From positions 320,001 to 384,000 of the forward strand of contig CAVOGR010000005.1 of the NCBI GenBank assembly GCA_963695555.1: 64,000 nucleotides of DNA, in the 5' to 3' direction. Position numbers and translations under genes: made by a program. How positions within the stretch are numbered: the stretch's first letter is position 1; every line of letters starts with the position of its first letter. Positions 1-64,000 of this stretch are shown piece after piece. The stretch is from an uncultured Gemmatimonadales bacterium (GTDB taxonomy: Bacteria; Gemmatimonadota; Gemmatimonadetes; Gemmatimonadales; GWC2-71-9). The notes under the pieces were generated by a model. It worked only from the letters and a program-made list of their open reading frames with translations. It ran no database searches and had not been told where the DNA came from.

Positions 1-339
1 ATCAACATCACCGTCACCTTCTACGACGCGAACGGGAAGGAGACATCGACGCTCACAGCCAAGGAGGGGACCTATCGCTGGCAGACCGGCTCGATGGAGG
101 CGCGGGGCAACGTGGTTGTGTTGTCTCCTGACGGTGAGCGGCTCCAGACCTCGGTGCTCCGGTATGACGAGCCAACCCACAGCATCACGACCGACCAGCG
201 CTTCACGTACACGACCCCTAGGGAGCATCTCGAGGGCAACGGCTTCCGCTCCGATCCCGACTTCTTGAACGTGGTCACCGATCAACCGCGCGGCGGTGAG
301 CGCGGGGTGATCGATCTTCCAGGCCAAGCGGAGCCATGA
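1..339 (+). CDS. lptC: LPS export ABC transporter periplasmic protein LptC (5' truncated by window)
   Basis: Frame 1 is open from base 1 (INITVTFYDANGKETSTLTAKEGTYRWQTGSMEARGNVVV...LEGNGFRSDPDF), an LptC-like beta-jellyroll pattern; lies upstream of lptA-like, lptB and rpoN. Confidence 0.8.
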   Translation: MNITVTFYDANGKETSTLTAKEGTYRWQTGSMEARGNVVVLSPDGERLQTSVLRYDEPTHSITTDQRFTYTTPREHLEGNGFRSDPDFLNVVTDQPRGGERGVIDLPGQAEP

Positions 340-1739
340 TCCGTGTCGGACTGGTGCTCTCGGTGACGACGTCGCTGGTCTTCGGCATGCCGCTCGCAGC
401 CCAGTCGGACCGCTGCTTCTTCCAGGTGGAGCGTGTGGGTCGGCAGGGGGCGCAGGAGCCGACGGGCACGGGAAGCTTCAACTACTTCGCCGGGGGTGGC
501 GTTCGACTGGTGTGCCGCAACACCGGTGTCTCGATGGAAAGCGACAGCGTCGCCTACTACAACGGTGGAGAGTACACCCACTTCATCGGCAGCGTGCGCT
601 ACGTCGATTCTACCGTCACCATGACCGCCGCGTTCGGTACGTACTACAAGGCCAGCGAGCGCTGGGAAGCGCGCGACTCGGTGGTCCTGGTCAACCGGAC
701 CAACGGCTCGACCCTGACCGGGCCGAGCCTGGATTACTATCGGGCCGTCACCGGCTTCCGCCCGGTGGAGGAAATGGTGGCGGTTGGGCGTCCCACCATC
801 CGGTACTTCGGCACCGATTCCGCGGGCCAGCGCGAGGAGCCCTATCTCATCGTGGCCGACCGAGTCCGCATGCGTGGGGATGATCAGATGTGGGCCGCCG
901 GCACGGTGATGATCGACCGGAGCGACTTTGCCGGGCGAAGCGATTCACTCCGGCTCGATACCGGGCTCGGAAAGGACGGCACCATGCTCGGGGGGCCGCC
1001 TGAGCTGCGCGGGCTGGGGACGGACCCGTACCGGCTGAACGGCACGCGGATCGATCTCACCTTGAACGAGAACGCCGACCTCACGTACGTCGTGGCCAAG
1101 GATAGCGCCCACACCGTGAGCGACGAGTGGGATCTGGTGGCAGACACCATCGCCCTCGACATCGAGAACGATCAACTGGCGCAGATGCTCGCGTGGGGAA
1201 AACGGATCCGGCCGCAGGCGACGTCGCCCGACTATCTGATCCGGGCCGACTCGCTGGCGCTGGACACGCCCAACCAAGTCCTCCGGGAGCTGCGCAGCTT
1301 CGGCACAGCTTGGCTCGGCTCGGCACCCGACTCGGTCACGGGCGAGCGCGATTGGATGGCTGGCGACACGGTCATTGCGCGATTTCGCGAGCGCGAGCCG
1401 AGTGATACCACCAGGGCCACCCTCGATCGGCTCGAGGCCCATGGAAGCGCGCGCTCCTTTCGTCAGATTCCCGACAAGGAGAGTCCGTGTCCTGACCCGT
1501 CGCTCAATTATGTGCGCGGGCAAACGATCATCGTCCACATGAAACCACCACCTGCAGAAGAGGTGGACCGGGTGGAGATCTTCGGTCAGGCGGACGGTAT
1601 TCAGCTCGAGCCGTGTGCGCAGCCGAGCCCGGCCGACTCGACGCGCCTGCGCGCGAAACCGACCAGGGTAGAGCGAGACTCAGTGGCCGCTCCGCGAGAC
1701 TCCACGACACCCGTACCGACGCCTGGAGCAGAGCCATGA
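336..1739 (+). CDS. OstA/LptA-LptD N-terminal-like periplasmic beta-jellyroll protein
   Basis: Signal peptide, repeated (A/S)DS-type jellyroll motifs, position between lptC and lptB, ATGA overlaps at both ends. Confidence 0.7.
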   Translation: MIRVGLVLSVTTSLVFGMPLAAQSDRCFFQVERVGRQGAQEPTGTGSFNYFAGGGVRLVCRNTGVSMESDSVAYYNGGEYTHFIGSVRYVDSTVTMTAAFGTYYKASERWEARDSVVLVNRTNGSTLTGPSLDYYRAVTGFRPVEEMVAVGRPTIRYFGTDSAGQREEPYLIVADRVRMRGDDQMWAAGTVMIDRSDFAGRSDSLRLDTGLGKDGTMLGGPPELRGLGTDPYRLNGTRIDLTLNENADLTYVVAKDSAHTVSDEWDLVADTIALDIENDQLAQMLAWGKRIRPQATSPDYLIRADSLALDTPNQVLRELRSFGTAWLGSAPDSVTGERDWMAGDTVIARFREREPSDTTRATLDRLEAHGSARSFRQIPDKESPCPDPSLNYVRGQTIIVHMKPPPAEEVDRVEIFGQADGIQLEPCAQPSPADSTRLRAKPTRVERDSVAAPRDSTTPVPTPGAEP

Positions 1740-2905
1740 TATTGCCATCGTGGCTCGAGTCGCTGCGTGAGCGCGACCCGTCGATCTCCATTGCGTTGGC
1801 CGCATTGGTGCGAGGTGCAGGGCCCGCAGGCCAGCTCGGTTTCCGGGACCTGGTCCACGCATATCGCGAGACCTTTCTGGCGTCCTACCGTAGCGTGAGC
1901 GAAACCTCGCCCCCCGAGTTGTCGGGCGATGAGGTCCGGGAAAACCTGTCCCGGTCGGTACTTCCGCGCCTGGTGGACGAAGGGTGGATCGAAGATGGCT
2001 CAGAGGATGGGTGGGCGGAGGTCCGCGCCAAGGGCCCGTGGTGGCCTGAAGCGGCGGATAACCGGGCCCAATACGTCCAGCTGCTGCTGGATCAGGCGGC
2101 TCAGGGCCTCGCCCGGCGGCACGCTCCCTCGGCGGTGGAGCCCCGGCCCGAGGGGAGTGTCCTGGAGGGGCAAGGATTGTGCAAATCCTTCAAGCGGCGT
2201 CGGGTGGTAGACAACGTGTCGGTCACGGTGCGGCAGGGGGAGATCGTGGGTCTCTTGGGTCCCAATGGGGCGGGGAAGACCACCACGTTCTATCTCTTGA
2301 CCGGGCTCATCCGGCCGGACGCCGGGGAAGTGAAGATCGACGGGCAGGACTACACCGACGCGCCGATGTATCAGCGGGCTCGCAGGGGATTGGGTTATCT
2401 TGCGCAAGAGCCGTCGGTGTTTCGGCGGCTCACGGTGGAGCAGAACCTGGTCGCCATCCTCGAGACGCTGGATTTGTCGAAGGCCGAGCGGGCCCAGCGC
2501 GTCGAGCAGCTGCTGGACGAATTGTCGATCAAGCACCTTCGGGGCAACAAGGCGTATGCCCTGAGTGGCGGTGAGCGACGGCGCCTGGAGATCACGCGCG
2601 CGCTTGTCACCGAACCGAAGTTCATGTTGCTGGACGAGCCGTTCGCCGGCATCGACCCGATTGCGGTGCACGACATCCAGACCATCGTAGCGGGTCTCCG
2701 GCATCGACGGATCGGGGTTTTGATCACGGACCACAACGTGGAGCAGACGCTGGATATCGTCGACCGGGCCTACATCATGTTCGAGGGCAGAGTGCAAGCG
2801 GCGGGTACGGTGCGCGACCTGGTATTCGATGACCGGGTGGCACAAGTGTACCTGGGGCCCACCCTGACCACACGGCTCCGCCAGCGGTTGGAGGCGGTGG
2901 CATGA
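1736..2905 (+). CDS. lptB: LPS export ABC ATPase LptB with about 140-aa N-terminal extension
   Basis: GPNGAGKTT, YLAQEPSVFRRLTV, LSGGERRRLEI, LLDEPFAGIDP and ITDHNV motifs; start at the ATGA overlap, 1736. Confidence 0.93.
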   Translation: MILPSWLESLRERDPSISIALAALVRGAGPAGQLGFRDLVHAYRETFLASYRSVSETSPPELSGDEVRENLSRSVLPRLVDEGWIEDGSEDGWAEVRAKGPWWPEAADNRAQYVQLLLDQAAQGLARRHAPSAVEPRPEGSVLEGQGLCKSFKRRRVVDNVSVTVRQGEIVGLLGPNGAGKTTTFYLLTGLIRPDAGEVKIDGQDYTDAPMYQRARRGLGYLAQEPSVFRRLTVEQNLVAILETLDLSKAERAQRVEQLLDELSIKHLRGNKAYALSGGERRRLEITRALVTEPKFMLLDEPFAGIDPIAVHDIQTIVAGLRHRRIGVLITDHNVEQTLDIVDRAYIMFEGRVQAAGTVRDLVFDDRVAQVYLGPTLTTRLRQRLEAVA

Positions 2906-4542
2906 GACAAGGCCTTTCACAGCAGACGTCCCTCCGGCAGGAGCTGAGGGTCAATCCACGCCTCTATCAGGCGATGGACATGCTGTACATGCCGATGATG
3001 GAGCTGCAGCAGCATCTCAAACAGGAACTCCTGATCAATCCGTTCCTGGAGCTGCTTGACCCGGAAGAGGAAACGCCGACCGAGACCAACAGCGAGCAGG
3101 AGAAGGAGAAGTCCCAGAAGCAGGACGAGATGGACTGGGAAGAGATTCTGCTCAACGGTTTCGATGCCGGCGGCACCCGTGCCCAGTACGAGGCCATCGA
3201 GTACACCGAGCCGGTCACGGTGGCCCAGCGGGACTTGATCGACCACCTCCGGGACCAGCTCAACCTGCTGGATCTCACCCCCCGTCAGAAGCTCCTCAGT
3301 GAAGAATTCCTGGGCAACATCCAGGACGACGGGCGGCTTGCCGGCTCGCTCGAGGAAATCGTCGAGTCGTTGAACCGGCTACTCCAGGTGCATGCGAACA
3401 ATCAACACCCGGATACCGGCGATGAGGACGAGGCGGAAGACGAGGAACAGATCGCGACGCAGCCGGAGACGCAGGTCGAGTGGATCGGAGCCGGAAAGAC
3501 GGCCACGGTCGTTGTGGGACAGCCGGAGCCGGAGCCGGAGTCGGTATCGATGGTCGAGACGGCACTCGAGCCGGAACCGATCCCGGAACCGGAGGGTGAG
3601 GTGACGCCCGGCGTCGGACGCTACACCGTCGCCGAGGCGGAGGAGATGCTCGCCATCATCCAGCGGCTCGATCCGCCTGGCATTGCGGCCCGCGACATTC
3701 GGGAGTGCTTGCTGCTCCAGCTCCACGATCAGGGCGAAATCGACTCGTTGGCGTATCGGTTGGTTGCGGAAGCCTTTGAGGACCTGAAGGCCCATCGTTG
3801 GAACGATCTGGCCAAGCGGTTCGGGGTGGAGCCAGTGGACGTCCAAACTGCGGCTGACTCGCTGAAAGGGCTCGATCCGAAGCCGGGCCTCAAATTCTCG
3901 GCGGGCAACGACGGGTATGTGACGCCGGACCTGGTGGTGGACAAGATCGACGATCGCTATCACGTCTTCCTGAACGACACCGGCATGCCGCGGCTCCGGC
4001 TGAGCCGGTCGTACCAGGAAATCGCCCGCGACCGGAAGAAGTTGACCCAGGAAAACCGTGAGTTCATCGCCAGCAAGATGAACAGCGCTTCCTGGATGAT
4101 CCAGGCCATCGAACAGCGCCGCCAGACGATGCTCAAGGTGATGAACTTCATCGTGGACCGGCAGCGGGAGTTCTTCGAGAAGGGGATCGAATTCTTGAAG
4201 CCGTTGACGCTGCGCGAAGTCGCCGACGTCATCAACATGCACGAATCGACTGTCAGCCGCGTTACCAACGAGAAGTACGTGCAAACCCCGCGCGGCGTCT
4301 TGCCGCTCAAGTTCTTCTTCTCGAGCGCGCTGTCCACTTCGTCCGGTGAGGACGCGAGCGCCCGCTCAATCCGGGCCAAGCTCGAGAAGATGATCGCCGA
4401 GGAGAACAGCGCCAAGCCGCTCACCGACCAGCAGATCGTGCACCTGTTCCAGGAACAAGGGATCAAGATCGCCCGCCGCACCGTCGCCAAGTACCGCGAT
4501 CAATTGGGCATTCTACCGGCCCGGATGCGCAAGCGCGTATGA
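2902..4542 (+). CDS. rpoN: RNA polymerase sigma-54 factor
   Basis: Gln/Leu-rich region I, HESTVSR, RpoN box ARRTVAKYR; follows lptB. Confidence 0.98.
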   Translation: MRQGLSQQTSLRQELRVNPRLYQAMDMLYMPMMELQQHLKQELLINPFLELLDPEEETPTETNSEQEKEKSQKQDEMDWEEILLNGFDAGGTRAQYEAIEYTEPVTVAQRDLIDHLRDQLNLLDLTPRQKLLSEEFLGNIQDDGRLAGSLEEIVESLNRLLQVHANNQHPDTGDEDEAEDEEQIATQPETQVEWIGAGKTATVVVGQPEPEPESVSMVETALEPEPIPEPEGEVTPGVGRYTVAEAEEMLAIIQRLDPPGIAARDIRECLLLQLHDQGEIDSLAYRLVAEAFEDLKAHRWNDLAKRFGVEPVDVQTAADSLKGLDPKPGLKFSAGNDGYVTPDLVVDKIDDRYHVFLNDTGMPRLRLSRSYQEIARDRKKLTQENREFIASKMNSASWMIQAIEQRRQTMLKVMNFIVDRQREFFEKGIEFLKPLTLREVADVINMHESTVSRVTNEKYVQTPRGVLPLKFFFSSALSTSSGEDASARSIRAKLEKMIAEENSAKPLTDQQIVHLFQEQGIKIARRTVAKYRDQLGILPARMRKRV

Positions 4543-5507
4543 GCGTGCCCGCGGTCGCGGAGCAGGTCGATGTCAGTATCCTGGTCCCGGCCAAGGACGA
4601 AGCCCCGAATCTCCCGAAGTTTCTCGAATTGTGCCGCGAAGCGCTCACTCCCCAATCGTGGCGATTCGAAGTGGTCGTGGTCGACGACGGTTCGCGCGAC
4701 GATACCGCCGAGGTGCTCACCCAGCTCCGCCGCGACTACCCGTTCCTGCGGGTGGTGACCCATCGCCGCCAGCGTGGTATTGCCGATGCCCTGCGCTCCG
4801 CGAGCGACGCGGCCCGCGGCGACATCTTCGTGTTCTATCCCGCCGATCTCCAGTACCTGCCGGAAGACATTCCCCGCCTGGTCGAGCCGATCCTGTCGGG
4901 CGACGCCGACATGGTGACCGGCAGCAAGCAGGGGAAATACGAGAAGGCGTTCGTGTCGAACCTGTACAACCGGCTCTGCCGAGCGCTGTTCGGCGTGCCG
5001 GTCACCGACCTGAACTCGGTCAAAGCATATCGCCGCGAGGTGATGCACGGCGTGCCCCTCCGCCCGGACTGGCACCGCTTCATGGTGGTGATCGCCGCCG
5101 CGGACGGGTTCCGGCTGACCTCACGAGCCGTGCCGCTCTACCCACGCCAGGCCGGTGTGTCCAAGTTCAATTGGAAGCGGATTCCCGTGGGTGTGCTCGA
5201 TCTCGCGTCGGTGTGGTTCCAATTGCGATTCGGACGCAAACCGCTAATGTTTTTCGGGGTCGCGGGCGCGATCTTGTTCTTTGTCGGGTTTCTGGGCGGT
5301 GTTGCCGCTTTCATCATCCGTTTCGGCTTCGGCGTCGGGTTCCGCCCGCTCATCAATCTGATCGAGACGATGGTCATCAGCGGCATCGCGCTCTTCGGCT
5401 TCGGTTTCGTCGGCGAGATGATCGCCGGCCTGCGGGAAGATCTCCAGGGCATGCGGCAGGAACTGGCGCGGCTCTCGACCCAATCACAGGACTCCGAGGC
5501 GGACTGA
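4539..5507 (+). CDS. GT2 glycosyltransferase (ArnC/DPM1-like) with C-terminal TM helices
   Basis: VVVVDDGSRDDT, ADLQY, RFGRKP followed by two TM helices. Confidence 0.9.
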   Translation: MSVPAVAEQVDVSILVPAKDEAPNLPKFLELCREALTPQSWRFEVVVVDDGSRDDTAEVLTQLRRDYPFLRVVTHRRQRGIADALRSASDAARGDIFVFYPADLQYLPEDIPRLVEPILSGDADMVTGSKQGKYEKAFVSNLYNRLCRALFGVPVTDLNSVKAYRREVMHGVPLRPDWHRFMVVIAAADGFRLTSRAVPLYPRQAGVSKFNWKRIPVGVLDLASVWFQLRFGRKPLMFFGVAGAILFFVGFLGGVAAFIIRFGFGVGFRPLINLIETMVISGIALFGFGFVGEMIAGLREDLQGMRQELARLSTQSQDSEAD

Positions 5508-5532
5508 CCCGGATCGGCACCGGGCCCTACGG

Positions 5533-6729
5533 ATGCGGATCCTGCTCATAGCCCACGGGTTTCCACGCTCGCCGGACGACATGGCGGGCTCGTTTCTCCT
5601 CACCTTGGCCCAGGGGCAACAGGCACTCGGTCACGAAGTCGCCGCCGTTGCTCCCCATGCGGCAGGCCTAGCAACCGACGAGACGATCCGCGGGGTGCGG
5701 GTTTTTCGCTATCGCTACGGCACGGACCAGGACGAGACCCTGGCCTACGCCGGAACCATGCACGAGCAAGCCCTTGGCTCCTGGACGGCGCGGTGGCGGC
5801 TCCTTCGCTTGGTCCAAGCATCGCGACGGGAGGTCGGGCGTGTCGTCCAGGCGTGGCGGCCCGATGTGCTGCACGTCCACTGGTGGGTACCGGGTGGCTT
5901 CGCGGTCTGGCCGCCGCCCGCCGACCAGGCGCCCGTGGTGCTCACCTCGCATGGCACGGACCTGTTCCTGCTCGACCGCTTTCCGGCGGCGAGGGTCATC
6001 GCGGCGCCCATCTTCCGCATGGCTCACCAGGTCACGGTGATCTCCTCGCCGCTGGTCGAGCGGGTCGAATCGCTCGGCATCCCGCGCGAACGAATCAGCG
6101 TCATCCCGATGCCGGTGGCCGCCCGGTTCCATGAGCGACCCCCAGGTGCCGAGGCCGGCAGCCGGCTGCTATTCATCGGTCGGCTGGTGGAGCGAAAAGG
6201 CGCCCGCGTTGCGGTCGAGGCGCTCGATATTCTGAAACGAATGGGGAGGGAAGCCCATCTGACCATCGTAGGCGACGGCCCGGAACGCGGGTCGCTGGAG
6301 AGCCTGGTGGCTGACAAAGGTTTGAGCCACGCAGTCGAGTTCAAAGGCCAGCTGCCCACCGAGCGTGTCGCGGGCGAGCTGGCCGCCGGCGACCTGTTCG
6401 TCATGCCGGCCGTGACCGATTGGAAAGGCGAGCAGGAAGGGTTCGGGTTGGTGTTGGTGGAGGCGATGATGAGCGGCGTTCCCATCGTGGCCTCCCGGAG
6501 CGGTGGCATTCCCGATGTGCTGACGGATGGGGAAACCGGCCTGCTCGTTCCCGAGCGCGATCCGGTGGCGCTGGCCGATGCGATTGCTCGCCTTCTCTCG
6601 GACCAAGATCTGAGCCAACGCCTCGCGCGGGCCGCCGCCCGAGACGCCGAGCGTCGCTTTGCCCCGCCGGCAATTGCCCGGAGGTTCGAAACGGTCTATC
6701 GCCGCGCCTTGGGAGTGGCGGACTCGTGA
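5533..6729 (+). CDS. GT4 (GT-B) glycosyltransferase
   Basis: FIGRLVERKG, EGFGLVLVEAMMSGVPIVASRSGGIPD. Confidence 0.92.
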   Translation: MRILLIAHGFPRSPDDMAGSFLLTLAQGQQALGHEVAAVAPHAAGLATDETIRGVRVFRYRYGTDQDETLAYAGTMHEQALGSWTARWRLLRLVQASRREVGRVVQAWRPDVLHVHWWVPGGFAVWPPPADQAPVVLTSHGTDLFLLDRFPAARVIAAPIFRMAHQVTVISSPLVERVESLGIPRERISVIPMPVAARFHERPPGAEAGSRLLFIGRLVERKGARVAVEALDILKRMGREAHLTIVGDGPERGSLESLVADKGLSHAVEFKGQLPTERVAGELAAGDLFVMPAVTDWKGEQEGFGLVLVEAMMSGVPIVASRSGGIPDVLTDGETGLLVPERDPVALADAIARLLSDQDLSQRLARAAARDAERRFAPPAIARRFETVYRRALGVADS

Positions 6730-7688
6730 GCCTGGGCCGGCTAATCGGTCGCGTCCTCCAGATCGTCGGGCTTGGCGCGGCGCTCTGGTACCTGGTGGAT
6801 ACGGCGCTCGCGCACTGGGATGGCCTGACCCGGATCGCCATCCAGCTCAGGGTGGTGCCACTGGTGGTGGCGTCGGTGCTGACGGTACTGACCTATGGCT
6901 TCCTCGTCTGGGTCTGGGCCAGGAGCCTGGGGTGGTGGGGCCAGCGGCTCAGCTACGGCACCGCCCTGCGGATGTGGTTCGTCACCAACCTGGCTCGATT
7001 CATCCCGGGCACCGTGTGGCAGTTTGCGAGCTTGACGACCGAGGCCTTGGCTCACTCCGTGTCGGCGGTGGCGGCCACCGCCGCCATGCTGTTCCAACAG
7101 CTGGTGCTGCTCGGCACCGGCATCGCGCTCACGCTCGCGTTGGCACCCGGGCTCCTTGGTGCTCAGGCACTCCCATGGCCGGCGGGAATTATGTTGATGG
7201 CAGTCTCGCTCGCCGTCGCCGGTGTGATTATTCTCCTACCCGTCGTCACCCCGGCCCTGGAGCGCTGGACCAGCCGAGTGCTGCGACGCGATGTTTCGTG
7301 GCCCGCCCCGGGGCGTGCGGAAATGGCGCTCTATGTCGCCGGGCTCGTCGTGCCATGGCTGGTGTACGGCGTCGCCTTCTGGCTGTTCGGCATCGGCACG
7401 CTGGGGCAGGCGGCACCGCCGCTTGGGTTGGCGATTGCGGCCTTTACGGCGAGCTACGTGGCCGGCATCATCTTCATCGTTGCGCCGGGCGGCCTCGGGA
7501 TCCGGGAGGCGGCATTGGTCGCCGCACTGGCCCCGCATATCGGGAGCGCCGCCGGGCTCTTTCTCGCCATCGGCTCCAGGCTCTGGCTCACGGCCCTGGA
7601 GATCGTCACCGCGGTAGTCGTGTTAGCAGTGCATCAGCAACAGCGGCCCGCCAAACCCGAAACGCCGAATGATCCAACGCCTCACTAA
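6726..7688 (+). CDS. Lysylphosphatidylglycerol synthase TM-like (flippase-like) membrane protein
   Basis: NLARFIPGTVW and APGGLGIREAAL motifs, polytopic; GTG start at a GTGA overlap. Confidence 0.85.
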   Translation: MSLGRLIGRVLQIVGLGAALWYLVDTALAHWDGLTRIAIQLRVVPLVVASVLTVLTYGFLVWVWARSLGWWGQRLSYGTALRMWFVTNLARFIPGTVWQFASLTTEALAHSVSAVAATAAMLFQQLVLLGTGIALTLALAPGLLGAQALPWPAGIMLMAVSLAVAGVIILLPVVTPALERWTSRVLRRDVSWPAPGRAEMALYVAGLVVPWLVYGVAFWLFGIGTLGQAAPPLGLAIAAFTASYVAGIIFIVAPGGLGIREAALVAALAPHIGSAAGLFLAIGSRLWLTALEIVTAVVVLAVHQQQRPAKPETPNDPTPH

Positions 7689-10005
7689 CCGGTTCCCAAT
7701 CCTCTCCGCGACGACGGTATACGTGCTCACCGTCGCCGCAGCGTTTCATCGATTCTTTGGCGGGAGTTTCCTGGTCAACGAGATGAGCGACGCCCGGACC
7801 GGCTATGGGCCTCGCCACTTTGCCGCGGAGTACTTCCGGGCCGCGGGCGATGTGCCGGGGTGGAGCCCGGGTCTCCTCGGCGGCATGCCGTTCCTGGCCA
7901 ACACCGCCCATGGCGACACCTTCTACCCGACCTTTCTCCTGCGCCTGATCTTCCCAGTCGATGTCGGCATCAGCCTCGGCTTCCTGATCCACATCGTGCT
8001 CGCCGGCACGTTCGCGTTCATGTTCCTTCGGGCACTCAAACTCGAGTGGGGTCCGGCCTTCATCGGCGGCGCCGCCTACATGTGGAGCGGCCAGATCGTA
8101 TCGCTGGTGAGTCCGGGGCATGATGGCAAGCTGTTTGTGAGTGCGCTCCTGCCACTCGCCTTGATGTTCCTCTATCAGGCGGTAACCCGGTCGTCGTGGC
8201 GGCGGTACCTGGCCTTTGGGGTGACCGTGGGGTTCTCCCTCCTCACGCCCCACTTCCAGATGACCTATTACCTGCTCATGGCGGCCGGGTTCTTCTGGCT
8301 CTATCTGGTCTTCCTGAGCGGCGAGCGTCCCGCGGGGTCCCCATGGTGGCAGGGGGCGCTCCTCTTCGTGCTGGCGCTGGGGGTCGGTTTCGCGGTGGCG
8401 GCGGTGCAGCTCGTGCCCTTTGCCGAGTACATCGCGTTCTCGCCCCGAGGCGCGGCGGAAGGGACGAGCCGTGGCTGGGCATATGCGACCGGCTGGTCCA
8501 TGCCGCCGGATGAGCTGATCAACGTGATATGGCCCGCGTTTTCCGGAATGCTCGAGAAGTACTGGGGACGAAACCCGTTCAAGCTCCACAGCGAGTATAT
8601 CGGCGTCATCCCTATCATGCTGGCGACCTTCGCATTCCAACTCAAAGCCCGGCGCCGCCTCAGTTGGTTCTTCGTGTTCCTCGCGGCGTACGGCGTTCTT
8701 TTTGCCTTCGGGGGCTACACCCCGTTCTACCGGCTGCCCTATCACCTCCTGCCCGGCATCAAGCTCACCCGGGCGATGTCGATGATCTTCTATCTGACGT
8801 CGTTCAGCGTGGCCGTGCTGGCGGCCTTCGGTGCGCAGGCGCTGGTCGGGGAAGGGGAGACCAAGAAGAAGACCACGCTCCTCGTGTGGCTCGGCGTGCT
8901 CGGTGCCGCGGCGCTCTTGGCCGTGGTCGGCGGCTGGCAGGGCATCATGGATGCGGTCGCCGCGCCCCAGCGCTTCGGCGGCGTCCTGGCCAACTACCCT
9001 GCATTCAAGCTCGACTCCTTGCGCGTCCTCTTGTTCGGCGTTGTCGGGGCGGGGCTCATCTGGAAGCGACTGCCACGCCCGGCCTGGGGGTTGGCGATCG
9101 GGCTCGTCATCGTGCTCGAGCTCTGGAGCGTCGAGCGGCATTACATCAAGTGGAGCCCGCCGGCGGACCAGCTCTTCGCGGCCGATGACGTGATCCGCGC
9201 GATCGAGCAGGGCCCGGCGCCCTCGCGAGTGCTGGCACTGCATGGGGCGTACGACCGGAAGAACTACCTCATGAACCACGCTGTGAGGGAGGTGCTGGGC
9301 TATAGCGGCCAGGAGCTTCACCGCTACGACGAGCTACTCGGCGGAAAGAACGTCTGGGAGCACCTCTTTTCCCTGAACGAGAACCTGTTCAAGGTCCTAG
9401 CCCTCGACTACGTGGTGGTGGACCAACCGATCGAGGATCCGAGGCTGGTCCCGGCCGCCGATTCCGCGCTCTACACCAGCCGCGGAGACCAGGCTTTCCT
9501 GTATCGCTATGCCAATCCGGCGCCGTTCGCCTACCTAGTGGCGAATGCGGTGAAGGTGCCAGACCAGCAGATCATCCCGACGCTCCTGGACCCGCGCTTC
9601 GACCCGACCCGGCTCTTGTTGGTGCCCGAGGACTCGCCGGCCGGTGCCAGCGGCATCGACAGCATTCCGCCCCGGATGCCCGGAACGGTTGCGATTGTCG
9701 AGCCGCATGCCGGAGCCTTCGAGTTCACCCTCGAGCCGGCGCCGGCAGAGCCGGCCTATCTCTACGTGGCCGAGAACTACTATCCCGACTGGCGGGCCAC
9801 GGTGGACGGCGCTCGCGTACCGGTGCTCCGTGCCCACTACAGCATGATGGCGGTGGCGGTACCGGCCGGCGCCCGGGCGGTCAGGCTCGAGTTCAAGTCC
9901 GGCGGCTACGCGAAAGGCAGAATCATGAGCCTGGGGGTCTTGATGGTGCTCTTGGTGATGTCGGTGGCGCAGGGCATCCTGTTGCGCAGGCGGGCCCATG
10001 GCTGA
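7669..10005 (+). CDS. YfhO-family GT-C membrane glycosyltransferase
   Basis: Polytopic; GGMPFLAN near the N-terminus and C-terminal AENYYPDWRATVDG...AVAVPAG. Confidence 0.85.
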   Translation: MIQRLTNRFPILSATTVYVLTVAAAFHRFFGGSFLVNEMSDARTGYGPRHFAAEYFRAAGDVPGWSPGLLGGMPFLANTAHGDTFYPTFLLRLIFPVDVGISLGFLIHIVLAGTFAFMFLRALKLEWGPAFIGGAAYMWSGQIVSLVSPGHDGKLFVSALLPLALMFLYQAVTRSSWRRYLAFGVTVGFSLLTPHFQMTYYLLMAAGFFWLYLVFLSGERPAGSPWWQGALLFVLALGVGFAVAAVQLVPFAEYIAFSPRGAAEGTSRGWAYATGWSMPPDELINVIWPAFSGMLEKYWGRNPFKLHSEYIGVIPIMLATFAFQLKARRRLSWFFVFLAAYGVLFAFGGYTPFYRLPYHLLPGIKLTRAMSMIFYLTSFSVAVLAAFGAQALVGEGETKKKTTLLVWLGVLGAAALLAVVGGWQGIMDAVAAPQRFGGVLANYPAFKLDSLRVLLFGVVGAGLIWKRLPRPAWGLAIGLVIVLELWSVERHYIKWSPPADQLFAADDVIRAIEQGPAPSRVLALHGAYDRKNYLMNHAVREVLGYSGQELHRYDELLGGKNVWEHLFSLNENLFKVLALDYVVVDQPIEDPRLVPAADSALYTSRGDQAFLYRYANPAPFAYLVANAVKVPDQQIIPTLLDPRFDPTRLLLVPEDSPAGASGIDSIPPRMPGTVAIVEPHAGAFEFTLEPAPAEPAYLYVAENYYPDWRATVDGARVPVLRAHYSMMAVAVPAGARAVRLEFKSGGYAKGRIMSLGVLMVLLVMSVAQGILLRRRAHG

Positions 10006-10727
10006 ACGGGCCCTGGTGGCGATTCCCACCTACAATGAAGCCGAGAACATCGCACGCATCATCCCGCGGGTGCTCGAGCAGGACCCGCGGATCGAGGTCC
10101 TGGTGGTGGACGACAACTCGCCCGACGGGACCGGTCAGATCGCGGACGAGCATCGCGCGACGGGACCCGCGCGTCCATGTGCTCCACCGGGGCGCAAAGC
10201 AAGGCCTCGGCACGGCTTACCTGGCCGGCGTTCCGGTGGGCGCTCGAGCGGGACTACGACTACGTCTTCGAGATGGACTCGGATTTCTCGCACGACCCGA
10301 AGTACTTGCCCGAGTTTCTTCGGATGCCATCGAGGATGCCGACCTGGTGATCGGGTCGCGCTACAAGACGCGGGGTCAACGTCATCAACTGGCCCATGTC
10401 GCCGGCTGCTGCTCTCCTACGGCGCGAACATGTACGCCCGATGGATCACGGGCCTGCCGCTCGTGACGCGACCGGTGGGTTCAAGTGCTTCCGGCGGGCG
10501 GTGCTCGAGGGCATCCCGACTCGACGCGGTGCAGTCGAACGGGTACGCCTTCCAGATCGAGATGAGCTTCCGGGCTTGGAAGAAGGGGTTCCGGCTCAAG
10601 GAGATCCCGATCGTCGTTCGTCGACCGGGTCGGAAGGGCAGCAGCAAGATGAGCAGGCAAGATCATCCGGGAGGCCATCTGGATGGTGTGGTGGCTCCGC
10701 CTGAAGGCAATCTTCCGGAGGCTCTGA
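9998..10727 (+). CDS. Polyprenol monophosphomannose synthase (Ppm1/DPM1-like), several frameshifts
   Basis: IPTYNEAENI, VVDDNSPDGTG, KQGLGTAY, EMDSDFSHDP, ATGGFKCFRR and SNGYAFQIEM spread over different frames. Confidence 0.85.
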
Positions 10728-11572
10728 CGCCTTCACCGCTCCGTTTCCACAAGATGACCGGCTCGGGGAACGACTTCGTCTTCCTCGACGGGCGGACCAC
10801 CTCGACCAGCAACTGGCCGGTCGAGCGGATCGTCCGGGTGTGCGCGCGCCGGTCCGGGGTAGGGGCCGATGGGCTGGTCATCCTGAGCCCCGCGGGCCCC
10901 GGTCGAGTCTCGATGGCCTTCTTCAATGCCGACGGCTCGCGGGGGGCGATGTGCGGCAACGCGGCGCTCTGCGCCACGCGTCTCGCCGCCCGCCTTGGCC
11001 TCGTGTCGGGCGATGAAATGGTGCTCGAGAGCGATGCGGGAGCCTTTGCCACGCGGTGCGAGGGGGAGGGTCACCGTGCCCGGCTCAATCTACCCGGTTT
11101 CGCGGCGCCCGTTCTCGTGCCCGGGATCGCGCTTGGCCCGGGGGAGCGTGGGGCCTGGTTTGCCACGGTCGGGGTGCCGCATTTGGTGCTCCCGGTGGAC
11201 GATGTGCGGGCGGTGGACCTCGGGCGCCGGGGCGCCGAGCTTCGGTCTCACCCGGACGTCGGGCCGGACGGAGCCAACGCCAACTTCGTGAGCCGACCTG
11301 GTGGACCATCCGGCGAGGAGGGCTCCCGGTGGGCGGTGCGGACCTTCGAGCGGGGGGTCGAGGGCGAAACCCTGGCGTGCGGTACGGGGGCGGTGGCGGT
11401 GGCCTCGACGCTCGCAGTCCTCGGGCAGGCGGACCCACCGGTCGAGATCCGGACCCGAAGCGGACTCCTACTCACCGTCGACTTGAGAATCCACTTGAAC
11501 CAGGTGACCGACGTGTGGCTCGGCGGCGAGGGACGGTTGGTCTACGAGGGGCAGCTGGGGAGTGAGGAGTGA
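10724..11572 (+). CDS. dapF: Diaminopimelate epimerase
   Basis: FHKMTGSGNDF, MCGNAALC, GVPHLV, RTFERGVEGETLACGTGA; start approximate (CTG overlapping the upstream stop). Confidence 0.93.
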   Translation: MTPSPLRFHKMTGSGNDFVFLDGRTTSTSNWPVERIVRVCARRSGVGADGLVILSPAGPGRVSMAFFNADGSRGAMCGNAALCATRLAARLGLVSGDEMVLESDAGAFATRCEGEGHRARLNLPGFAAPVLVPGIALGPGERGAWFATVGVPHLVLPVDDVRAVDLGRRGAELRSHPDVGPDGANANFVSRPGGPSGEEGSRWAVRTFERGVEGETLACGTGAVAVASTLAVLGQADPPVEIRTRSGLLLTVDLRIHLNQVTDVWLGGEGRLVYEGQLGSEE

Positions 11573-11657
11573 GGAGACGGCGGCTTGGCGGTTGGGCGGT
11601 TCGACGGAGCCGGTCCATTCCCTCGATTATTCTTGGGCCGATAGCTGGTGCGGACGG

Positions 11658-11727
11658 AGTGGAAAAGCGTGTGGGAGCTAGTTGGCAGGGGTGTGGAGCG
11701 GCGTCGAGTTTCCCACAGTTATCTACA
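11658..11727. promoter_or_regulatory. Cluster of DnaA-box-like 9-mers
   Basis: AGTGGAAAA (11658-11666, reverse), TTTCCCACA (11709-11717) and TTATCTACA (11719-11727), each one mismatch from TTWTNCACA. Confidence 0.4.
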
Positions 11728-11732
11728 CACTA

Positions 11733-11760
11733 ACTTAACATAACATATCTTATACGACAT
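11733..11760 (-). other. dif site (XerC/XerD chromosome dimer resolution site)
   Basis: Minus strand reads ATGTCGTATAA-GATATG-TTATGTTAAGT: 11-6-11 layout, XerD arm one mismatch from E. coli TTATGTTAAAT; intergenic and AT-rich. Confidence 0.88.
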
Positions 11761-11851
11761 ATGTCCCAACGACAAAAACAGCAAATACTTGGCCCCTCTC
11801 TAGGGGCTTTCTACGCCAGCTGCCCGGCTGGTTCGGTCGTGACCCAAGCGG

Positions 11852-12571
11852 TCATTGGCCGCCACGGATGCGTTCCGGCGCCTGCGATAGGTCGCCCTTC
11901 AGCACTTCCCCGAGTCGTACCTGGGCCTCGGTATAGCTCGGCGTGTCGTTGAAGTCGGTCACGATTTTCTCATAAGCCTCCTTGGCTCGCTCCGTCCGTC
12001 CGGCCGCCACGTAGGCTCTCCCGGCCTCGATCAGGTACTCCGCCTTCAGATAGTCGACATCCGCCATGCGCGAGGCCGCGGCGTAGGCCTCCGCCGCCTC
12101 CTCGGGCCGCTTGACGTTCTCCAATGCTGCCCCCAACAGGCCCTCCGACGGGACGGCGAACTGGGGTTCGGGGTTCTGGGCCAGCAACTCCCGGAGCGAC
12201 ACGATGGCCAGCTCGTTCTGGCCGTTGATCATCCGGACCTGGTTGAGCGCGATCATGGCCTCGGTCGCCGCCCGGGTGCCGGAGTAGGTCTGGGCCACCC
12301 GCTGGAATTCGCTTGCCGCGGCAGGCAGGTTCTGCGAGTCGAAGGCATTGCGGGCCTGCTCCAGTGCCACCTGGGCCGCCGCCTCCTTCCGCTGGGCGGT
12401 GCTGATGGTGAGCCACACGCCGCTCGCAATCACCGCCAGCACCACCGCCCCTACCGTGAGGAGCCGCTGGTGGGCCTTGAACCAGGCAAGCGGATCCTGC
12501 TCGGGTTCGATCGCCCCGGGAGGCGGCGCCGGTTTCGTTGTCTTGGCCTTGGGATCAGTCTTGGGTGCCAT
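11852..12571 (-). CDS. Membrane-anchored TPR protein (YfgM-like)
   Basis: Single N-terminal TM followed by TPR helices. Confidence 0.75.
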   Translation of the reverse strand: MAPKTDPKAKTTKPAPPPGAIEPEQDPLAWFKAHQRLLTVGAVVLAVIASGVWLTISTAQRKEAAAQVALEQARNAFDSQNLPAAASEFQRVAQTYSGTRAATEAMIALNQVRMINGQNELAIVSLRELLAQNPEPQFAVPSEGLLGAALENVKRPEEAAEAYAAASRMADVDYLKAEYLIEAGRAYVAAGRTERAKEAYEKIVTDFNDTPSYTEAQVRLGEVLKGDLSQAPERIRGGQ

Positions 12572-12714
12572 GCGTGCCTATCAATCTGCGGTTGTTGATC
12601 TGGGAGCCCACGTGTCGGGCGTAGTGGCTCGCGGCCACCGCCCATGCCGTGATCTGGCGGCTCAAGACTAACCACGTCTCGGCGGGATCGCCACCGGGAC
12701 GGGTCTCCGCCGCG

Positions 12715-12948
12715 CTAGTCCTCGGGGTCCTCGGGCTGACTCGGTTTCTTCCGGAACTCGAGGTATTCTGCTCTGAGGGCCGTGTAGCCCCAGTTCGTCT
12801 TGATCCGGGCGACCCGTTTATCGGCCATGTCGAGTCGGCGGATCTGGGTTCCCGGCCAGAGCGGCTCGACATCGTACCAGGTCCCAAACTCGAATTCCTG
12901 ATAGAGTTGCTGGTATTCCGGCTTGATTCGGGCCTGAATCCTAGCCAT
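12715..12948 (-). CDS. Small hypothetical protein (77 aa)
   Basis: MARIQARIKPEYQQLYQEFEFGTWYDVEP...; GGGAG upstream; protein-like composition. Confidence 0.6.
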   Translation of the reverse strand: MARIQARIKPEYQQLYQEFEFGTWYDVEPLWPGTQIRRLDMADKRVARIKTNWGYTALRAEYLEFRKKPSQPEDPED

Positions 12949-13171
12949 TGCGCGCTCCCACTCACCCTGGGGATGGTAGCCAAACCAGAGGCCCAAGTGT
13001 TGACCTGTGTCGATTCAATCTAACGAATGGTCCATGTCGCGGTTAGCCCGACTCTGCCATTCTCTTGTGTCACAATGGCTTGTGATCATTGCCTTAAACT
13101 TCTACGTGAGATCCCGCACGTTGAATTCCTGTTTGCTTGCCCCGTCTCAACCAGGCAGGTAGTGTTGCTGC

Positions 13172-14275
13172 ATGACAATTCGCGCAGCGGTAATGACGGC
13201 GCCCGACGCTCCGATGGCGCTCTGGGAAGTAGCCGATCCTGTTCTCGAGCCCGGCAGTGTGCTGCTGGAGACGGTGGCCAGCGAGGTGTGCGGCACCGAC
13301 GTGCATCTTCACCAGGGCAGGCTGGCCGGTGTCCCCTACCCCATCATTCCGGGGCATGTGAGCGTGGGCCGGGTGCTAGAGCTGGTGGGGGTCGGAGCCG
13401 ATGCGCTCGGACACCCCCTCGCCCTCGGCGATATGGTGACGTTTTACGATGTCCACGAAGTCTGTAACGCCTGTTGGCATTGTCTCGTCGCGCGGCAGCC
13501 GAATCGCTGTCCCAACCGCAAGGTCTATGGTATCACCTACTCCGCCGAAGAGGGGCCGCTGGGGGGATGGGCGGAGCGCATTTACCTGAAGCCAGGCGTC
13601 AAGATCCTGAAAGTGCCGGACACGCTCACTGCGGACGAGGTGATCGGCGGAGGCTGCGGCTTGTTCACGGGTTTCGCGGCTGTCGAGCGCTCCGGGCTGA
13701 GCATGGGCGACACCGTCCTGGTGCAAGGAGCCGGTGCGGTGGGACTTGCCGCGGCGGCGTTTGCCGCGCTCCGCGGGGCCGGCCAGGTCATCCTGATCGG
13801 CGCGCCCGCCGCCCGCCTCGGCCTCGGCACGACCTTGGGCGCCGACCTGACTCTCTCACTGGACAGCACGCAGGCGGCGGAACGCAGGGCGCTGGTGGCG
13901 GAGCGAACCCGGGGCCGTGGCAGTGACGTAGTGATCGAGGCCAGCGGGAATCCTCGGGCGCTGACCGAAGGGTTCGACCTCCTGCGCGATGGCGGGACCT
14001 ACGTGATTGCCGGGCACTACACTGACGCGGGGCCGATCGATATCAACCCACACCTCGATGTGAACCGGAAGCACGCCGATATCCGCGGCCAATGGGGAAC
14101 CGACTTCCATCACGTGGCCCGGGCGCTGTACATGCTCGCCAAGCACCGCGATCGCCTGCCCTTCGCCAGCGTGATTGGAGGTCGGTACCCGCTGGAAGCT
14201 GCCGGGAAGGCCCTAGCCGACGTGGCGGAGCTCCGCGTCACCAAGGCGGTCATCGACCCGCGCCTTTCCCGATGA
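13172..14275 (+). CDS. Zn-dependent (MDR) alcohol dehydrogenase
   Basis: CGTDVH, structural Zn motif CNACWHC...C, GAGAVG Rossmann motif. Confidence 0.92.
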   Translation: MTIRAAVMTAPDAPMALWEVADPVLEPGSVLLETVASEVCGTDVHLHQGRLAGVPYPIIPGHVSVGRVLELVGVGADALGHPLALGDMVTFYDVHEVCNACWHCLVARQPNRCPNRKVYGITYSAEEGPLGGWAERIYLKPGVKILKVPDTLTADEVIGGGCGLFTGFAAVERSGLSMGDTVLVQGAGAVGLAAAAFAALRGAGQVILIGAPAARLGLGTTLGADLTLSLDSTQAAERRALVAERTRGRGSDVVIEASGNPRALTEGFDLLRDGGTYVIAGHYTDAGPIDINPHLDVNRKHADIRGQWGTDFHHVARALYMLAKHRDRLPFASVIGGRYPLEAAGKALADVAELRVTKAVIDPRLSR

Positions 14276-16503
14276 GCCTCCGGGACTCCCTGCAAGCCGA
14301 GCTGGTCGGCCGCTACAAGGTCGACGGCGAGATCGGACGTGGGGCGATGGCCACGGTGTACCTGGCGGAGGATCTGAAGCACGACCGCAAGGTTGCCATC
14401 AAGGTGTTCCGGCCGGAGTTCGCCGCCTCGTTTGGCACCGAGCGATTCCTGCGGGAAATCCAGGTCGCGGCCCAGCTGCAGCATCCGCACACCCTGATGC
14501 TGATCGACTCGGGTGAGGCTGCGGACACGCTCTTCTATGTCATGCCCTATATCGATGGCGAGTCCCTGCGGGCCCGACTCAACCGGGAACAACGGCTGCC
14601 CATCGATGACGCGCTCAAAATCGCCCGAGAGCTGGCGGACGGTCTCGATTACGCGCACTCGAGAGGAATCATTCATCGCGACATCAAGCCGGAGAACATC
14701 ATGCTCTCCGGCGGACATGCCATCCTGGTCGATTTCGGGATTGCCCGTGCCATAAGCGAGGCGGGTAGTGCCACGGACTCCGCCCCTGGCCTCATCTTCG
14801 GTACACCGGCGTACATGAGTCCTGAGCAGGCCGCGGGCGATGCGCGGGTCGACGGCCGGAGCGACATCTACAACCTAGGCTGCGTGCTCTTCGAAATGGT
14901 CACCGGGGAGCCACCTTACACGGGGATGACGCGGCGGTCCATCATCAATCAACGCCTCACCAATCCACCGCCCCCTGCCAGAGACCGCCTCGGCACCGTG
15001 CCGGAAGCGCTGGATGTTGCCCTCCAGCGTGCGCTTGGCAGGACCCCTGGCGATCGTTTCCCGACCGCAGCTGACTTCCTGCTTGCCCTGGAGCGTGTTC
15101 CCATCGCAGGGATGCTGGCAGTCAGTGAGAAATCAATTGCGGTACTGCCGTTCACCAATATGAGCGGCGACCAGGACAACGAGTATTTCAGTGACGGCAT
15201 CACCGAGGAGATCATCAACGCGTTGGTGCAAGTGCCCTCACTTCGGGTGGCATCGAGGACGTCTTCGTTCAGCTTGAAGGGCTCGGCACTTCCGATGCGA
15301 GAGATCGGGGATCGCCTCCGGGTCGCGACCGTGCTCGAGGGCAGCGTCCGGCGGGCCGGCTCCAAGCTCCGCATCACGGCGCAGCTCATCAGCGTCAAGG
15401 ACGGGTACCATCTATGGTCGGAGCGGTACGACCGTGAGCTCGCGGACGTCTTCGCCATCCAGGACGAGATAGCCCATGCCATCGTCGACAAGCTCAAGGT
15501 CGAGTTGTTCGGCGGTGAGGACCAGCCTATCGTGAAGCCCGGAACCCGAAATCCAGAGGCCTATGAGCTGTATCTCAAAGGCCGTTACTTCTGGAGCAAG
15601 CGCACCAGGGACGGGTTCCGCAAAGGGATCGAGCACTTCGAGCGCGCCATCGACGTGGACCGAGACTACGCCCTGGCCTATGCCGGCCTCGCCGATTCGT
15701 ACAGCCTGCTCGGTTGGTACCGATACATGTCGGCTGGTGAGGTGCATCAGACGGCAAAAGGGGCAGCCGAGCATGCGGTGGCAATTGCACCGGCCTTGGC
15801 GGAGGGCCATACGTCCCTGGCCTACGCCGAGTTCCTGTTCGGGTGGGATTGGGCCGCGGCGGAGGCCGCGTTCGAGCGCGCCATCCAGTGCAATCCCGAG
15901 TACCCAACCGTGCGGCACTGGTACGGCGAGTTTCTCATGGCCATGGGCCGGTTCGAGGAGGCTCGGGAAGAATTGGCTCGGGCGCAGGTACTGGATCCGT
16001 TGTCCCTCAGCATCGGGACTGGGGCGGGTTGGATATCGTACTTCCTCGGCAAGTATGACGAGGCCATCGCCCATTACGAGAAGGTCTTGGAGCTCGATCC
16101 CAACTTCGTCATCCTGCCCTGGTTCCTCGGCCCGGCGTACGTCGAACGGGGCCGCTACGATGAGGCCATTGCACTCTACCAAGCATGGCTCGAGCGGTCG
16201 AAAGGGTATCCGGGATTCCGGGCACTCTTGACCTACGCCTACGCCCGGGCTGGGAACAGGCGGGAGGCCAAGAAAACCTTTGCCGCTCTGGAACAACAGG
16301 CCAGCGAGCGCCACGTACCAGCCGATTTCATGGCGCTCGCGCTGACCGGACTGGGCAAAGTCGACCGGGCGTTCGAGTGGCTCGATCGCGCGCTCGAGGA
16401 GCATTGCTGGACGCTGGTGCTGCTGAAGGTGGACCCACCCTATCGGACGCTCCAGGGCGACCGGAGGTTCGGAGCGTTGTTGGAGAAGATCGGGTTGCCG
16501 TGA
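14272..16503 (+). CDS. Ser/Thr protein kinase with TolB-N-like and TPR domains
   Basis: GRGAMATVY, VAIK, HRDIKPEN, DFGIA, SIAVLPFTNMSGD...YFSDGITEEII, TPRs; ATG at an ATGA overlap. Confidence 0.93.
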   Translation: MSLRDSLQAELVGRYKVDGEIGRGAMATVYLAEDLKHDRKVAIKVFRPEFAASFGTERFLREIQVAAQLQHPHTLMLIDSGEAADTLFYVMPYIDGESLRARLNREQRLPIDDALKIARELADGLDYAHSRGIIHRDIKPENIMLSGGHAILVDFGIARAISEAGSATDSAPGLIFGTPAYMSPEQAAGDARVDGRSDIYNLGCVLFEMVTGEPPYTGMTRRSIINQRLTNPPPPARDRLGTVPEALDVALQRALGRTPGDRFPTAADFLLALERVPIAGMLAVSEKSIAVLPFTNMSGDQDNEYFSDGITEEIINALVQVPSLRVASRTSSFSLKGSALPMREIGDRLRVATVLEGSVRRAGSKLRITAQLISVKDGYHLWSERYDRELADVFAIQDEIAHAIVDKLKVELFGGEDQPIVKPGTRNPEAYELYLKGRYFWSKRTRDGFRKGIEHFERAIDVDRDYALAYAGLADSYSLLGWYRYMSAGEVHQTAKGAAEHAVAIAPALAEGHTSLAYAEFLFGWDWAAAEAAFERAIQCNPEYPTVRHWYGEFLMAMGRFEEAREELARAQVLDPLSLSIGTGAGWISYFLGKYDEAIAHYEKVLELDPNFVILPWFLGPAYVERGRYDEAIALYQAWLERSKGYPGFRALLTYAYARAGNRREAKKTFAALEQQASERHVPADFMALALTGLGKVDRAFEWLDRALEEHCWTLVLLKVDPPYRTLQGDRRFGALLEKIGLP

Positions 16504-16560
16504 TGCCGCCCCGCTGCCAAACACCCTGCTACTAGCTACCGCCCCACAACCTGACTCCCC

Positions 16561-16630
16561 GCTATCGGCTACCGGTCATGCAGGGCTTCGCTTCTGGCTC
16601 AGCCAACAGCCAACAGCTAACAGCCAATAC
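16561..16630. repeat. Short heptamer tandem repeats
   Basis: GCTATCGGCTACCG and CAGCCAA-CAGCCAA-CAGCTAA-CAGCCAA. Confidence 0.7.
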
Positions 16631-16883
16631 CCAGCCGTCCGCTCGCCGCTGACCCCCTTCCGAGTCTCCCACCCACAACCATCCTTACAGTTTCTTACTC
16701 GTGGATTCACGAATCCTTCTCCAGAGATGTGTTATCTGACATAACATCTCGTCTTTGTCAGGTGGGCGCAGCCCCGCCATGAAGTACTGCGATGCACCGT
16801 GCTCTGGCGTACGACCGACGGTACGCTGCGCTCCGCCGGTGACGATCGCGAGCCCATTCCATGTCGGCAGGAGGGGACTTTCG

Positions 16884-18161
16884 ATGCGCTGGTCGAAGAC
16901 GCTGGTGGCGACGAGTCTTGTGGGGATGCTGGCTCTGGGGTGCGACCGGGGGCCAATCGAACCGGCTGCCGAGCCGGATGGAATGCGGGTGCCGGGGGCA
17001 CAACAGGTCCTCAGCAACTTCCCGATGGCCACCCTCGGGAAGAAGATCTTCTTCGACGCAACACTGTCCATCAACCAGAATCAATCGTGTGCCAGCTGTC
17101 ATGACCCGAATTGGGGCTGGACAGGGCCCGACCCCGTGATCAACAATGCCGGGGCGGTTTATGAGGGCTCGATTCCTGGCCGATTCGGCAATCGCAAGCC
17201 GCCCAGCTCGGCGTACGCGACCCCAAGTCCGATCTTCTATATGTCCAAGAAAGGACTCTTCGAGGGGGGGAATTTCTGGGATGGCCGGGCGACGGGTGAA
17301 AAACTCGGCAATCCGGCGGCGGACCAGGCCCAGGGCCCGTTTCTGAACCCGGCCGAGCAGGCGCTGCCTGACCTGGCCTGTGTGATCTACCGGATTCAGC
17401 AGGGCCAGTACCTGGCCGACTATGTCAGTGTCTGGGGTGACGAGATTACGTCAATTGTTTTTCCGGCATCGACTGAGGCGGACTGCGCGACTGAGGGCAC
17501 AACGGTCGGACTTTCGGCTTCCGACCGGTCACAGGCATACACCGAGTACGATCGCGTCGCACTTTCCATCGCGGCATTCGAGGACTCACCCGAGGTGAAT
17601 GCGTTCACCTCCAAGTTCGACACCGGCAAACTGGCGAAGGAGGAGCAGAAGGGATTCGCCCTGTTCCGGGGGAAAGGGAGCTGTGCACGGTGCCATCCTG
17701 CGAACGGGCCGAACCCGCTGTTCACCGACTTCACGTTCGACAACCTCGGTGTGCCCAAGAATCTGGCGAATCCGGCAACGATGACTGGGTTCGTCGATGA
17801 AGGTCTCGGCGCGTTCCTGCTCACCAGGCCGGAATGGGCCGGCCTGGCGGCTGACGAGTTCGGGAAGCAGAAGGTGCCGACCCTGCGGAACGTCGGCGAA
17901 CGGGTCGGAGGTGGAGTGAAGGGATACGCCCACAACGGCTACTTCAAGACGCTGTGGCAGATCGTCCACTTCTACAATACCCGTGATACGAAGCCGACCT
18001 GCCCCGGCGACTTCACTGCAGCCGAGGCAATCGCAGCCGGTTGCTGGCCCGCGCCCGAGGTGGCGGAGAACGTCAACGATTCGGAACTGGGCGATTTGGG
18101 CCTGAGCTATGACGAGGAACTTGCCATCGTCGCCTTCATGAAGGCACTAACGGACCAATGA
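16884..18161 (+). CDS. Di-heme cytochrome c peroxidase/MauG-family lipoprotein
   Basis: AGGAGG RBS, lipobox LALGC, CASCH and CARCH heme motifs, FWDGRA, KVPTLRNV. Confidence 0.9.
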   Translation: MRWSKTLVATSLVGMLALGCDRGPIEPAAEPDGMRVPGAQQVLSNFPMATLGKKIFFDATLSINQNQSCASCHDPNWGWTGPDPVINNAGAVYEGSIPGRFGNRKPPSSAYATPSPIFYMSKKGLFEGGNFWDGRATGEKLGNPAADQAQGPFLNPAEQALPDLACVIYRIQQGQYLADYVSVWGDEITSIVFPASTEADCATEGTTVGLSASDRSQAYTEYDRVALSIAAFEDSPEVNAFTSKFDTGKLAKEEQKGFALFRGKGSCARCHPANGPNPLFTDFTFDNLGVPKNLANPATMTGFVDEGLGAFLLTRPEWAGLAADEFGKQKVPTLRNVGERVGGGVKGYAHNGYFKTLWQIVHFYNTRDTKPTCPGDFTAAEAIAAGCWPAPEVAENVNDSELGDLGLSYDEELAIVAFMKALTDQ

Positions 18162-18288
18162 GCGACAAGCGACTGAGAGGGACCCTCTCGGCTATCGGCT
18201 ATCAGCCAACCACATGCTGTCGGTTGTTCGGTAGCCGGGAGCCGGTCCCACGCTATTTCCCAGTGCAACCTTCCCTATTCCCCACTCC

Positions 18289-20016
18289 CTACTCCCCGCT
18301 TCCAACGAACAACTCCACCATCTCGAACTTCTCCACGTCCACCAGCCCCTTGTCTGTCAGCTTGAGGCTCGGGATTACCTCGAGCGCGAGGAAGCTCATG
18401 GCCATGAAGGGATCGTGGAGCGGCGAGCCTAGTTGGTGTGCCGCTGCCAGCAGTCGATCCATCTGCTCGCGCACCTCCTCGATGGGCCGGTCCGACATGA
18501 GCCCCGCAATCGGGAGGGGCTGAATGGCGAGGACCTCGCTACCCTCGGCGGCTGCCTGCCCTCCCCCGGCAAGAGCCACCGCATGGGCGGCGGTGAGCAT
18601 CGACCGGTCGTCGGCTCCGATCACGATCAGGTTGTGATGGTCGTGCGCCACCGTGCCGGCGATGGCCCCGCGGGCGAGTCCGAGTCCCGCGACGAATCCG
18701 AGGCCCACGGTGCCTGAGCGGCCGTGGCGCTCGATCACGGCCATCTTGAGGAGATCTCGGGACGCGTCGGCGACCGCGAGGCCGTCGCGCACCGTCAGGT
18801 CCAGCTCCAGCTGTCGAGTCACGATCTGATCGGGGATGATTCCGATGACCCGGGCGCGCAGGCCGTTGGCCGGAATGTTTAGGCTCACACGAGCCCAGTC
18901 CACCTGGACAGTGTTTCCAGCACTCGCTCCACGCGACGGCAAGCGGTCATGGAGCATCCGGCCGTTCTCGGCGACCAGCCTGCCGGCCACGTACACCGCG
19001 ACGGCCCGAGGCTGAACGAGATCGCTCAGAATCACCACGTCGGCCCGTCGGCCAGGCGCCACGGCTCCGCGATCGCGCAGCCTGAAGTGCTCGGCGGGAT
19101 TGAGCGTGGCCATGCGGATGGCGGTCATCGGGTCCACGCCTGCCCGAATGGCCATGCGTACCATATGGTCGACGGAGCCATCCTCGAGCAGATCGGAAGG
19201 CTGGCGATCGTCAGTTGCCAGGCAAAGCCGGCGCTCGTTCTGGGCGGTGACCAGCGGGAGCAACGCCTCGAGGTTCCGCGCGTTGGTTGCCTCGCGCAGA
19301 TAAAGCGTCATGCCGAGCCTGAGCTTTTCCCGCGCTTCCTCCACCGAGGTACACTCGTGGTCGGACGAGATCCCTGACGCGACATAGGCGTTCAGCTGTT
19401 TGCCCGTGAGTCCCGGGCAATGCCCGTCAATCACACGGTCCTCGAAGGCGCGGAGCTTGGCCAGCACCCCGTCGTCGCCGCCGATCACGCCCGGGAAGTT
19501 CATCACCTCGGCCAAGCCGAGCACACTGGGCTCCATCTTCAGCTCGGCGAGGTCGGCCGCGGAAAGCGAAGCCCCGGATGTTCCCATATGGGTTGCCGGC
19601 ACGCACGAGGAGGCGTTCACGAACATGGTGAACGGAGCGTCCTTGGCATCCTCCAACATGTAGCGGATCCCATCGAGGCCCAGCACGTTGGCGATCTCGT
19701 GAGGATCGGTGACGACCGTGGTGACCCCGTGCGGCACGACCGCACGCGCGAACTCGCGTGGTGGAACCATGGCGCTTTCCACGTGCACATGGGCGTCGAT
19801 CAGTCCCGGGCAAACGTAGCCCCCTGCGAGGTCCACCACCTCGCGAGCCTCGTAGTCCGGCCCCACACCGACGATCCGCGAACCTGAGATGGCTACGTTG
19901 GCGGGATACACTTCGCCCGAGAGCACGTTCACCAATCGGCCGTTCGTGAGCAGGAGGTCGGCAGGCTGGTCGCCACGCGCCACGCTGAGCAGACGGGACA
20001 GATCCGATGTGGTCAT
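18289..20016 (-). CDS. ade: Adenine deaminase
   Basis: PGLIDAHVHVES, DPHEIANV, AEVMNFPG, DGHCPG, SDHEC, AHDHHN. Confidence 0.96.
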   Translation of the reverse strand: MTTSDLSRLLSVARGDQPADLLLTNGRLVNVLSGEVYPANVAISGSRIVGVGPDYEAREVVDLAGGYVCPGLIDAHVHVESAMVPPREFARAVVPHGVTTVVTDPHEIANVLGLDGIRYMLEDAKDAPFTMFVNASSCVPATHMGTSGASLSAADLAELKMEPSVLGLAEVMNFPGVIGGDDGVLAKLRAFEDRVIDGHCPGLTGKQLNAYVASGISSDHECTSVEEAREKLRLGMTLYLREATNARNLEALLPLVTAQNERRLCLATDDRQPSDLLEDGSVDHMVRMAIRAGVDPMTAIRMATLNPAEHFRLRDRGAVAPGRRADVVILSDLVQPRAVAVYVAGRLVAENGRMLHDRLPSRGASAGNTVQVDWARVSLNIPANGLRARVIGIIPDQIVTRQLELDLTVRDGLAVADASRDLLKMAVIERHGRSGTVGLGFVAGLGLARGAIAGTVAHDHHNLIVIGADDRSMLTAAHAVALAGGGQAAAEGSEVLAIQPLPIAGLMSDRPIEEVREQMDRLLAAAHQLGSPLHDPFMAMSFLALEVIPSLKLTDKGLVDVEKFEMVELFVGSGE

Positions 20017-22003
20017 GGTCCCGGACTCTCCTGTTGCAGTTCACTGCCCTCCCGGCGCTGCACGTTGCCGACCAGCGCCAGGTAGCTCTCCGCAAAGTGG
20101 AGCGCGAACCCCGCGAACGACGGGAAGCGCCCGAGTTCGGCCCTGGTGCCGTCCATTACCTCGCGGAGGCGGCGGGAGCCATGCCGTGCGAAGGTGATCT
20201 TGCTGGCTGGCACATCCACGCGGCGCGTGACGCGCCACCACCAGAGGGCCTGATGATCAAGCCCCTGGTCCTCGAACCACACGGCCATGGATCGCTGCTC
20301 GTCGCCGAGTCTCGGGCTCGGCCCTCCGGCACGAGATAGATGCGAATCGAATCTTCGTGCGGTGCCAGGACCACCACGGAGCCCGCCGGCCAGGTGGCCG
20401 GCAGGCCGCGCGCAGGCTTGCCCCTGAACTCGAGCAGCACCTCGTCGGGTAGCTCCGACGTCTCGAGCCCGATGAATACCGGCTTGCCCTGTTGGGCCGC
20501 GTAGGTCAGCTCGCCCGTGGCATGGCGGATGGTTCCGTCCGCTCCGTAGGCCATGGTGCGATAGTCCATGATGGACACATCATCGACCAGATCGATCAGG
20601 TGCTCATTCAGCGGCTTTCGGACTCCGTTCCATTCTACCATGACCCGCTCCGACGTTGCCTCGTCCGGCGCATCGTACCAGAACGGGATATCCACGCCGT
20701 AGGCCAGCCCCGCGGCACGGGCGCGCTCGGCGGATCGTGCCGTCAGGTCGAGCAGCTGCCGCACCACCTGCTCGCGATCGGGGCCGTGAAAGGCCGGCAG
20801 GATATACGGCTCGATGTCGTAGCGAATACCGATGAATCGCTCTGACGGCTTCGACTCCGCGTTGTAGCGGATCACATGATCGACCGTCCGCAGCACTCCG
20901 GCGTGGAATTCCGGCAATGCGTAGCGCGCGTACCCGTCGAGCGCGTACACCGCCATCCCGCGCCGGGTGAAAGCAGCCATGAGCGGCCGCAGGGTCACGG
21001 CGTCGATCGTGATTTCGCCCGGTACGCCGCGTTGCCCTGGTGGGTCCGGCAGCTGGAGGAAGACGCGATCGAAGCCTTCGCGGGCGAGCGCATCGAGCAA
21101 CGTGTCCCGGTGGGTGCTGTCGGCCAGCAGCGCACGCGTATTCCAGAGCCAGGTCGCCAGGTGCTCCGGCGGGCTGGGCGAGGGTTCGGCCGTAGGCTCC
21201 GGGAGTGATGGGAGTGCGGTCGGCCTGAGCGAGAAGGCGACGCGGCCGAGGTCGATGTCCGAACGTCCCGGCGATACCGCTTCCCACACGAGGAGGGCCA
21301 AGGTCGCGCGGTCGATGCGTGGTGGGAACCGGTCGAGTGGAACGATGGCTTGCTGCCAGGCCGTGTCGACCCGGCCGCTCGGGAGGAAGTCGGCAAGGTC
21401 GCCGATGACGAGAGCGTCTTGCTTCAGCTCCCACCGGGCGTCGGCCACCTTGAGCAGGAGCTGTTCGCCTCCCTGGTGGCCGCGAACCCAAAAGCTCAGG
21501 GTGGAAAACGGGGTTCCGTCCAGGTAGCTCCGGGTGTCCGGCGAGGCCTCGAAGTCATAGAGCTGAATCCAGAGTCCACAAAACCCCGCGTCGGCCTTGT
21601 CGCAGCTGAGCGTGAGCGCGCGCCGGCCATCCGCCGTGGGCCCAACCGTGGCCGATCCCTCCGACGGCGCTCGCGCGAACGTGCTGAAATACCCGCCCAG
21701 CGCGGATCTGTTGCTCCGGGCAAAGTCGCCCACGACGAGGTTGTTGCCCGTGAAGCTTGGGGTCGCTCCTTCGATGCGGAGTTTCGGGGGCGCGGGAATC
21801 ACGTCGCGCAAGCGGCGCACCTCCAGTCGAGGCCCGTCTGGGGTGGCCACGACGGCCACGCGGCCGAAGCGGAGATGGGCCACGGAGCCCACCGCCCACT
21901 CTGCTCCGTCCACCGCTTGGGTGAGGATGGTTCGGTGGGTCTGGGCAGCAGAGCCCGGGGCGAGGGCCAGGGCCCCGATCGAGCAGAGCACGAACCGTCT
22001 CAT
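20013..22003 (-). CDS. Secreted protein with CBM11/CIA30-like domain plus TIM-barrel glycoside-hydrolase-like domain; frameshift near 20290
   Basis: Signal peptide MRRFVLCSIGALALA; LSFWVRG...WQQAIVPLDRF; ATWLWN, YALDG, GIRYDIEPY, DIPFWYD, IMDYR; C-terminus continues in ORF 20013-20288. Confidence 0.6.
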
Positions 22004-22119
22004 ATGTAGCGGAATATAGGAAGTCCGTTCGGATTCGTCGCTCTCGGAGCGTGCCAAGCCGCGGCGGATGGACGTCACAGGCCGGCCACAGCCGCAGAGG
22101 CATGCGGCCCAGTCGCCGT

Positions 22120-22172
22120 TGCGGTTCGTCCCGCTCTCCTGCGGTTCGTCCCACCCTGCTGGAGTTCATCCC
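22120..22172 (+). promoter_or_regulatory. Three direct repeats, probable LytTR operator
   Basis: TGCGGTTCGTCCC (22120), TGCGGTTCGTCCC (22140), TGGAGTTCATCCC (22160); 20-bp period, upstream of the lipoprotein-lytS-lytTR unit. Confidence 0.7.
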
Positions 22173-22263
22173 CTCAGAATGCGCCGTCCCAGTATTGTGG
22201 CGTCCTTATCCCCGAGCCGGCGTGCGCCGGCTGACTCCCTTATCCCCATGTAAGGAGCATACC

Positions 22264-22914
22264 ATGCGATTCGTATCCCCAGCTGTTGTGTCCGTTCTCG
22301 GCCTGGCCAGCGTCCTAGGGGCGTGCGACACGGCTTCGAGCGACGGCGCGTTCTCGCCAGCCCCCGCGCTTGCGGCAGCTGCCGCAGGCTCGGGTGGTGC
22401 CGTCATCGTGCGCGGCACCACCTTGGCGTTCCTCGTGCACCTGGACAGCGAACGCGGCCTGCTCAGCGTCCACGCTCCTTCCAACGTGTGCACCATTGGA
22501 AGTCTCAACCAGGCGGAGTTCAAGTTCGTCATTACCCCGTCAGCCATCGGGCAATTCATAGCACAGCTCAAGTCCGATGACGAGCAAGTTGCCGTGTACC
22601 AAGCCTCCTCGTTTGCCGAGGCGGGAATGACGGGGACGGCGGAGATCGGAGGACTTGGAGATATCCTGGACTTCACCCAATTCTGCGGCTTCTTGGAGGG
22701 ACCGGCCCGGATCGCCGAGGGCAGCGTGCGCCGGGTTTCCAACCTCTCGAACGCCAGCTTCACGGCGCACTGGGTAGGAACCATCCAGGGCGTGGGTGGT
22801 GAAGACGTGAAGATCACGGAACTCTATCAACTCGGTGCCGATGCCAAGGATCCCAACAACACGGACGCCTATGTGGTCCACGTTTCGAAAATCTTGCTCT
22901 CTCCCCGCGGGTGA
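22264..22914 (+). CDS. Hypothetical lipoprotein
   Basis: AAGGAG RBS; lipobox VLGAC. Confidence 0.8.
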   Translation: MRFVSPAVVSVLGLASVLGACDTASSDGAFSPAPALAAAAAGSGGAVIVRGTTLAFLVHLDSERGLLSVHAPSNVCTIGSLNQAEFKFVITPSAIGQFIAQLKSDDEQVAVYQASSFAEAGMTGTAEIGGLGDILDFTQFCGFLEGPARIAEGSVRRVSNLSNASFTAHWVGTIQGVGGEDVKITELYQLGADAKDPNNTDAYVVHVSKILLSPRG

Positions 22915-22965
22915 TCTGCGAGAGACCGGGCGGCGCAGGCCGCCCGGTACTCCACCTTAACGGCC

Positions 22966-24129
22966 ATGCCACTCGAGCCGCACCGTACGGTCCACGGTCT
23001 GCTTCGCCCGTCAGGCTACGCACTCGTCGCTGCCCTGGTGCTCGGGGCGATCGAAACCGTCAAGGGCTATGTGGCAGGCTTGTCGGCCCCCAACGAATTC
23101 GGGTGGGACGAGGCCCTGCTCACCAACATGCCTTGGTGGCTTCTCTGGGCGCTCATGGCTCCGCTCGTATTTTGGCTCGTGCGCGTCGTCCCGTTGCGGG
23201 GCCCCGGCCGCGCGCGCGCTGTTGCCGGTCATTTCGTTGTGTCACTTGGGCTCTCACTGAGTCACCTCATAGTTTCCGCCGCTGGAGTCTGGCTGGCCGT
23301 TGCCCGCGAGTTCACTTCTCTGCAGGGCGTCATTCGCGATTTCTTGGCGGGATACCTCGTGAGCGACCTGGTTACCTACTGGGCGCTGGTCGCGGCCTAC
23401 TCAACCTACGATTCCTACCATCGGCTCCGTGAGACCGAGCGCGAGCGCCATGACTTGGCACTTCGGGCCACTCGGCTCGAGGCAGAGGCGGCACAGCTCG
23501 AGGCTAAGATGACGGAGGCCCGGCTCGACGCCTTGCGGATGGAGTTGAATCCCCATTTCCTCTTCAATACGCTGAATACAGCCTCCGCTCTTACGCAGGA
23601 GGGCGACGGAGCCCTGGCAGTACAAGTGCTGGCCCGGCTCTCCGAACTTCTCCGCCGAACACTGTACGACAGCACCGAACACGAGATCCCGCTCGAGGAG
23701 GAGATGGACCTGCTCGAGCAGTATCTCGCCATCCAGCGGATCCGTTTTCGAGACCGCCTGACGGTCGACGTGCAGCTGGCCCCGGAGGTCCGGAATGCGC
23801 TCGTCCCGACCTTGATTCTCCAGCCCCTCGCGGAAAACGCGATGCTCCACGGCGTCTCGGCTGTCCGTGGGAAGGCCGAGTTGCAGGTTCAGGCAACCCA
23901 GGTCGACGGAGATGTCCTCAGGCTCACCATGCGCGATAGTGGCTCGGGTTTGGAACGAAACGCCGGGCCTCACCGCGAAGGGATCGGGCTTGGGAACACC
24001 CGGGACCGACTGGCTGCGCTCTATGGCGACAAGGCACGCCTTCTGCTGCGGAGCCCTACTCAGGGTGGGACGGAAGTGATCCTCACGATGCCTCTCCGGT
24101 GGGACGAGGACGTTCGTGTCAAACCTTGA
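22966..24129 (+). CDS. LytS/YehU-family sensor histidine kinase
   Basis: TM helices, ELNPHFLFNTLN, LQPLAENAMLHG, GIGLGNTRDRL. Confidence 0.93.
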   Translation: MPLEPHRTVHGLLRPSGYALVAALVLGAIETVKGYVAGLSAPNEFGWDEALLTNMPWWLLWALMAPLVFWLVRVVPLRGPGRARAVAGHFVVSLGLSLSHLIVSAAGVWLAVAREFTSLQGVIRDFLAGYLVSDLVTYWALVAAYSTYDSYHRLRETERERHDLALRATRLEAEAAQLEAKMTEARLDALRMELNPHFLFNTLNTASALTQEGDGALAVQVLARLSELLRRTLYDSTEHEIPLEEEMDLLEQYLAIQRIRFRDRLTVDVQLAPEVRNALVPTLILQPLAENAMLHGVSAVRGKAELQVQATQVDGDVLRLTMRDSGSGLERNAGPHREGIGLGNTRDRLAALYGDKARLLLRSPTQGGTEVILTMPLRWDEDVRVKP

Positions 24130-24904
24130 TCCGCCTGAGCTCCGGATCCTGATCGTCGATGACGAGCCCCTTGCGCGTCAGTTCGTGCGCCGCGTTCTCG
24201 AGAGCCTCCCCAGGGTCCGAGTCGTTGGGGAATGTACCGATGGGGTCACGGCCATACGAGAGATCCAGCAGGGGTCCGTGGACCTGGTCATGCTCGATGT
24301 CCAGATGCCAGAGGTGAGCGGCTTTGATGTCATCGAGCGGGTTGGTGCCGAGGCCATGCCTGAGGTCATCTTCGTGACAGCCCATGAGGAATACACTCTC
24401 AGGGCTTTCGAGGTTCATGCACTCGACTATGTCGTCAAGCCATTCGACCCGGCTCGTCTCACGTCCGCCGTCGAGCATGCCCGAAGCAGGATCATGCCGG
24501 CCGACGGCCGAGACTCATCCCTGCCCGACCGGCTCACCTCACTCCTGGAGGGGCGCACCGGACCGCGGTTAGCCCGATACGCCAGACGTTTGATGGTCCG
24601 GCAGGGCGAGCAAATCCAGTTCGTGCCGCTGGAAGAGGTCCAATGGTTCGAAGCCGCTCGAAACTATGTTCGACTCCACGTTGGTACGGAGACGCACCTG
24701 GTCCGTATGTCGCTCAAGGGGCTGCTTCCTCTTCTCGATCCGGCCCGCTTCGTCCGAGTCCACCGCTCGGCCGTGGTGAACCTCGATTGGATCCGCGAGG
24801 TCCAGCCCTGGTTCGGTGGCGACTACGTGGTGGCCCTCGTTGGAGGGGAAAAGCTCCGAGTGGGGCGCACGTTTCGGGACGGATTGCTCAAACTAGCCCA
24901 CTGA
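24116..24904 (+). CDS. LytTR-family response regulator
   Basis: REC domain (VDDEPLAR, LDVQMP) plus LytTR domain (FVRVHRSAVVN). Confidence 0.95.
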   Translation: MSNLDPPELRILIVDDEPLARQFVRRVLESLPRVRVVGECTDGVTAIREIQQGSVDLVMLDVQMPEVSGFDVIERVGAEAMPEVIFVTAHEEYTLRAFEVHALDYVVKPFDPARLTSAVEHARSRIMPADGRDSSLPDRLTSLLEGRTGPRLARYARRLMVRQGEQIQFVPLEEVQWFEAARNYVRLHVGTETHLVRMSLKGLLPLLDPARFVRVHRSAVVNLDWIREVQPWFGGDYVVALVGGEKLRVGRTFRDGLLKLAH

Positions 24905-24911
24905 GTACAGC

Positions 24912-24946
24912 GCTGAGCGCGGCGCCTGCGTGGGCCCGCGCTCAGC
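24912..24946. terminator. Hairpin between convergent genes
   Basis: Perfect 11-bp stem GCTGAGCGCGG/CCGCGCTCAGC; no U-tract. Confidence 0.5.
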
Positions 24947-25907
24947 TGCTTCGCTGCCGAGCCCCCTTCTTGTAGAACTGGGCTTCTTTGGCGTACCCGG
25001 CCGTGAGAGCGGAGATTCGCTCGAGGGCCGGTGCGCCGGCCTGCTGGAACTCGGCGGCAATGGCTACGTTTTCCTCCAGCTGCTCGATAGTGTCACATCC
25101 GACGATCACCGTACTCACCGGTTGGGAGAGGACCCAGTGCATGGCCTCCCGCATTGAATTGAGCCCACCCTCGCGGAACAGCCTGCCCCGGGCCGGGATC
25201 TTCATGGCAATGACCCCCATGTTCTTCTGATTCGCGAGCGGGAGCAGCCCGTCAGTGAATGGGAGATAGTGCGGGTCGGCGGCATTGAGCGCCATGAGGA
25301 TGGTATCGAACTCGAAATCGCTGATGGCCTGCATGAGCACGGCCGGATCGTAGTGCCCGGTTACGCCGAGGAACCGCACCAATCCCTCTCGACGGGCTCG
25401 TTGCAGAGCCTCCAGCGCGCCACCCGGACCGCGAATCTGGTCCCACTCGTCGGCTCGTCCGAGCCGATGGAGCTGCCAGAGATCGAGATGGTCGGTCTGG
25501 AGCAGCCGGAGGCTCTCGTCGAGGAGCCGCATCGAGCCGTCGTAGGTCCGGTCGTGCGTCTTGCTCGCGAGGAATACCTCGCGGCGGCGCGTCGCCATCA
25601 CGTCGCCGATATAGCGTTGACTCAGTCCCCGGCCATAGGCCGCGGCCGTGTCGATGTAGTTGACGCCAAGGTCGATGGCCCGGTGGATGATGGCGACCGA
25701 TTCGTCCCGTTTGCCTGCCTGCTCGAGGGTGGCCTGACCTCCCAGGCTGAACAGCTTGACATCATGCCCGGTCCGTCCGAGCGGCCTGGTCGGCATGAGC
25801 GCGCTTGATTCGGTCGCGAAGCCGGCCTTGGCCTGGAGGAACACCGCGGCCGCACCCGCGGCCCCGACCTTCACGAAGTCCCGTCTGTTCAGCTCGTGCT
25901 CCGTCAT
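24942..25907 (-). CDS. Aldo/keto reductase with Tat signal
   Basis: NRRDFVK, YIDTAAAYG, FLASKT, LDLWQLH. Confidence 0.9.
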   Translation of the reverse strand: MTEHELNRRDFVKVGAAGAAAVFLQAKAGFATESSALMPTRPLGRTGHDVKLFSLGGQATLEQAGKRDESVAIIHRAIDLGVNYIDTAAAYGRGLSQRYIGDVMATRRREVFLASKTHDRTYDGSMRLLDESLRLLQTDHLDLWQLHRLGRADEWDQIRGPGGALEALQRARREGLVRFLGVTGHYDPAVLMQAISDFEFDTILMALNAADPHYLPFTDGLLPLANQKNMGVIAMKIPARGRLFREGGLNSMREAMHWVLSQPVSTVIVGCDTIEQLEENVAIAAEFQQAGAPALERISALTAGYAKEAQFYKKGARQRSS

Positions 25908-26139
25908 GACCGCCTCCGTGCGGCGAGTATTGGCCCCACTGCTGGCTACGAAGCCCCCTCGAGCCCAATCATTTCCCGGTCCACGTTAAGCGGTCATGAA
26001 ATCCGCATGAAGGGACCAGCCGTGTCCGGATCCTGGGCTGCGGCCTGGTTCTCCCGTCGTTACATTCACGGCGGGAGAATCACCGTTGGATGCCGAATGC
26101 CTCCTGGCCTCCGGTATCAATCACCACGGAGTCTTGACC

Positions 26140-26565
26140 ATGGGAAAGACGTATCAATCCATCGTGATCGACGCTCCTGCCGACCGCGTGTGGAAGACGA
26201 TCCGCAACTTTCACGACCTGAGCTGGTGTCCGAATGTGATCACCAAGGTCGAGCCGGTGGGGGACGTGCCCGGAGACCACGTCGGTGCCAAGCGGGTGCT
26301 CAATGGGGCATTTCATGAAACCTTGCAGGAGCTGAAGGACGAGGGGCGGACCTTCGCGTACTCGATCACCGATGGTCCGTCCCCGGTGTCCAAGGCCGAG
26401 GTGAGTAACTATGTGGGCCGGGTGACCGTCCGACCCATTACCCAAGGGGGTGGCACGTTTGTCGAGTGGTCGTCCAGCTGGAAGAAGAACGACCAGGCCG
26501 CACACGAATTCTGCCACACCATCTATTGCGCGCTGTTGGGCGAGATGAAACAGAGCCTCGAGTAG
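26140..26565 (+). CDS. SRPBCC/polyketide cyclase-like protein
   Basis: IDAPADRVWKTIRNF...GTFVEWSS. Confidence 0.85.
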   Translation: MGKTYQSIVIDAPADRVWKTIRNFHDLSWCPNVITKVEPVGDVPGDHVGAKRVLNGAFHETLQELKDEGRTFAYSITDGPSPVSKAEVSNYVGRVTVRPITQGGGTFVEWSSSWKKNDQAAHEFCHTIYCALLGEMKQSLE

Positions 26566-26574
26566 GGACGGCGC

Positions 26575-27642
26575 ATGAAGGTCTCACGCCGGCTCTCGTT
26601 CCTGGATCGATACCTGACCCTGTGGATTTTCCTCGCCATGGGGTTCGGCATCGCGATCGGTTATCTGGTCCCCGGCGCACCTGCATTGATCGAGCGCTAT
26701 CAGATCGGCACTACCAATATCCCGATCGCGATCGGCTTGATCCTCATGATGTACCCGCCCCTGGCCAAGGTCCGCTACGAGGCCCTCGGCCACGTGTTCC
26801 GGAACCGCCGGATCCTCGCCTTGTCCTTGTTCCAGAATTGGGTCGTCGGCCCGGTGGTTATGTTTTTGCTGGCGATCCTCCTGCTCCGCGACTTACCCGA
26901 GTACGCGGTGGGCCTCATCCTGGTGGGCCTCGCACGGTGCATCGCGATGGTCCTGGTGTGGAACGACTTGGCATCGGGCGACCGCGACCTCGTGGCCGGG
27001 CTGGTGGCATTGAACGCCATCTTCCAGGTGCTGTTCTACGGGGTGTACGCCTACATCTTCATCACCGTGCTCCCGCCGCTCTTCGGAATGGAGGGGGCCA
27101 TCGTGCCGGTGACGATCGGCGAGATTGCCCAGAGTGTGGCGATATACTTGGGCATCCCGTTTGTCGCCGGCTTGATCTCCCGCTTGAGCCTAATCCGCGC
27201 CAGAGGAAGGGAGTGGTACGAGCGGGTGTTCGTTCCAAAGATCAGTCCGATTACGCTGGTGGCCCTGCTCTTTACCATCGTGGTGATGTTCTCGCTCAAG
27301 GGCGACCTGATCGTCGAGCTCCCACTCGACGTGCTCCGCATCGCGCTGCCGCTGGCCATCTACTTCGTCGTCATGTTCTTCCTCACCTTCTTCGTGGCCC
27401 GTGGCAAGCTGGTCAAGGCGGGGTATGCCGAGAACGCCACCGTGTCATTGACGGCCGCGAGCAACGACTTCGAACTCGCGATCGCGGTGGCGGTGGCCGT
27501 GTTCGGTATCGGGTCGGGTGTGGCCTTCGCGACGGTCATCGGGCCGCTGGTGGAGGTGCCGGTCCTGATCGGGCTGGTCAACGTGGCCCTCTACTTCCGC
27601 CGGAAGTTCTACCGTGCCGAGGCGAGCGCGGGGGTCAGCTAG
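26575..27642 (+). CDS. acr3: ACR3-family arsenite efflux transporter
   Basis: [46 protein letters not shown]. Confidence 0.96.
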
Positions 27643-27981
27643 CCGCTGATCGCCCCGGCAGAGGGCTCCCGCCATTCCCAGGTGATGATTTGGTGTGCGA
27701 GCTTGACGCCAAACTAGAGGCTGAATTGGACCCATCATGATGTACCACAGTGTGTTACGCCACTATACGTCACCTAGATTCTCAGGTCAACCGGCTTGAG
27801 AGGGGTGTGGATGGCATCGTGTTGGCTGTGCGCTACCATCGACTGGTGCGCCAGCGCGATAATCTTTGGCCCAAATGGTGAAAGAAACTGCAGTCGCGAC
27901 AAGGAGTTGACAGGCGGCAACCTCTTGTAGATATTGTAGTTGGACGCAGCGATATCAAAGTCTTCGTTGGTCTGGGTCACT

Positions 27982-27997
27982 CGGTCCGGTACTTGCA
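27982..27997 (+). promoter_or_regulatory. Putative sigma-54 (-24/-12) promoter of the lasso precursor
   Basis: CGGTCCGGTACTTGCA has GG-N10-GC spacing and TTGCA; IHF-like TATCAAagtcTTC at 27953-27965. Confidence 0.4.
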
Positions 27998-28052
27998 ACC
28001 AAGCAATATCCGCACACATGTGTGACGTACCTTTCGGCCGCAAGGAGGCAGT

Positions 28053-28172
28053 GTGAATCACAAGACTTCGAAGACCAAGTGGGAAAGACCTCGTATGGAG
28101 GTCAAGCCGCTCGAGGACACTCGTGCTGGAAAAGGCGTTCAGAACGATGGTCAATTCGAGTTGCAGAGCTAG
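28053..28172 (+). CDS. Lasso peptide precursor (39 aa): MNHKTSKTKWERPRMEVKPLEDTR-AGKGVQNDGQFELQS
   Basis: Translated by hand; AAGGAGG RBS, GTG start, WxxP leader motif, Thr at -2, Asp at core position 8, C-terminal Ser; directly upstream of the lasso genes. Confidence 0.92.
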   Translation: MNHKTSKTKWERPRMEVKPLEDTRAGKGVQNDGQFELQS

Positions 28173-28195
28173 GTAGCCTGGATTCATCGAGGCTG

Positions 28196-28230
28196 AGCGT
28201 CCCCCCGGGAAGCCGGGGGGACGCTTTTTT
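28196..28230 (+). terminator. Rho-independent terminator after the lasso precursor
   Basis: Stem AGCGTCCCCCCGG / CCGGGGGGACGCT with GAAG loop, followed by a T run. Confidence 0.9.
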
Positions 28231-28334
28231 CTGTATGCCAGCCGGTCGTGGTGCACCAAGCGGGGTGGGGTCCGTATCTTGCTTACTTCGCCTTGGTCCC
28301 CCCACGTCCCTTTCCCGAGGTATGGCAGGAGCGA

Positions 28335-29237
28335 ATGTCGGATTGGACTGACTACCGGTATGCCGGGCTCAGAGTCCGCTCATGCGTTGAGCTTCCTGGT
28401 GTCGAGCGCCTGGCCACCGGGCCCGACGCGGATGTGACTGTCACATGGGCCGCTGTTCCCCCGGTTTCGACTCCCCGGAACCTTCCGGAGGCGTGGGGCA
28501 TGGTGGGTGATACGTTGGTAATCACGGTCAAAGACGTGGGCCGGTTCGCAGTGTCTTCTGATGGGCAAGTCGTGGTGGATCCCGTCCACGGCGCCCGCCC
28601 CGCCGACCTGGCGCTCTACGTGATGGGTCCTGTATTCGGGGCGGTCTGTCATCGGCACGGGATATTACCGCTCCACGCCAGTGCCGTTCATATCGGCAAC
28701 GCCTGCGTGGCGTTTGCCGGACACTCAGGAGCGGGAAAATCGACGCTGGCCGGGTTTCTGACGCGCCGCGGCTTCGGCCTGGTGGCCGACGATATCTGTG
28801 TCGTGGCTCCCGGAGATGAACTGGCCGTCTGGCCCGGCCCGCCTCGCCTCAAGTTGAGCACCGTCGGCCTGGAGGCGATGGATGAGGATTGGACCGTGCT
28901 GGCACATGCGGGCGGTACTCGGGAGCGATACCAACTCACCCGCGAGCGCGATGGCGGCAGCTCCGATCCCGTCCCCCTGCACCGGCTCTACGTCATGGCA
29001 CAGGGCCCGGAACTCCGATTAGAACCAGTCACCGGACTGGATGCCGTCCAGGCGGTCACCAGCCAGACGTACTGTTTGGGCTTTGTGGACGCGCTGGGCG
29101 TCTCGGCACGTCATTTTCAGTTGAGTGTGAATGTGGCGAAGCGATTGGAGATCCGGCGGCTCATCAGGCCGCTGGGCTTTCAGCACATGGATCGAATACT
29201 CCACATGCTCGAGTCTGATTGGCAGGAGGGCGCTTGA
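28335..29237 (+). CDS. HprK-like lasso peptide kinase (PadeK/ThcoK-type)
   Basis: LPLHASAV, GHSGAGKSTL, LVADD; located in the lasso cluster. Confidence 0.88.
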   Translation: MSDWTDYRYAGLRVRSCVELPGVERLATGPDADVTVTWAAVPPVSTPRNLPEAWGMVGDTLVITVKDVGRFAVSSDGQVVVDPVHGARPADLALYVMGPVFGAVCHRHGILPLHASAVHIGNACVAFAGHSGAGKSTLAGFLTRRGFGLVADDICVVAPGDELAVWPGPPRLKLSTVGLEAMDEDWTVLAHAGGTRERYQLTRERDGGSSDPVPLHRLYVMAQGPELRLEPVTGLDAVQAVTSQTYCLGFVDALGVSARHFQLSVNVAKRLEIRRLIRPLGFQHMDRILHMLESDWQEGA

Positions 29238-29275
29238 CCCGTCATACCCACCGACGATCTGGAAGGGAGAAAAGC

Positions 29276-29605
29276 GTGAACGGCATTTCGAAGATTAGTC
29301 CCGCGGCCGTGTTGGTCCGGAACGACGAGCCGGTGTCGGTTGAAGTCGAACGCAGCGTCGTGATGATGAGCCTGGACCTCGGCAAGTACTTCGGGTTGAA
29401 CGAGGTCGGGAGCAGGATTTGGGAGCTGCTCGAACGGCCGCGCCCGATGGCCGATCTGTGTGCCGTGCTGCAGCAGGAGTTCGACGTGGACCCCGATGCC
29501 TGCCACGCAGAGGTGAGCGAGTTCCTCCTGGCCCTGGCCAACGAGGGCCTGATCCAGATCGACAATGACCCGCCTAGCCCGATTCGTCAGACTCCCAAGC
29601 CCTGA
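29276..29605 (+). CDS. Lasso RRE/PqqD-family B1 protein
   Basis: GKYFGLNEVGSRIWELLERP...EFDVDP...FLLALANEGLI. Confidence 0.93.
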   Translation: MNGISKISPAAVLVRNDEPVSVEVERSVVMMSLDLGKYFGLNEVGSRIWELLERPRPMADLCAVLQQEFDVDPDACHAEVSEFLLALANEGLIQIDNDPPSPIRQTPKP

Positions 29606-30002
29606 TCGCGGGGCGCTGATCGAGGCAGCCCTCGCCCTGGGACTCTCGAGCCTGCTCATTCGGACGGTCGGCTTCTCCCGGATCGCTCGTCGGCTTGGTC
29701 GGCACATGGCGGAAGGGCCGACAGCCGTTACGCCCGAGTCGGTGTCGGACGCGGCTCGCGTCAAGTGGGCGGTCGATACGGCGGCGCGGGTACTTCCCTG
29801 GAAGCCGGTCTGCTTGCCCCAGGCAATAGCGGCAACGCTGATGCTGAAGCGACGGAACGTTGCCAGCACACTCTATCTTGGCGTGGACCCCGCGCGGGCG
29901 CTCGACGCTCACGCCTGGGTACGAGTTGGCGAGATGACGGTCACCGGAGGCCCGGTGGACCAACGCTTCGCCGTGGTCTCGACCTTTGCGCGCCCGGGGT
30001 GA
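29565..30002 (+). CDS. Lasso leader peptidase B2 (transglutaminase-like)
   Basis: VCLPQAIA...LYLGV...AHAWV. Confidence 0.93.
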   Translation: MTRLARFVRLPSPDRGALIEAALALGLSSLLIRTVGFSRIARRLGRHMAEGPTAVTPESVSDAARVKWAVDTAARVLPWKPVCLPQAIAATLMLKRRNVASTLYLGVDPARALDAHAWVRVGEMTVTGGPVDQRFAVVSTFARPG

Positions 30003-30039
30003 TGCCCAATGCCCCGATGGAACAACTCGTGACCGCCTC

Positions 30040-31986
30040 ATGAGCGGAATCTGTGGATTCCTCTACCACGACGATCGTCCGGTGCCGCGGGAGCCCGTCC
30101 ACCGGATGCTCGATGCCCTGACGTCCTGGGGTGACGGCCCCACGGAAGCCTGGGTGGCGGAGAGCGGAGATCCGCCAGTGGGCCTTGGGTGCCGGGTGAT
30201 GCGGGTGACGCCCGAGGACATGTTCGAACGCCAGCCGCTCCGATCGCGGGACGGCCAGCTGGTACTGGTGGCAGATGCGCGGATCGACAATCGCGCCGAG
30301 TTGGCCTCGGCGCTGGGGCTGGGCCAGAGCGCAGAACTCCCTGACAGCGCCTATATCCTGGCCGCCTACGAGGCGTGGGGAGATGCCGCTCCCGAGCGCC
30401 TCTTGGGCGATTTTGCCTTTGCCCTGTGGGACGCTCGGCGACGCTCCCTTATTTGCGCGCGGGATCACATGGGTCAGCGAGTCCTGTTCTACCACGCGAT
30501 CCCTACTGCACTGGCCGTGGCGTCCTCCATCCCTGCACTGTTGGCGTTGCCGCACGTGGTGCCAAGGCTGAATGAACAGAAGGTCGCCGAATCCCTCGTA
30601 TCGATCCAGGAAGCTGGAACCACCTTCTACCAAGACGTGCGACGCCTACCTCCGGGTCACCTCCTGGTGGCCACAGCTGATAGCCTCGTCACACACCAGT
30701 ACTGGAGTCCGGAGCCAACCACACGGATCGTGTTGGGCTCCGATCGTGAATACGAAGAGGCATTCCTGGACGTGTTCGGCGCCGCAGTCGGTGCCCGGCT
30801 TCGGTCGAGCGGCCCGGTCGGGATCATGTTGAGTGGCGGGTTGGACTCATCGGCCGTCGCGGCCGTCGCGGCAAAGCAGCTCCGGGCTCAGGGCCGTCGC
30901 TTGACGGCGTTTCACGCCGCACCGCGGTTGGGGTTCCAGGGCAAGGCGCAGTCGGGGTGGATTCCGGATGAATCGGATGATGTGCACGCCATTGCGGCCG
31001 TGCACGAGAACCTCGATGTGACGGTGTGCCGCCCGGATGGCCGGACCCCACTCGATCAGATCGAGGCTCACTTTGCGTTGCTGGGGGCGCCCATCCGCAA
31101 TGCCAGCAACCTTCCCTGGGTGGAAGCGATTCAGGAACAGGCACGAGACCGTGGCATCCGGGTATTGTTGAACGGGCAGAAGGGGAACGCGACGATCAGC
31201 TTCTCCGGCCTCCGAACGCTGCGGGAGACTGCGGTCCGGCTCCGCTGGCGTCAGCTGTATCGTGAACTCAGGGCTGCGTCCGCGCGTGGCAAGCGGCCGG
31301 TCGAGATGCTCAAGCATCAAGTGGTGCTCCCGCTCGTTCCACCCGTGCTCCTCAAGGGCTACGGCCGCCTACGGGGCAGCCGGCCCGAGCCCATCTGGAC
31401 CCGCATGTGCTCGGGCATCAATCCCGCGTTCGCCGCCGAGTGGAAGCTCGAAGAGCTGGCGCGGGAGCGGGGACGAGACGCGATGACCCACATGCGGGCG
31501 TCCGCAACCGACTACCGCGTGCAGGTGCTCACGGCCACCGGCGACGGGCCGGATATTCCGCACACGTTTCGGGCACGCTACGGCGTTGAAGGTCGCGACC
31601 CGACGGTTGACGTGCGGGTCGTCGAGTTTTGTCTGGCGATTCCGGGGTCACAGTATCTGCGCGACGGCCGGGACCGGTGGCTCATTCGGAGGGCTATGGC
31701 GTCACGGCTTCCCGAGCGCGTGGTACACCGGACCACCCGCGGTGCTCAGTCCGCCGACTGGAGCGAATGGTTCGGTACCATGCGGGGCGAGATCGAGGCA
31801 GAGCTCGGGCGATTGGAGCGCTCTGACACGGCGCAGCGATGTCTCGACCTGCCGCGCTTGCGAGGACTGGTCGATCGCTGGCCGGGCGCGCTCGGACCCG
31901 AGCACCAGGCCGACTACGCCCTGACTCTGCTCAACGCCATCGTGATGGGGCGGTTCATCCGGTGGTTTGAGGAGCGGTACGCGTGA
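30040..31986 (+). CDS. Lasso cyclase C (asparagine synthetase-like)
   Basis: MSGICG (Ser replaces the Ntn Cys), ADARIDNR, LLGDFAFA, LSGGLDSSAV. Confidence 0.93.
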   Translation: MSGICGFLYHDDRPVPREPVHRMLDALTSWGDGPTEAWVAESGDPPVGLGCRVMRVTPEDMFERQPLRSRDGQLVLVADARIDNRAELASALGLGQSAELPDSAYILAAYEAWGDAAPERLLGDFAFALWDARRRSLICARDHMGQRVLFYHAIPTALAVASSIPALLALPHVVPRLNEQKVAESLVSIQEAGTTFYQDVRRLPPGHLLVATADSLVTHQYWSPEPTTRIVLGSDREYEEAFLDVFGAAVGARLRSSGPVGIMLSGGLDSSAVAAVAAKQLRAQGRRLTAFHAAPRLGFQGKAQSGWIPDESDDVHAIAAVHENLDVTVCRPDGRTPLDQIEAHFALLGAPIRNASNLPWVEAIQEQARDRGIRVLLNGQKGNATISFSGLRTLRETAVRLRWRQLYRELRAASARGKRPVEMLKHQVVLPLVPPVLLKGYGRLRGSRPEPIWTRMCSGINPAFAAEWKLEELARERGRDAMTHMRASATDYRVQVLTATGDGPDIPHTFRARYGVEGRDPTVDVRVVEFCLAIPGSQYLRDGRDRWLIRRAMASRLPERVVHRTTRGAQSADWSEWFGTMRGEIEAELGRLERSDTAQRCLDLPRLRGLVDRWPGALGPEHQADYALTLLNAIVMGRFIRWFEERYA

Positions 31987-33812
31987 CGCCGAGCGCGAAG
32001 TCCGGCTCGTCCAGCGGTGGGCTGAAGGTCAGCCTCGCGCCGCTCATGCGCGGGATCAGGCTCATCTGGAAGAGTTCCCCAGGCTGGTCGCTGACTCAGG
32101 TCGTCGTCCTCGTGGTCCAGGGGGTGCTTCCCCTGCTCTCGCTGTACCTCCTGAAGCTCATCTTCGACGCAGTGGAAGCCGCGTTGACGGACTCACTGGG
32201 AGCGGCGGGCCTCCGCCGAGTGGTCATTCTCATCGCCGTCGCGGCCGGTGTCGCCGTTTTCTCTGCCGTCATGCGGGCACTGGGCGCCCTGGTGCGTGAA
32301 CTCCAGGCGTTGACCCTCACCGACACCGTCCATGAGGTGCTGCACGACAAGTCCGTCGAGGCCGACCTCGAGTACTACGAGAGCCCCGAATACCATGACA
32401 CCCTCCATCGCGCTCAACAGGAGGCGCTGGTCCGTCCCACCCGAATCGTTGCGGAGGTCGCGCAGGTCGGGCAGAATGCCGTGTCCCTGCTCGCCATCAT
32501 GGGACTCCTCATCTCCCTGCATTGGGTGTTTGCGGCGGTGCTGCTGGCCGCGGTCGTTCCGGGACTCTTCGTCAAGATCTACTATTCCCGGAACCTCTAC
32601 CGCTGGCTCCAGCGCCGCACCCCGATTATTCGGCGGACCCACTACCTCAATTCGCTCCTGACCGGCGGCGCCTTCGCGAAGGAGGTTCGCTTGTTCGGGC
32701 TCGGCGCCACGCTCAAGGAACGGTTCCGCGACATGCGCCGCATCGTGCGCGTCGAAAAGATGCGCCTCGTGACCCGGCGCTCGGTGTTCGAGCTGGTCAC
32801 CCAGGTAGGGGGCGTGCTCGCCGTCTTCGCCTCGCTCGTCTTCATCGCGCAGCGTGCCGTGGCCGGCGCCATCACCATCGGTGACATGGTCATGTACTTC
32901 GGCGCCTTCCAGCGGGGTCAGGACTTCTTCCGCGAAATGCTCAGCGGTCTGGCAGACCTCTACGAGGACAACTTGTTCCTGTCTGACCTCGATGCCTTCA
33001 TGACCCTGAAGCCCCGGGTCATCGACCCCCCGGATCCTCGACCGTTTCCCCGTTCCATCGAGCAGGGAATCACCCTCGAGAACGTAACGTTTCACTATCC
33101 GGGACTCGAGCATACCGTCCTCGAGGATGTCTCGTTCCAGATCCGCCCCGGCGAACATGTGGCACTGGTCGGCGAAAACGGCTCGGGGAAGACCACCCTC
33201 GTCAAGCTACTGTGCCGTCTCTATGATCCCGATCACGGCTCCATCCGGGTTGATGGCACCGATCTGCGCGACTACGCGCTCGGGGATATTCGCCGGCAGA
33301 TCAGCGTGATCTTCCAGGATTTCGTCCACTACCACATGTCGGCAAGGGATAACGTGTGGTTCGGCGATGTCAGCGTCGACCCGGCGAGCGAGCGGATCAG
33401 CGCCGCGGCGGCCAGGACCGGCGCCGACCGGCTGATTCGTGGTTTACCACATGGGTACGACACGGTGCTCGGCCGGGAGTTCGAGGAAGGAGCGGAACTC
33501 AGCCTCGGCGAGTGGCAGAAGATTGCCTTGGCCAGGGCCTTCCTGCGCGAGACGCAGATCATCGTGCTCGACGAGCCGACAGCCTCGCTGGATCCGCGCT
33601 CGGAGGCCGAGGTGTTCGCGCGGTTCCATGAGCTTGCGCGAGGCCGCACGGCGATCCTCATCAGCCACCGGTTGTCGACGATTCGGATGGCCGACCGCAT
33701 TCTGGTGCTGGCCAATGGGCGGATCGTCGAAGCCGGTACGCACGACGAGCTGATGCGGTCCGGAGGGCAGTACGCCGAATTGTACGAAATTCAAGCGAGT
33801 AAGTACCGGTGA
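31983..33812 (+). CDS. ABC exporter (TMD+NBD), lasso D
   Basis: TM region, GENGSGKTT, LSLGEWQKIALARA, LDEPTASLD. Confidence 0.93.
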   Translation: MTPSAKSGSSSGGLKVSLAPLMRGIRLIWKSSPGWSLTQVVVLVVQGVLPLLSLYLLKLIFDAVEAALTDSLGAAGLRRVVILIAVAAGVAVFSAVMRALGALVRELQALTLTDTVHEVLHDKSVEADLEYYESPEYHDTLHRAQQEALVRPTRIVAEVAQVGQNAVSLLAIMGLLISLHWVFAAVLLAAVVPGLFVKIYYSRNLYRWLQRRTPIIRRTHYLNSLLTGGAFAKEVRLFGLGATLKERFRDMRRIVRVEKMRLVTRRSVFELVTQVGGVLAVFASLVFIAQRAVAGAITIGDMVMYFGAFQRGQDFFREMLSGLADLYEDNLFLSDLDAFMTLKPRVIDPPDPRPFPRSIEQGITLENVTFHYPGLEHTVLEDVSFQIRPGEHVALVGENGSGKTTLVKLLCRLYDPDHGSIRVDGTDLRDYALGDIRRQISVIFQDFVHYHMSARDNVWFGDVSVDPASERISAAAARTGADRLIRGLPHGYDTVLGREFEEGAELSLGEWQKIALARAFLRETQIIVLDEPTASLDPRSEAEVFARFHELARGRTAILISHRLSTIRMADRILVLANGRIVEAGTHDELMRSGGQYAELYEIQASKYR

Positions 33813-35113
33813 CCGACACGATGACGGCAAGGGAGACCGCCTCTCTCGAGAGCCCCGCCTTCCAGGATCAACGGGTGGCGCTCGACTTCCTGGTCGCCAA
33901 CCTCCGCCAGAACCGGTCCGGCGCCACCATGAAAGGCCTGACGCCCGCCGTGTGGGACAGTGTGGCGGCCCAGTCGGCCCAGCAGAAGCTGGGGCCCCTT
34001 GCCTATCATCGGCTCATCACTGGACTGGACGCGCTGCCGATGCCGGAGCCGGTTCGCGAGCGGTTGCGAACCTTCTATGCCGTAGGGCAACTGCGCACTA
34101 CGCTGCTGCTCAGAGATGCGACCCATGTGATTGGAGCGCTGCAGGCGGCCGGTCTGTCCGTGATGGTGTTGAAGGGCCTCCACCTTGCCATGCAGGTGTA
34201 TTCGGAACCGGGACTCAGGACCATGTCCGACATCGACATCATGGTGCCGGAGCGCGACCTGGCAACGGCCGAGGCGGTGCTCGTGGGTCAGGGTTTCGGT
34301 CCTCAGCCGAGGCCCGATATTCAGGAGTTCTGTCGCCGGTCCAACCACCTTGCCCGCCTCAGCCGTCCGAAGGCGGTACCGGTGGAGGTGCACTGGACCA
34401 TCGAGCGTCCGACCAGCCCGTTCACCATCGACGTTGACGCGCTCTGGAGGCGTTCGCAGACGATTGCGCTCGGGGGCCTCGAGGTCCTGGCCTTGTGCCC
34501 GGAGGACCTGCTACTCCACCTGTGTCTGCACACCTCGTATCATCATCGCTTCGATCGGATGGCGCTCAAGGGACTCGTGGATATCGACATGGTGGTGGCA
34601 GCGTTCGAGGGTCGCCTCGATTGGCGGCAAGTCGCTCGGACGGCGCGGGACTGGAGCGCCGGGTCATATGTCTACAGCACCTTGCGGCTGGCGACCATGA
34701 TCCTCGAAACACCGGTGCCCAAAACCGCGCTTGCTGCCCTGGATCGGAAGATGGAGGACGAGGCCGTCGTCGAGCTGGCCCGGCAGTTCGTCCTCACGCC
34801 GATCGTCGATCTCCCGCCCGGCTTCCGTGAGATCCGGCTGTCCAGGTCGCTACCGAAACAGGCGGCCAGCGTTGCGCGGGGGATCTTCCTGCCAAGACGT
34901 CACTTGCGGCGCCTCTACCGCCTGCGGGAGGGATCGCCGTTGGTGTACTTGTACTACGCGGTGCGCGTCTTCGATTTGCTGCGTCACCGCGGCGCCCTCG
35001 GCCTTCAGGTCCTGCTGCACACGCGACGGGTGCAGCCCGCCTTGTTCCGGGAAGCAGCCCGAAAGCGGATCGCCGCGTGGGTCGGGACAATGCCAGCCAC
35101 TCCAGAGGAGTAG
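33809..35113 (+). CDS. Nucleotidyltransferase family protein (NTP_transf_5-like)
   Basis: VLKGLHL...LRTMSDIDIMV, VEVHW, LLHLCLH, LVDID. Confidence 0.88.
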   Translation: MTDTMTARETASLESPAFQDQRVALDFLVANLRQNRSGATMKGLTPAVWDSVAAQSAQQKLGPLAYHRLITGLDALPMPEPVRERLRTFYAVGQLRTTLLLRDATHVIGALQAAGLSVMVLKGLHLAMQVYSEPGLRTMSDIDIMVPERDLATAEAVLVGQGFGPQPRPDIQEFCRRSNHLARLSRPKAVPVEVHWTIERPTSPFTIDVDALWRRSQTIALGGLEVLALCPEDLLLHLCLHTSYHHRFDRMALKGLVDIDMVVAAFEGRLDWRQVARTARDWSAGSYVYSTLRLATMILETPVPKTALAALDRKMEDEAVVELARQFVLTPIVDLPPGFREIRLSRSLPKQAASVARGIFLPRRHLRRLYRLREGSPLVYLYYAVRVFDLLRHRGALGLQVLLHTRRVQPALFREAARKRIAAWVGTMPATPEE

Positions 35114-35146
35114 CACGATCTAAGGCTTCCTCGCAGGCGCAGTGGC

Positions 35147-35932
35147 TCAGGGCTTTCGGGCCTCGATCAGCGCCGACACCACGTAGTCCTCGAGGTTCCC
35201 GCCGGCTGACCACTCCTCGATCAGCTCGCGCTGCTGGTCCTGGGGCCGGATGCTCACGTCCACGAACCCCGCCTCGGCCAAGATCGATTCGATCTGCCCC
35301 GCCGTGATCGCACCGGACACACAGGCGGCGTAGGCCTTCAGGTCTTCCTTCAATGCATCGGGCAGCGGTGCGGAGGCGACCACGTCGGCCACCGCCAGCC
35401 GCCCGCCCGGCTTGAGCACCCGGTAGACCTCGCGGAACACCTGCGCCTTCTCGGGCGACAGGTTGATGACGCAATTGGACATGACGACGTCAGCGGTGCC
35501 GTCGGCCACCGGCACGTGCTCGATCTCACCCAACCGGAAGCTCACGTTGGATATGCCGGCCTTCCGAGCATTGTCGCGGGCCTTGGTGATCATCTCGGGT
35601 GTCATGTCGACGCCGATGACCGTGCCTGAATCGCCCACCTGGCGCGCGGCCAGGAAACAATCGAAGCCGGCGCCTGAGCCCAGGTCCACGACCGTTTCGC
35701 CGGAACACAGTGAAGCGATCGCGTGCGGGTTGCCGCACCCGAGGCCCAAGTTGGCGCCCTCCGGTACTCCGGCAAGTTCCGCGGCCGAGTATCCCATGGC
35801 CGTGGCGAGTTGCGCAGGTTTCGTGGTATCGGGGCCGCATCCGCACCCGCAGCCAGCCTGGTCCTTCACGGCAATGTCGCCGTAGCTCTTACGGACGGTG
35901 GTGCGGAGCTCGTCCGGTGAGGCGTGCTTCAT
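35147..35932 (-). CDS. arsM: Arsenite S-adenosylmethionine methyltransferase
   Basis: LGLGCGNP, DLGSGAGFDC, GVDMTPEM, SNCVINLSP, CVSGA. Confidence 0.95.
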   Translation of the reverse strand: MKHASPDELRTTVRKSYGDIAVKDQAGCGCGCGPDTTKPAQLATAMGYSAAELAGVPEGANLGLGCGNPHAIASLCSGETVVDLGSGAGFDCFLAARQVGDSGTVIGVDMTPEMITKARDNARKAGISNVSFRLGEIEHVPVADGTADVVMSNCVINLSPEKAQVFREVYRVLKPGGRLAVADVVASAPLPDALKEDLKAYAACVSGAITAGQIESILAEAGFVDVSIRPQDQQRELIEEWSAGGNLEDYVVSALIEARKP

Positions 35933-36291
35933 CTCGATGTTCTCCTTTTCGCTTGGCGTGCTGTTGGGCTGACGAAACCGTAAAAGAAGTCTCCCAGGTC
36001 GCGCAACACGTCCGGCTCAACCCAGCAGCGGATCTCACGGCCACACCGTTCGGTCGCGATCAGGCCGGCCCGGGTCAGTTCTTTCAGGTGATGGGAGACG
36101 GTGGACGGGGCGATATCCAGCTCCGCCGCGAGTTCCCCGACACATCGCGGCACGGCCTCATCGGCAGTGCACGCGGTGCCGGGTGCGCAGCAGCTGGACA
36201 GCCGGTGGAAGATCTGGAGCCGGTGCGGGTGGCCGAGGGCCTTGAAGGCATCCGCCAGGGGGGGCACAGCAATAGTTTGATGATTCGACAT
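35929..36291 (-). CDS. arsR: ArsR/SmtB repressor
   Basis: FKALGHPHRL, CC..C and CVGEL Cys residues, STVSHHLKEL. Confidence 0.92.
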   Translation of the reverse strand: MSNHQTIAVPPLADAFKALGHPHRLQIFHRLSSCCAPGTACTADEAVPRCVGELAAELDIAPSTVSHHLKELTRAGLIATERCGREIRCWVEPDVLRDLGDFFYGFVSPTARQAKRRTSR

Positions 36292-36326
36292 ACATCAAAA
36301 TATATGGACCTACCACGCCGCGGCAA
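36272..36326 (-). promoter_or_regulatory. arsR promoter and operator
   Basis: Inverted repeat TTTGATG-N10-CATCAAA (36276-36299) spanning the start codon; minus-strand TTGCCG-N16-TATATT. Confidence 0.7.
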
Positions 36327-36382
36327 CCCCCGGCCCATGCAGACGGGGGTCGCGCGGGCGGGCCGGTCAGCTGATCAGCGGG

Positions 36383-36949
36383 TCAAAACGAGCGATATCG
36401 CGGTGGTGCCATCCCATTCATCCGGAAATAGGGCACCAGCTGGCCGCGGGTCCAGTAGCCGTGCTCCAGCGCCTGGAGATAGACCCGCCACTTGGGCAGC
36501 TTCTGGCCGAACAGGGTGGTCTCCGCCTGGAATTCGCTGGCCGGGAGGTCGCGGAGACTCTGCGTTACCCAGTCATACGCGGCAGTAACCGCTCGGACCA
36601 GGGCTTCCTTGTCGTTCAGATACACGGCCGTATCGCCGAAACTCGGCGTGGGAACGCCGAGGATTCCGATGGCTACGAAGAGCGCGTTGTCCACGGCGGC
36701 ATGCTCCACCTGCTCGGCGAAGTCCCGCACCTCGGGAACCGGGGCCCAGCGGAGCGCCGAATCGGGAATGGCCCGCGCAAAGTCGATGTCCATGGCCTTG
36801 CCCTGCTCGAGTCCCTGGAGCAGCAGCGCTCGGATGCTTTCAACGGCGATGGCGGGCGTCGAGGCACGTTGCTCCTGTGCCGCGGCCGGCCGGGTGCTCG
36901 TTCCAAACCAAACAACCCCCATAAAGACGATCGCAAATCCAGCACGCAT
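36383..36949 (-). CDS. DinB-family secreted protein
   Basis: Signal peptide, FAEQVEH, EHGYWTRGQLVPYFRMNGMAPP. Confidence 0.85.
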   Translation of the reverse strand: MRAGFAIVFMGVVWFGTSTRPAAAQEQRASTPAIAVESIRALLLQGLEQGKAMDIDFARAIPDSALRWAPVPEVRDFAEQVEHAAVDNALFVAIGILGVPTPSFGDTAVYLNDKEALVRAVTAAYDWVTQSLRDLPASEFQAETTLFGQKLPKWRVYLQALEHGYWTRGQLVPYFRMNGMAPPRYRSF

Positions 36950-37229
36950 GACTCAGCCTCCTTGTTGACCACCTGGCCCGCTGGGCCGGTGCATCGGGCG
37001 GTTTTCGTGATAGCCGGGGGCATTCCCCGGCAGCGGTGCCGCCAAAAGAATAGAACGGGGACTGACCCAGGGCCAGAGCGGCTGGCTTGACGGCCTCTTG
37101 ACCCCGGCGTCCCAGGATGGGGCTGAGGTCCGGCGGATCAGTGCTTCATGGGGAATTCACGATGCCTTGGTCGGCATGATGGTAACAGTATGGAGACGGG
37201 TTGACCGCGGGTCGAGCTGGAGGTGCAGG

Positions 37230-38033
37230 GTGTGGGCGTTCGATCTCTCGAAGTGGTACGGCGACTGTGTGAGCGACCAGGGCACGGCGTTCATCGGGTA
37301 TTGGGCACGCGTGCGCTGGGGACCGCTCGTCCTGCCGTATGCTGCCACCCTCCTTCAGGTCCGAGGGCAGGCCACCCAGGAGCGACACACCCTGATTCCC
37401 TGCCCCGAGCCGGTGGTCCGACCACCCGAGCTTCATTGGGATGCGAAAAGGATTCGGGCCCAGGGAGTCTGGCATGTCCAGGTGCCGGGACACAGCCACC
37501 GTCTGGTCCAGTTGCCCGAGGGCTCGATCGACTGGAATTGCCAGGCGCCAAAGGCGGAGTGCCGCATCGACCTCGCGGACGGCACACGGATCTCGGGGCT
37601 GGGATACGCGGAACATATGCGCCTGACGATCCGTCCGTGGCAGCTTCCGTTCGACGAGCTCTGCTGGGGACGTTTCCTCGCCGCCGATGACGCACTCGTG
37701 TGGATCGAATGGCGTGGGCGGCACCCTCGCCAGTGGGTTTTCTACAACGGGCACGAGGAGCCCGGGCCCTCCACCATTGATCCGAATCGTATCGTGTTGC
37801 CTGACGATCGCGGTACTCTCGAACTCACAGACTCTATCGTGCTCCGGGAAGGACGGCTGCTGACCGGCCCGCTGCGGGCGATTCCTGCGGCCTCGCTCCT
37901 GCTCCGCGGCGGGTTGAGACACGCAGACGAAGCCAAGTGGCTGTCGCGCGGGACGTTTACCACTCCGACCCGCACGAGTTCGGGGTGGGCCGTGCACGAG
38001 GTCGTGCGGTTGACGCGGGGTGAGCCATGCTAG
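37230..38033 (+). CDS. Hypothetical protein, possibly tocopherol-cyclase/lipocalin-like
   Basis: GGAGG plus GTG start; LSKWYGDCV, GLGYAEH, LCWGRF; coupled to the next gene. Confidence 0.55.
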   Translation: MWAFDLSKWYGDCVSDQGTAFIGYWARVRWGPLVLPYAATLLQVRGQATQERHTLIPCPEPVVRPPELHWDAKRIRAQGVWHVQVPGHSHRLVQLPEGSIDWNCQAPKAECRIDLADGTRISGLGYAEHMRLTIRPWQLPFDELCWGRFLAADDALVWIEWRGRHPRQWVFYNGHEEPGPSTIDPNRIVLPDDRGTLELTDSIVLREGRLLTGPLRAIPAASLLLRGGLRHADEAKWLSRGTFTTPTRTSSGWAVHEVVRLTRGEPC

Positions 38034-39952
38034 GGAAGCTCCTCTATGGATTCCTCTTCGTGGTGCTGGCCCCGGCGCTCCTCGTGTGGTGGGCCGCGGC
38101 GACCGCCGCGACGGTCACGCTGCCGACGACCCCTTTCCTTTGGGTTGGCCTTCCCGTGATTGCCGTCGGCATTGCGCTGATCGCGGCCGGTATGGGCGCC
38201 CTCATGGTGCTCGGCCACGGCCTTCCCATGAACCCCTACCCGCCGCCGGTCTACGTGGCCCGCGGGATCTATCGGTTGACACCGCACCCCATCTATGTCG
38301 GCTTCGTCCTGTGCTGCTTCGGGACGTCCATCGTGCTCGAGTCGGCGAGCGGGCTCTGGCTCGTCTCTCCGATGGTGGCGTTGGCGCTGACCGCGCTCGT
38401 CATGGGGCACGAACGCCATGACTTGATCCGCCGCTTTGGTAAGGGGGCCATACATCGACCGCTGGTGTCGCTCCCGCCGGATCGCCCGGATGCACCCATG
38501 TGGTGGGATCGCGCGTCGGTGTACCTGCTGGTGTTCCTGCCCTGGGCGGCAGCATTCGAAGCGGTGTACGTGTTGGGTGTGCCTCCGGACGGGATCGTCG
38601 GCTATCTCCCGTTCGAACGCGCTTGGCCGGTGCTCGAGTGGACCGAGGCGGTCTATGCGAGCGTCTACCTCTTCGTCCTGGCGGCGCCGCTGGTCGTGGG
38701 TACGCAGCGCGCGCTCCGCACCATGGCGGTGACCGGGCTGGTCGCGACGGTCGTGGTCACCCTTATCTACCTTACGGTTCCCGTAATCGTACCGCCGCGG
38801 CCATTCGAACCCCAATCGCTGCTTGGCCGAGCGCTCATGTTCGAACGAGCCATGTCGAACACGGTCGGCGCGTTTCCCGCGTTTCATGTCATCTGGAGTC
38901 TCATTGCCGCCGACGCCTGGGCCACCCGGTCTCGCGCCTGGGGCGTGACTGCATGGCTCTGGGCCGCGCTCATCACCGTCAGCTGCATCACGACCGGCAT
39001 GCATGCACTGATCGACCTCGTCGCGGCCGTATCCGTGTTCCTGGTGGTTCGGCATTACCGCCGGGTGTGGGATCTCATGCGACGCGGTGTGGAGGCCATC
39101 GCGAACTCCTGGCACGAATGGCGATGGCGCGGCCTGCGCCTCATCAACTACGGTCTCTACGCCGCGCTCGCCGCGGCGGGAGGCCTCTGGCTTTCCGGAT
39201 CGCTCGGCGGTCCACGGGTGTTCTGGCAAGTTGGGTTCGTCTATCTCGCCGGCCTGCTCGGTGCGGCGCTTTGGGCCCAGCAACTGGAGGGCTCATCCAA
39301 GCTGTCCCGTCCGTTCGGATACTACGGGAGCGTGCTCGGCGCCGTGGCCGCGTCGATCGTCGTCGGCCTCGTGGGTGGAGACACGGTGTTCATCGTTGCC
39401 CTCGTCGCCATGGCCGCCCCGTGGATCCAAGCCATCGGACGCCTGCGCTGCCTGGTTCAGGGCTGCTGCCACGGCAGCGAGGCGCCCGAGGCCGTCGGGA
39501 TCAGGTACTGGGAACCACGCTCCAGGGTGTGCGGGCTGGCCCAGCTCCAGGGCATCCCGCTACATCCCACCCCGCTCTACTCCATTCTGGGAAACCTCGT
39601 GATCGGTGTCTTGCTCTGGCGGCTCTGGTCGCTCGGTGCGGCGGTCGGCTTGGTCGCCGGGGTGTACTTCATGTTGGCAGGAGTCGCTCGCTTCATCGAA
39701 GAGTCCTACCGCGGTGAACCGCAGACACCATGTATCGGTGGCCTGCGACTCTACCAGTGGATGTCGCTCATGTCGATGGGATTCGGTATCGCGCTCACAC
39801 TACTCCCCGGCGCGAGCGCGCCGGGCCTCGTTCTGTCGTTCGATGTGAGGCTGGTGGTGGGCGCTATCCTGTATGGCATTCTGGCCGGGTTCGCCATGGG
39901 CGTTGACTTCCCGGCCTCGGCGCGGCGGTTTGCCCGGCTCGCATCACCCTAA
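38027..39952 (+). CDS. Membrane fusion protein: PEMT/ICMT-like methyltransferase + PAP2-like + Lgt-like domain
   Basis: PMNPYPP...GIYRLTPHPIYVGF; AFPAFHV...TGMHALIDL; IGRLRCLVQGCCHG...HPTPLYS...RFIEESYR. Confidence 0.8.
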   Translation: MLGKLLYGFLFVVLAPALLVWWAAATAATVTLPTTPFLWVGLPVIAVGIALIAAGMGALMVLGHGLPMNPYPPPVYVARGIYRLTPHPIYVGFVLCCFGTSIVLESASGLWLVSPMVALALTALVMGHERHDLIRRFGKGAIHRPLVSLPPDRPDAPMWWDRASVYLLVFLPWAAAFEAVYVLGVPPDGIVGYLPFERAWPVLEWTEAVYASVYLFVLAAPLVVGTQRALRTMAVTGLVATVVVTLIYLTVPVIVPPRPFEPQSLLGRALMFERAMSNTVGAFPAFHVIWSLIAADAWATRSRAWGVTAWLWAALITVSCITTGMHALIDLVAAVSVFLVVRHYRRVWDLMRRGVEAIANSWHEWRWRGLRLINYGLYAALAAAGGLWLSGSLGGPRVFWQVGFVYLAGLLGAALWAQQLEGSSKLSRPFGYYGSVLGAVAASIVVGLVGGDTVFIVALVAMAAPWIQAIGRLRCLVQGCCHGSEAPEAVGIRYWEPRSRVCGLAQLQGIPLHPTPLYSILGNLVIGVLLWRLWSLGAAVGLVAGVYFMLAGVARFIEESYRGEPQTPCIGGLRLYQWMSLMSMGFGIALTLLPGASAPGLVLSFDVRLVVGAILYGILAGFAMGVDFPASARRFARLASP

Positions 39953-40211
39953 GGGAGCAAAGAATGCAGGATTGATGCGCCGCCGTCTGGGAGCGCCTCC
40001 CATCCGCTGCTGCTGAGCATGAAGGACTTTTCCCGAGAGATTCACCATCTCTTGGGCATCATGGTGTTAAATGAGCCCTGGCCCTCGGGCTTCCACACCT
40101 CGCTCTTCGGTTCCCTCCTCTCCCCTCCCAAATGGTAGGGGAACGTTCGGGTATGCTGGGCAGCAAATCGTGGCCTGGTCATGCTCGCCTGAGCAAGGCA
40201 CGGAGGACTCT

Positions 40212-40757
40212 ATGCACACACGATCCATTGGTTCCGGGCTCATTGTGGCGGTCGCGTTGGCGGCGTGCGCGGGCGGCCCTGATGCCCTATCCGGTCCCGA
40301 CGCGAGCCTGGGCATTGACGCCAGTGGAACCCGGACCGTGACCCAGTTCGTGACCGGGAGCGCCCAATTCTACGACCAGGCTCGCCAAGCCTGGAGGACC
40401 TTCAGCATCAACGGGAAGGTGATGCCCGATGGACGCGTGGACGGAACTTGGCAGCTCAGGGTTCATCGTGGTCCCAACGGTGGTGCCAAACTTCACGGCC
40501 GGGTCACCTGCATGGTGATTGACGGCAACCGGGCGTGGCTGGCTGGAATCGTCGAGAAGGCGGTCGGCGACCACGCGGGAAAGGCCTACGGCTTCAAGGT
40601 GGTGGACAACGGTGAGGGGCGTCATGCGGCGCCGGATCAGTTCGCCTCTCGGCGCTTCCCTCCCTCGGCGGAGGAGTACTGCGCGGAGAAGCCGGATGAT
40701 ATGGCGCATCCAGTCCGTGACATGGAGGCCGGAAACATCCAGGTCCACGCCAACTGA
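40212..40757 (+). CDS. Hypothetical lipoprotein
   Basis: GGAGG RBS, lipobox LAAC, VVDNGEG motif. Confidence 0.8.
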   Translation: MHTRSIGSGLIVAVALAACAGGPDALSGPDASLGIDASGTRTVTQFVTGSAQFYDQARQAWRTFSINGKVMPDGRVDGTWQLRVHRGPNGGAKLHGRVTCMVIDGNRAWLAGIVEKAVGDHAGKAYGFKVVDNGEGRHAAPDQFASRRFPPSAEEYCAEKPDDMAHPVRDMEAGNIQVHAN

Positions 40758-40793
40758 GGCACGGACTTCCCCGGGTACACGAGCAAGCGAGAC

Positions 40794-41927
40794 ATGATCT
40801 TCGCGTACGTCGGCATCGCGCTCGGGTTGGTCATCGGCGTCTTCGCCCTCTATCTCCTTATCGTCGCCGTGATGCCGGGCTTCTCGGTTCCTGCCCAACC
40901 GCTCAGAGGTGGCGAGCGATCGGACGAGGGTCGCCAGGTCGAGGGGGCGCAACCGAGGAAGGAGGTCTCCTTCCAGTCGAAAGGGACCTCCCTCCACGCA
41001 TGGCTCTACCTGCCGGAGCCACGGCCACATCCCGTTCCATGCATCGTCATGGCGCATGGATTAGGGGGCACCAAGGACGCCGGCCTCGTGGCCTACGCAA
41101 CTCGCTTCCGCGACGCCGGCTTTGCCGTGCTCGCGTTCGACTACCGGCACTTCGGCGCGAGCGATGGCGAGCCGAGGCAATTGGTCTGGATCCCCTATCA
41201 ACTCGAAGACTACGTGGCGGCCGTCGGGTATGCGCGCGGCCTCGCGGAGGTCGATGCCGAGCGAATCGCGCTCTGGGGCACCTCGCTCAGCGGAGGGCAC
41301 GTTATTGTGACCGCGGCCAAGGACCCGAGCATCGCGTGTGTGGTGGCGCAATGCCCCTGGTTGGACGGCCGGGCGGCCGCGATCGAAGCCATGAAGCAAG
41401 GCGGAATCAGACAGCTCTTCCGGCTGGTACCGCACGCACAGCGTGACATCGTCCGTTCGTTTCTGGGCCTCTCACCGCACGTGATACCGCTGGTGGGCCG
41501 TCCCGGCACCATTGCCGTGATGCCCACGGCCGAGGCGTGGGACGCCTTACAGGAGCTGGCTCCTCCCGATTTCGTGAATCAAGCCTGCGCGCGAATCCTC
41601 ATTCGGATGGATAAGTACCGGCCTGTTGTGCATGCGGGCAGGGTACGTTGCCCTGTCATGCTTCAGATATGTGACGAGGATGTGCGCGACCCCGAGCACT
41701 TCGTCCGGGAAACGGTTAGGCGGTTAGGAGATGTGGCGGAGGTCATCCACTACCCCCTCGCGCACTTCGACATCTACCGAGGCGGAGGCTTCGAGCAAGG
41801 CGTGCGCGATCAGATCGCGTTCTTGAGGAAGCACCTGCGGCCGGCCGATGCAATCATCATCCAGCAGGATGGGAACGGGCCGAGCCGCCCAACTTCGAAT
41901 ACCAGAACAGGAGGATCACACCCGTAG
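40794..41927 (+). CDS. Alpha/beta hydrolase (S15/CocE-like)
   Basis: MAHGLGG, FDYRHFGASDGEPRQ, nucleophile WGTSLSGGH, HFDIY. Confidence 0.9.
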   Translation: MIFAYVGIALGLVIGVFALYLLIVAVMPGFSVPAQPLRGGERSDEGRQVEGAQPRKEVSFQSKGTSLHAWLYLPEPRPHPVPCIVMAHGLGGTKDAGLVAYATRFRDAGFAVLAFDYRHFGASDGEPRQLVWIPYQLEDYVAAVGYARGLAEVDAERIALWGTSLSGGHVIVTAAKDPSIACVVAQCPWLDGRAAAIEAMKQGGIRQLFRLVPHAQRDIVRSFLGLSPHVIPLVGRPGTIAVMPTAEAWDALQELAPPDFVNQACARILIRMDKYRPVVHAGRVRCPVMLQICDEDVRDPEHFVRETVRRLGDVAEVIHYPLAHFDIYRGGGFEQGVRDQIAFLRKHLRPADAIIIQQDGNGPSRPTSNTRTGGSHP

Positions 41928-42504
41928 ACTCACTGCGGTAGTTGCTGCACTGGCTCTCATCATGGTTGCGGCGTGCCAAAATGACTCCCCGACCGGGATA
42001 TCGGGTGACCAGGCCCTCTCCGAACTAGGCGTGGTGGCGAGTCACGGCCAACCCGGGAAGCTGCTGCCGATTCACGGAACAGTCAGCGGTTTCCCCACCC
42101 ATTAGATCTTTGACCCGGACGTCATCGAGCAACGGTGCACCCAGAGCTCGGACTGGGTGATCGGATTCTACCTGACCGGGCCGGTGGCTCATCTCGGCCA
42201 AGCCACCGTGATGGCTGAACATTGCTCCCAGGCAGGCCCGGCCACGTACGGTGACGGGACGATCGTGTTTGTCAGCGCGAATGGTGACGAAGTCCGCGGC
42301 ACCTACCACAGCGAAACGTTCGGCATGCTCACAGCAACGGTGGTGTGGTTCCAGGATACCATTGTGCTGAGTGGTGGGATCGATCGCTTCGCGAATGCTA
42401 CCGGAGGAGGTTCCGAGGTTGGTACCTTCGATCTCGCCACGGGCGTGATCGAGTTGGAGCTGGACGGCTGGATCAGCTACGACGCGTCGGATAGCAGCAA
42501 CTAG
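41920..42504 (+). pseudogene. Lipoprotein pseudogene
   Basis: AGGAGG followed by ACC where ATG is expected, signal RRLTAVVAALALIMVAAC, in-frame TAG at 42103-42105, same frame continues to 42504. Confidence 0.65.
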
Positions 42505-42893
42505 GCGGCGGGCCATGGTGGATTCCAATGGGGCGGCGCCGGTGGGTGTCGCCCCGCTTGGCAGTCACCTGCCTTTCTCGAACCTCATCCCCGGCGCACC
42601 ATTCCGGTGAACCGGTGACCGATCTCGTGCTCGATTCACCTGGCCGATGTGCCTGGCAGACATCCCCAGTCGGGCCGCTACGCCACACTCTCCAGGTTGG
42701 TTGAACGCTGCCGACATATGACGACGGAGAGACCACCATCGGAGGTTCGTGTCGACGAGGCGACCTGGCCTACTGCTCGGGTGTGCAGGCATATTGGAAT
42801 CGGTGTATTTTTCAAGGTTATTGGTGTTTTGATCCCCTCCGGCGTCGCCGCGAGGGAGCGAGACTGGTCTCAGCATCGACAGGAGGGCCGCGG

Positions 42894-43694
42894 GTGCCGA
42901 AACAGCTCTGGCAGATCGTTCTGGGTGACGGTCCCGTCATCGCGACGGCGCTGCATGACGGGCATGCGCTTCGCGAGGAGGTGGCAGCCATCATGGCGCT
43001 GTCGGAGGCGGATCGCCTTCGCGAAGAGGATCCCTACACCGGGATCTGGACCGGTGTTGCGACCACCCGATTGATTCCGCGTCGTTCGCGCTTTGAGGTC
43101 GATCTGAACCGGCCCAGGGAGCGGGCCGTCTACCGCACTCCAGAAGACGCCTGGGGACTCCACGTGTGGAAGCGGCCGCCCCCCGAAGACCTGGTCGAGC
43201 GGTCGCTGGCGGACTACGATGCCTTCTACGCCGAGGCACATCGCATTTTGTCAGACATGGAGCGTCGCCACGGCCGGTTCGTTGTGCTGGACCTGCACAG
43301 CTACAACCACCGACGCGGGGGACCAGACGCCACGCCGGACGACCCCAAGGCCAATCCCGAAGTCAACGTTGGAACCGGTTCGCTGGATCGGGCGCGGTGG
43401 GGGCATCTGGTGGATCGCTTCATCAGCGACCTCCAGGGGCTTCCGGTTCTCGGTCGCAGTCTGGATGTGCGTGAGAACGTGCGGTTCCGCGGCGGTCACT
43501 TCTCCGTCTGGATCCACCAGAAGTTCCCCCAGTCTGCCTGCTGTCTCGCGGTCGAGTTCAAGAAATTCTTTATGGATGAATGGACCGGCCAGCTCGAACC
43601 TGCGCAGCATGAGGCCAGCCGCGAGGCCTTGCGCGCGACGCTGGCCGGCCTCCACGAGGGGCTCGCCGAAGCGCGCCCGGCCGCATCCGGCTAG
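42894..43694 (+). CDS. N-formylglutamate amidohydrolase family protein
   Basis: ALHDGH, REEDPYT, SRFEVDLNR, DLHSY, FRGGHF, AVEFKK. Confidence 0.92.
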   Translation: MPKQLWQIVLGDGPVIATALHDGHALREEVAAIMALSEADRLREEDPYTGIWTGVATTRLIPRRSRFEVDLNRPRERAVYRTPEDAWGLHVWKRPPPEDLVERSLADYDAFYAEAHRILSDMERRHGRFVVLDLHSYNHRRGGPDATPDDPKANPEVNVGTGSLDRARWGHLVDRFISDLQGLPVLGRSLDVRENVRFRGGHFSVWIHQKFPQSACCLAVEFKKFFMDEWTGQLEPAQHEASREALRATLAGLHEGLAEARPAASG

Positions 43695-43696
43695 AC

Positions 43697-45646
43697 ATGC
43701 AGCTTCCGACCACAGCGGTTCTCCCTTCAGCAGAGATTGGCGTGGCAAAGACAGAGCGGTCCGACGATCACATTTCGGAAGAGTTCATCGCGGGTGCACT
43801 CGAGCGGCTCCGTGATGGGAAGTCGCTTCGACGAGCGCTTCCGGGTTGGGGCCGGGTGCACATCGACCGGCAGCTCCCTTTCCTCGTCGTCTATCGCCGA
43901 CCCGCTGGTCGTGACGATGTCGATACGGATCGTCTGGTGGTGGGCGAGGCGGCCTATCTCCGGGCATCCGGCAAGCAGAAGCACCACGCGGCGCTCGCGT
44001 CGCTGGTCCAATCCATGGCGACAATTCAGGTGGAGGCCTTCGGCTCGTTCCTGATCATCGAACTCTGGGCTCGGGAAGTGCCGGCGGATGCCAAACCGTT
44101 GCGCCGACCGGCTTTCAGCATCGTCCGTTCCAAAGGCGATGGCATCGATTCAACGATCGAGGCGCTCGACCGCGCACTCTCTGGTGTGAGGGTGAAGAGT
44201 GCGTACGCGCATGTAGAGGTCGTCTCAGCAAACCAAGTGACGCGTCCCGGAATGCTGCCACTGGTTTCGGCAGAACGGGCCACCGAGCTGGGCTGTCACG
44301 TCATCGGCCTGGAGCTGGACCCCGTGTTTCGGGGTCCGGCAGGCGAACTCTACCCCATAATGCGGCGGGCGCTTCACCGCGGGCTCTCGCGGGCACTCAA
44401 GCGTGCGGTGTTCGAGTTCACCCGCCGGAACACTTCGCAGCGCCCCCCCCACTACCAGGCGTTGGGCCGGCGGAGCATGGTGAAGGCAGTGTGGGAAGTC
44501 GATCGCCAGCTCGCGGAGATCAGCAGTGCTTTTGACCTTCTGTTGCAGGTCACGCCCGTCAACGCCGATGAGGCGTGGATCGGGTTTCGCCGGAAGCACT
44601 TCGAGCGCGACCCGGCGTTCGTGTCGCGGCCCCTCAGGCTCGACCCGGCACTGGCCAAACGCCAGCTCTTCAGCATTCCTATCGAGCGGATCGAGGATCC
44701 CACCCTGGGGCAGCTGTTCCGCGACCAGCAAGTAGAGCTCGATCGCAAGCTTACCATGGTGGGCGATCGTGGGACCCCTCAGTTCCTCTATGGCAGCCTT
44801 CAAGTCTTCGGCGGAGTCGATCCGTCCTTATTGAATGCGGCCTTCGAGATCCTCTCGCGCGTTCCTTCGCGAACCCGCGACGAATCGACTCGGGGTGCCG
44901 TCAACGCCAGTGACTTTGCCACTCGTGCCGAGCAGGAACTCGATTATTACCGTCGGCAGTGTCCGGGCATGAACAGCGGGGTCCAGATCCGCGATGATGT
45001 CGTCGGACTCATGGTGTCTCGCGGCAGTCTCCTAATCGGAGCGAAGACCAGAATCCCCAAGTCGAGGGTCGAGGCGCTGGTAGCTCACGAAGTCGGAACC
45101 CATGTGCTGACGTATGTCAACGGGAAGTCGCAGCCCTTCCGCCAGCTCTATGTCGGGCTTCCGGGCTACGAGGAGCTTCAAGAGGGGGTCGCCGTGCTCT
45201 CGGAGTACCTGGTCGGCGGCCTCAGTCGTCCGCGGCTCCGGCTCCTGGCCGCGCGGGTGGTCGCGACGCATCGGATGATAGAGGGAGCCAGCTTCGTCGA
45301 GGTGTTTCGTGAGCTCGACCGGGCGCAGGATTTTGCTCAACGCACCGCCTTCCACGTCACCATGCGCGTGTTTCGCGGAGGTGGCTTGACCAAGGATGCC
45401 GTATACCTGCGAGGGTTGCTCGGTCTGCTCGCCTATCTCCGACAGGGCGGCGACTTCGAGCAGCTGTTCATCGGAAAGTTCGGACTCGATCATGTTCCTA
45501 TCATTACGGAGTTGCAGTTGCGCGAGGTCATGGGCCCGCCGCCGCTGCGGCCGCGCCATCTGGACGACCCGGCGGTCATAGAACGGCTCGTTGGTGTTCG
45601 CCAGGGAGGCTCGGTCTTGGATCTCGTAGAGAGGAGAGCGCAATGA
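43697..45646 (+). CDS. QEGLA-motif (DUF1704) zincin-like peptidase
   Basis: HEVGTH, QEGVAVLSE, RVFRGGGLTKDAVYLRG. Confidence 0.88.
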   Translation: MQLPTTAVLPSAEIGVAKTERSDDHISEEFIAGALERLRDGKSLRRALPGWGRVHIDRQLPFLVVYRRPAGRDDVDTDRLVVGEAAYLRASGKQKHHAALASLVQSMATIQVEAFGSFLIIELWAREVPADAKPLRRPAFSIVRSKGDGIDSTIEALDRALSGVRVKSAYAHVEVVSANQVTRPGMLPLVSAERATELGCHVIGLELDPVFRGPAGELYPIMRRALHRGLSRALKRAVFEFTRRNTSQRPPHYQALGRRSMVKAVWEVDRQLAEISSAFDLLLQVTPVNADEAWIGFRRKHFERDPAFVSRPLRLDPALAKRQLFSIPIERIEDPTLGQLFRDQQVELDRKLTMVGDRGTPQFLYGSLQVFGGVDPSLLNAAFEILSRVPSRTRDESTRGAVNASDFATRAEQELDYYRRQCPGMNSGVQIRDDVVGLMVSRGSLLIGAKTRIPKSRVEALVAHEVGTHVLTYVNGKSQPFRQLYVGLPGYEELQEGVAVLSEYLVGGLSRPRLRLLAARVVATHRMIEGASFVEVFRELDRAQDFAQRTAFHVTMRVFRGGGLTKDAVYLRGLLGLLAYLRQGGDFEQLFIGKFGLDHVPIITELQLREVMGPPPLRPRHLDDPAVIERLVGVRQGGSVLDLVERRAQ

Positions 45647-46689
45647 AAGTCGGTTTTGTCGTCAATGATGTCAGCACTGAAGAGACGGGGTATACCACCA
45701 CGCGGCTCGCGATGGCAGCACTCAACCGGGGCCACGAGGCGTGGGTCATCGGGGCCGGCGACTTTGCCTACGACGCGGACGAATCGGTGCGCGCCCGGGC
45801 ACGCGCCGCACCGAAATCGCAGTACAAGTCCTCCGAGTCGTACCTGGCCGACCTCCAGGGCAAGAAGGCCAAGTCCGAACGGATTACGCTCGACGAGTTC
45901 GATATCCTCATGCTGCGCAGTGACCCATCCACCGACACGGGGTACCGTGCCTGGGCGCAGGCTACCGGGATCATCTTTGGCCGGGTCGCGATGCGGCGCG
46001 GCCTCATCGTCCTCAACGATCCCAACGGCCTCTCTAAGGCTATGAACAAGATGTACTTTCAACTCTACCCCGAAGAGGTGCGCCCCCGAACACTGATCAC
46101 CCGGGATCGCGAGGAGATCCGCGCCTTCTGGAAGGCGGAAGGTGGTCGAATCGTCCTCAAGCCGCTCCAAGGATCAGGAGGACAGGGGGTCTTTCTGGTT
46201 CGGAAGGACGACGGCTCCAACCTGAACCAGATGGTCGACGCGGTGAGCCGCGACGGATACGTGATTGCCCAGGAGTACCTCCCAGCCGCGGAGCAGGGTG
46301 ACACACGGCTCTTCTTGATGAACGGCCAGCCTATCCGGTACCGAGGCAAGTATGCCGCGTTCCGGCGGGTCCGCTCCGGCGATGACATGCGCAGCAACAT
46401 TCATGCGGGGGGGAAACTCCGGGAGGCGGAGCTGACGGATGAGCACTTTCGCATCGCCGAGATCGTCCGGCCAAAGGTCGTTCAAGACGGCATGTTTCTC
46501 GTCGGCCTCGACATCGTGGGCAACAAGCTGATGGAGATCAACGTCTTCAGCCCGGGCGGCCTAGGGAGCGCGCAGCGATTCGAGAAGGTGAATTTCACCC
46601 ACGCGGTCATAGAGGCGCTGGAGCGGAAGGTCGACTACATGGCGTTCTACCGGCGCAACTTCGACAACGTCGATTTGGCGACGCTGTAG
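45643..46689 (+). CDS. Glutathione synthetase-like ATP-grasp ligase
   Basis: LRSDP, KPLQGSGGQGVF, QEYLP, GDTRL, RSNIHAGG, GLDIVGNKLMEINVFSPGG. Confidence 0.88.
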   Translation: MKVGFVVNDVSTEETGYTTTRLAMAALNRGHEAWVIGAGDFAYDADESVRARARAAPKSQYKSSESYLADLQGKKAKSERITLDEFDILMLRSDPSTDTGYRAWAQATGIIFGRVAMRRGLIVLNDPNGLSKAMNKMYFQLYPEEVRPRTLITRDREEIRAFWKAEGGRIVLKPLQGSGGQGVFLVRKDDGSNLNQMVDAVSRDGYVIAQEYLPAAEQGDTRLFLMNGQPIRYRGKYAAFRRVRSGDDMRSNIHAGGKLREAELTDEHFRIAEIVRPKVVQDGMFLVGLDIVGNKLMEINVFSPGGLGSAQRFEKVNFTHAVIEALERKVDYMAFYRRNFDNVDLATL

Positions 46690-48595
46690 CTACGCCAGCG
46701 CCTGCAGCCGCTCCAGCAGGACTGCCGCACTAGCCGGGCGGTCCTCGGGGCGCTTGGCGAGGAGGTGCATGATCAGCTCGTCGAGTCCGGCCGGCACACC
46801 CTCCACCAGGGTGCCGGGCCGCTTCGGCTCCTCGCTCAGCACCTTGGCAAACAGCGCCATCACCGTCGGCGCGGTGAGCGGCAGCTGCCCCGTGAGAAAC
46901 TCGTAGAGCACCACGCCCACTGCATACAAGTCGGTGCGGGCGTCGACTTCCTCGCCGGTGAGCTGCTCCGGCGACATGTACGTCGGAGTCCCCACGATCA
47001 TCCCCGCCTGGGTGTGGCGCGCGGTGCTCTCGGCCAGCCGTGCCACGCCGAAGTCCATCACCTTGAGCACCCCGTCCGCATCCAGCAGCAGGTTCTGCGG
47101 CTTGATGTCGCGGTGAATCACGCCGGTCTGGTGCGCCACCACCAGCGATTGAGCGAGCTGGGTTCCGATCGCCAGCACCGGTTCCACCGCCAGCGTCCCG
47201 CGCGAGTCGAGCAGCTCGCGCACCGTGATGCCCTCGACGTACTCCATCGTGAGGTACCACAGGCCGTCCCACTCGCCGAAGTGGTGGGTGCGCACCACGT
47301 TGCGGTGGGAGATACGGCGCGTGAGGCGGATCTCGTCCTTGAAGCGCTCGCGTGAGTCCTCGTCGGCAACCATTTCGGGGCGCAAGGTCTTGATCGCTAC
47401 CACGTCGCCCAGCTCTGTATCGCGCGCGCGGTACACGGTACCCATCCCACCGCGGCCCAGCACGGCTTCGATCGTGTAGCGCGCGGCGAAGGTCTCGCCC
47501 GACTTCAGGCGGTCGTCGCCTTCCGCGACGGCGAAGTCGCCGGTCTGGCGCGCAACACCGATTTCACTCTGGAGATCGTCGAGCCTGCCACGTAGCCGTG
47601 ATTCGCGCTCGCCGACTTCGGTCGCCATCCGGTCCATGACCCGGGCCAGCCGCCCGACGGCGTCGTTCCGCTGGGCCAGGTCGCCGAGCTGACCACGGCC
47701 TGGTATGTCGCCGGCCTCGACCGCGGTCGCCGCTGCCGTCACCACGCCGAGGGCCCGCACCAGGTCTTTCTCCTGGTCGCGGAACCGTTTCTCCGCGAGC
47801 GAGGCGGCCAGCCGGGCCCGGAGGATCACTGGTTCGAACGGTTTCGGCAGGTAGTCCTCCGCCCCGGCCTCGATGCAGCTGCGCAACGGCGCCGAGGTCG
47901 TCGAGCGCCGAGATCATGATGACCGGTATGTCGCGCGTGACCGTGTCGGCCTTGAGCCGCTCCAGGACCGCGAGCCCGTCGAGGTCGGGCATCATGACGT
48001 CGAGCAGGACCAGGTCCACCGGCTCCTGCGCCACCAGCGGCCAGCGCCTCGTGCCCGCCCGCGGCGGTGACGACGGCGTAGCCCTCACGCTCGAGCCGGC
48101 GCTGAAGGAGCTCGCGGTTGCCCTCCTCGTCGTCCACCACTAGCACCTGCGCCTTGCCGCGCGGCGCTGTCGGTCGGGGCCGTCGGGGCGGCCCGTGTTG
48201 CGGGGCCGTGCGTTGGTACCAGCCGCTCGGCGGCCGCGGCGATCTTGTGTAGGTCGTCGACGAAAGTCGGGGTCGGCGCTTCGCCCGCCGCTGCGAGCAG
48301 AGCGTGTACCACGTCGGTAATGCGCCGCTGCGGCTCCTCGAGCCGCGCATAGAGTCCTTCGAGCTCGCCCGGCTCTACCGCATCGCGAGTCGGTGCAAGC
48401 ACCAAGGTGATTGCCCGAAGCGCATCGCGCGCCGCAGCCAATGTGTCCTCCAGCGCCTCCCGCTGGCCGGCGTGCTCGGGACCTTCGAGGTCCTCGAGCA
48501 GCATCTCGGCGTAGCCGACGATGTGGTTGACGGGGGTGCGCAGGTCGTGGCGCAGTGCTGCGACTGGGTTGCTGCCGGGAGCGGAGTCCGCTCAC
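46690..48595 (-). CDS. HisKA-like - REC - Ser/Thr kinase fusion (several frameshifts)
   Basis: LRHDLRTPVNHIVGYAEML; VLVVDDEEGNRELL...LLDVMMPDLDG...GAEDYLPKPF; GRGGMGTVY, HRDIKPQN, DFGVA, GTPTYMSPE. Confidence 0.8.
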
Positions 48596-48973
48596 GAGTC
48601 GGCGCCCTCATTGCCAAGCAGTGCCGCGATCTTGCCGAGCAGCCGATCGAACTCGATCGGCTTGGTGTCGTAGTCGTTGCAGCCGGCCTCGAGCGCCCGT
48701 TCGCGATCGCCCGCCATGGCGTGCGCGGTGAGCGCGATGATCGGCACGTCGGCCGTTTCCGGGGCGGCACGGAGCTGGCGGGTCGCCTCCCACCCGTCGA
48801 TCTCCGGGAGGCTCATGTCCATGAGAACGAGGTCGTACTTCCCGGCCCGCGCCATCTCGACGCCGCTCTCGCCCGTCGACGGCGATCTCGACCTCGAAGC
48901 CCTTGCGCTGCAGCCGCCGCGACAGCATGTCGCGGTTCATCTCGTTGTCCTCGACCAGGAGAATCCTCGCCAT
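48592..48973 (-). CDS. Single-domain (DivK-like) response regulator, one frameshift
   Basis: [17 protein letters not shown] + LMDMSLPEIDGWEA...ALTAHAM...DTKP. Confidence 0.88.
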
Positions 48974-51086
48974 CAGTCTGCCCCCAGTGCGTCAGCGGCC
49001 GGTGCGCTGTCCCGGCACCATGCCGGCAATCGCACGGTGAACGTCGAGCCCGTCCCGGGCGTGCTCTCGACCTGCACGTCGCCGCCCATCAGGTGGCTGA
49101 ACCGCTTCGTGATCGCGAGCCCGAGCCCGGTGCCGCCGTACTTGCTCGTCGTCGACGCCTCCGCCTGCGCAAACGCCTCGAACAGCGGTCCCCATCTGCT
49201 CGTCTGTCATGCCGATCCCGGTATCGCGACCCGGAACACCACGGCGCCCGTCTGCCCGTCCGCGCCGCTCGCGGGACACGCTGAAGGTGATGGTGCCGTG
49301 CTCGGTGAACTTGCAGGCGTTCGATAGCAGATTGAGCAGCATCTGGCATCAGCTTGGTGCGATCCGCATGCATCGTCCCAGATCGGCCGTCACACCCTCC
49401 ACCACGAGCCGGTTGCCGTTCTTGTCGACCAGCGGACCCACAGTGGCCGCGGCTTCCTTCAGCAGCGGCGCGACGTGGGAACGTCTCGCGAACAGGATCT
49501 CCATCTTGCCGGCCTCGATCTTCGACAGGTCGAGGATGTTGTTGATCAGTGAGAGGAGAACCGGCCTGCAGGCGTGGATCTTCTCGAGGTCGTCGCCCAG
49601 TTGCGCCACACCCAGTTCTTCAACTTCCTCCTGCAGCATCTCGACGTAGCCGATGATCGCGTTGAGCGGGGTGCGCAGCTCGTGGCTCATGCTGGCCAGG
49701 AACTGGCTCTTGGCTCGGTTCGCCGCCTCAGCTTCGCGCCGTGCCTTGAGCAAGCTCAGTGATGTCGTGGTACAGCGCCATCAGCCCGACCCGCTAGCCG
49801 TCCACGATGCACCGGCACGCCCAGCACCTCGACGTCCACCAGAGTGCCGTCCTTGCGGCGCCGCTGCGCAAATGCCGTGAATCGGGCTGCTCCAGCGCCT
49901 GCTCGGTGTAGGTCTCGGCCTCCGGCCGGGTTACGTCCGTGGTGATGAGGGCGTCGAGATCCCGGCCCACGACCTCCGCTCGGGTATAGCCGAACAGCGT
50001 CTCGAAGCCGGGTTGCAGGAGACCACGTCGTGAAGTCGCGGTCGAGCGTTACGATGGCCACCGGGCTGTTGGAGACGAGCGCCTCGAAGTACTCCCGCTG
50101 GCGCTGCGCCGCGGTGAACAGCCGGGCGTTCTCGATGGCGATGGCGGCCTGCGGCGCGAACAGGTTGAGCAGCCGCAGGTCCTCGGGCCCGAACATGGCG
50201 CGCCGGATCCGAGTGCACCGTGCGCGATGGCGCCCACCAGCCGCCGCCCGATCATGAGCGGGGCCGCCATCACCGAGTGGACATCCACGTCGGCGTACTG
50301 CGCCGACTGCCCCAGACCACTCGTGGTAGTCTGGGATGATCAGCGGTTCAAGGGTCCGGGCCGCGTGGCCCATGGCTCCCTCTCCCAGCTTCATCCGCGT
50401 GCCGGTGGAGTCCTTCCGACCGATGTTGTGGTTCGCGACGATCTCCAGCTCCTCCGTCTCATCGTCGTAGATCGCGAGCTCGCCGTGGCTCACGCCGAGC
50501 AGTCGCACCGCACGCTCCAAGACTGCTTTGAGCAGGGTACCGAGGTCGAGCCGGCCGGCGAGGTCGGCCATGGTGGCACGCAGCGCCTCCTGTTCATCAG
50601 CCCGGGCACGCTCGGCCCTCAACAGTCGGGCCCGCCCAATGGCGATCCCCGCCTGGTTGGCGGCGGCGGTGAGGATCTTCAAGTCGTCCTCGTCGAAGGC
50701 GTCCGGACGGTTGCTCTCCACCACCAGCACCCCCACCAGCTCACGGTTGGCCAGGATCGGCACATCCGCCTCGGATCCCTCATTGCGAGTGGGGAGGTAG
50801 CGGGTTTCCTCGGTGACGCGCGGGGTGTAGTGGATGCGGCCGTCGAGCAGCGGCAGCTCGCTGAGTCCCTGCCCGGGGCGGATTCGCAGTCCGGGTGGAG
50901 CGTCCTTCCAGCCCTCGCTCGCGACCAGCACCCGGTCACCCGTCGCCTGGTCCACGAGCAGCACCGCGACGAAATCGTAGCCGAGCGCCGCGTCGTACAG
51001 CCCCGCCACCACGGCGCTGCACACGTCGGTCTCGCTCTCCGCTTCGGCGATGCCGGTGCTGAGCCTGAGCAGCGCGTTCTCTCGTT

Positions 51087-51090
<4 letters not shown>
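48973..51090 (-). CDS. GAF-GAF-PAS histidine kinase (frameshifted)
   Basis: GAF repeats, [50 protein letters not shown] in shifting frames. Confidence 0.82.
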
Positions 51091-53557
<2,467 letters not shown>

Positions 53558-53561
<4 letters not shown>

Positions 53562-55648
53562 GCCGGTGCCGTGACGGGGAGCCGAACGGTGAACGTGCTG
53601 CCTTTGTCCGGCGCGCTGGCCACTTCGATGTCGCCGCCCATAAGCCGGCACAAGCGGCGGGAGATGGCGAGGCCGAGGCCGGTCCCGCCGAAACGCGCGG
53701 CGATGGACGCGTCCGCCTGCACGAACGCCTCGAACAGGCGGCCTGCCTGCTCCGGGGTCATGCCGATGCCGGTATCGGACACGGCGAAGGAAATCCAGTC
53801 GGTGTCCCGCGCGACGTCGAGGGTGATCGTTCCCTGCTCGGTGAACTTGGAAGCGTTGGACAGGAGGTTGAAGAGCACCTGGCGGATCCGGATCTCATCG
53901 GAGTGCATGGTGCCGGGATCGGCCGGGCAGCTCACTGCAAGGCGATTGGAATTGCGTTTCACCAGCGGCTCCACGGTGGCGGTCACCTCGTCGATCACCC
54001 GCTGCACCGGGAACGGTGCCGGTTGCACTTCGACCTTGCCAGCCTCGATCTTGGAGAGGTCGAGCACATCGTTGATCATCATGAGGAGGTGGCGACCGGC
54101 ACTGCGGATCCGGTCGAGATCCATCGTAAACCCCTCTACCTGACGCTCTTCGGCCTCCTCGCGCAACAGCTCGCTATAGCCGATGATGGCGTTGAGCGGG
54201 GTGCGCAACTCGTGGCTCATGCTGGCCAGGAATTGGGTCTTGGCGCGGTTGGCGGTCTCGGCGTCGTGGCGGGCCTTGGTCAGTTCGGTGATGTCGTGGT
54301 ACAGCGCCATGAGGCCGACCCGTTCGTCGCGCACCACCACCGGCACGGCCAGGATTTCGACGTCCACCATGGTCCGGTCCTTCCGGACCCGCCGTCCGGT
54401 GCCGTGAATGGCGCGGTCGGTGGCGGCCTGGGTGTAGGCCACTGCCTCCTTCCGCGTAGCTTCGGTGGTGATGAGCGGATCCAGGTCGCGGCCCAGCGCC
54501 TCGTCGGCGGCATAACCGAACAGCGACTCGAACGCCGGGTTGCACATCGTGATGCGCGCCTTCTGATCGAGCGTCACGATGGCCACCGGACTCTCGCGCA
54601 CCAGGGACTCGAAATAGGCCTGTTGGCGCTGCACGTCAGTGAACAGGCGCGCGTTCTCGATGGCGACGGCGACCTGCGGGGCAAACAGGTTGAGCAGCCG
54701 GAGGTCCTCGGGGCCGAATATCCGGTTCGGGTCAGAGTGGATGGTGGCGATCGCGCCAACCAGCCGTCGGCCGATCAAGAGCGGCGCGGCCATCACCGAG
54801 TGGACGCGGACGTCGGTGTACTTGGCCGACTGGCCCAGCCACTCGTGGTAACTCGGGATGATGATCGGCTCGAGGGTTTGCGCCACATGGCCCATGGCTC
54901 CCTCGCCTATCCTGAGGCGGGTGCCGGTCGAGTCTTTGCCGATGTTGGCGCTTGCCATGACGACGAGCTCGCCGGCCGGCTGGTCGAAGATCGCGACTTC
55001 GCCGCCGGTAACGCCGAGCAGCGCCACGGCCCGCTCGAGGACCACCTGGAGTACCCTGTTCAGCTCGAGGTCGCCGGCCAGCGCGGCCATCGAGTCGAGG
55101 AGGGCCGCGTGCTCGTCGGCGCGGCGGCGCTCCTCGGCCAGGAGCCGCACCCGGGCGAGCGCGATGCCCGCCTGGTCGGCCGCCGCGGTGAGGATCTCGA
55201 AGTCCTCCGGGCCGAACGCGTCGGGGGTGCTGCTCTCGACCACCAGCACGCCGACGGTGGCGTCATTCACCTTGAGCGGCACGTCCACCTCGGAGCCGCT
55301 GGCGAGGCTCGCGATGTAGTTCTTGTCGCTCCGAACGTCGGGGGTGTAGTTGAGCTTGCCGTCTTCGATGGCGCGGGCGGAGATGCCGGCGCCCGGGGCC
55401 ACTCGGAAGCCATCGTGGACCCCGGGCCAGCCGATCGACGCTTTCAGCACCCGCTCGCCGGTGGCGGGGTCGAGCAGGAACAGGCCGAGGAACTTGTAGC
55501 CCAGGGCCTCGTCGTGGAGGCCGCGAACGACGGCATTGAAGATTCCCGCCTCGTCGTGTGCCGCGGCGATGCCGGTCGACAGGCGCAGCAGCGCTGCCTG
55601 CCGGCGGGCAAGGTGGGAGAAACGGGCTTCATTCGACGTTTTGGACAT
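53558..55648 (-). CDS. GAF-GAF-PAS histidine kinase
   Basis: Two GAFs, [27 protein letters not shown]; no TM segments. Confidence 0.93.
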
Positions 55649-55709
55649 CCGGTAGTATATCGTCTCGGTGGCGAGCCGAATAGCCTGCCCCCCCGCACCC
55701 CCAGCCCCC

Positions 55710-55748
55710 GCTATTCGCTATCTGCTATCAGCTGTCTGCCGCTAGCTC
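55710..55748. repeat. Heptamer GCTATYN tandem repeats
   Basis: GCTATTC-GCTATCT-GCTATCA-GCTGTCT. Confidence 0.65.
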
Positions 55749-55936
55749 TTGGCTCTGGGTTGTCCGCCAATGACGCATTGCTGGGGCCCGCATACGGCAT
55801 AAGACACTGTCAGTTATGTCGTTCCAATGCCAATCTCGTGTATCACGTGAGGTTGGCTGTTGAGAGATTCGGCCCTCGAATAGGCGACACCCTTCCGCCT
55901 TGCGGGGTCGGGCAACGGGGTACCATCGTTGGCGTC

Positions 55937-56104
55937 ATGGAATTCCTCAACTTCCTCCTCATTCTCTGGCCGCCTGGCTGGTGTGGCGGCGGCCCGAGAA
56001 GGAGCGGCTCGCGTTCGGGCTGCTCGTGGTCGAGCTGCCTCCTCATGGCGCTCCTGTTCCTCATCGGCACGCATACGTCGTTCGTGCCGGGGGTGAACCT
56101 GTGA
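55937..56104 (+). CDS. Dba-like (DsbI-accessory) small membrane protein, frameshifted
   Basis: Reconstructed MEFLNFLLIL..AWLVWRRPEKERLAFGLLVV.SCLLMALLFLIGTHTSFVPGVNL; overlaps the dsbI-like start. Confidence 0.7.
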   Translation: MEFLNFLLILWPPGWCGGGPRRSGSRSGCSWSSCLLMALLFLIGTHTSFVPGVNL

Positions 56105-57580
56105 CGGCGTTCTCCGACGACCGGCTGCGCACCGTGCTCGCGTGGGTCGTGATCATCCTGATCGCGGGCCCCGTGGGCGGAGCGGTCTGGCTCGGCGTGG
56201 TGTACGGCGAGTCGCCCTGCATCCTGTGCTGGGCGCAGCGCACGTCGATGGTGCTGATCGCGCTCGTCGGGCTGTTCGTGCTCCGCTACGGTCCGCGCCC
56301 CCGCTACATCGGCATGGTGGTGCTGCTCGGCGCGTGGGGCGTCTTCATGTCGCTCCGCCACGCGGCACTGCACCTGGCACGCGACGTGGGCCAGGGCTTC
56401 GCTGCGCCCTACTTCGGCGCCCACACCTACGTGTGGTCCTGGTTCGTCCACTGGGTCGTGCTGGGAGTCGTCGGCGTTCTGCTGCTGCTGCTGCGTGAGG
56501 AGCCGGTCGGATCGGGCATGAGGGACCCAGGACGAGTGGGCCGCTTCGCCATGGGGCTGTTCGTCGTGGTAGTCGGCGCGAACGCGCTCCAGGCATTCGT
56601 CACGACCGGTCCACCCCCGTTCATCGGCCAGGCCGATCCGGTTCGCTTCTCGCTGAATCCCCGGCACTGGGTGTGGATGAACCACGACGAATTGGCAGGA
56701 CCGATCTCGCTGCGCGGGTCGTGGACCATTCCGCGGCCCGATCCCGCGTCAGTCGATGTCGACGCCGATCCGGCACACGGCCCACTCGCGAGATATGCCC
56801 GAGCTGCCTGTGCAGGCGTGGGAGCAGATCGGTGCGACGCTCGATGGCAACCTCACCGACCTGGCCCGCGATCCGGCTACCGGCCGGTACCTCGCCGTCA
56901 CCGATGGGTTCGGCGTCTACGTGCTCGACACGTCGCTCGCGCGGATCGAACAGCAGGTGGAGTTCGACCACCAGTACAGCATCGATCTCACGCCGCTCGC
57001 CGGCGCGGCGTTCGTGGGACGACACGCTGGCCGTGCTGGCCACCAACAAGAGCTACGTGCTGCTCCGGCCGGATCCCGCGGCCGACGCCGATCGCGAGTG
57101 GCGGCACTTTCGACGGACCAACGGCGGCGTCACCGAGCTGCGCCGGTCACGGTTCGCGACGGTGCGGGCCCGGCAGATGTACGTCTTGTCGCTCGCATAC
57201 GACGATCAGGCGCGGACGAGCTGATCACCGTGACCGTGCCGTCGCCACGGCACCGGCGGCTGGTGGTGTCGCGGTTCGCCCGCAACGACATGATGCTCAC
57301 GTCCGAGTTCCTGCCAGCGCTGGGGCCAGGACTCGCGGTTCGCGGCGACGATCGGTCGCTGGCGGAATACGTGGTGACGGGCGCCGCAGTGGTGGATGGG
57401 CTGCTCTACGCGATTAGTGCGGCGTACTCGACACTGCTCGTGATCGATCTCGACCAGCGGGCCGTGATCGCGGCGTACGCGGTGCCGGGGCTCGAGCATC
57501 CCGTGGGCCTCGCGGCGCGGGGGGCGGAGCTCCAGGTATCGCAGGCGGACGGGCGGATCGCTGTGATCGGGCGGCCGTGA
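56101..57580 (+). CDS. DsbB-family protein with C-terminal beta-propeller (DsbI-like), frameshifted
   Basis: SPCILCWAQR, HLARDVGQGF, GAHTYVW, GPPPFIGQADPVRF, then propeller-like segments in other frames. Confidence 0.8.
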
Positions 57581-57683
57581 GCGATCCTACCCACTGCCAC
57601 CTCGGCTAACCGCTATTGGCTATTGGTCATTCAGGCGCACGCCATCGGTGCGAAGTAACTGAGGTGACCCCTGGGGAATGGCT

Positions 57684-60364
57684 TTAGCGCCCTCCCACGT
57701 CGCGCAACGCCGTGAACCAGTTCAACACGACGATCGTCTCACTCGCGTCGTCCGGTTCATCCTGGCGGATCATGAGGAACCTCTGATCATCCTGCGAGAC
57801 GTCGAACGCGGGATCGAAGACGTTGGCCTTAAACCGGACGGCAGAAAACAGGACCTGCTGTCGGCGCACACTGAAGGTCGGCGTGGTCACGACCGCGGCG
57901 GCCATGAGGTCGCCGTCCCCGTTGCGGTAGAATAGTTCGCGACCCGAACGGGCCCACACGGGCTCGGTACCCCCGCTCCTGGAAACGCGAAACACTCCCG
58001 CGGTGACGTTGGGAAACGGGCGGACGTACACCTCATGCGATCCGCTCTCATCCGAGGTGTATGCCAGCCACCTCCGATCCGGGGACACCGCCGGTGTGAG
58101 CTCTTCCGCAGGCGTTGCGACCAGCGAGGTGACGGTCGTGTCGTGCCCCATGCGCGCCAGAAGAATGTCGCCGCTGCCGGGAGCCTGATTGTCGGTGCGA
58201 ACGACCAGGGTCGAATCGTCGATCGGCACGACCTCGAAGATCGGTCTTGACTCTGGCAGCGCCAGGCGCAGCGGGGTACCCGTTCCGTCAATCGGCTTCA
58301 CGAACACCGAAACGACATCATCTCGGTCCGATATGAAATACAGGGAACTCCCGACCGGGGACCAATTGCCCCGCCAGTTGAGCTGGCCCTGGAACGTGTG
58401 CCGGACGGGCTCCCCGCCTGCCACGGCTCTGGTCCACAGATGCCCACCCTCCTCCGACCCGCGATTCACCACGAATCGCGTGCCGTCGGGTGAGATCCTT
58501 GCGGTTCCCAGCGTTCCGTCGAGTTCGGGAGCTGCCGCTTCCTCAACCGCACCTGTCCTGGCAACCCACGTCAGGCGATCTATCACGCGCCGGCCTCGCC
58601 GGTATACCAGGGTGCCCGACTGCGACAGGACCATCCGGCCCGCTCCATACCTGGTGACTTCGACGCCCTGGATGAGCGCCACCGGGTCGCCCGTGACCTC
58701 GAGCCGATTCTGGTCGAACGGCGCCGCGAGCAATGTACCGTCGTCCTGGACGAACACGATGTGTCCTGATGGTGCATACCGCGCATACACGCCCTGGAAC
58801 AGCACCGTGACTGCCTGCCTGGCGAAGTCCACGACTCCGATGGCGTAGGCGGTGCGATCGCCTGACGCACTCGGGATCACGGTCAGGAGGGCGCCCTTCC
58901 CGTTGGGCAGCACGTCCACCCACGCATGGGTGCGCTCGCCGGGCCGAAGCGTGGTCACCCGCTCGCGCGTACCTCCCTCGGGTGGCATGCGCCAGATCCC
59001 ATCGATCATGCTGAGGTAGACCAGGCCATCGGGGCCCCAGTCGACGCCTCCGCCATAGAGCGTTGGATCTTGCAGACCCGAATCCGCGACGATTCGCGAA
59101 ATCCCGCCACGAAGGGAAACGACCTTCAGTTCGAGCGGGATCGTGAGGTACGCTAGCGACTGGCCGTCCGGCGCGAAGGTCAGACAGCAAATGACGTCAT
59201 CGGTCGACCGCACCGGCATCGCGTCGAGCCGATCACGCTCCCGCACGAGTATCTGCGCTCGCGAGCCAACCGCCCCAAGATAGGCAAACCGGCTCCCATC
59301 GTCGGAGATCGCCATGCCCGGGCCTGCCGGGGTCCCGCCCTCTCGTTCACCCATGAACTGGACCGCAAACTGTGACACCTCGGCGCTCGGGCTCGAATCC
59401 TTGTTCAGTGCCAGCACCAGGACCGCGATGACCAACGCGGCCGAGATGGCGGCGAGGATTCCGGTGGTGCGATTCCACCGACCGCCCGCGGCGCGGGCGG
59501 CGACGGCGGACGTGGTCGCACCCGCGAATGCCGGGTTCCGCAATGCCTCAACGAACGCCTTGGCACTCTCGAACCGATCGGCCGGCAGCTTCTCCAGCGC
59601 GGCAGCCACGGCGGCCGCCACGTTGGGTGGCACCGACTTCCGCGTGCTGCGTGACCGGCGCGGCCTCCTCGGTCACGATCTTCATGATGATCTGCTGCGC
59701 CGAGGCCCCCGTGTGCGGCGGGTTCCCGGTCAGCATCTCGTACAGTAACACTCCCCAACGAGTAGATGTCCGACCGCGCGGTGAGATCCTTGTCCGCCGT
59801 GGCCTGCTCGGGACTCATGTAGTGCGGCGTCCCGAGTGACAGCCCGGTCTCGGTCATCCGGCCGCCCGCCGCGGCACTCACGGCGAGTGCGATGCCGAAG
59901 TCGGCCACCATCGGCCGGCCGTCGTGGAGCAGGATGTTCTCGGGCTTGATGTCGCGGTGGATCACGCCATTACGGTGGGCATAGTCGAGCGCGTCGGCCA
60001 CTTCACCGGTGATCCGCACCGCTTCGTCGATGCCGAGCTGGGTCTCGCGGTCGAGTTTGTCGCGGAGCGTCTCGCCCTCGACGTAGGGCATGACGTAGTA
60101 GAGAAAGCCGTCGGCGGTGCCGGAGTCGAACAGCGGCAGGATGTGCGGGTGCTGGAGGTTGGCGGTGGTCTTGATCTCGACCACGAACCGCTCGGCCCCG
60201 AGCACGGCGGCCAGCTCGGGCTTCAGGACCTTGAGGGCCACCTTGCGATCGTGCTTCAGGTCCTCGGCCAGGTAGACGGTGGCCATGCCGCCCTGCCCCA
60301 GCTCCCGCTCGATCCGGTAGCGGTCGGCCAGGGCGGCCTTCAGGCGGTCTAGGGCGTCGGTCAC
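57684..60364 (-). CDS. Ser/Thr kinase - TM - TolB/PD40 beta-propeller (frameshifts near 59640-59750)
   Basis: GQGGMATVY, HRDIKPEN, DFGIA; TM; SPDG repeats; VVLNWF end. Confidence 0.9.
59581..60337. repeat. Near-identical kinase-domain repeat, copy A
   Basis: Long identical nucleotide runs shared with about 62246-62997. Confidence 0.85.
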
Positions 60365-63026
60365 CTGGCGGCCTCCTGCTCCTCGATCTGGGCAATCGCC
60401 CGGTCGACCCAGTTGGTGATGACCACGAGCTCCTCGCGCGCGGTGCCGCGTTTGAGCATCAGGAAACGCTGCCCGTCGGCCGACACGTCGTACTCGGGCC
60501 AGCGGGGCTGCTGAAAATAGGAGCCCGTGAACAGGGTGTCGCGCGTGGTCGGTACCAACAGAGCATTACGCTCGGTGAGCGCCGCGGCCACCAGTGCATC
60601 GCCGGTGCGGTAAAAGAGTTCGCCGCCCTGAGGGTTCCACTGTGGCTCGGTGCCGCCACCCGATGAGACCTGCGCCCGGCGACCGACATCTGGCCATGGT
60701 GTGATGTACACCTCGTTGACGCCCGAGGCATCCGAGATGTAGGCCATCCAGCGCCCGTCGGGGGAGATGGTGGGCGAACCCTCGTTGTCCGGGGTGACCA
60801 GCACGTCCGTGGGACCCCCGGACCCATCGAGCGGGATCGCCCCGATGTCCATGCCGTTCGTGGCAGTGTTGGTGCGGAAGAGCAGCGTACGGCCGTCAGG
60901 TGTGATGGCGTGCGGGAAGCGAAGCGCAGAGTCCGCGCCGGGCTGGATCTGCTCCGCATCGCCTCCGCCGTCGACCCGCTGGGTCCACAGACCGGCCAGG
61001 CCAGCACGCCGGGAGGTGAACACCAGGCGGCTCCCGTCGGGCGTCCAGATCGGGTAGAGGTTCTGGCTGCCGTTGGTGAGCCGGGTGCTCGTGCCGGACC
61101 GGGTATCGTGGATCCAGATGTCGCCGGAGATCCCGTCGACGATCTCCACAGCGATCCGGGTGCCGTCGGGCGACCACCGCGGGTCCTTGTATTCCGATGG
61201 CTCTAGCGGTAGGAGCCGTTCCCGGCCCTGGCGGGTCACCTCCACGACGGTACGGTCGCGCTCGCTGCCGGTGAGGTAGACCAAGGTGCCTGTCGCCGAC
61301 ACGGACAGAGTGGGCAGGCCGATAACCGTGAACTGGATGTCCTGGAGCACCGGGACCTCGCGGCCCACGAGCTGTAGCCGGTTCCGGTCGAATGCGGCAA
61401 TGGTCAGGACACCGTTTGGTTTACCGAGGAGGATGTATCGTCCATCTTTCGTCACGCGCGCGCCGACACCGCTGGCATTGATGTCGCGCACGTCGCCCGA
61501 CGTAGTCGAGATCGCTACGACTCTGCCCGATCCGGTCTCCCGTATCACCGAGGCTAGCAACCAGTCCTCCCCCGGGACCGCGTTCAGTTCGCTCAGCAGG
61601 CCCAGCGAGTCCGGCAGCGGGGCCTCGATCGGCGGAGCGTTGCCGTCTGACGGCACCCTGAACAGCGAATGAGACGCCTCGATGAGGTAGTAGATCATGC
61701 CGCTCGGTAACCAGACCAGGCCGTAGATCGAGGGCGACGGGCCAACGTCGGCGACCTTGACCGGTGGAGTTCCCCGGAGCGAGACCCGCTGCAGCGTCGT
61801 CCCCTGGCGGAAGAGGATCTCCCTGCCATCGGGGGAGAATAGCGGATCGAGCGCGTCCTCGGTTCCCTCGAGCACCCGGGCGTCGAGCTTCCTAATCTCG
61901 CGCACGACAAGGACCCGGCGACCTTCCCGCAGGCCGGAATAGGCGATCTGGCTGCCATCAGGCGAGATTGCGACTGCAGGACGGGTGACACCCGAGTAAT
62001 TCGGCGTTGTGACACCGGTCCCGCTGACAGTGAACGCGACACTCTCGCGGGCGGGCACCTCCGGACGGCCGAGGAAACCCCACATCCCGAAGCCGGTCCC
62101 GACGACGGCCAGTGCCAGGGCGCCGAAGACGACACGGCGCGAAACGGATGTCACTGCGGTGCGCATGCCGGTCATTGTGCGCCGGCTCGTGGTCCGAGCA
62201 TCACTGAGTGCCGCGGCGAATTCGGCCGCGGTGGCGAAGCGGTCCGCCGGCAGCTTCTCGAGCGCCGTGGCCACCGCGGCCGCCACGTTGGGCGGCACCG
62301 ACTTCCGCGCCTTGGTGACCGGCGCGGCCTCCTCGGTCACGATCTTCATGATGATCTGCTGGGCCGAGGCCCCCACGTGCGGCGGGTTCCCGGTCAGCAT
62401 CTCGTACAGGACACTCCCCAGCGAGTAGATGTCCGACCGTGCGGTGAGATCCTTGTCCGCCGTGGCCTGCTCGGGACTCATGTAGTGCGGCGTCCCGAGT
62501 GACAGGCCCGTCTCGGTCATCCGGCCGCCGGCCGCGGCACTCACCGCGAGTGCGATGCCGAAGTCGGCCACCATCGGCCGGCCGTCGTGGAGCAGGATGT
62601 TCTCGGGCTTGATGTCGCGGTGGATCACGCCATGACGGTGGGCATAATCGAGCGCGTCGGCCACTTCACCGGTGATCCTCACGGCTTCGTCGATGCCGAG
62701 CTGGGTCTCGCGGTCGAGCTTGTCGCGGAGCGTCTCGCCCTCGATGTAGGGCATGACGTAGTAGAGGAAGCCGTCGGCGGTGCCGGAGTCGAACAGCGGC
62801 AGGATGTGCGGGTGCTGGAGGCGGCGGTGGTCTTGATCTCGACCACGAACCGCTCGGCGCCGAGGACGGCGGCCAGCTCCGGCTTCAGGACCTTGAGGGC
62901 GACCTTGCGGTCGTGCTTCAGGTCCTCGGCCAGGTACACGGTGGCCATGCCGCCCTGCCCCAGCTCCCGCTCGATCCGGTAGCGGTCGGCCAGGGCGGCG
63001 GTCAGGCGGCCGAGCGGATCGCTCAT
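60361..63026 (-). CDS. Ser/Thr kinase - TM - TolB/PD40 beta-propeller (frameshift near 62820)
   Basis: Same kinase motifs; SPDG repeats; VITNWV end. Confidence 0.9.
62246..62997. repeat. Near-identical kinase-domain repeat, copy B
   Basis: Matches about 59581-60337. Confidence 0.85.
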
Positions 63027-64000
63027 CGTGAAGACTCCTCGAGCTTCTCGAGCTCCGCGCGCCAATTGAAGATCACGTCGAGGTCGCGGGTGCTCAGTCC
63101 TCCGAACGACGACACCATCAGGAACCGTTTGCCGTCGGGGTGCACGTCATAGCCGCGGTGATAGGCGTTCTGCATCAGGCCGGGCTCGGAGAACAGGCGT
63201 TGGGGTGTGCCATGCTCGAACTGACTTCCCGTATTGACCGGGACCGCGAACATCTCGCCGCGTGCCGTCCTGAAGAAGAGCTCGGCTCCATCGCGCCGCC
63301 ACAGCGGTTCCGTCCCCCCCCCACGGAGATGGCAAATCGCGCCGAGTCGACGTTGGGAAACGGTCGGACATATACCTCTGAGGCTCCCGATTCCTCCGAG
63401 ACGTACGCGAGCCAGCGGCCGTTGGGTGAGAGGACCATGGCGTAGTGATCGAACCGCGACTGGATGAGCGTCCGGGGGATCGTGTCCACGCCGTTCTCGA
63501 CCACCAGTAACCGCCGGCTGCCCGCTGCGGCGCCCTCCGATCGCAGCACCGTGTATCGACCGGACTGGTCGAGCTCGATTTCATCCAGCGGGGTGTTCCC
63601 GGGCGAGGCGGGGCGGGTGCTGTCGCTGCCGTCGGCGCGCCGTATCCATGCGGTCCGGCGATCGTTATGGGTCGCGAGGAAAGCAACCTTGCGACCATCG
63701 GGCGACCACACGGGGCGATCAGCATTGGTCACATCGAACGAGAGCCGGCTGTAGGCTCCCGTCCGCAGCTGCTTCACCCAGATTTCGCTCTCGCCGGATC
63801 CGGTTCGGGACACCGCGATTTGGGTCCCGTCGGGCGACAGCGCGAGATTCTGGACCAGGCCCGTTATGGTGGTGTCGACCGGCGACTGCTTGCCAGCCCG
63901 ATCCACCCAGACGAGGACGTCGCCACCCTCGGCCATCTGCTGGTAGAGCATCGTGCCGGTCTCGGAGACGGCGAACTGGACCGTGCCGTTGGACGCGTCG
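63023..64000 (-). CDS. C-terminal PD40 propeller of a probable third paralogous kinase (truncated; frameshift near 63320)
   Basis: LSPDG, WSPDG, EESGASEVYVRPFPNV, YDVHPDGKRFLM, VIFNW; ATGA overlap with the next gene; kinase half lies outside the window. Confidence 0.8.

Follow-up and report, generated by a model that had tools for sequence, protein, structure and literature searches.

The window, a 64,000-nucleotide stretch of DNA from an uncultured Gemmatimonadales bacterium, contains a 39-codon open reading frame (ORF) at positions 28053-28172 on the forward strand, running from GTG to TAG. Its translation was identical to the peptide given in the original prediction, which had described it as a hidden 39-residue lasso precursor, and the AAGGAGG ribosome-binding site and GTG start named there were both present. 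This gene, precursor A, is followed on the same strand by K, B1, B2, C, D, and N. All seven genes are intact, and their junctions are coupled. The features of the locus are given below as coordinates, strand, and description.

27661..35146, no strand: whole cassette between acr3 and arsM, from comparison with the same-genus genome G002
27907..27935, forward: candidate sigma70-like promoter, TTGACA-17-GATATT, 118 nt upstream of the precursor A start
28042..28048, forward: Shine-Dalgarno sequence AAGGAGG, 4 nt upstream of the precursor A GTG
28053..28124, forward: leader of precursor A, 24 aa, W(-15)xxP(-12)xM(-10) and T(-2), from the sequence
28125..28172, forward: core of precursor A, 15 aa plus stop, with a predicted Ala1-Asp8 macrolactam and Ser15 phosphosite
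28195..28232, forward: GC-rich hairpin of 14 bp with a U run, between A and K, from fold computation
28335..29237, forward: K, HPr-kinase-like peptide kinase (PF07475, 27.7 bits, below the cut-off of 33.3)
29276..29605, forward: B1, stand-alone RiPP recognition element (RRE) of the PqqD family (PF05402, E 2.8e-19)
29565..30002, forward: B2, leader peptidase with Cys83 and His116 (NF033537, 100 bits, above the cut-off of 33)
30040..31986, forward: C, AsnB-like lasso cyclase (NF033535, E 1.4e-119, 400.5 bits, below the cut-off of 525)
31983..33812, forward: D, ABC exporter, whose start overlaps the C stop by four bases
33809..35113, forward: N, PsmN-like nucleotidyltransferase (PF14907, E 3.9e-55), whose start overlaps the D stop by four bases

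The Shine-Dalgarno spacing of 4 nt recurs in the homologous precursors of L028 and L030. The promoter candidate matches the sigma70 consensus at 10 of 12 positions, and two such sites were found against 0.2 expected. A second promoter-like match lies on the reverse strand at 27762-27790, in the left end of the cassette, and is directed at the 3' end of acr3. None of 200 shuffled sequences folded as stably as the hairpin between A and K (z = -5.46), and comparable hairpins lie 3' of homologous precursors; the hairpin is a candidate terminator or transcript-stabilizing element.

To gauge chance, we scanned the genome for start/stop pairs of 30-60 codons. Among 57,419 pairs, 39 carried a loose lasso motif, 16 of these 39 ended in Ser, and one of the 16, precursor A, had a Shine-Dalgarno sequence, the filters having been picked with precursor A already known. 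Among 388 stop-to-stop segments at window positions 26.5-36.5 kb, precursor A alone combined a W/YxxP-x9-T leader with an end of 8-25 residues. The original prediction had allowed that another ORF might be the substrate of B1, B2, and C; we looked for one within the cassette and found none. The exact protein was not found in a collection of 15 billion proteins, implying that precursor A is easily missed. Sequence searches of Pfam, NCBIfam, and the PDB with precursor A or its alignments returned no family.

The kinase K carries H114, G129, G132, G134, K135, S136, D152, and D153 with the spacing described for the BsfK motif (PMC10368454), and thus the His-Lys-Asp-Asp set (H114, K135, D152, D153). 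B1 scored 72.2 bits against NF033536, under the cut-off of 80, and matched two PDB entries about equally well, TbiB1 (5v1u, E 7e-13) and 9x90 (E 3e-11). The cyclase C lacks the N-terminal glutaminase Cys of asparagine synthetases and has an SGGLDS loop at residue 265. The operon thus contains the linked B1, B2, and AsnB-like C of class II lasso clusters with their catalytic motifs, although B1 and C score under the cut-offs of their best-matching models. The nucleotidyltransferase N, which is additional to the genes named in the original prediction, is PsmN-like by family and by its DxD motif at residues 141-143.

The precursor family and its core

The 12 closest cyclase loci, drawn from one-genome-per-species data, are 49-55% identical to C and are all titled Gemmatimonadota. 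Each has the order K-B1-B2-C, followed by D-N where the contig reaches. At 11 of the 12, a homologous precursor with its hairpin lies directly upstream of K, located by position prior to any profile. The twelfth locus has just 129 nt upstream, and its precursor sits at another contig end of the same genome (L160). In the 12-sequence set used for profile building, which was found by position, W, P, T, Gly4, and Asp8 are invariant. These observations indicated that precursor A is a real, conserved lasso precursor heading an intact cassette, and it is predicted to be translated.

The distribution of the family is patchy. Profile matches were obtained in 10 of 400 genomes of the window's taxonomic family and in 7 of 400 genomes across the phylum, two of the seven being weak and not precursors; the L023 precursor recurs in G408, which is placed in the window's own family. 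In trees of K, B1, and B2, a long branch leads to the window operon, which is placed as sister group to the remaining Gemmatimonadota operons; bootstrap support for that exact position is weak (60). A profile search of 1.84 billion proteins yielded 32 matches, 30 of them precursor-like, and two repeat proteins (P0025 and P0029) were removed before core counts. The resulting 59 precursors gave 56 distinct cores, 49 of 15-21 residues and seven of 9-11 residues. With W set at -15, Thr occupies -2 in 58 of 58 sequences, including one partial sequence placed by hand. The 49 long cores contain Asp8 in 48 cases and Gly2, Gly4, and a terminal Ser in 47 each, counts that are partly circular because they derive from profile matches. 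Ring-face positions 3 and 5-7 vary freely across the family.

Core residue 1 of the long cores is Gln in 12 cases and otherwise includes Asn, His, Arg, Asp, and Val. A Gln at the N-terminus might form pyroglutamate and so compete with ring closure; a literature search found no paper on this subject. One member, at L033:4071-4196, terminates in Ser-Pro rather than Ser and so provides a natural probe of the kinase's need for a free C-terminal Ser. When 67 cyclase loci of greater distance were scanned by motif, 10 of them yielded candidate Ser-ended precursors, 13 in total and several with short cores. One of the distant records, from Ancylobacter (L074:3785-4400), has two tandem predicted 13-residue, Ser-ended cores with Asp8 near a kinase.

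The leader of precursor A supported the lasso assignment and cleavage site of the original prediction. W-15, P-12, M-10, and T-2 fall in the register of PbaA, a crystallized leader of the paeninodin type with W-15, P-12, and L-10 (PMC13381572), and this register together with T(-2) places the cut before Ala1. The RRE-binding [Y/W]xxPx[hydrophobic] motif, the penultimate Thr, and the acid at core position 7-9 that mark class II lasso precursors are all present. Asp8 is the only acid within positions 7-9, and Ser15 is the sole Ser/Thr of the core, which has no Cys and hence no disulfides. Glu12 was considered as the ring acid and rejected, as it would give a 12-residue ring, beyond the 7-9 residues described for lasso rings (PMC10368454), and the family Glu shifts between positions 12 and 13. 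The near-invariance of Asp8 and of the terminal Ser in the long cores makes an Ala1-Asp8 ring and a phosphorylated Ser15 likely, in agreement with the ring acid and kinase site proposed earlier.

The assignment of the plug is revised. Fifteen cores have 15 residues, like that of the window; gene context was verified for three, and the other 12 were retrieved from a protein library that lacks genomic context. A profile search for this subfamily across 400 genomes of the order gave no new locus. Gly2, Gly4, Asp8, Gln14, and Ser15 are present in all 15. Position 11, where Phe had been proposed as a plug, is Phe in just five, with eight other residues in the remainder, and is Gly in 26 of the 49 long cores. 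Position 12 is Glu (10), Asp (4), or Gln (1), and position 13 is Leu (6), Phe (5), Met (2), Val (1), or Arg (1). The steric block is therefore most likely Leu13 flanked by Glu12 and Gln14, rather than Phe11.

The view that a 15-residue core is at the minimal size for lasso peptides did not hold, since huascopeptin has 13 residues, chaxapeptin has 15, and the predicted L074 core has 13. To our knowledge, neither chaxapeptin nor huascopeptin carries a phosphate. The ring and the terminal Ser do lie close together, 7 residues apart as compared with 15 in pseudomycoidin, but this closeness is common to the whole subfamily and found also in predicted cores of proteobacterial kinase loci. The predicted [M+H]+ values are 1559.745 for the cyclic peptide, 1639.711 with phosphate, and 1801.764 and 1963.817 with one and two hexoses.

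Cassette site, sister strain, and cyclase-less relatives

The cassette lies between arsenic-resistance genes, acr3 (26575-27642) on one side and arsM/arsR (35147-36291) on the other. In G002 (98% complete), the likeness to the window ends at 27660 and restarts at 35147, with an unrelated 1.4 kb between, which includes a frame of 405 codons whose start is flavoprotein-like (GxGxxG). Since the bounds 27661-35146 include A, the precursor and six enzyme genes are gained or lost as one unit. A repeat search at the cassette ends found no terminal repeats, just short repeats at chance level. No close B2 or C orthologue was found in any of four same-genus genomes searched (89-98% complete).

A metagenome scan with K returned a single stretch among 62 candidates, L102, from a near-identical strain (97% DNA identity). 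This strain retains the precursor A ORF (L102:1064-1183), which differs from that of the window by two synonymous leader changes and two ring replacements, K3T and Q6K. One ring Lys is thereby kept, and the leader and tail are unaltered at the protein level. Synonymous and replacement changes number 9:4 in K, 5:0 in B2, 33:17 in C, and 2:2 in A. Both promoter hexamers, the Shine-Dalgarno sequence, and the hairpin are unaltered, while the 5' spacer drifts.

Five metatranscriptome runs contain part of the stretch, and four were mapped to window positions 24000-39000. In the best run, the operon equals the flanking genes in coverage, with 30 of 30 bins covered at a depth of about 4-15; the other three are patchy. 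Because the best run covers operon and flanks alike, it might reflect DNA carry-over and has no bearing on expression.

The genome of the window has a second operon of RRE, B2, kinase, and nucleotidyltransferase genes (L118:7305-10284, in G000:C12), with no adjoining cyclase or obvious precursor. A third locus, G000:C1:672667-677454, contains an AsnB-like gene with an N-terminal Cys, a distant PqqD-like gene, and a kinase-like gene; no B2 was found there. The two RRE/kinase loci in C12 and C1 are distant. A search of the genome with the precursor profile gave no second copy that was credible.

Two relatives of the operon lack a cyclase, and a third locus provides a complete counterpart:

L119:4160-7740 (G192:C8), derivative operon
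L153:1709-5740 (G667:C12), derivative operon
L120:5013-12560 (G637:C5), complete relative

Both derivative operons have the order A'-K-B1-B2-N. C and D are absent, and B2 leads directly into N, which in L119 overlaps the B2 end. Their cores have 11 residues and end E-I-G-S, with Asp8 replaced by a Glu at position 8 that is followed by three residues. L120, which shares its genus and chromosomal flanks with L119, contains a 10-residue, acid-free precursor and a normal 16-residue precursor with six enzymes; L119 is missing exactly the normal precursor and C-D. In the tree, L119 and L153 are sisters (bootstrap 100) nested in a clade of complete operons (100). Among 39 genomes of the L119/L120 genus, 10 operons were found, and two are of the cyclase-less kind. 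Searches of the rest of G192 and G667 gave no close cyclase, the best matches being 32-33% in G192 (97% complete) and 35% in G667 (74% complete). The cyclase-less operons thus apparently represent one deletion event at one chromosomal site, seen in two genomes. The family contains four further Ser-ended cores of 9-10 residues (P0023, P0031, P0034, P0035). The retention of the kinase and nucleotidyltransferase in L119 and L153 suggests that the decorated tail can work without a knot.

Proposed pathway and alternatives

Judging from the sequence, A heads a lasso operon of the kinase/nucleotidyltransferase type. We consider it quite probable that the product is a class II lasso peptide of 15 residues in which Ala1 and Asp8 close the ring and Ser15 carries a phosphate and possibly a hexose. 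By analogy with homologous enzymes, B1 would bind the WxxPxM leader, and K would phosphorylate Ser15 of the linear precursor, once or several times, before B2 and C act, as do PadeK, ThcoK, and SyanK; PadeK accepts its precursor in linear form but does not modify the threaded peptide (PMC9266682, PMC8498205). BsfK modifies Ser3 rather than the C-terminus, which counts against Ser15 as the target, although Ser15 is the only candidate Ser/Thr here. B2 would then cut after Arg(-1), two residues past Thr(-2), and C would join Ala1 to Asp8 around the tail. N might decorate the phosphate with one hexose or two, or with a nucleotide subject to later exchange, as proposed for PsmN. PsmN adds hexose in vivo, with its own sugar transfer left unresolved (PMC6993621), and deletion of lppN in a related system had no effect in the account given (PMC13381572), suggesting that the activity of N may need partners. 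D would export the product.

In the folded peptide, conservation suggests that the ring rests at residues 12-14, with Leu13 as the plug, helped by Glu12 and Gln14. The modified Ser15 would follow just after the plug, where it would add a further stopper and probably serve in recognition. Paeninodin and pseudomycoidin are described as lacking antibacterial activity (PMC6993621 for pseudomycoidin), and our best guess for the role of the product is therefore an exported, non-antibiotic signal or surface-associated peptide. This is the weakest step of the proposal and is held with low confidence.

It is possible, if doubtful, that the modified Ser15 is itself the real lock: the unmodified seven-residue tail would slip out to leave a branched cycle, and K and N would be needed for topology. 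Unmodified pseudomycoidin is indeed a branched cycle, in which the L21F exchange restores threading (PMC6993621), so that threading here is not guaranteed. Ser15 lies just two residues beyond Leu13, Phe, Trp, and Tyr are all absent past the ring in 17 of the 48 long cores that contain Asp8, many loops are Gly-rich, and an eight-residue ring may unthread on heating, as described for caulosegnin I. However, position -3 is bulky in all 15 fifteen-residue cores (L/F/M/V/R) and could suffice as a plug. The cyclase-less operons, moreover, keep K and N with nothing there to lock, so locking cannot be the sole role of these enzymes. The same operons favor an idea that we regard as unlikely, in which the decorated C-terminal end (acid, hydrophobe, Gln, phospho-Ser, sugar) is the functional unit and the ring a dispensable protective carrier: they retain K-B1-B2-N and Ser-ended cores after losing C, D, and Asp8, L119 does so at the chromosomal site of the complete, two-precursor L120, and the four further short Ser-ended cores point the same way. 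Yet these operons reflect a single evolutionary event in two genomes, which could mark decay or the gain of a new function; their short cores finish in I-G-S rather than Q-S, ring residues are invariant in most family members, and nothing bears directly on the window copy.

Two further alternatives concern the cut and the state of the cassette. If the cut fell one residue further on, the product would be a Gly1-Asp7 lasso of 14 residues with a seven-membered ring. This would accommodate the nearly invariant Gly2 (47 of 49) beside the variable position 1, and a Gly1-Asp7 ring has a precedent in huascopeptin (PMC12427821). It would also place Thr at -3 and W at -16, contrary to the PbaA register and the conserved penultimate Thr, and pseudomycoidin starts Ala1-Gly2 with an Ala1-Asp9 NOE (PMC6993621); we judge this highly improbable. 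A silent or decaying cassette in this strain, with precursor A untranslated, seems very unlikely. The RNA runs yielded no extractable expression signal, and the patchy spread and the result for the same-genus genomes (close B2/C orthologues in 0 of 4) would fit such decay. Conversely, the seven genes are intact with coupled junctions, synonymous changes equal or exceed replacements relative to L102, and the regulatory signals are kept while the spacer around them drifts.

A bolder synthesis, on balance improbable, would describe the product as a minimal phospho-glyco-lasso whose conserved information resides in the last four residues, with the sugar-phosphate on Ser15 acting both as the stopper that keeps a seven-residue tail within the ring and as recognized signal; one Gemmatimonadota lineage would have lost the knot while keeping leader processing, K, and N, in a lasso-to-linear transition at a single chromosomal site. 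If true, the same pathway would exist with and without a knot, and the reason for lasso phosphorylation and glycosylation could then be tested directly. A 2026 paper (PMC13381572) states that paeninodin-type phosphorylation has no known biological role; for pseudomycoidin, locking is still a proposal (PMC6993621). A modified Ser just seven residues from the ring offers a clean system for testing the role of the modification, in which the cyclase-less relatives form a natural, built-in control.

Comparison with known systems

The gene set and chemistry have already been described, and the core sequence is in no curated family. Gemmatimonadota lasso clusters are mentioned as counts (29 MAGs; PMC11316326), and the literature that we searched, which covered few subscription papers, treated them at the genome level with no characterized peptide. 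The locus extends lasso clusters with a WxxP leader, a kinase, and N to this phylum, which has no characterized peptide in that literature.

Linear polyphosphorylated peptide (LPP) systems combine an RRE, a kinase, and a nucleotidyltransferase without a cyclase, as do L119 and L153. They are known from Bacillota and have a SipW-like signal peptidase, YxxP leaders, and an exporter (PMC13381572). In contrast, the lasso B2 and the WxxP leader persist in L119 and L153, which lack D and derive by deletion within the precursor A family, while the window operon, with its cyclase, B2, and WxxP leader, falls outside the LPP type. Chaxapeptin and huascopeptin, as products of Streptomyces, are likewise very short class II lasso peptides (PMC12427821).

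The bsf cluster of Bradymonas resembles the window operon in its Gram-negative host, in having A, B1, B2, C, D, K, and N, and in kinase motif spacing. BsfA differs in its Ile(-2), YxxPxL leader, and 21-residue core phosphorylated at Ser3, and its mature lasso is described as never detected (PMC10368454).

Paeninodin and the PadeK, ThcoK, and SyanK systems share with the window WxxPx[L/M] at -15/-12/-10, T(-2), the His-Lys-Asp-Asp motif of an HPr-type kinase, and a C-terminal Ser (PMC9266682, PMC8498205, PMC13381572). Paeninodins are described as confined to Bacillota (PMC13381572), the pade cluster as reported has no N, and the core here is much shorter. Precursor A also falls outside the paeninodin sequence family, as model NF033524 gave no match at E <= 10 and matched one of 12 relatives at E 0.54. 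Since the operon ends in a PF14907 N, its closest model is pseudomycoidin rather than paeninodin alone.

The features of the pade and psm clusters, namely an HPr-type kinase motif, a C-terminal Ser, and a PsmN-like N, are all present here, and the operon would work like a cluster of the pseudomycoidin type. The pseudomycoidin cluster of Bacillus pseudomycoides has the order psmC-A-K-B1-B2-N-D (PMC6993621), as against A-K-B1-B2-C-D-N in a Gemmatimonadota host. Both share seven gene types, split B1/B2, an N with DxD, an Ala-Gly core start, and a terminal Ser, whereas an Asp9 ring with a 15-residue tail in pseudomycoidin contrasts with a predicted eight-residue ring and seven-residue tail here.
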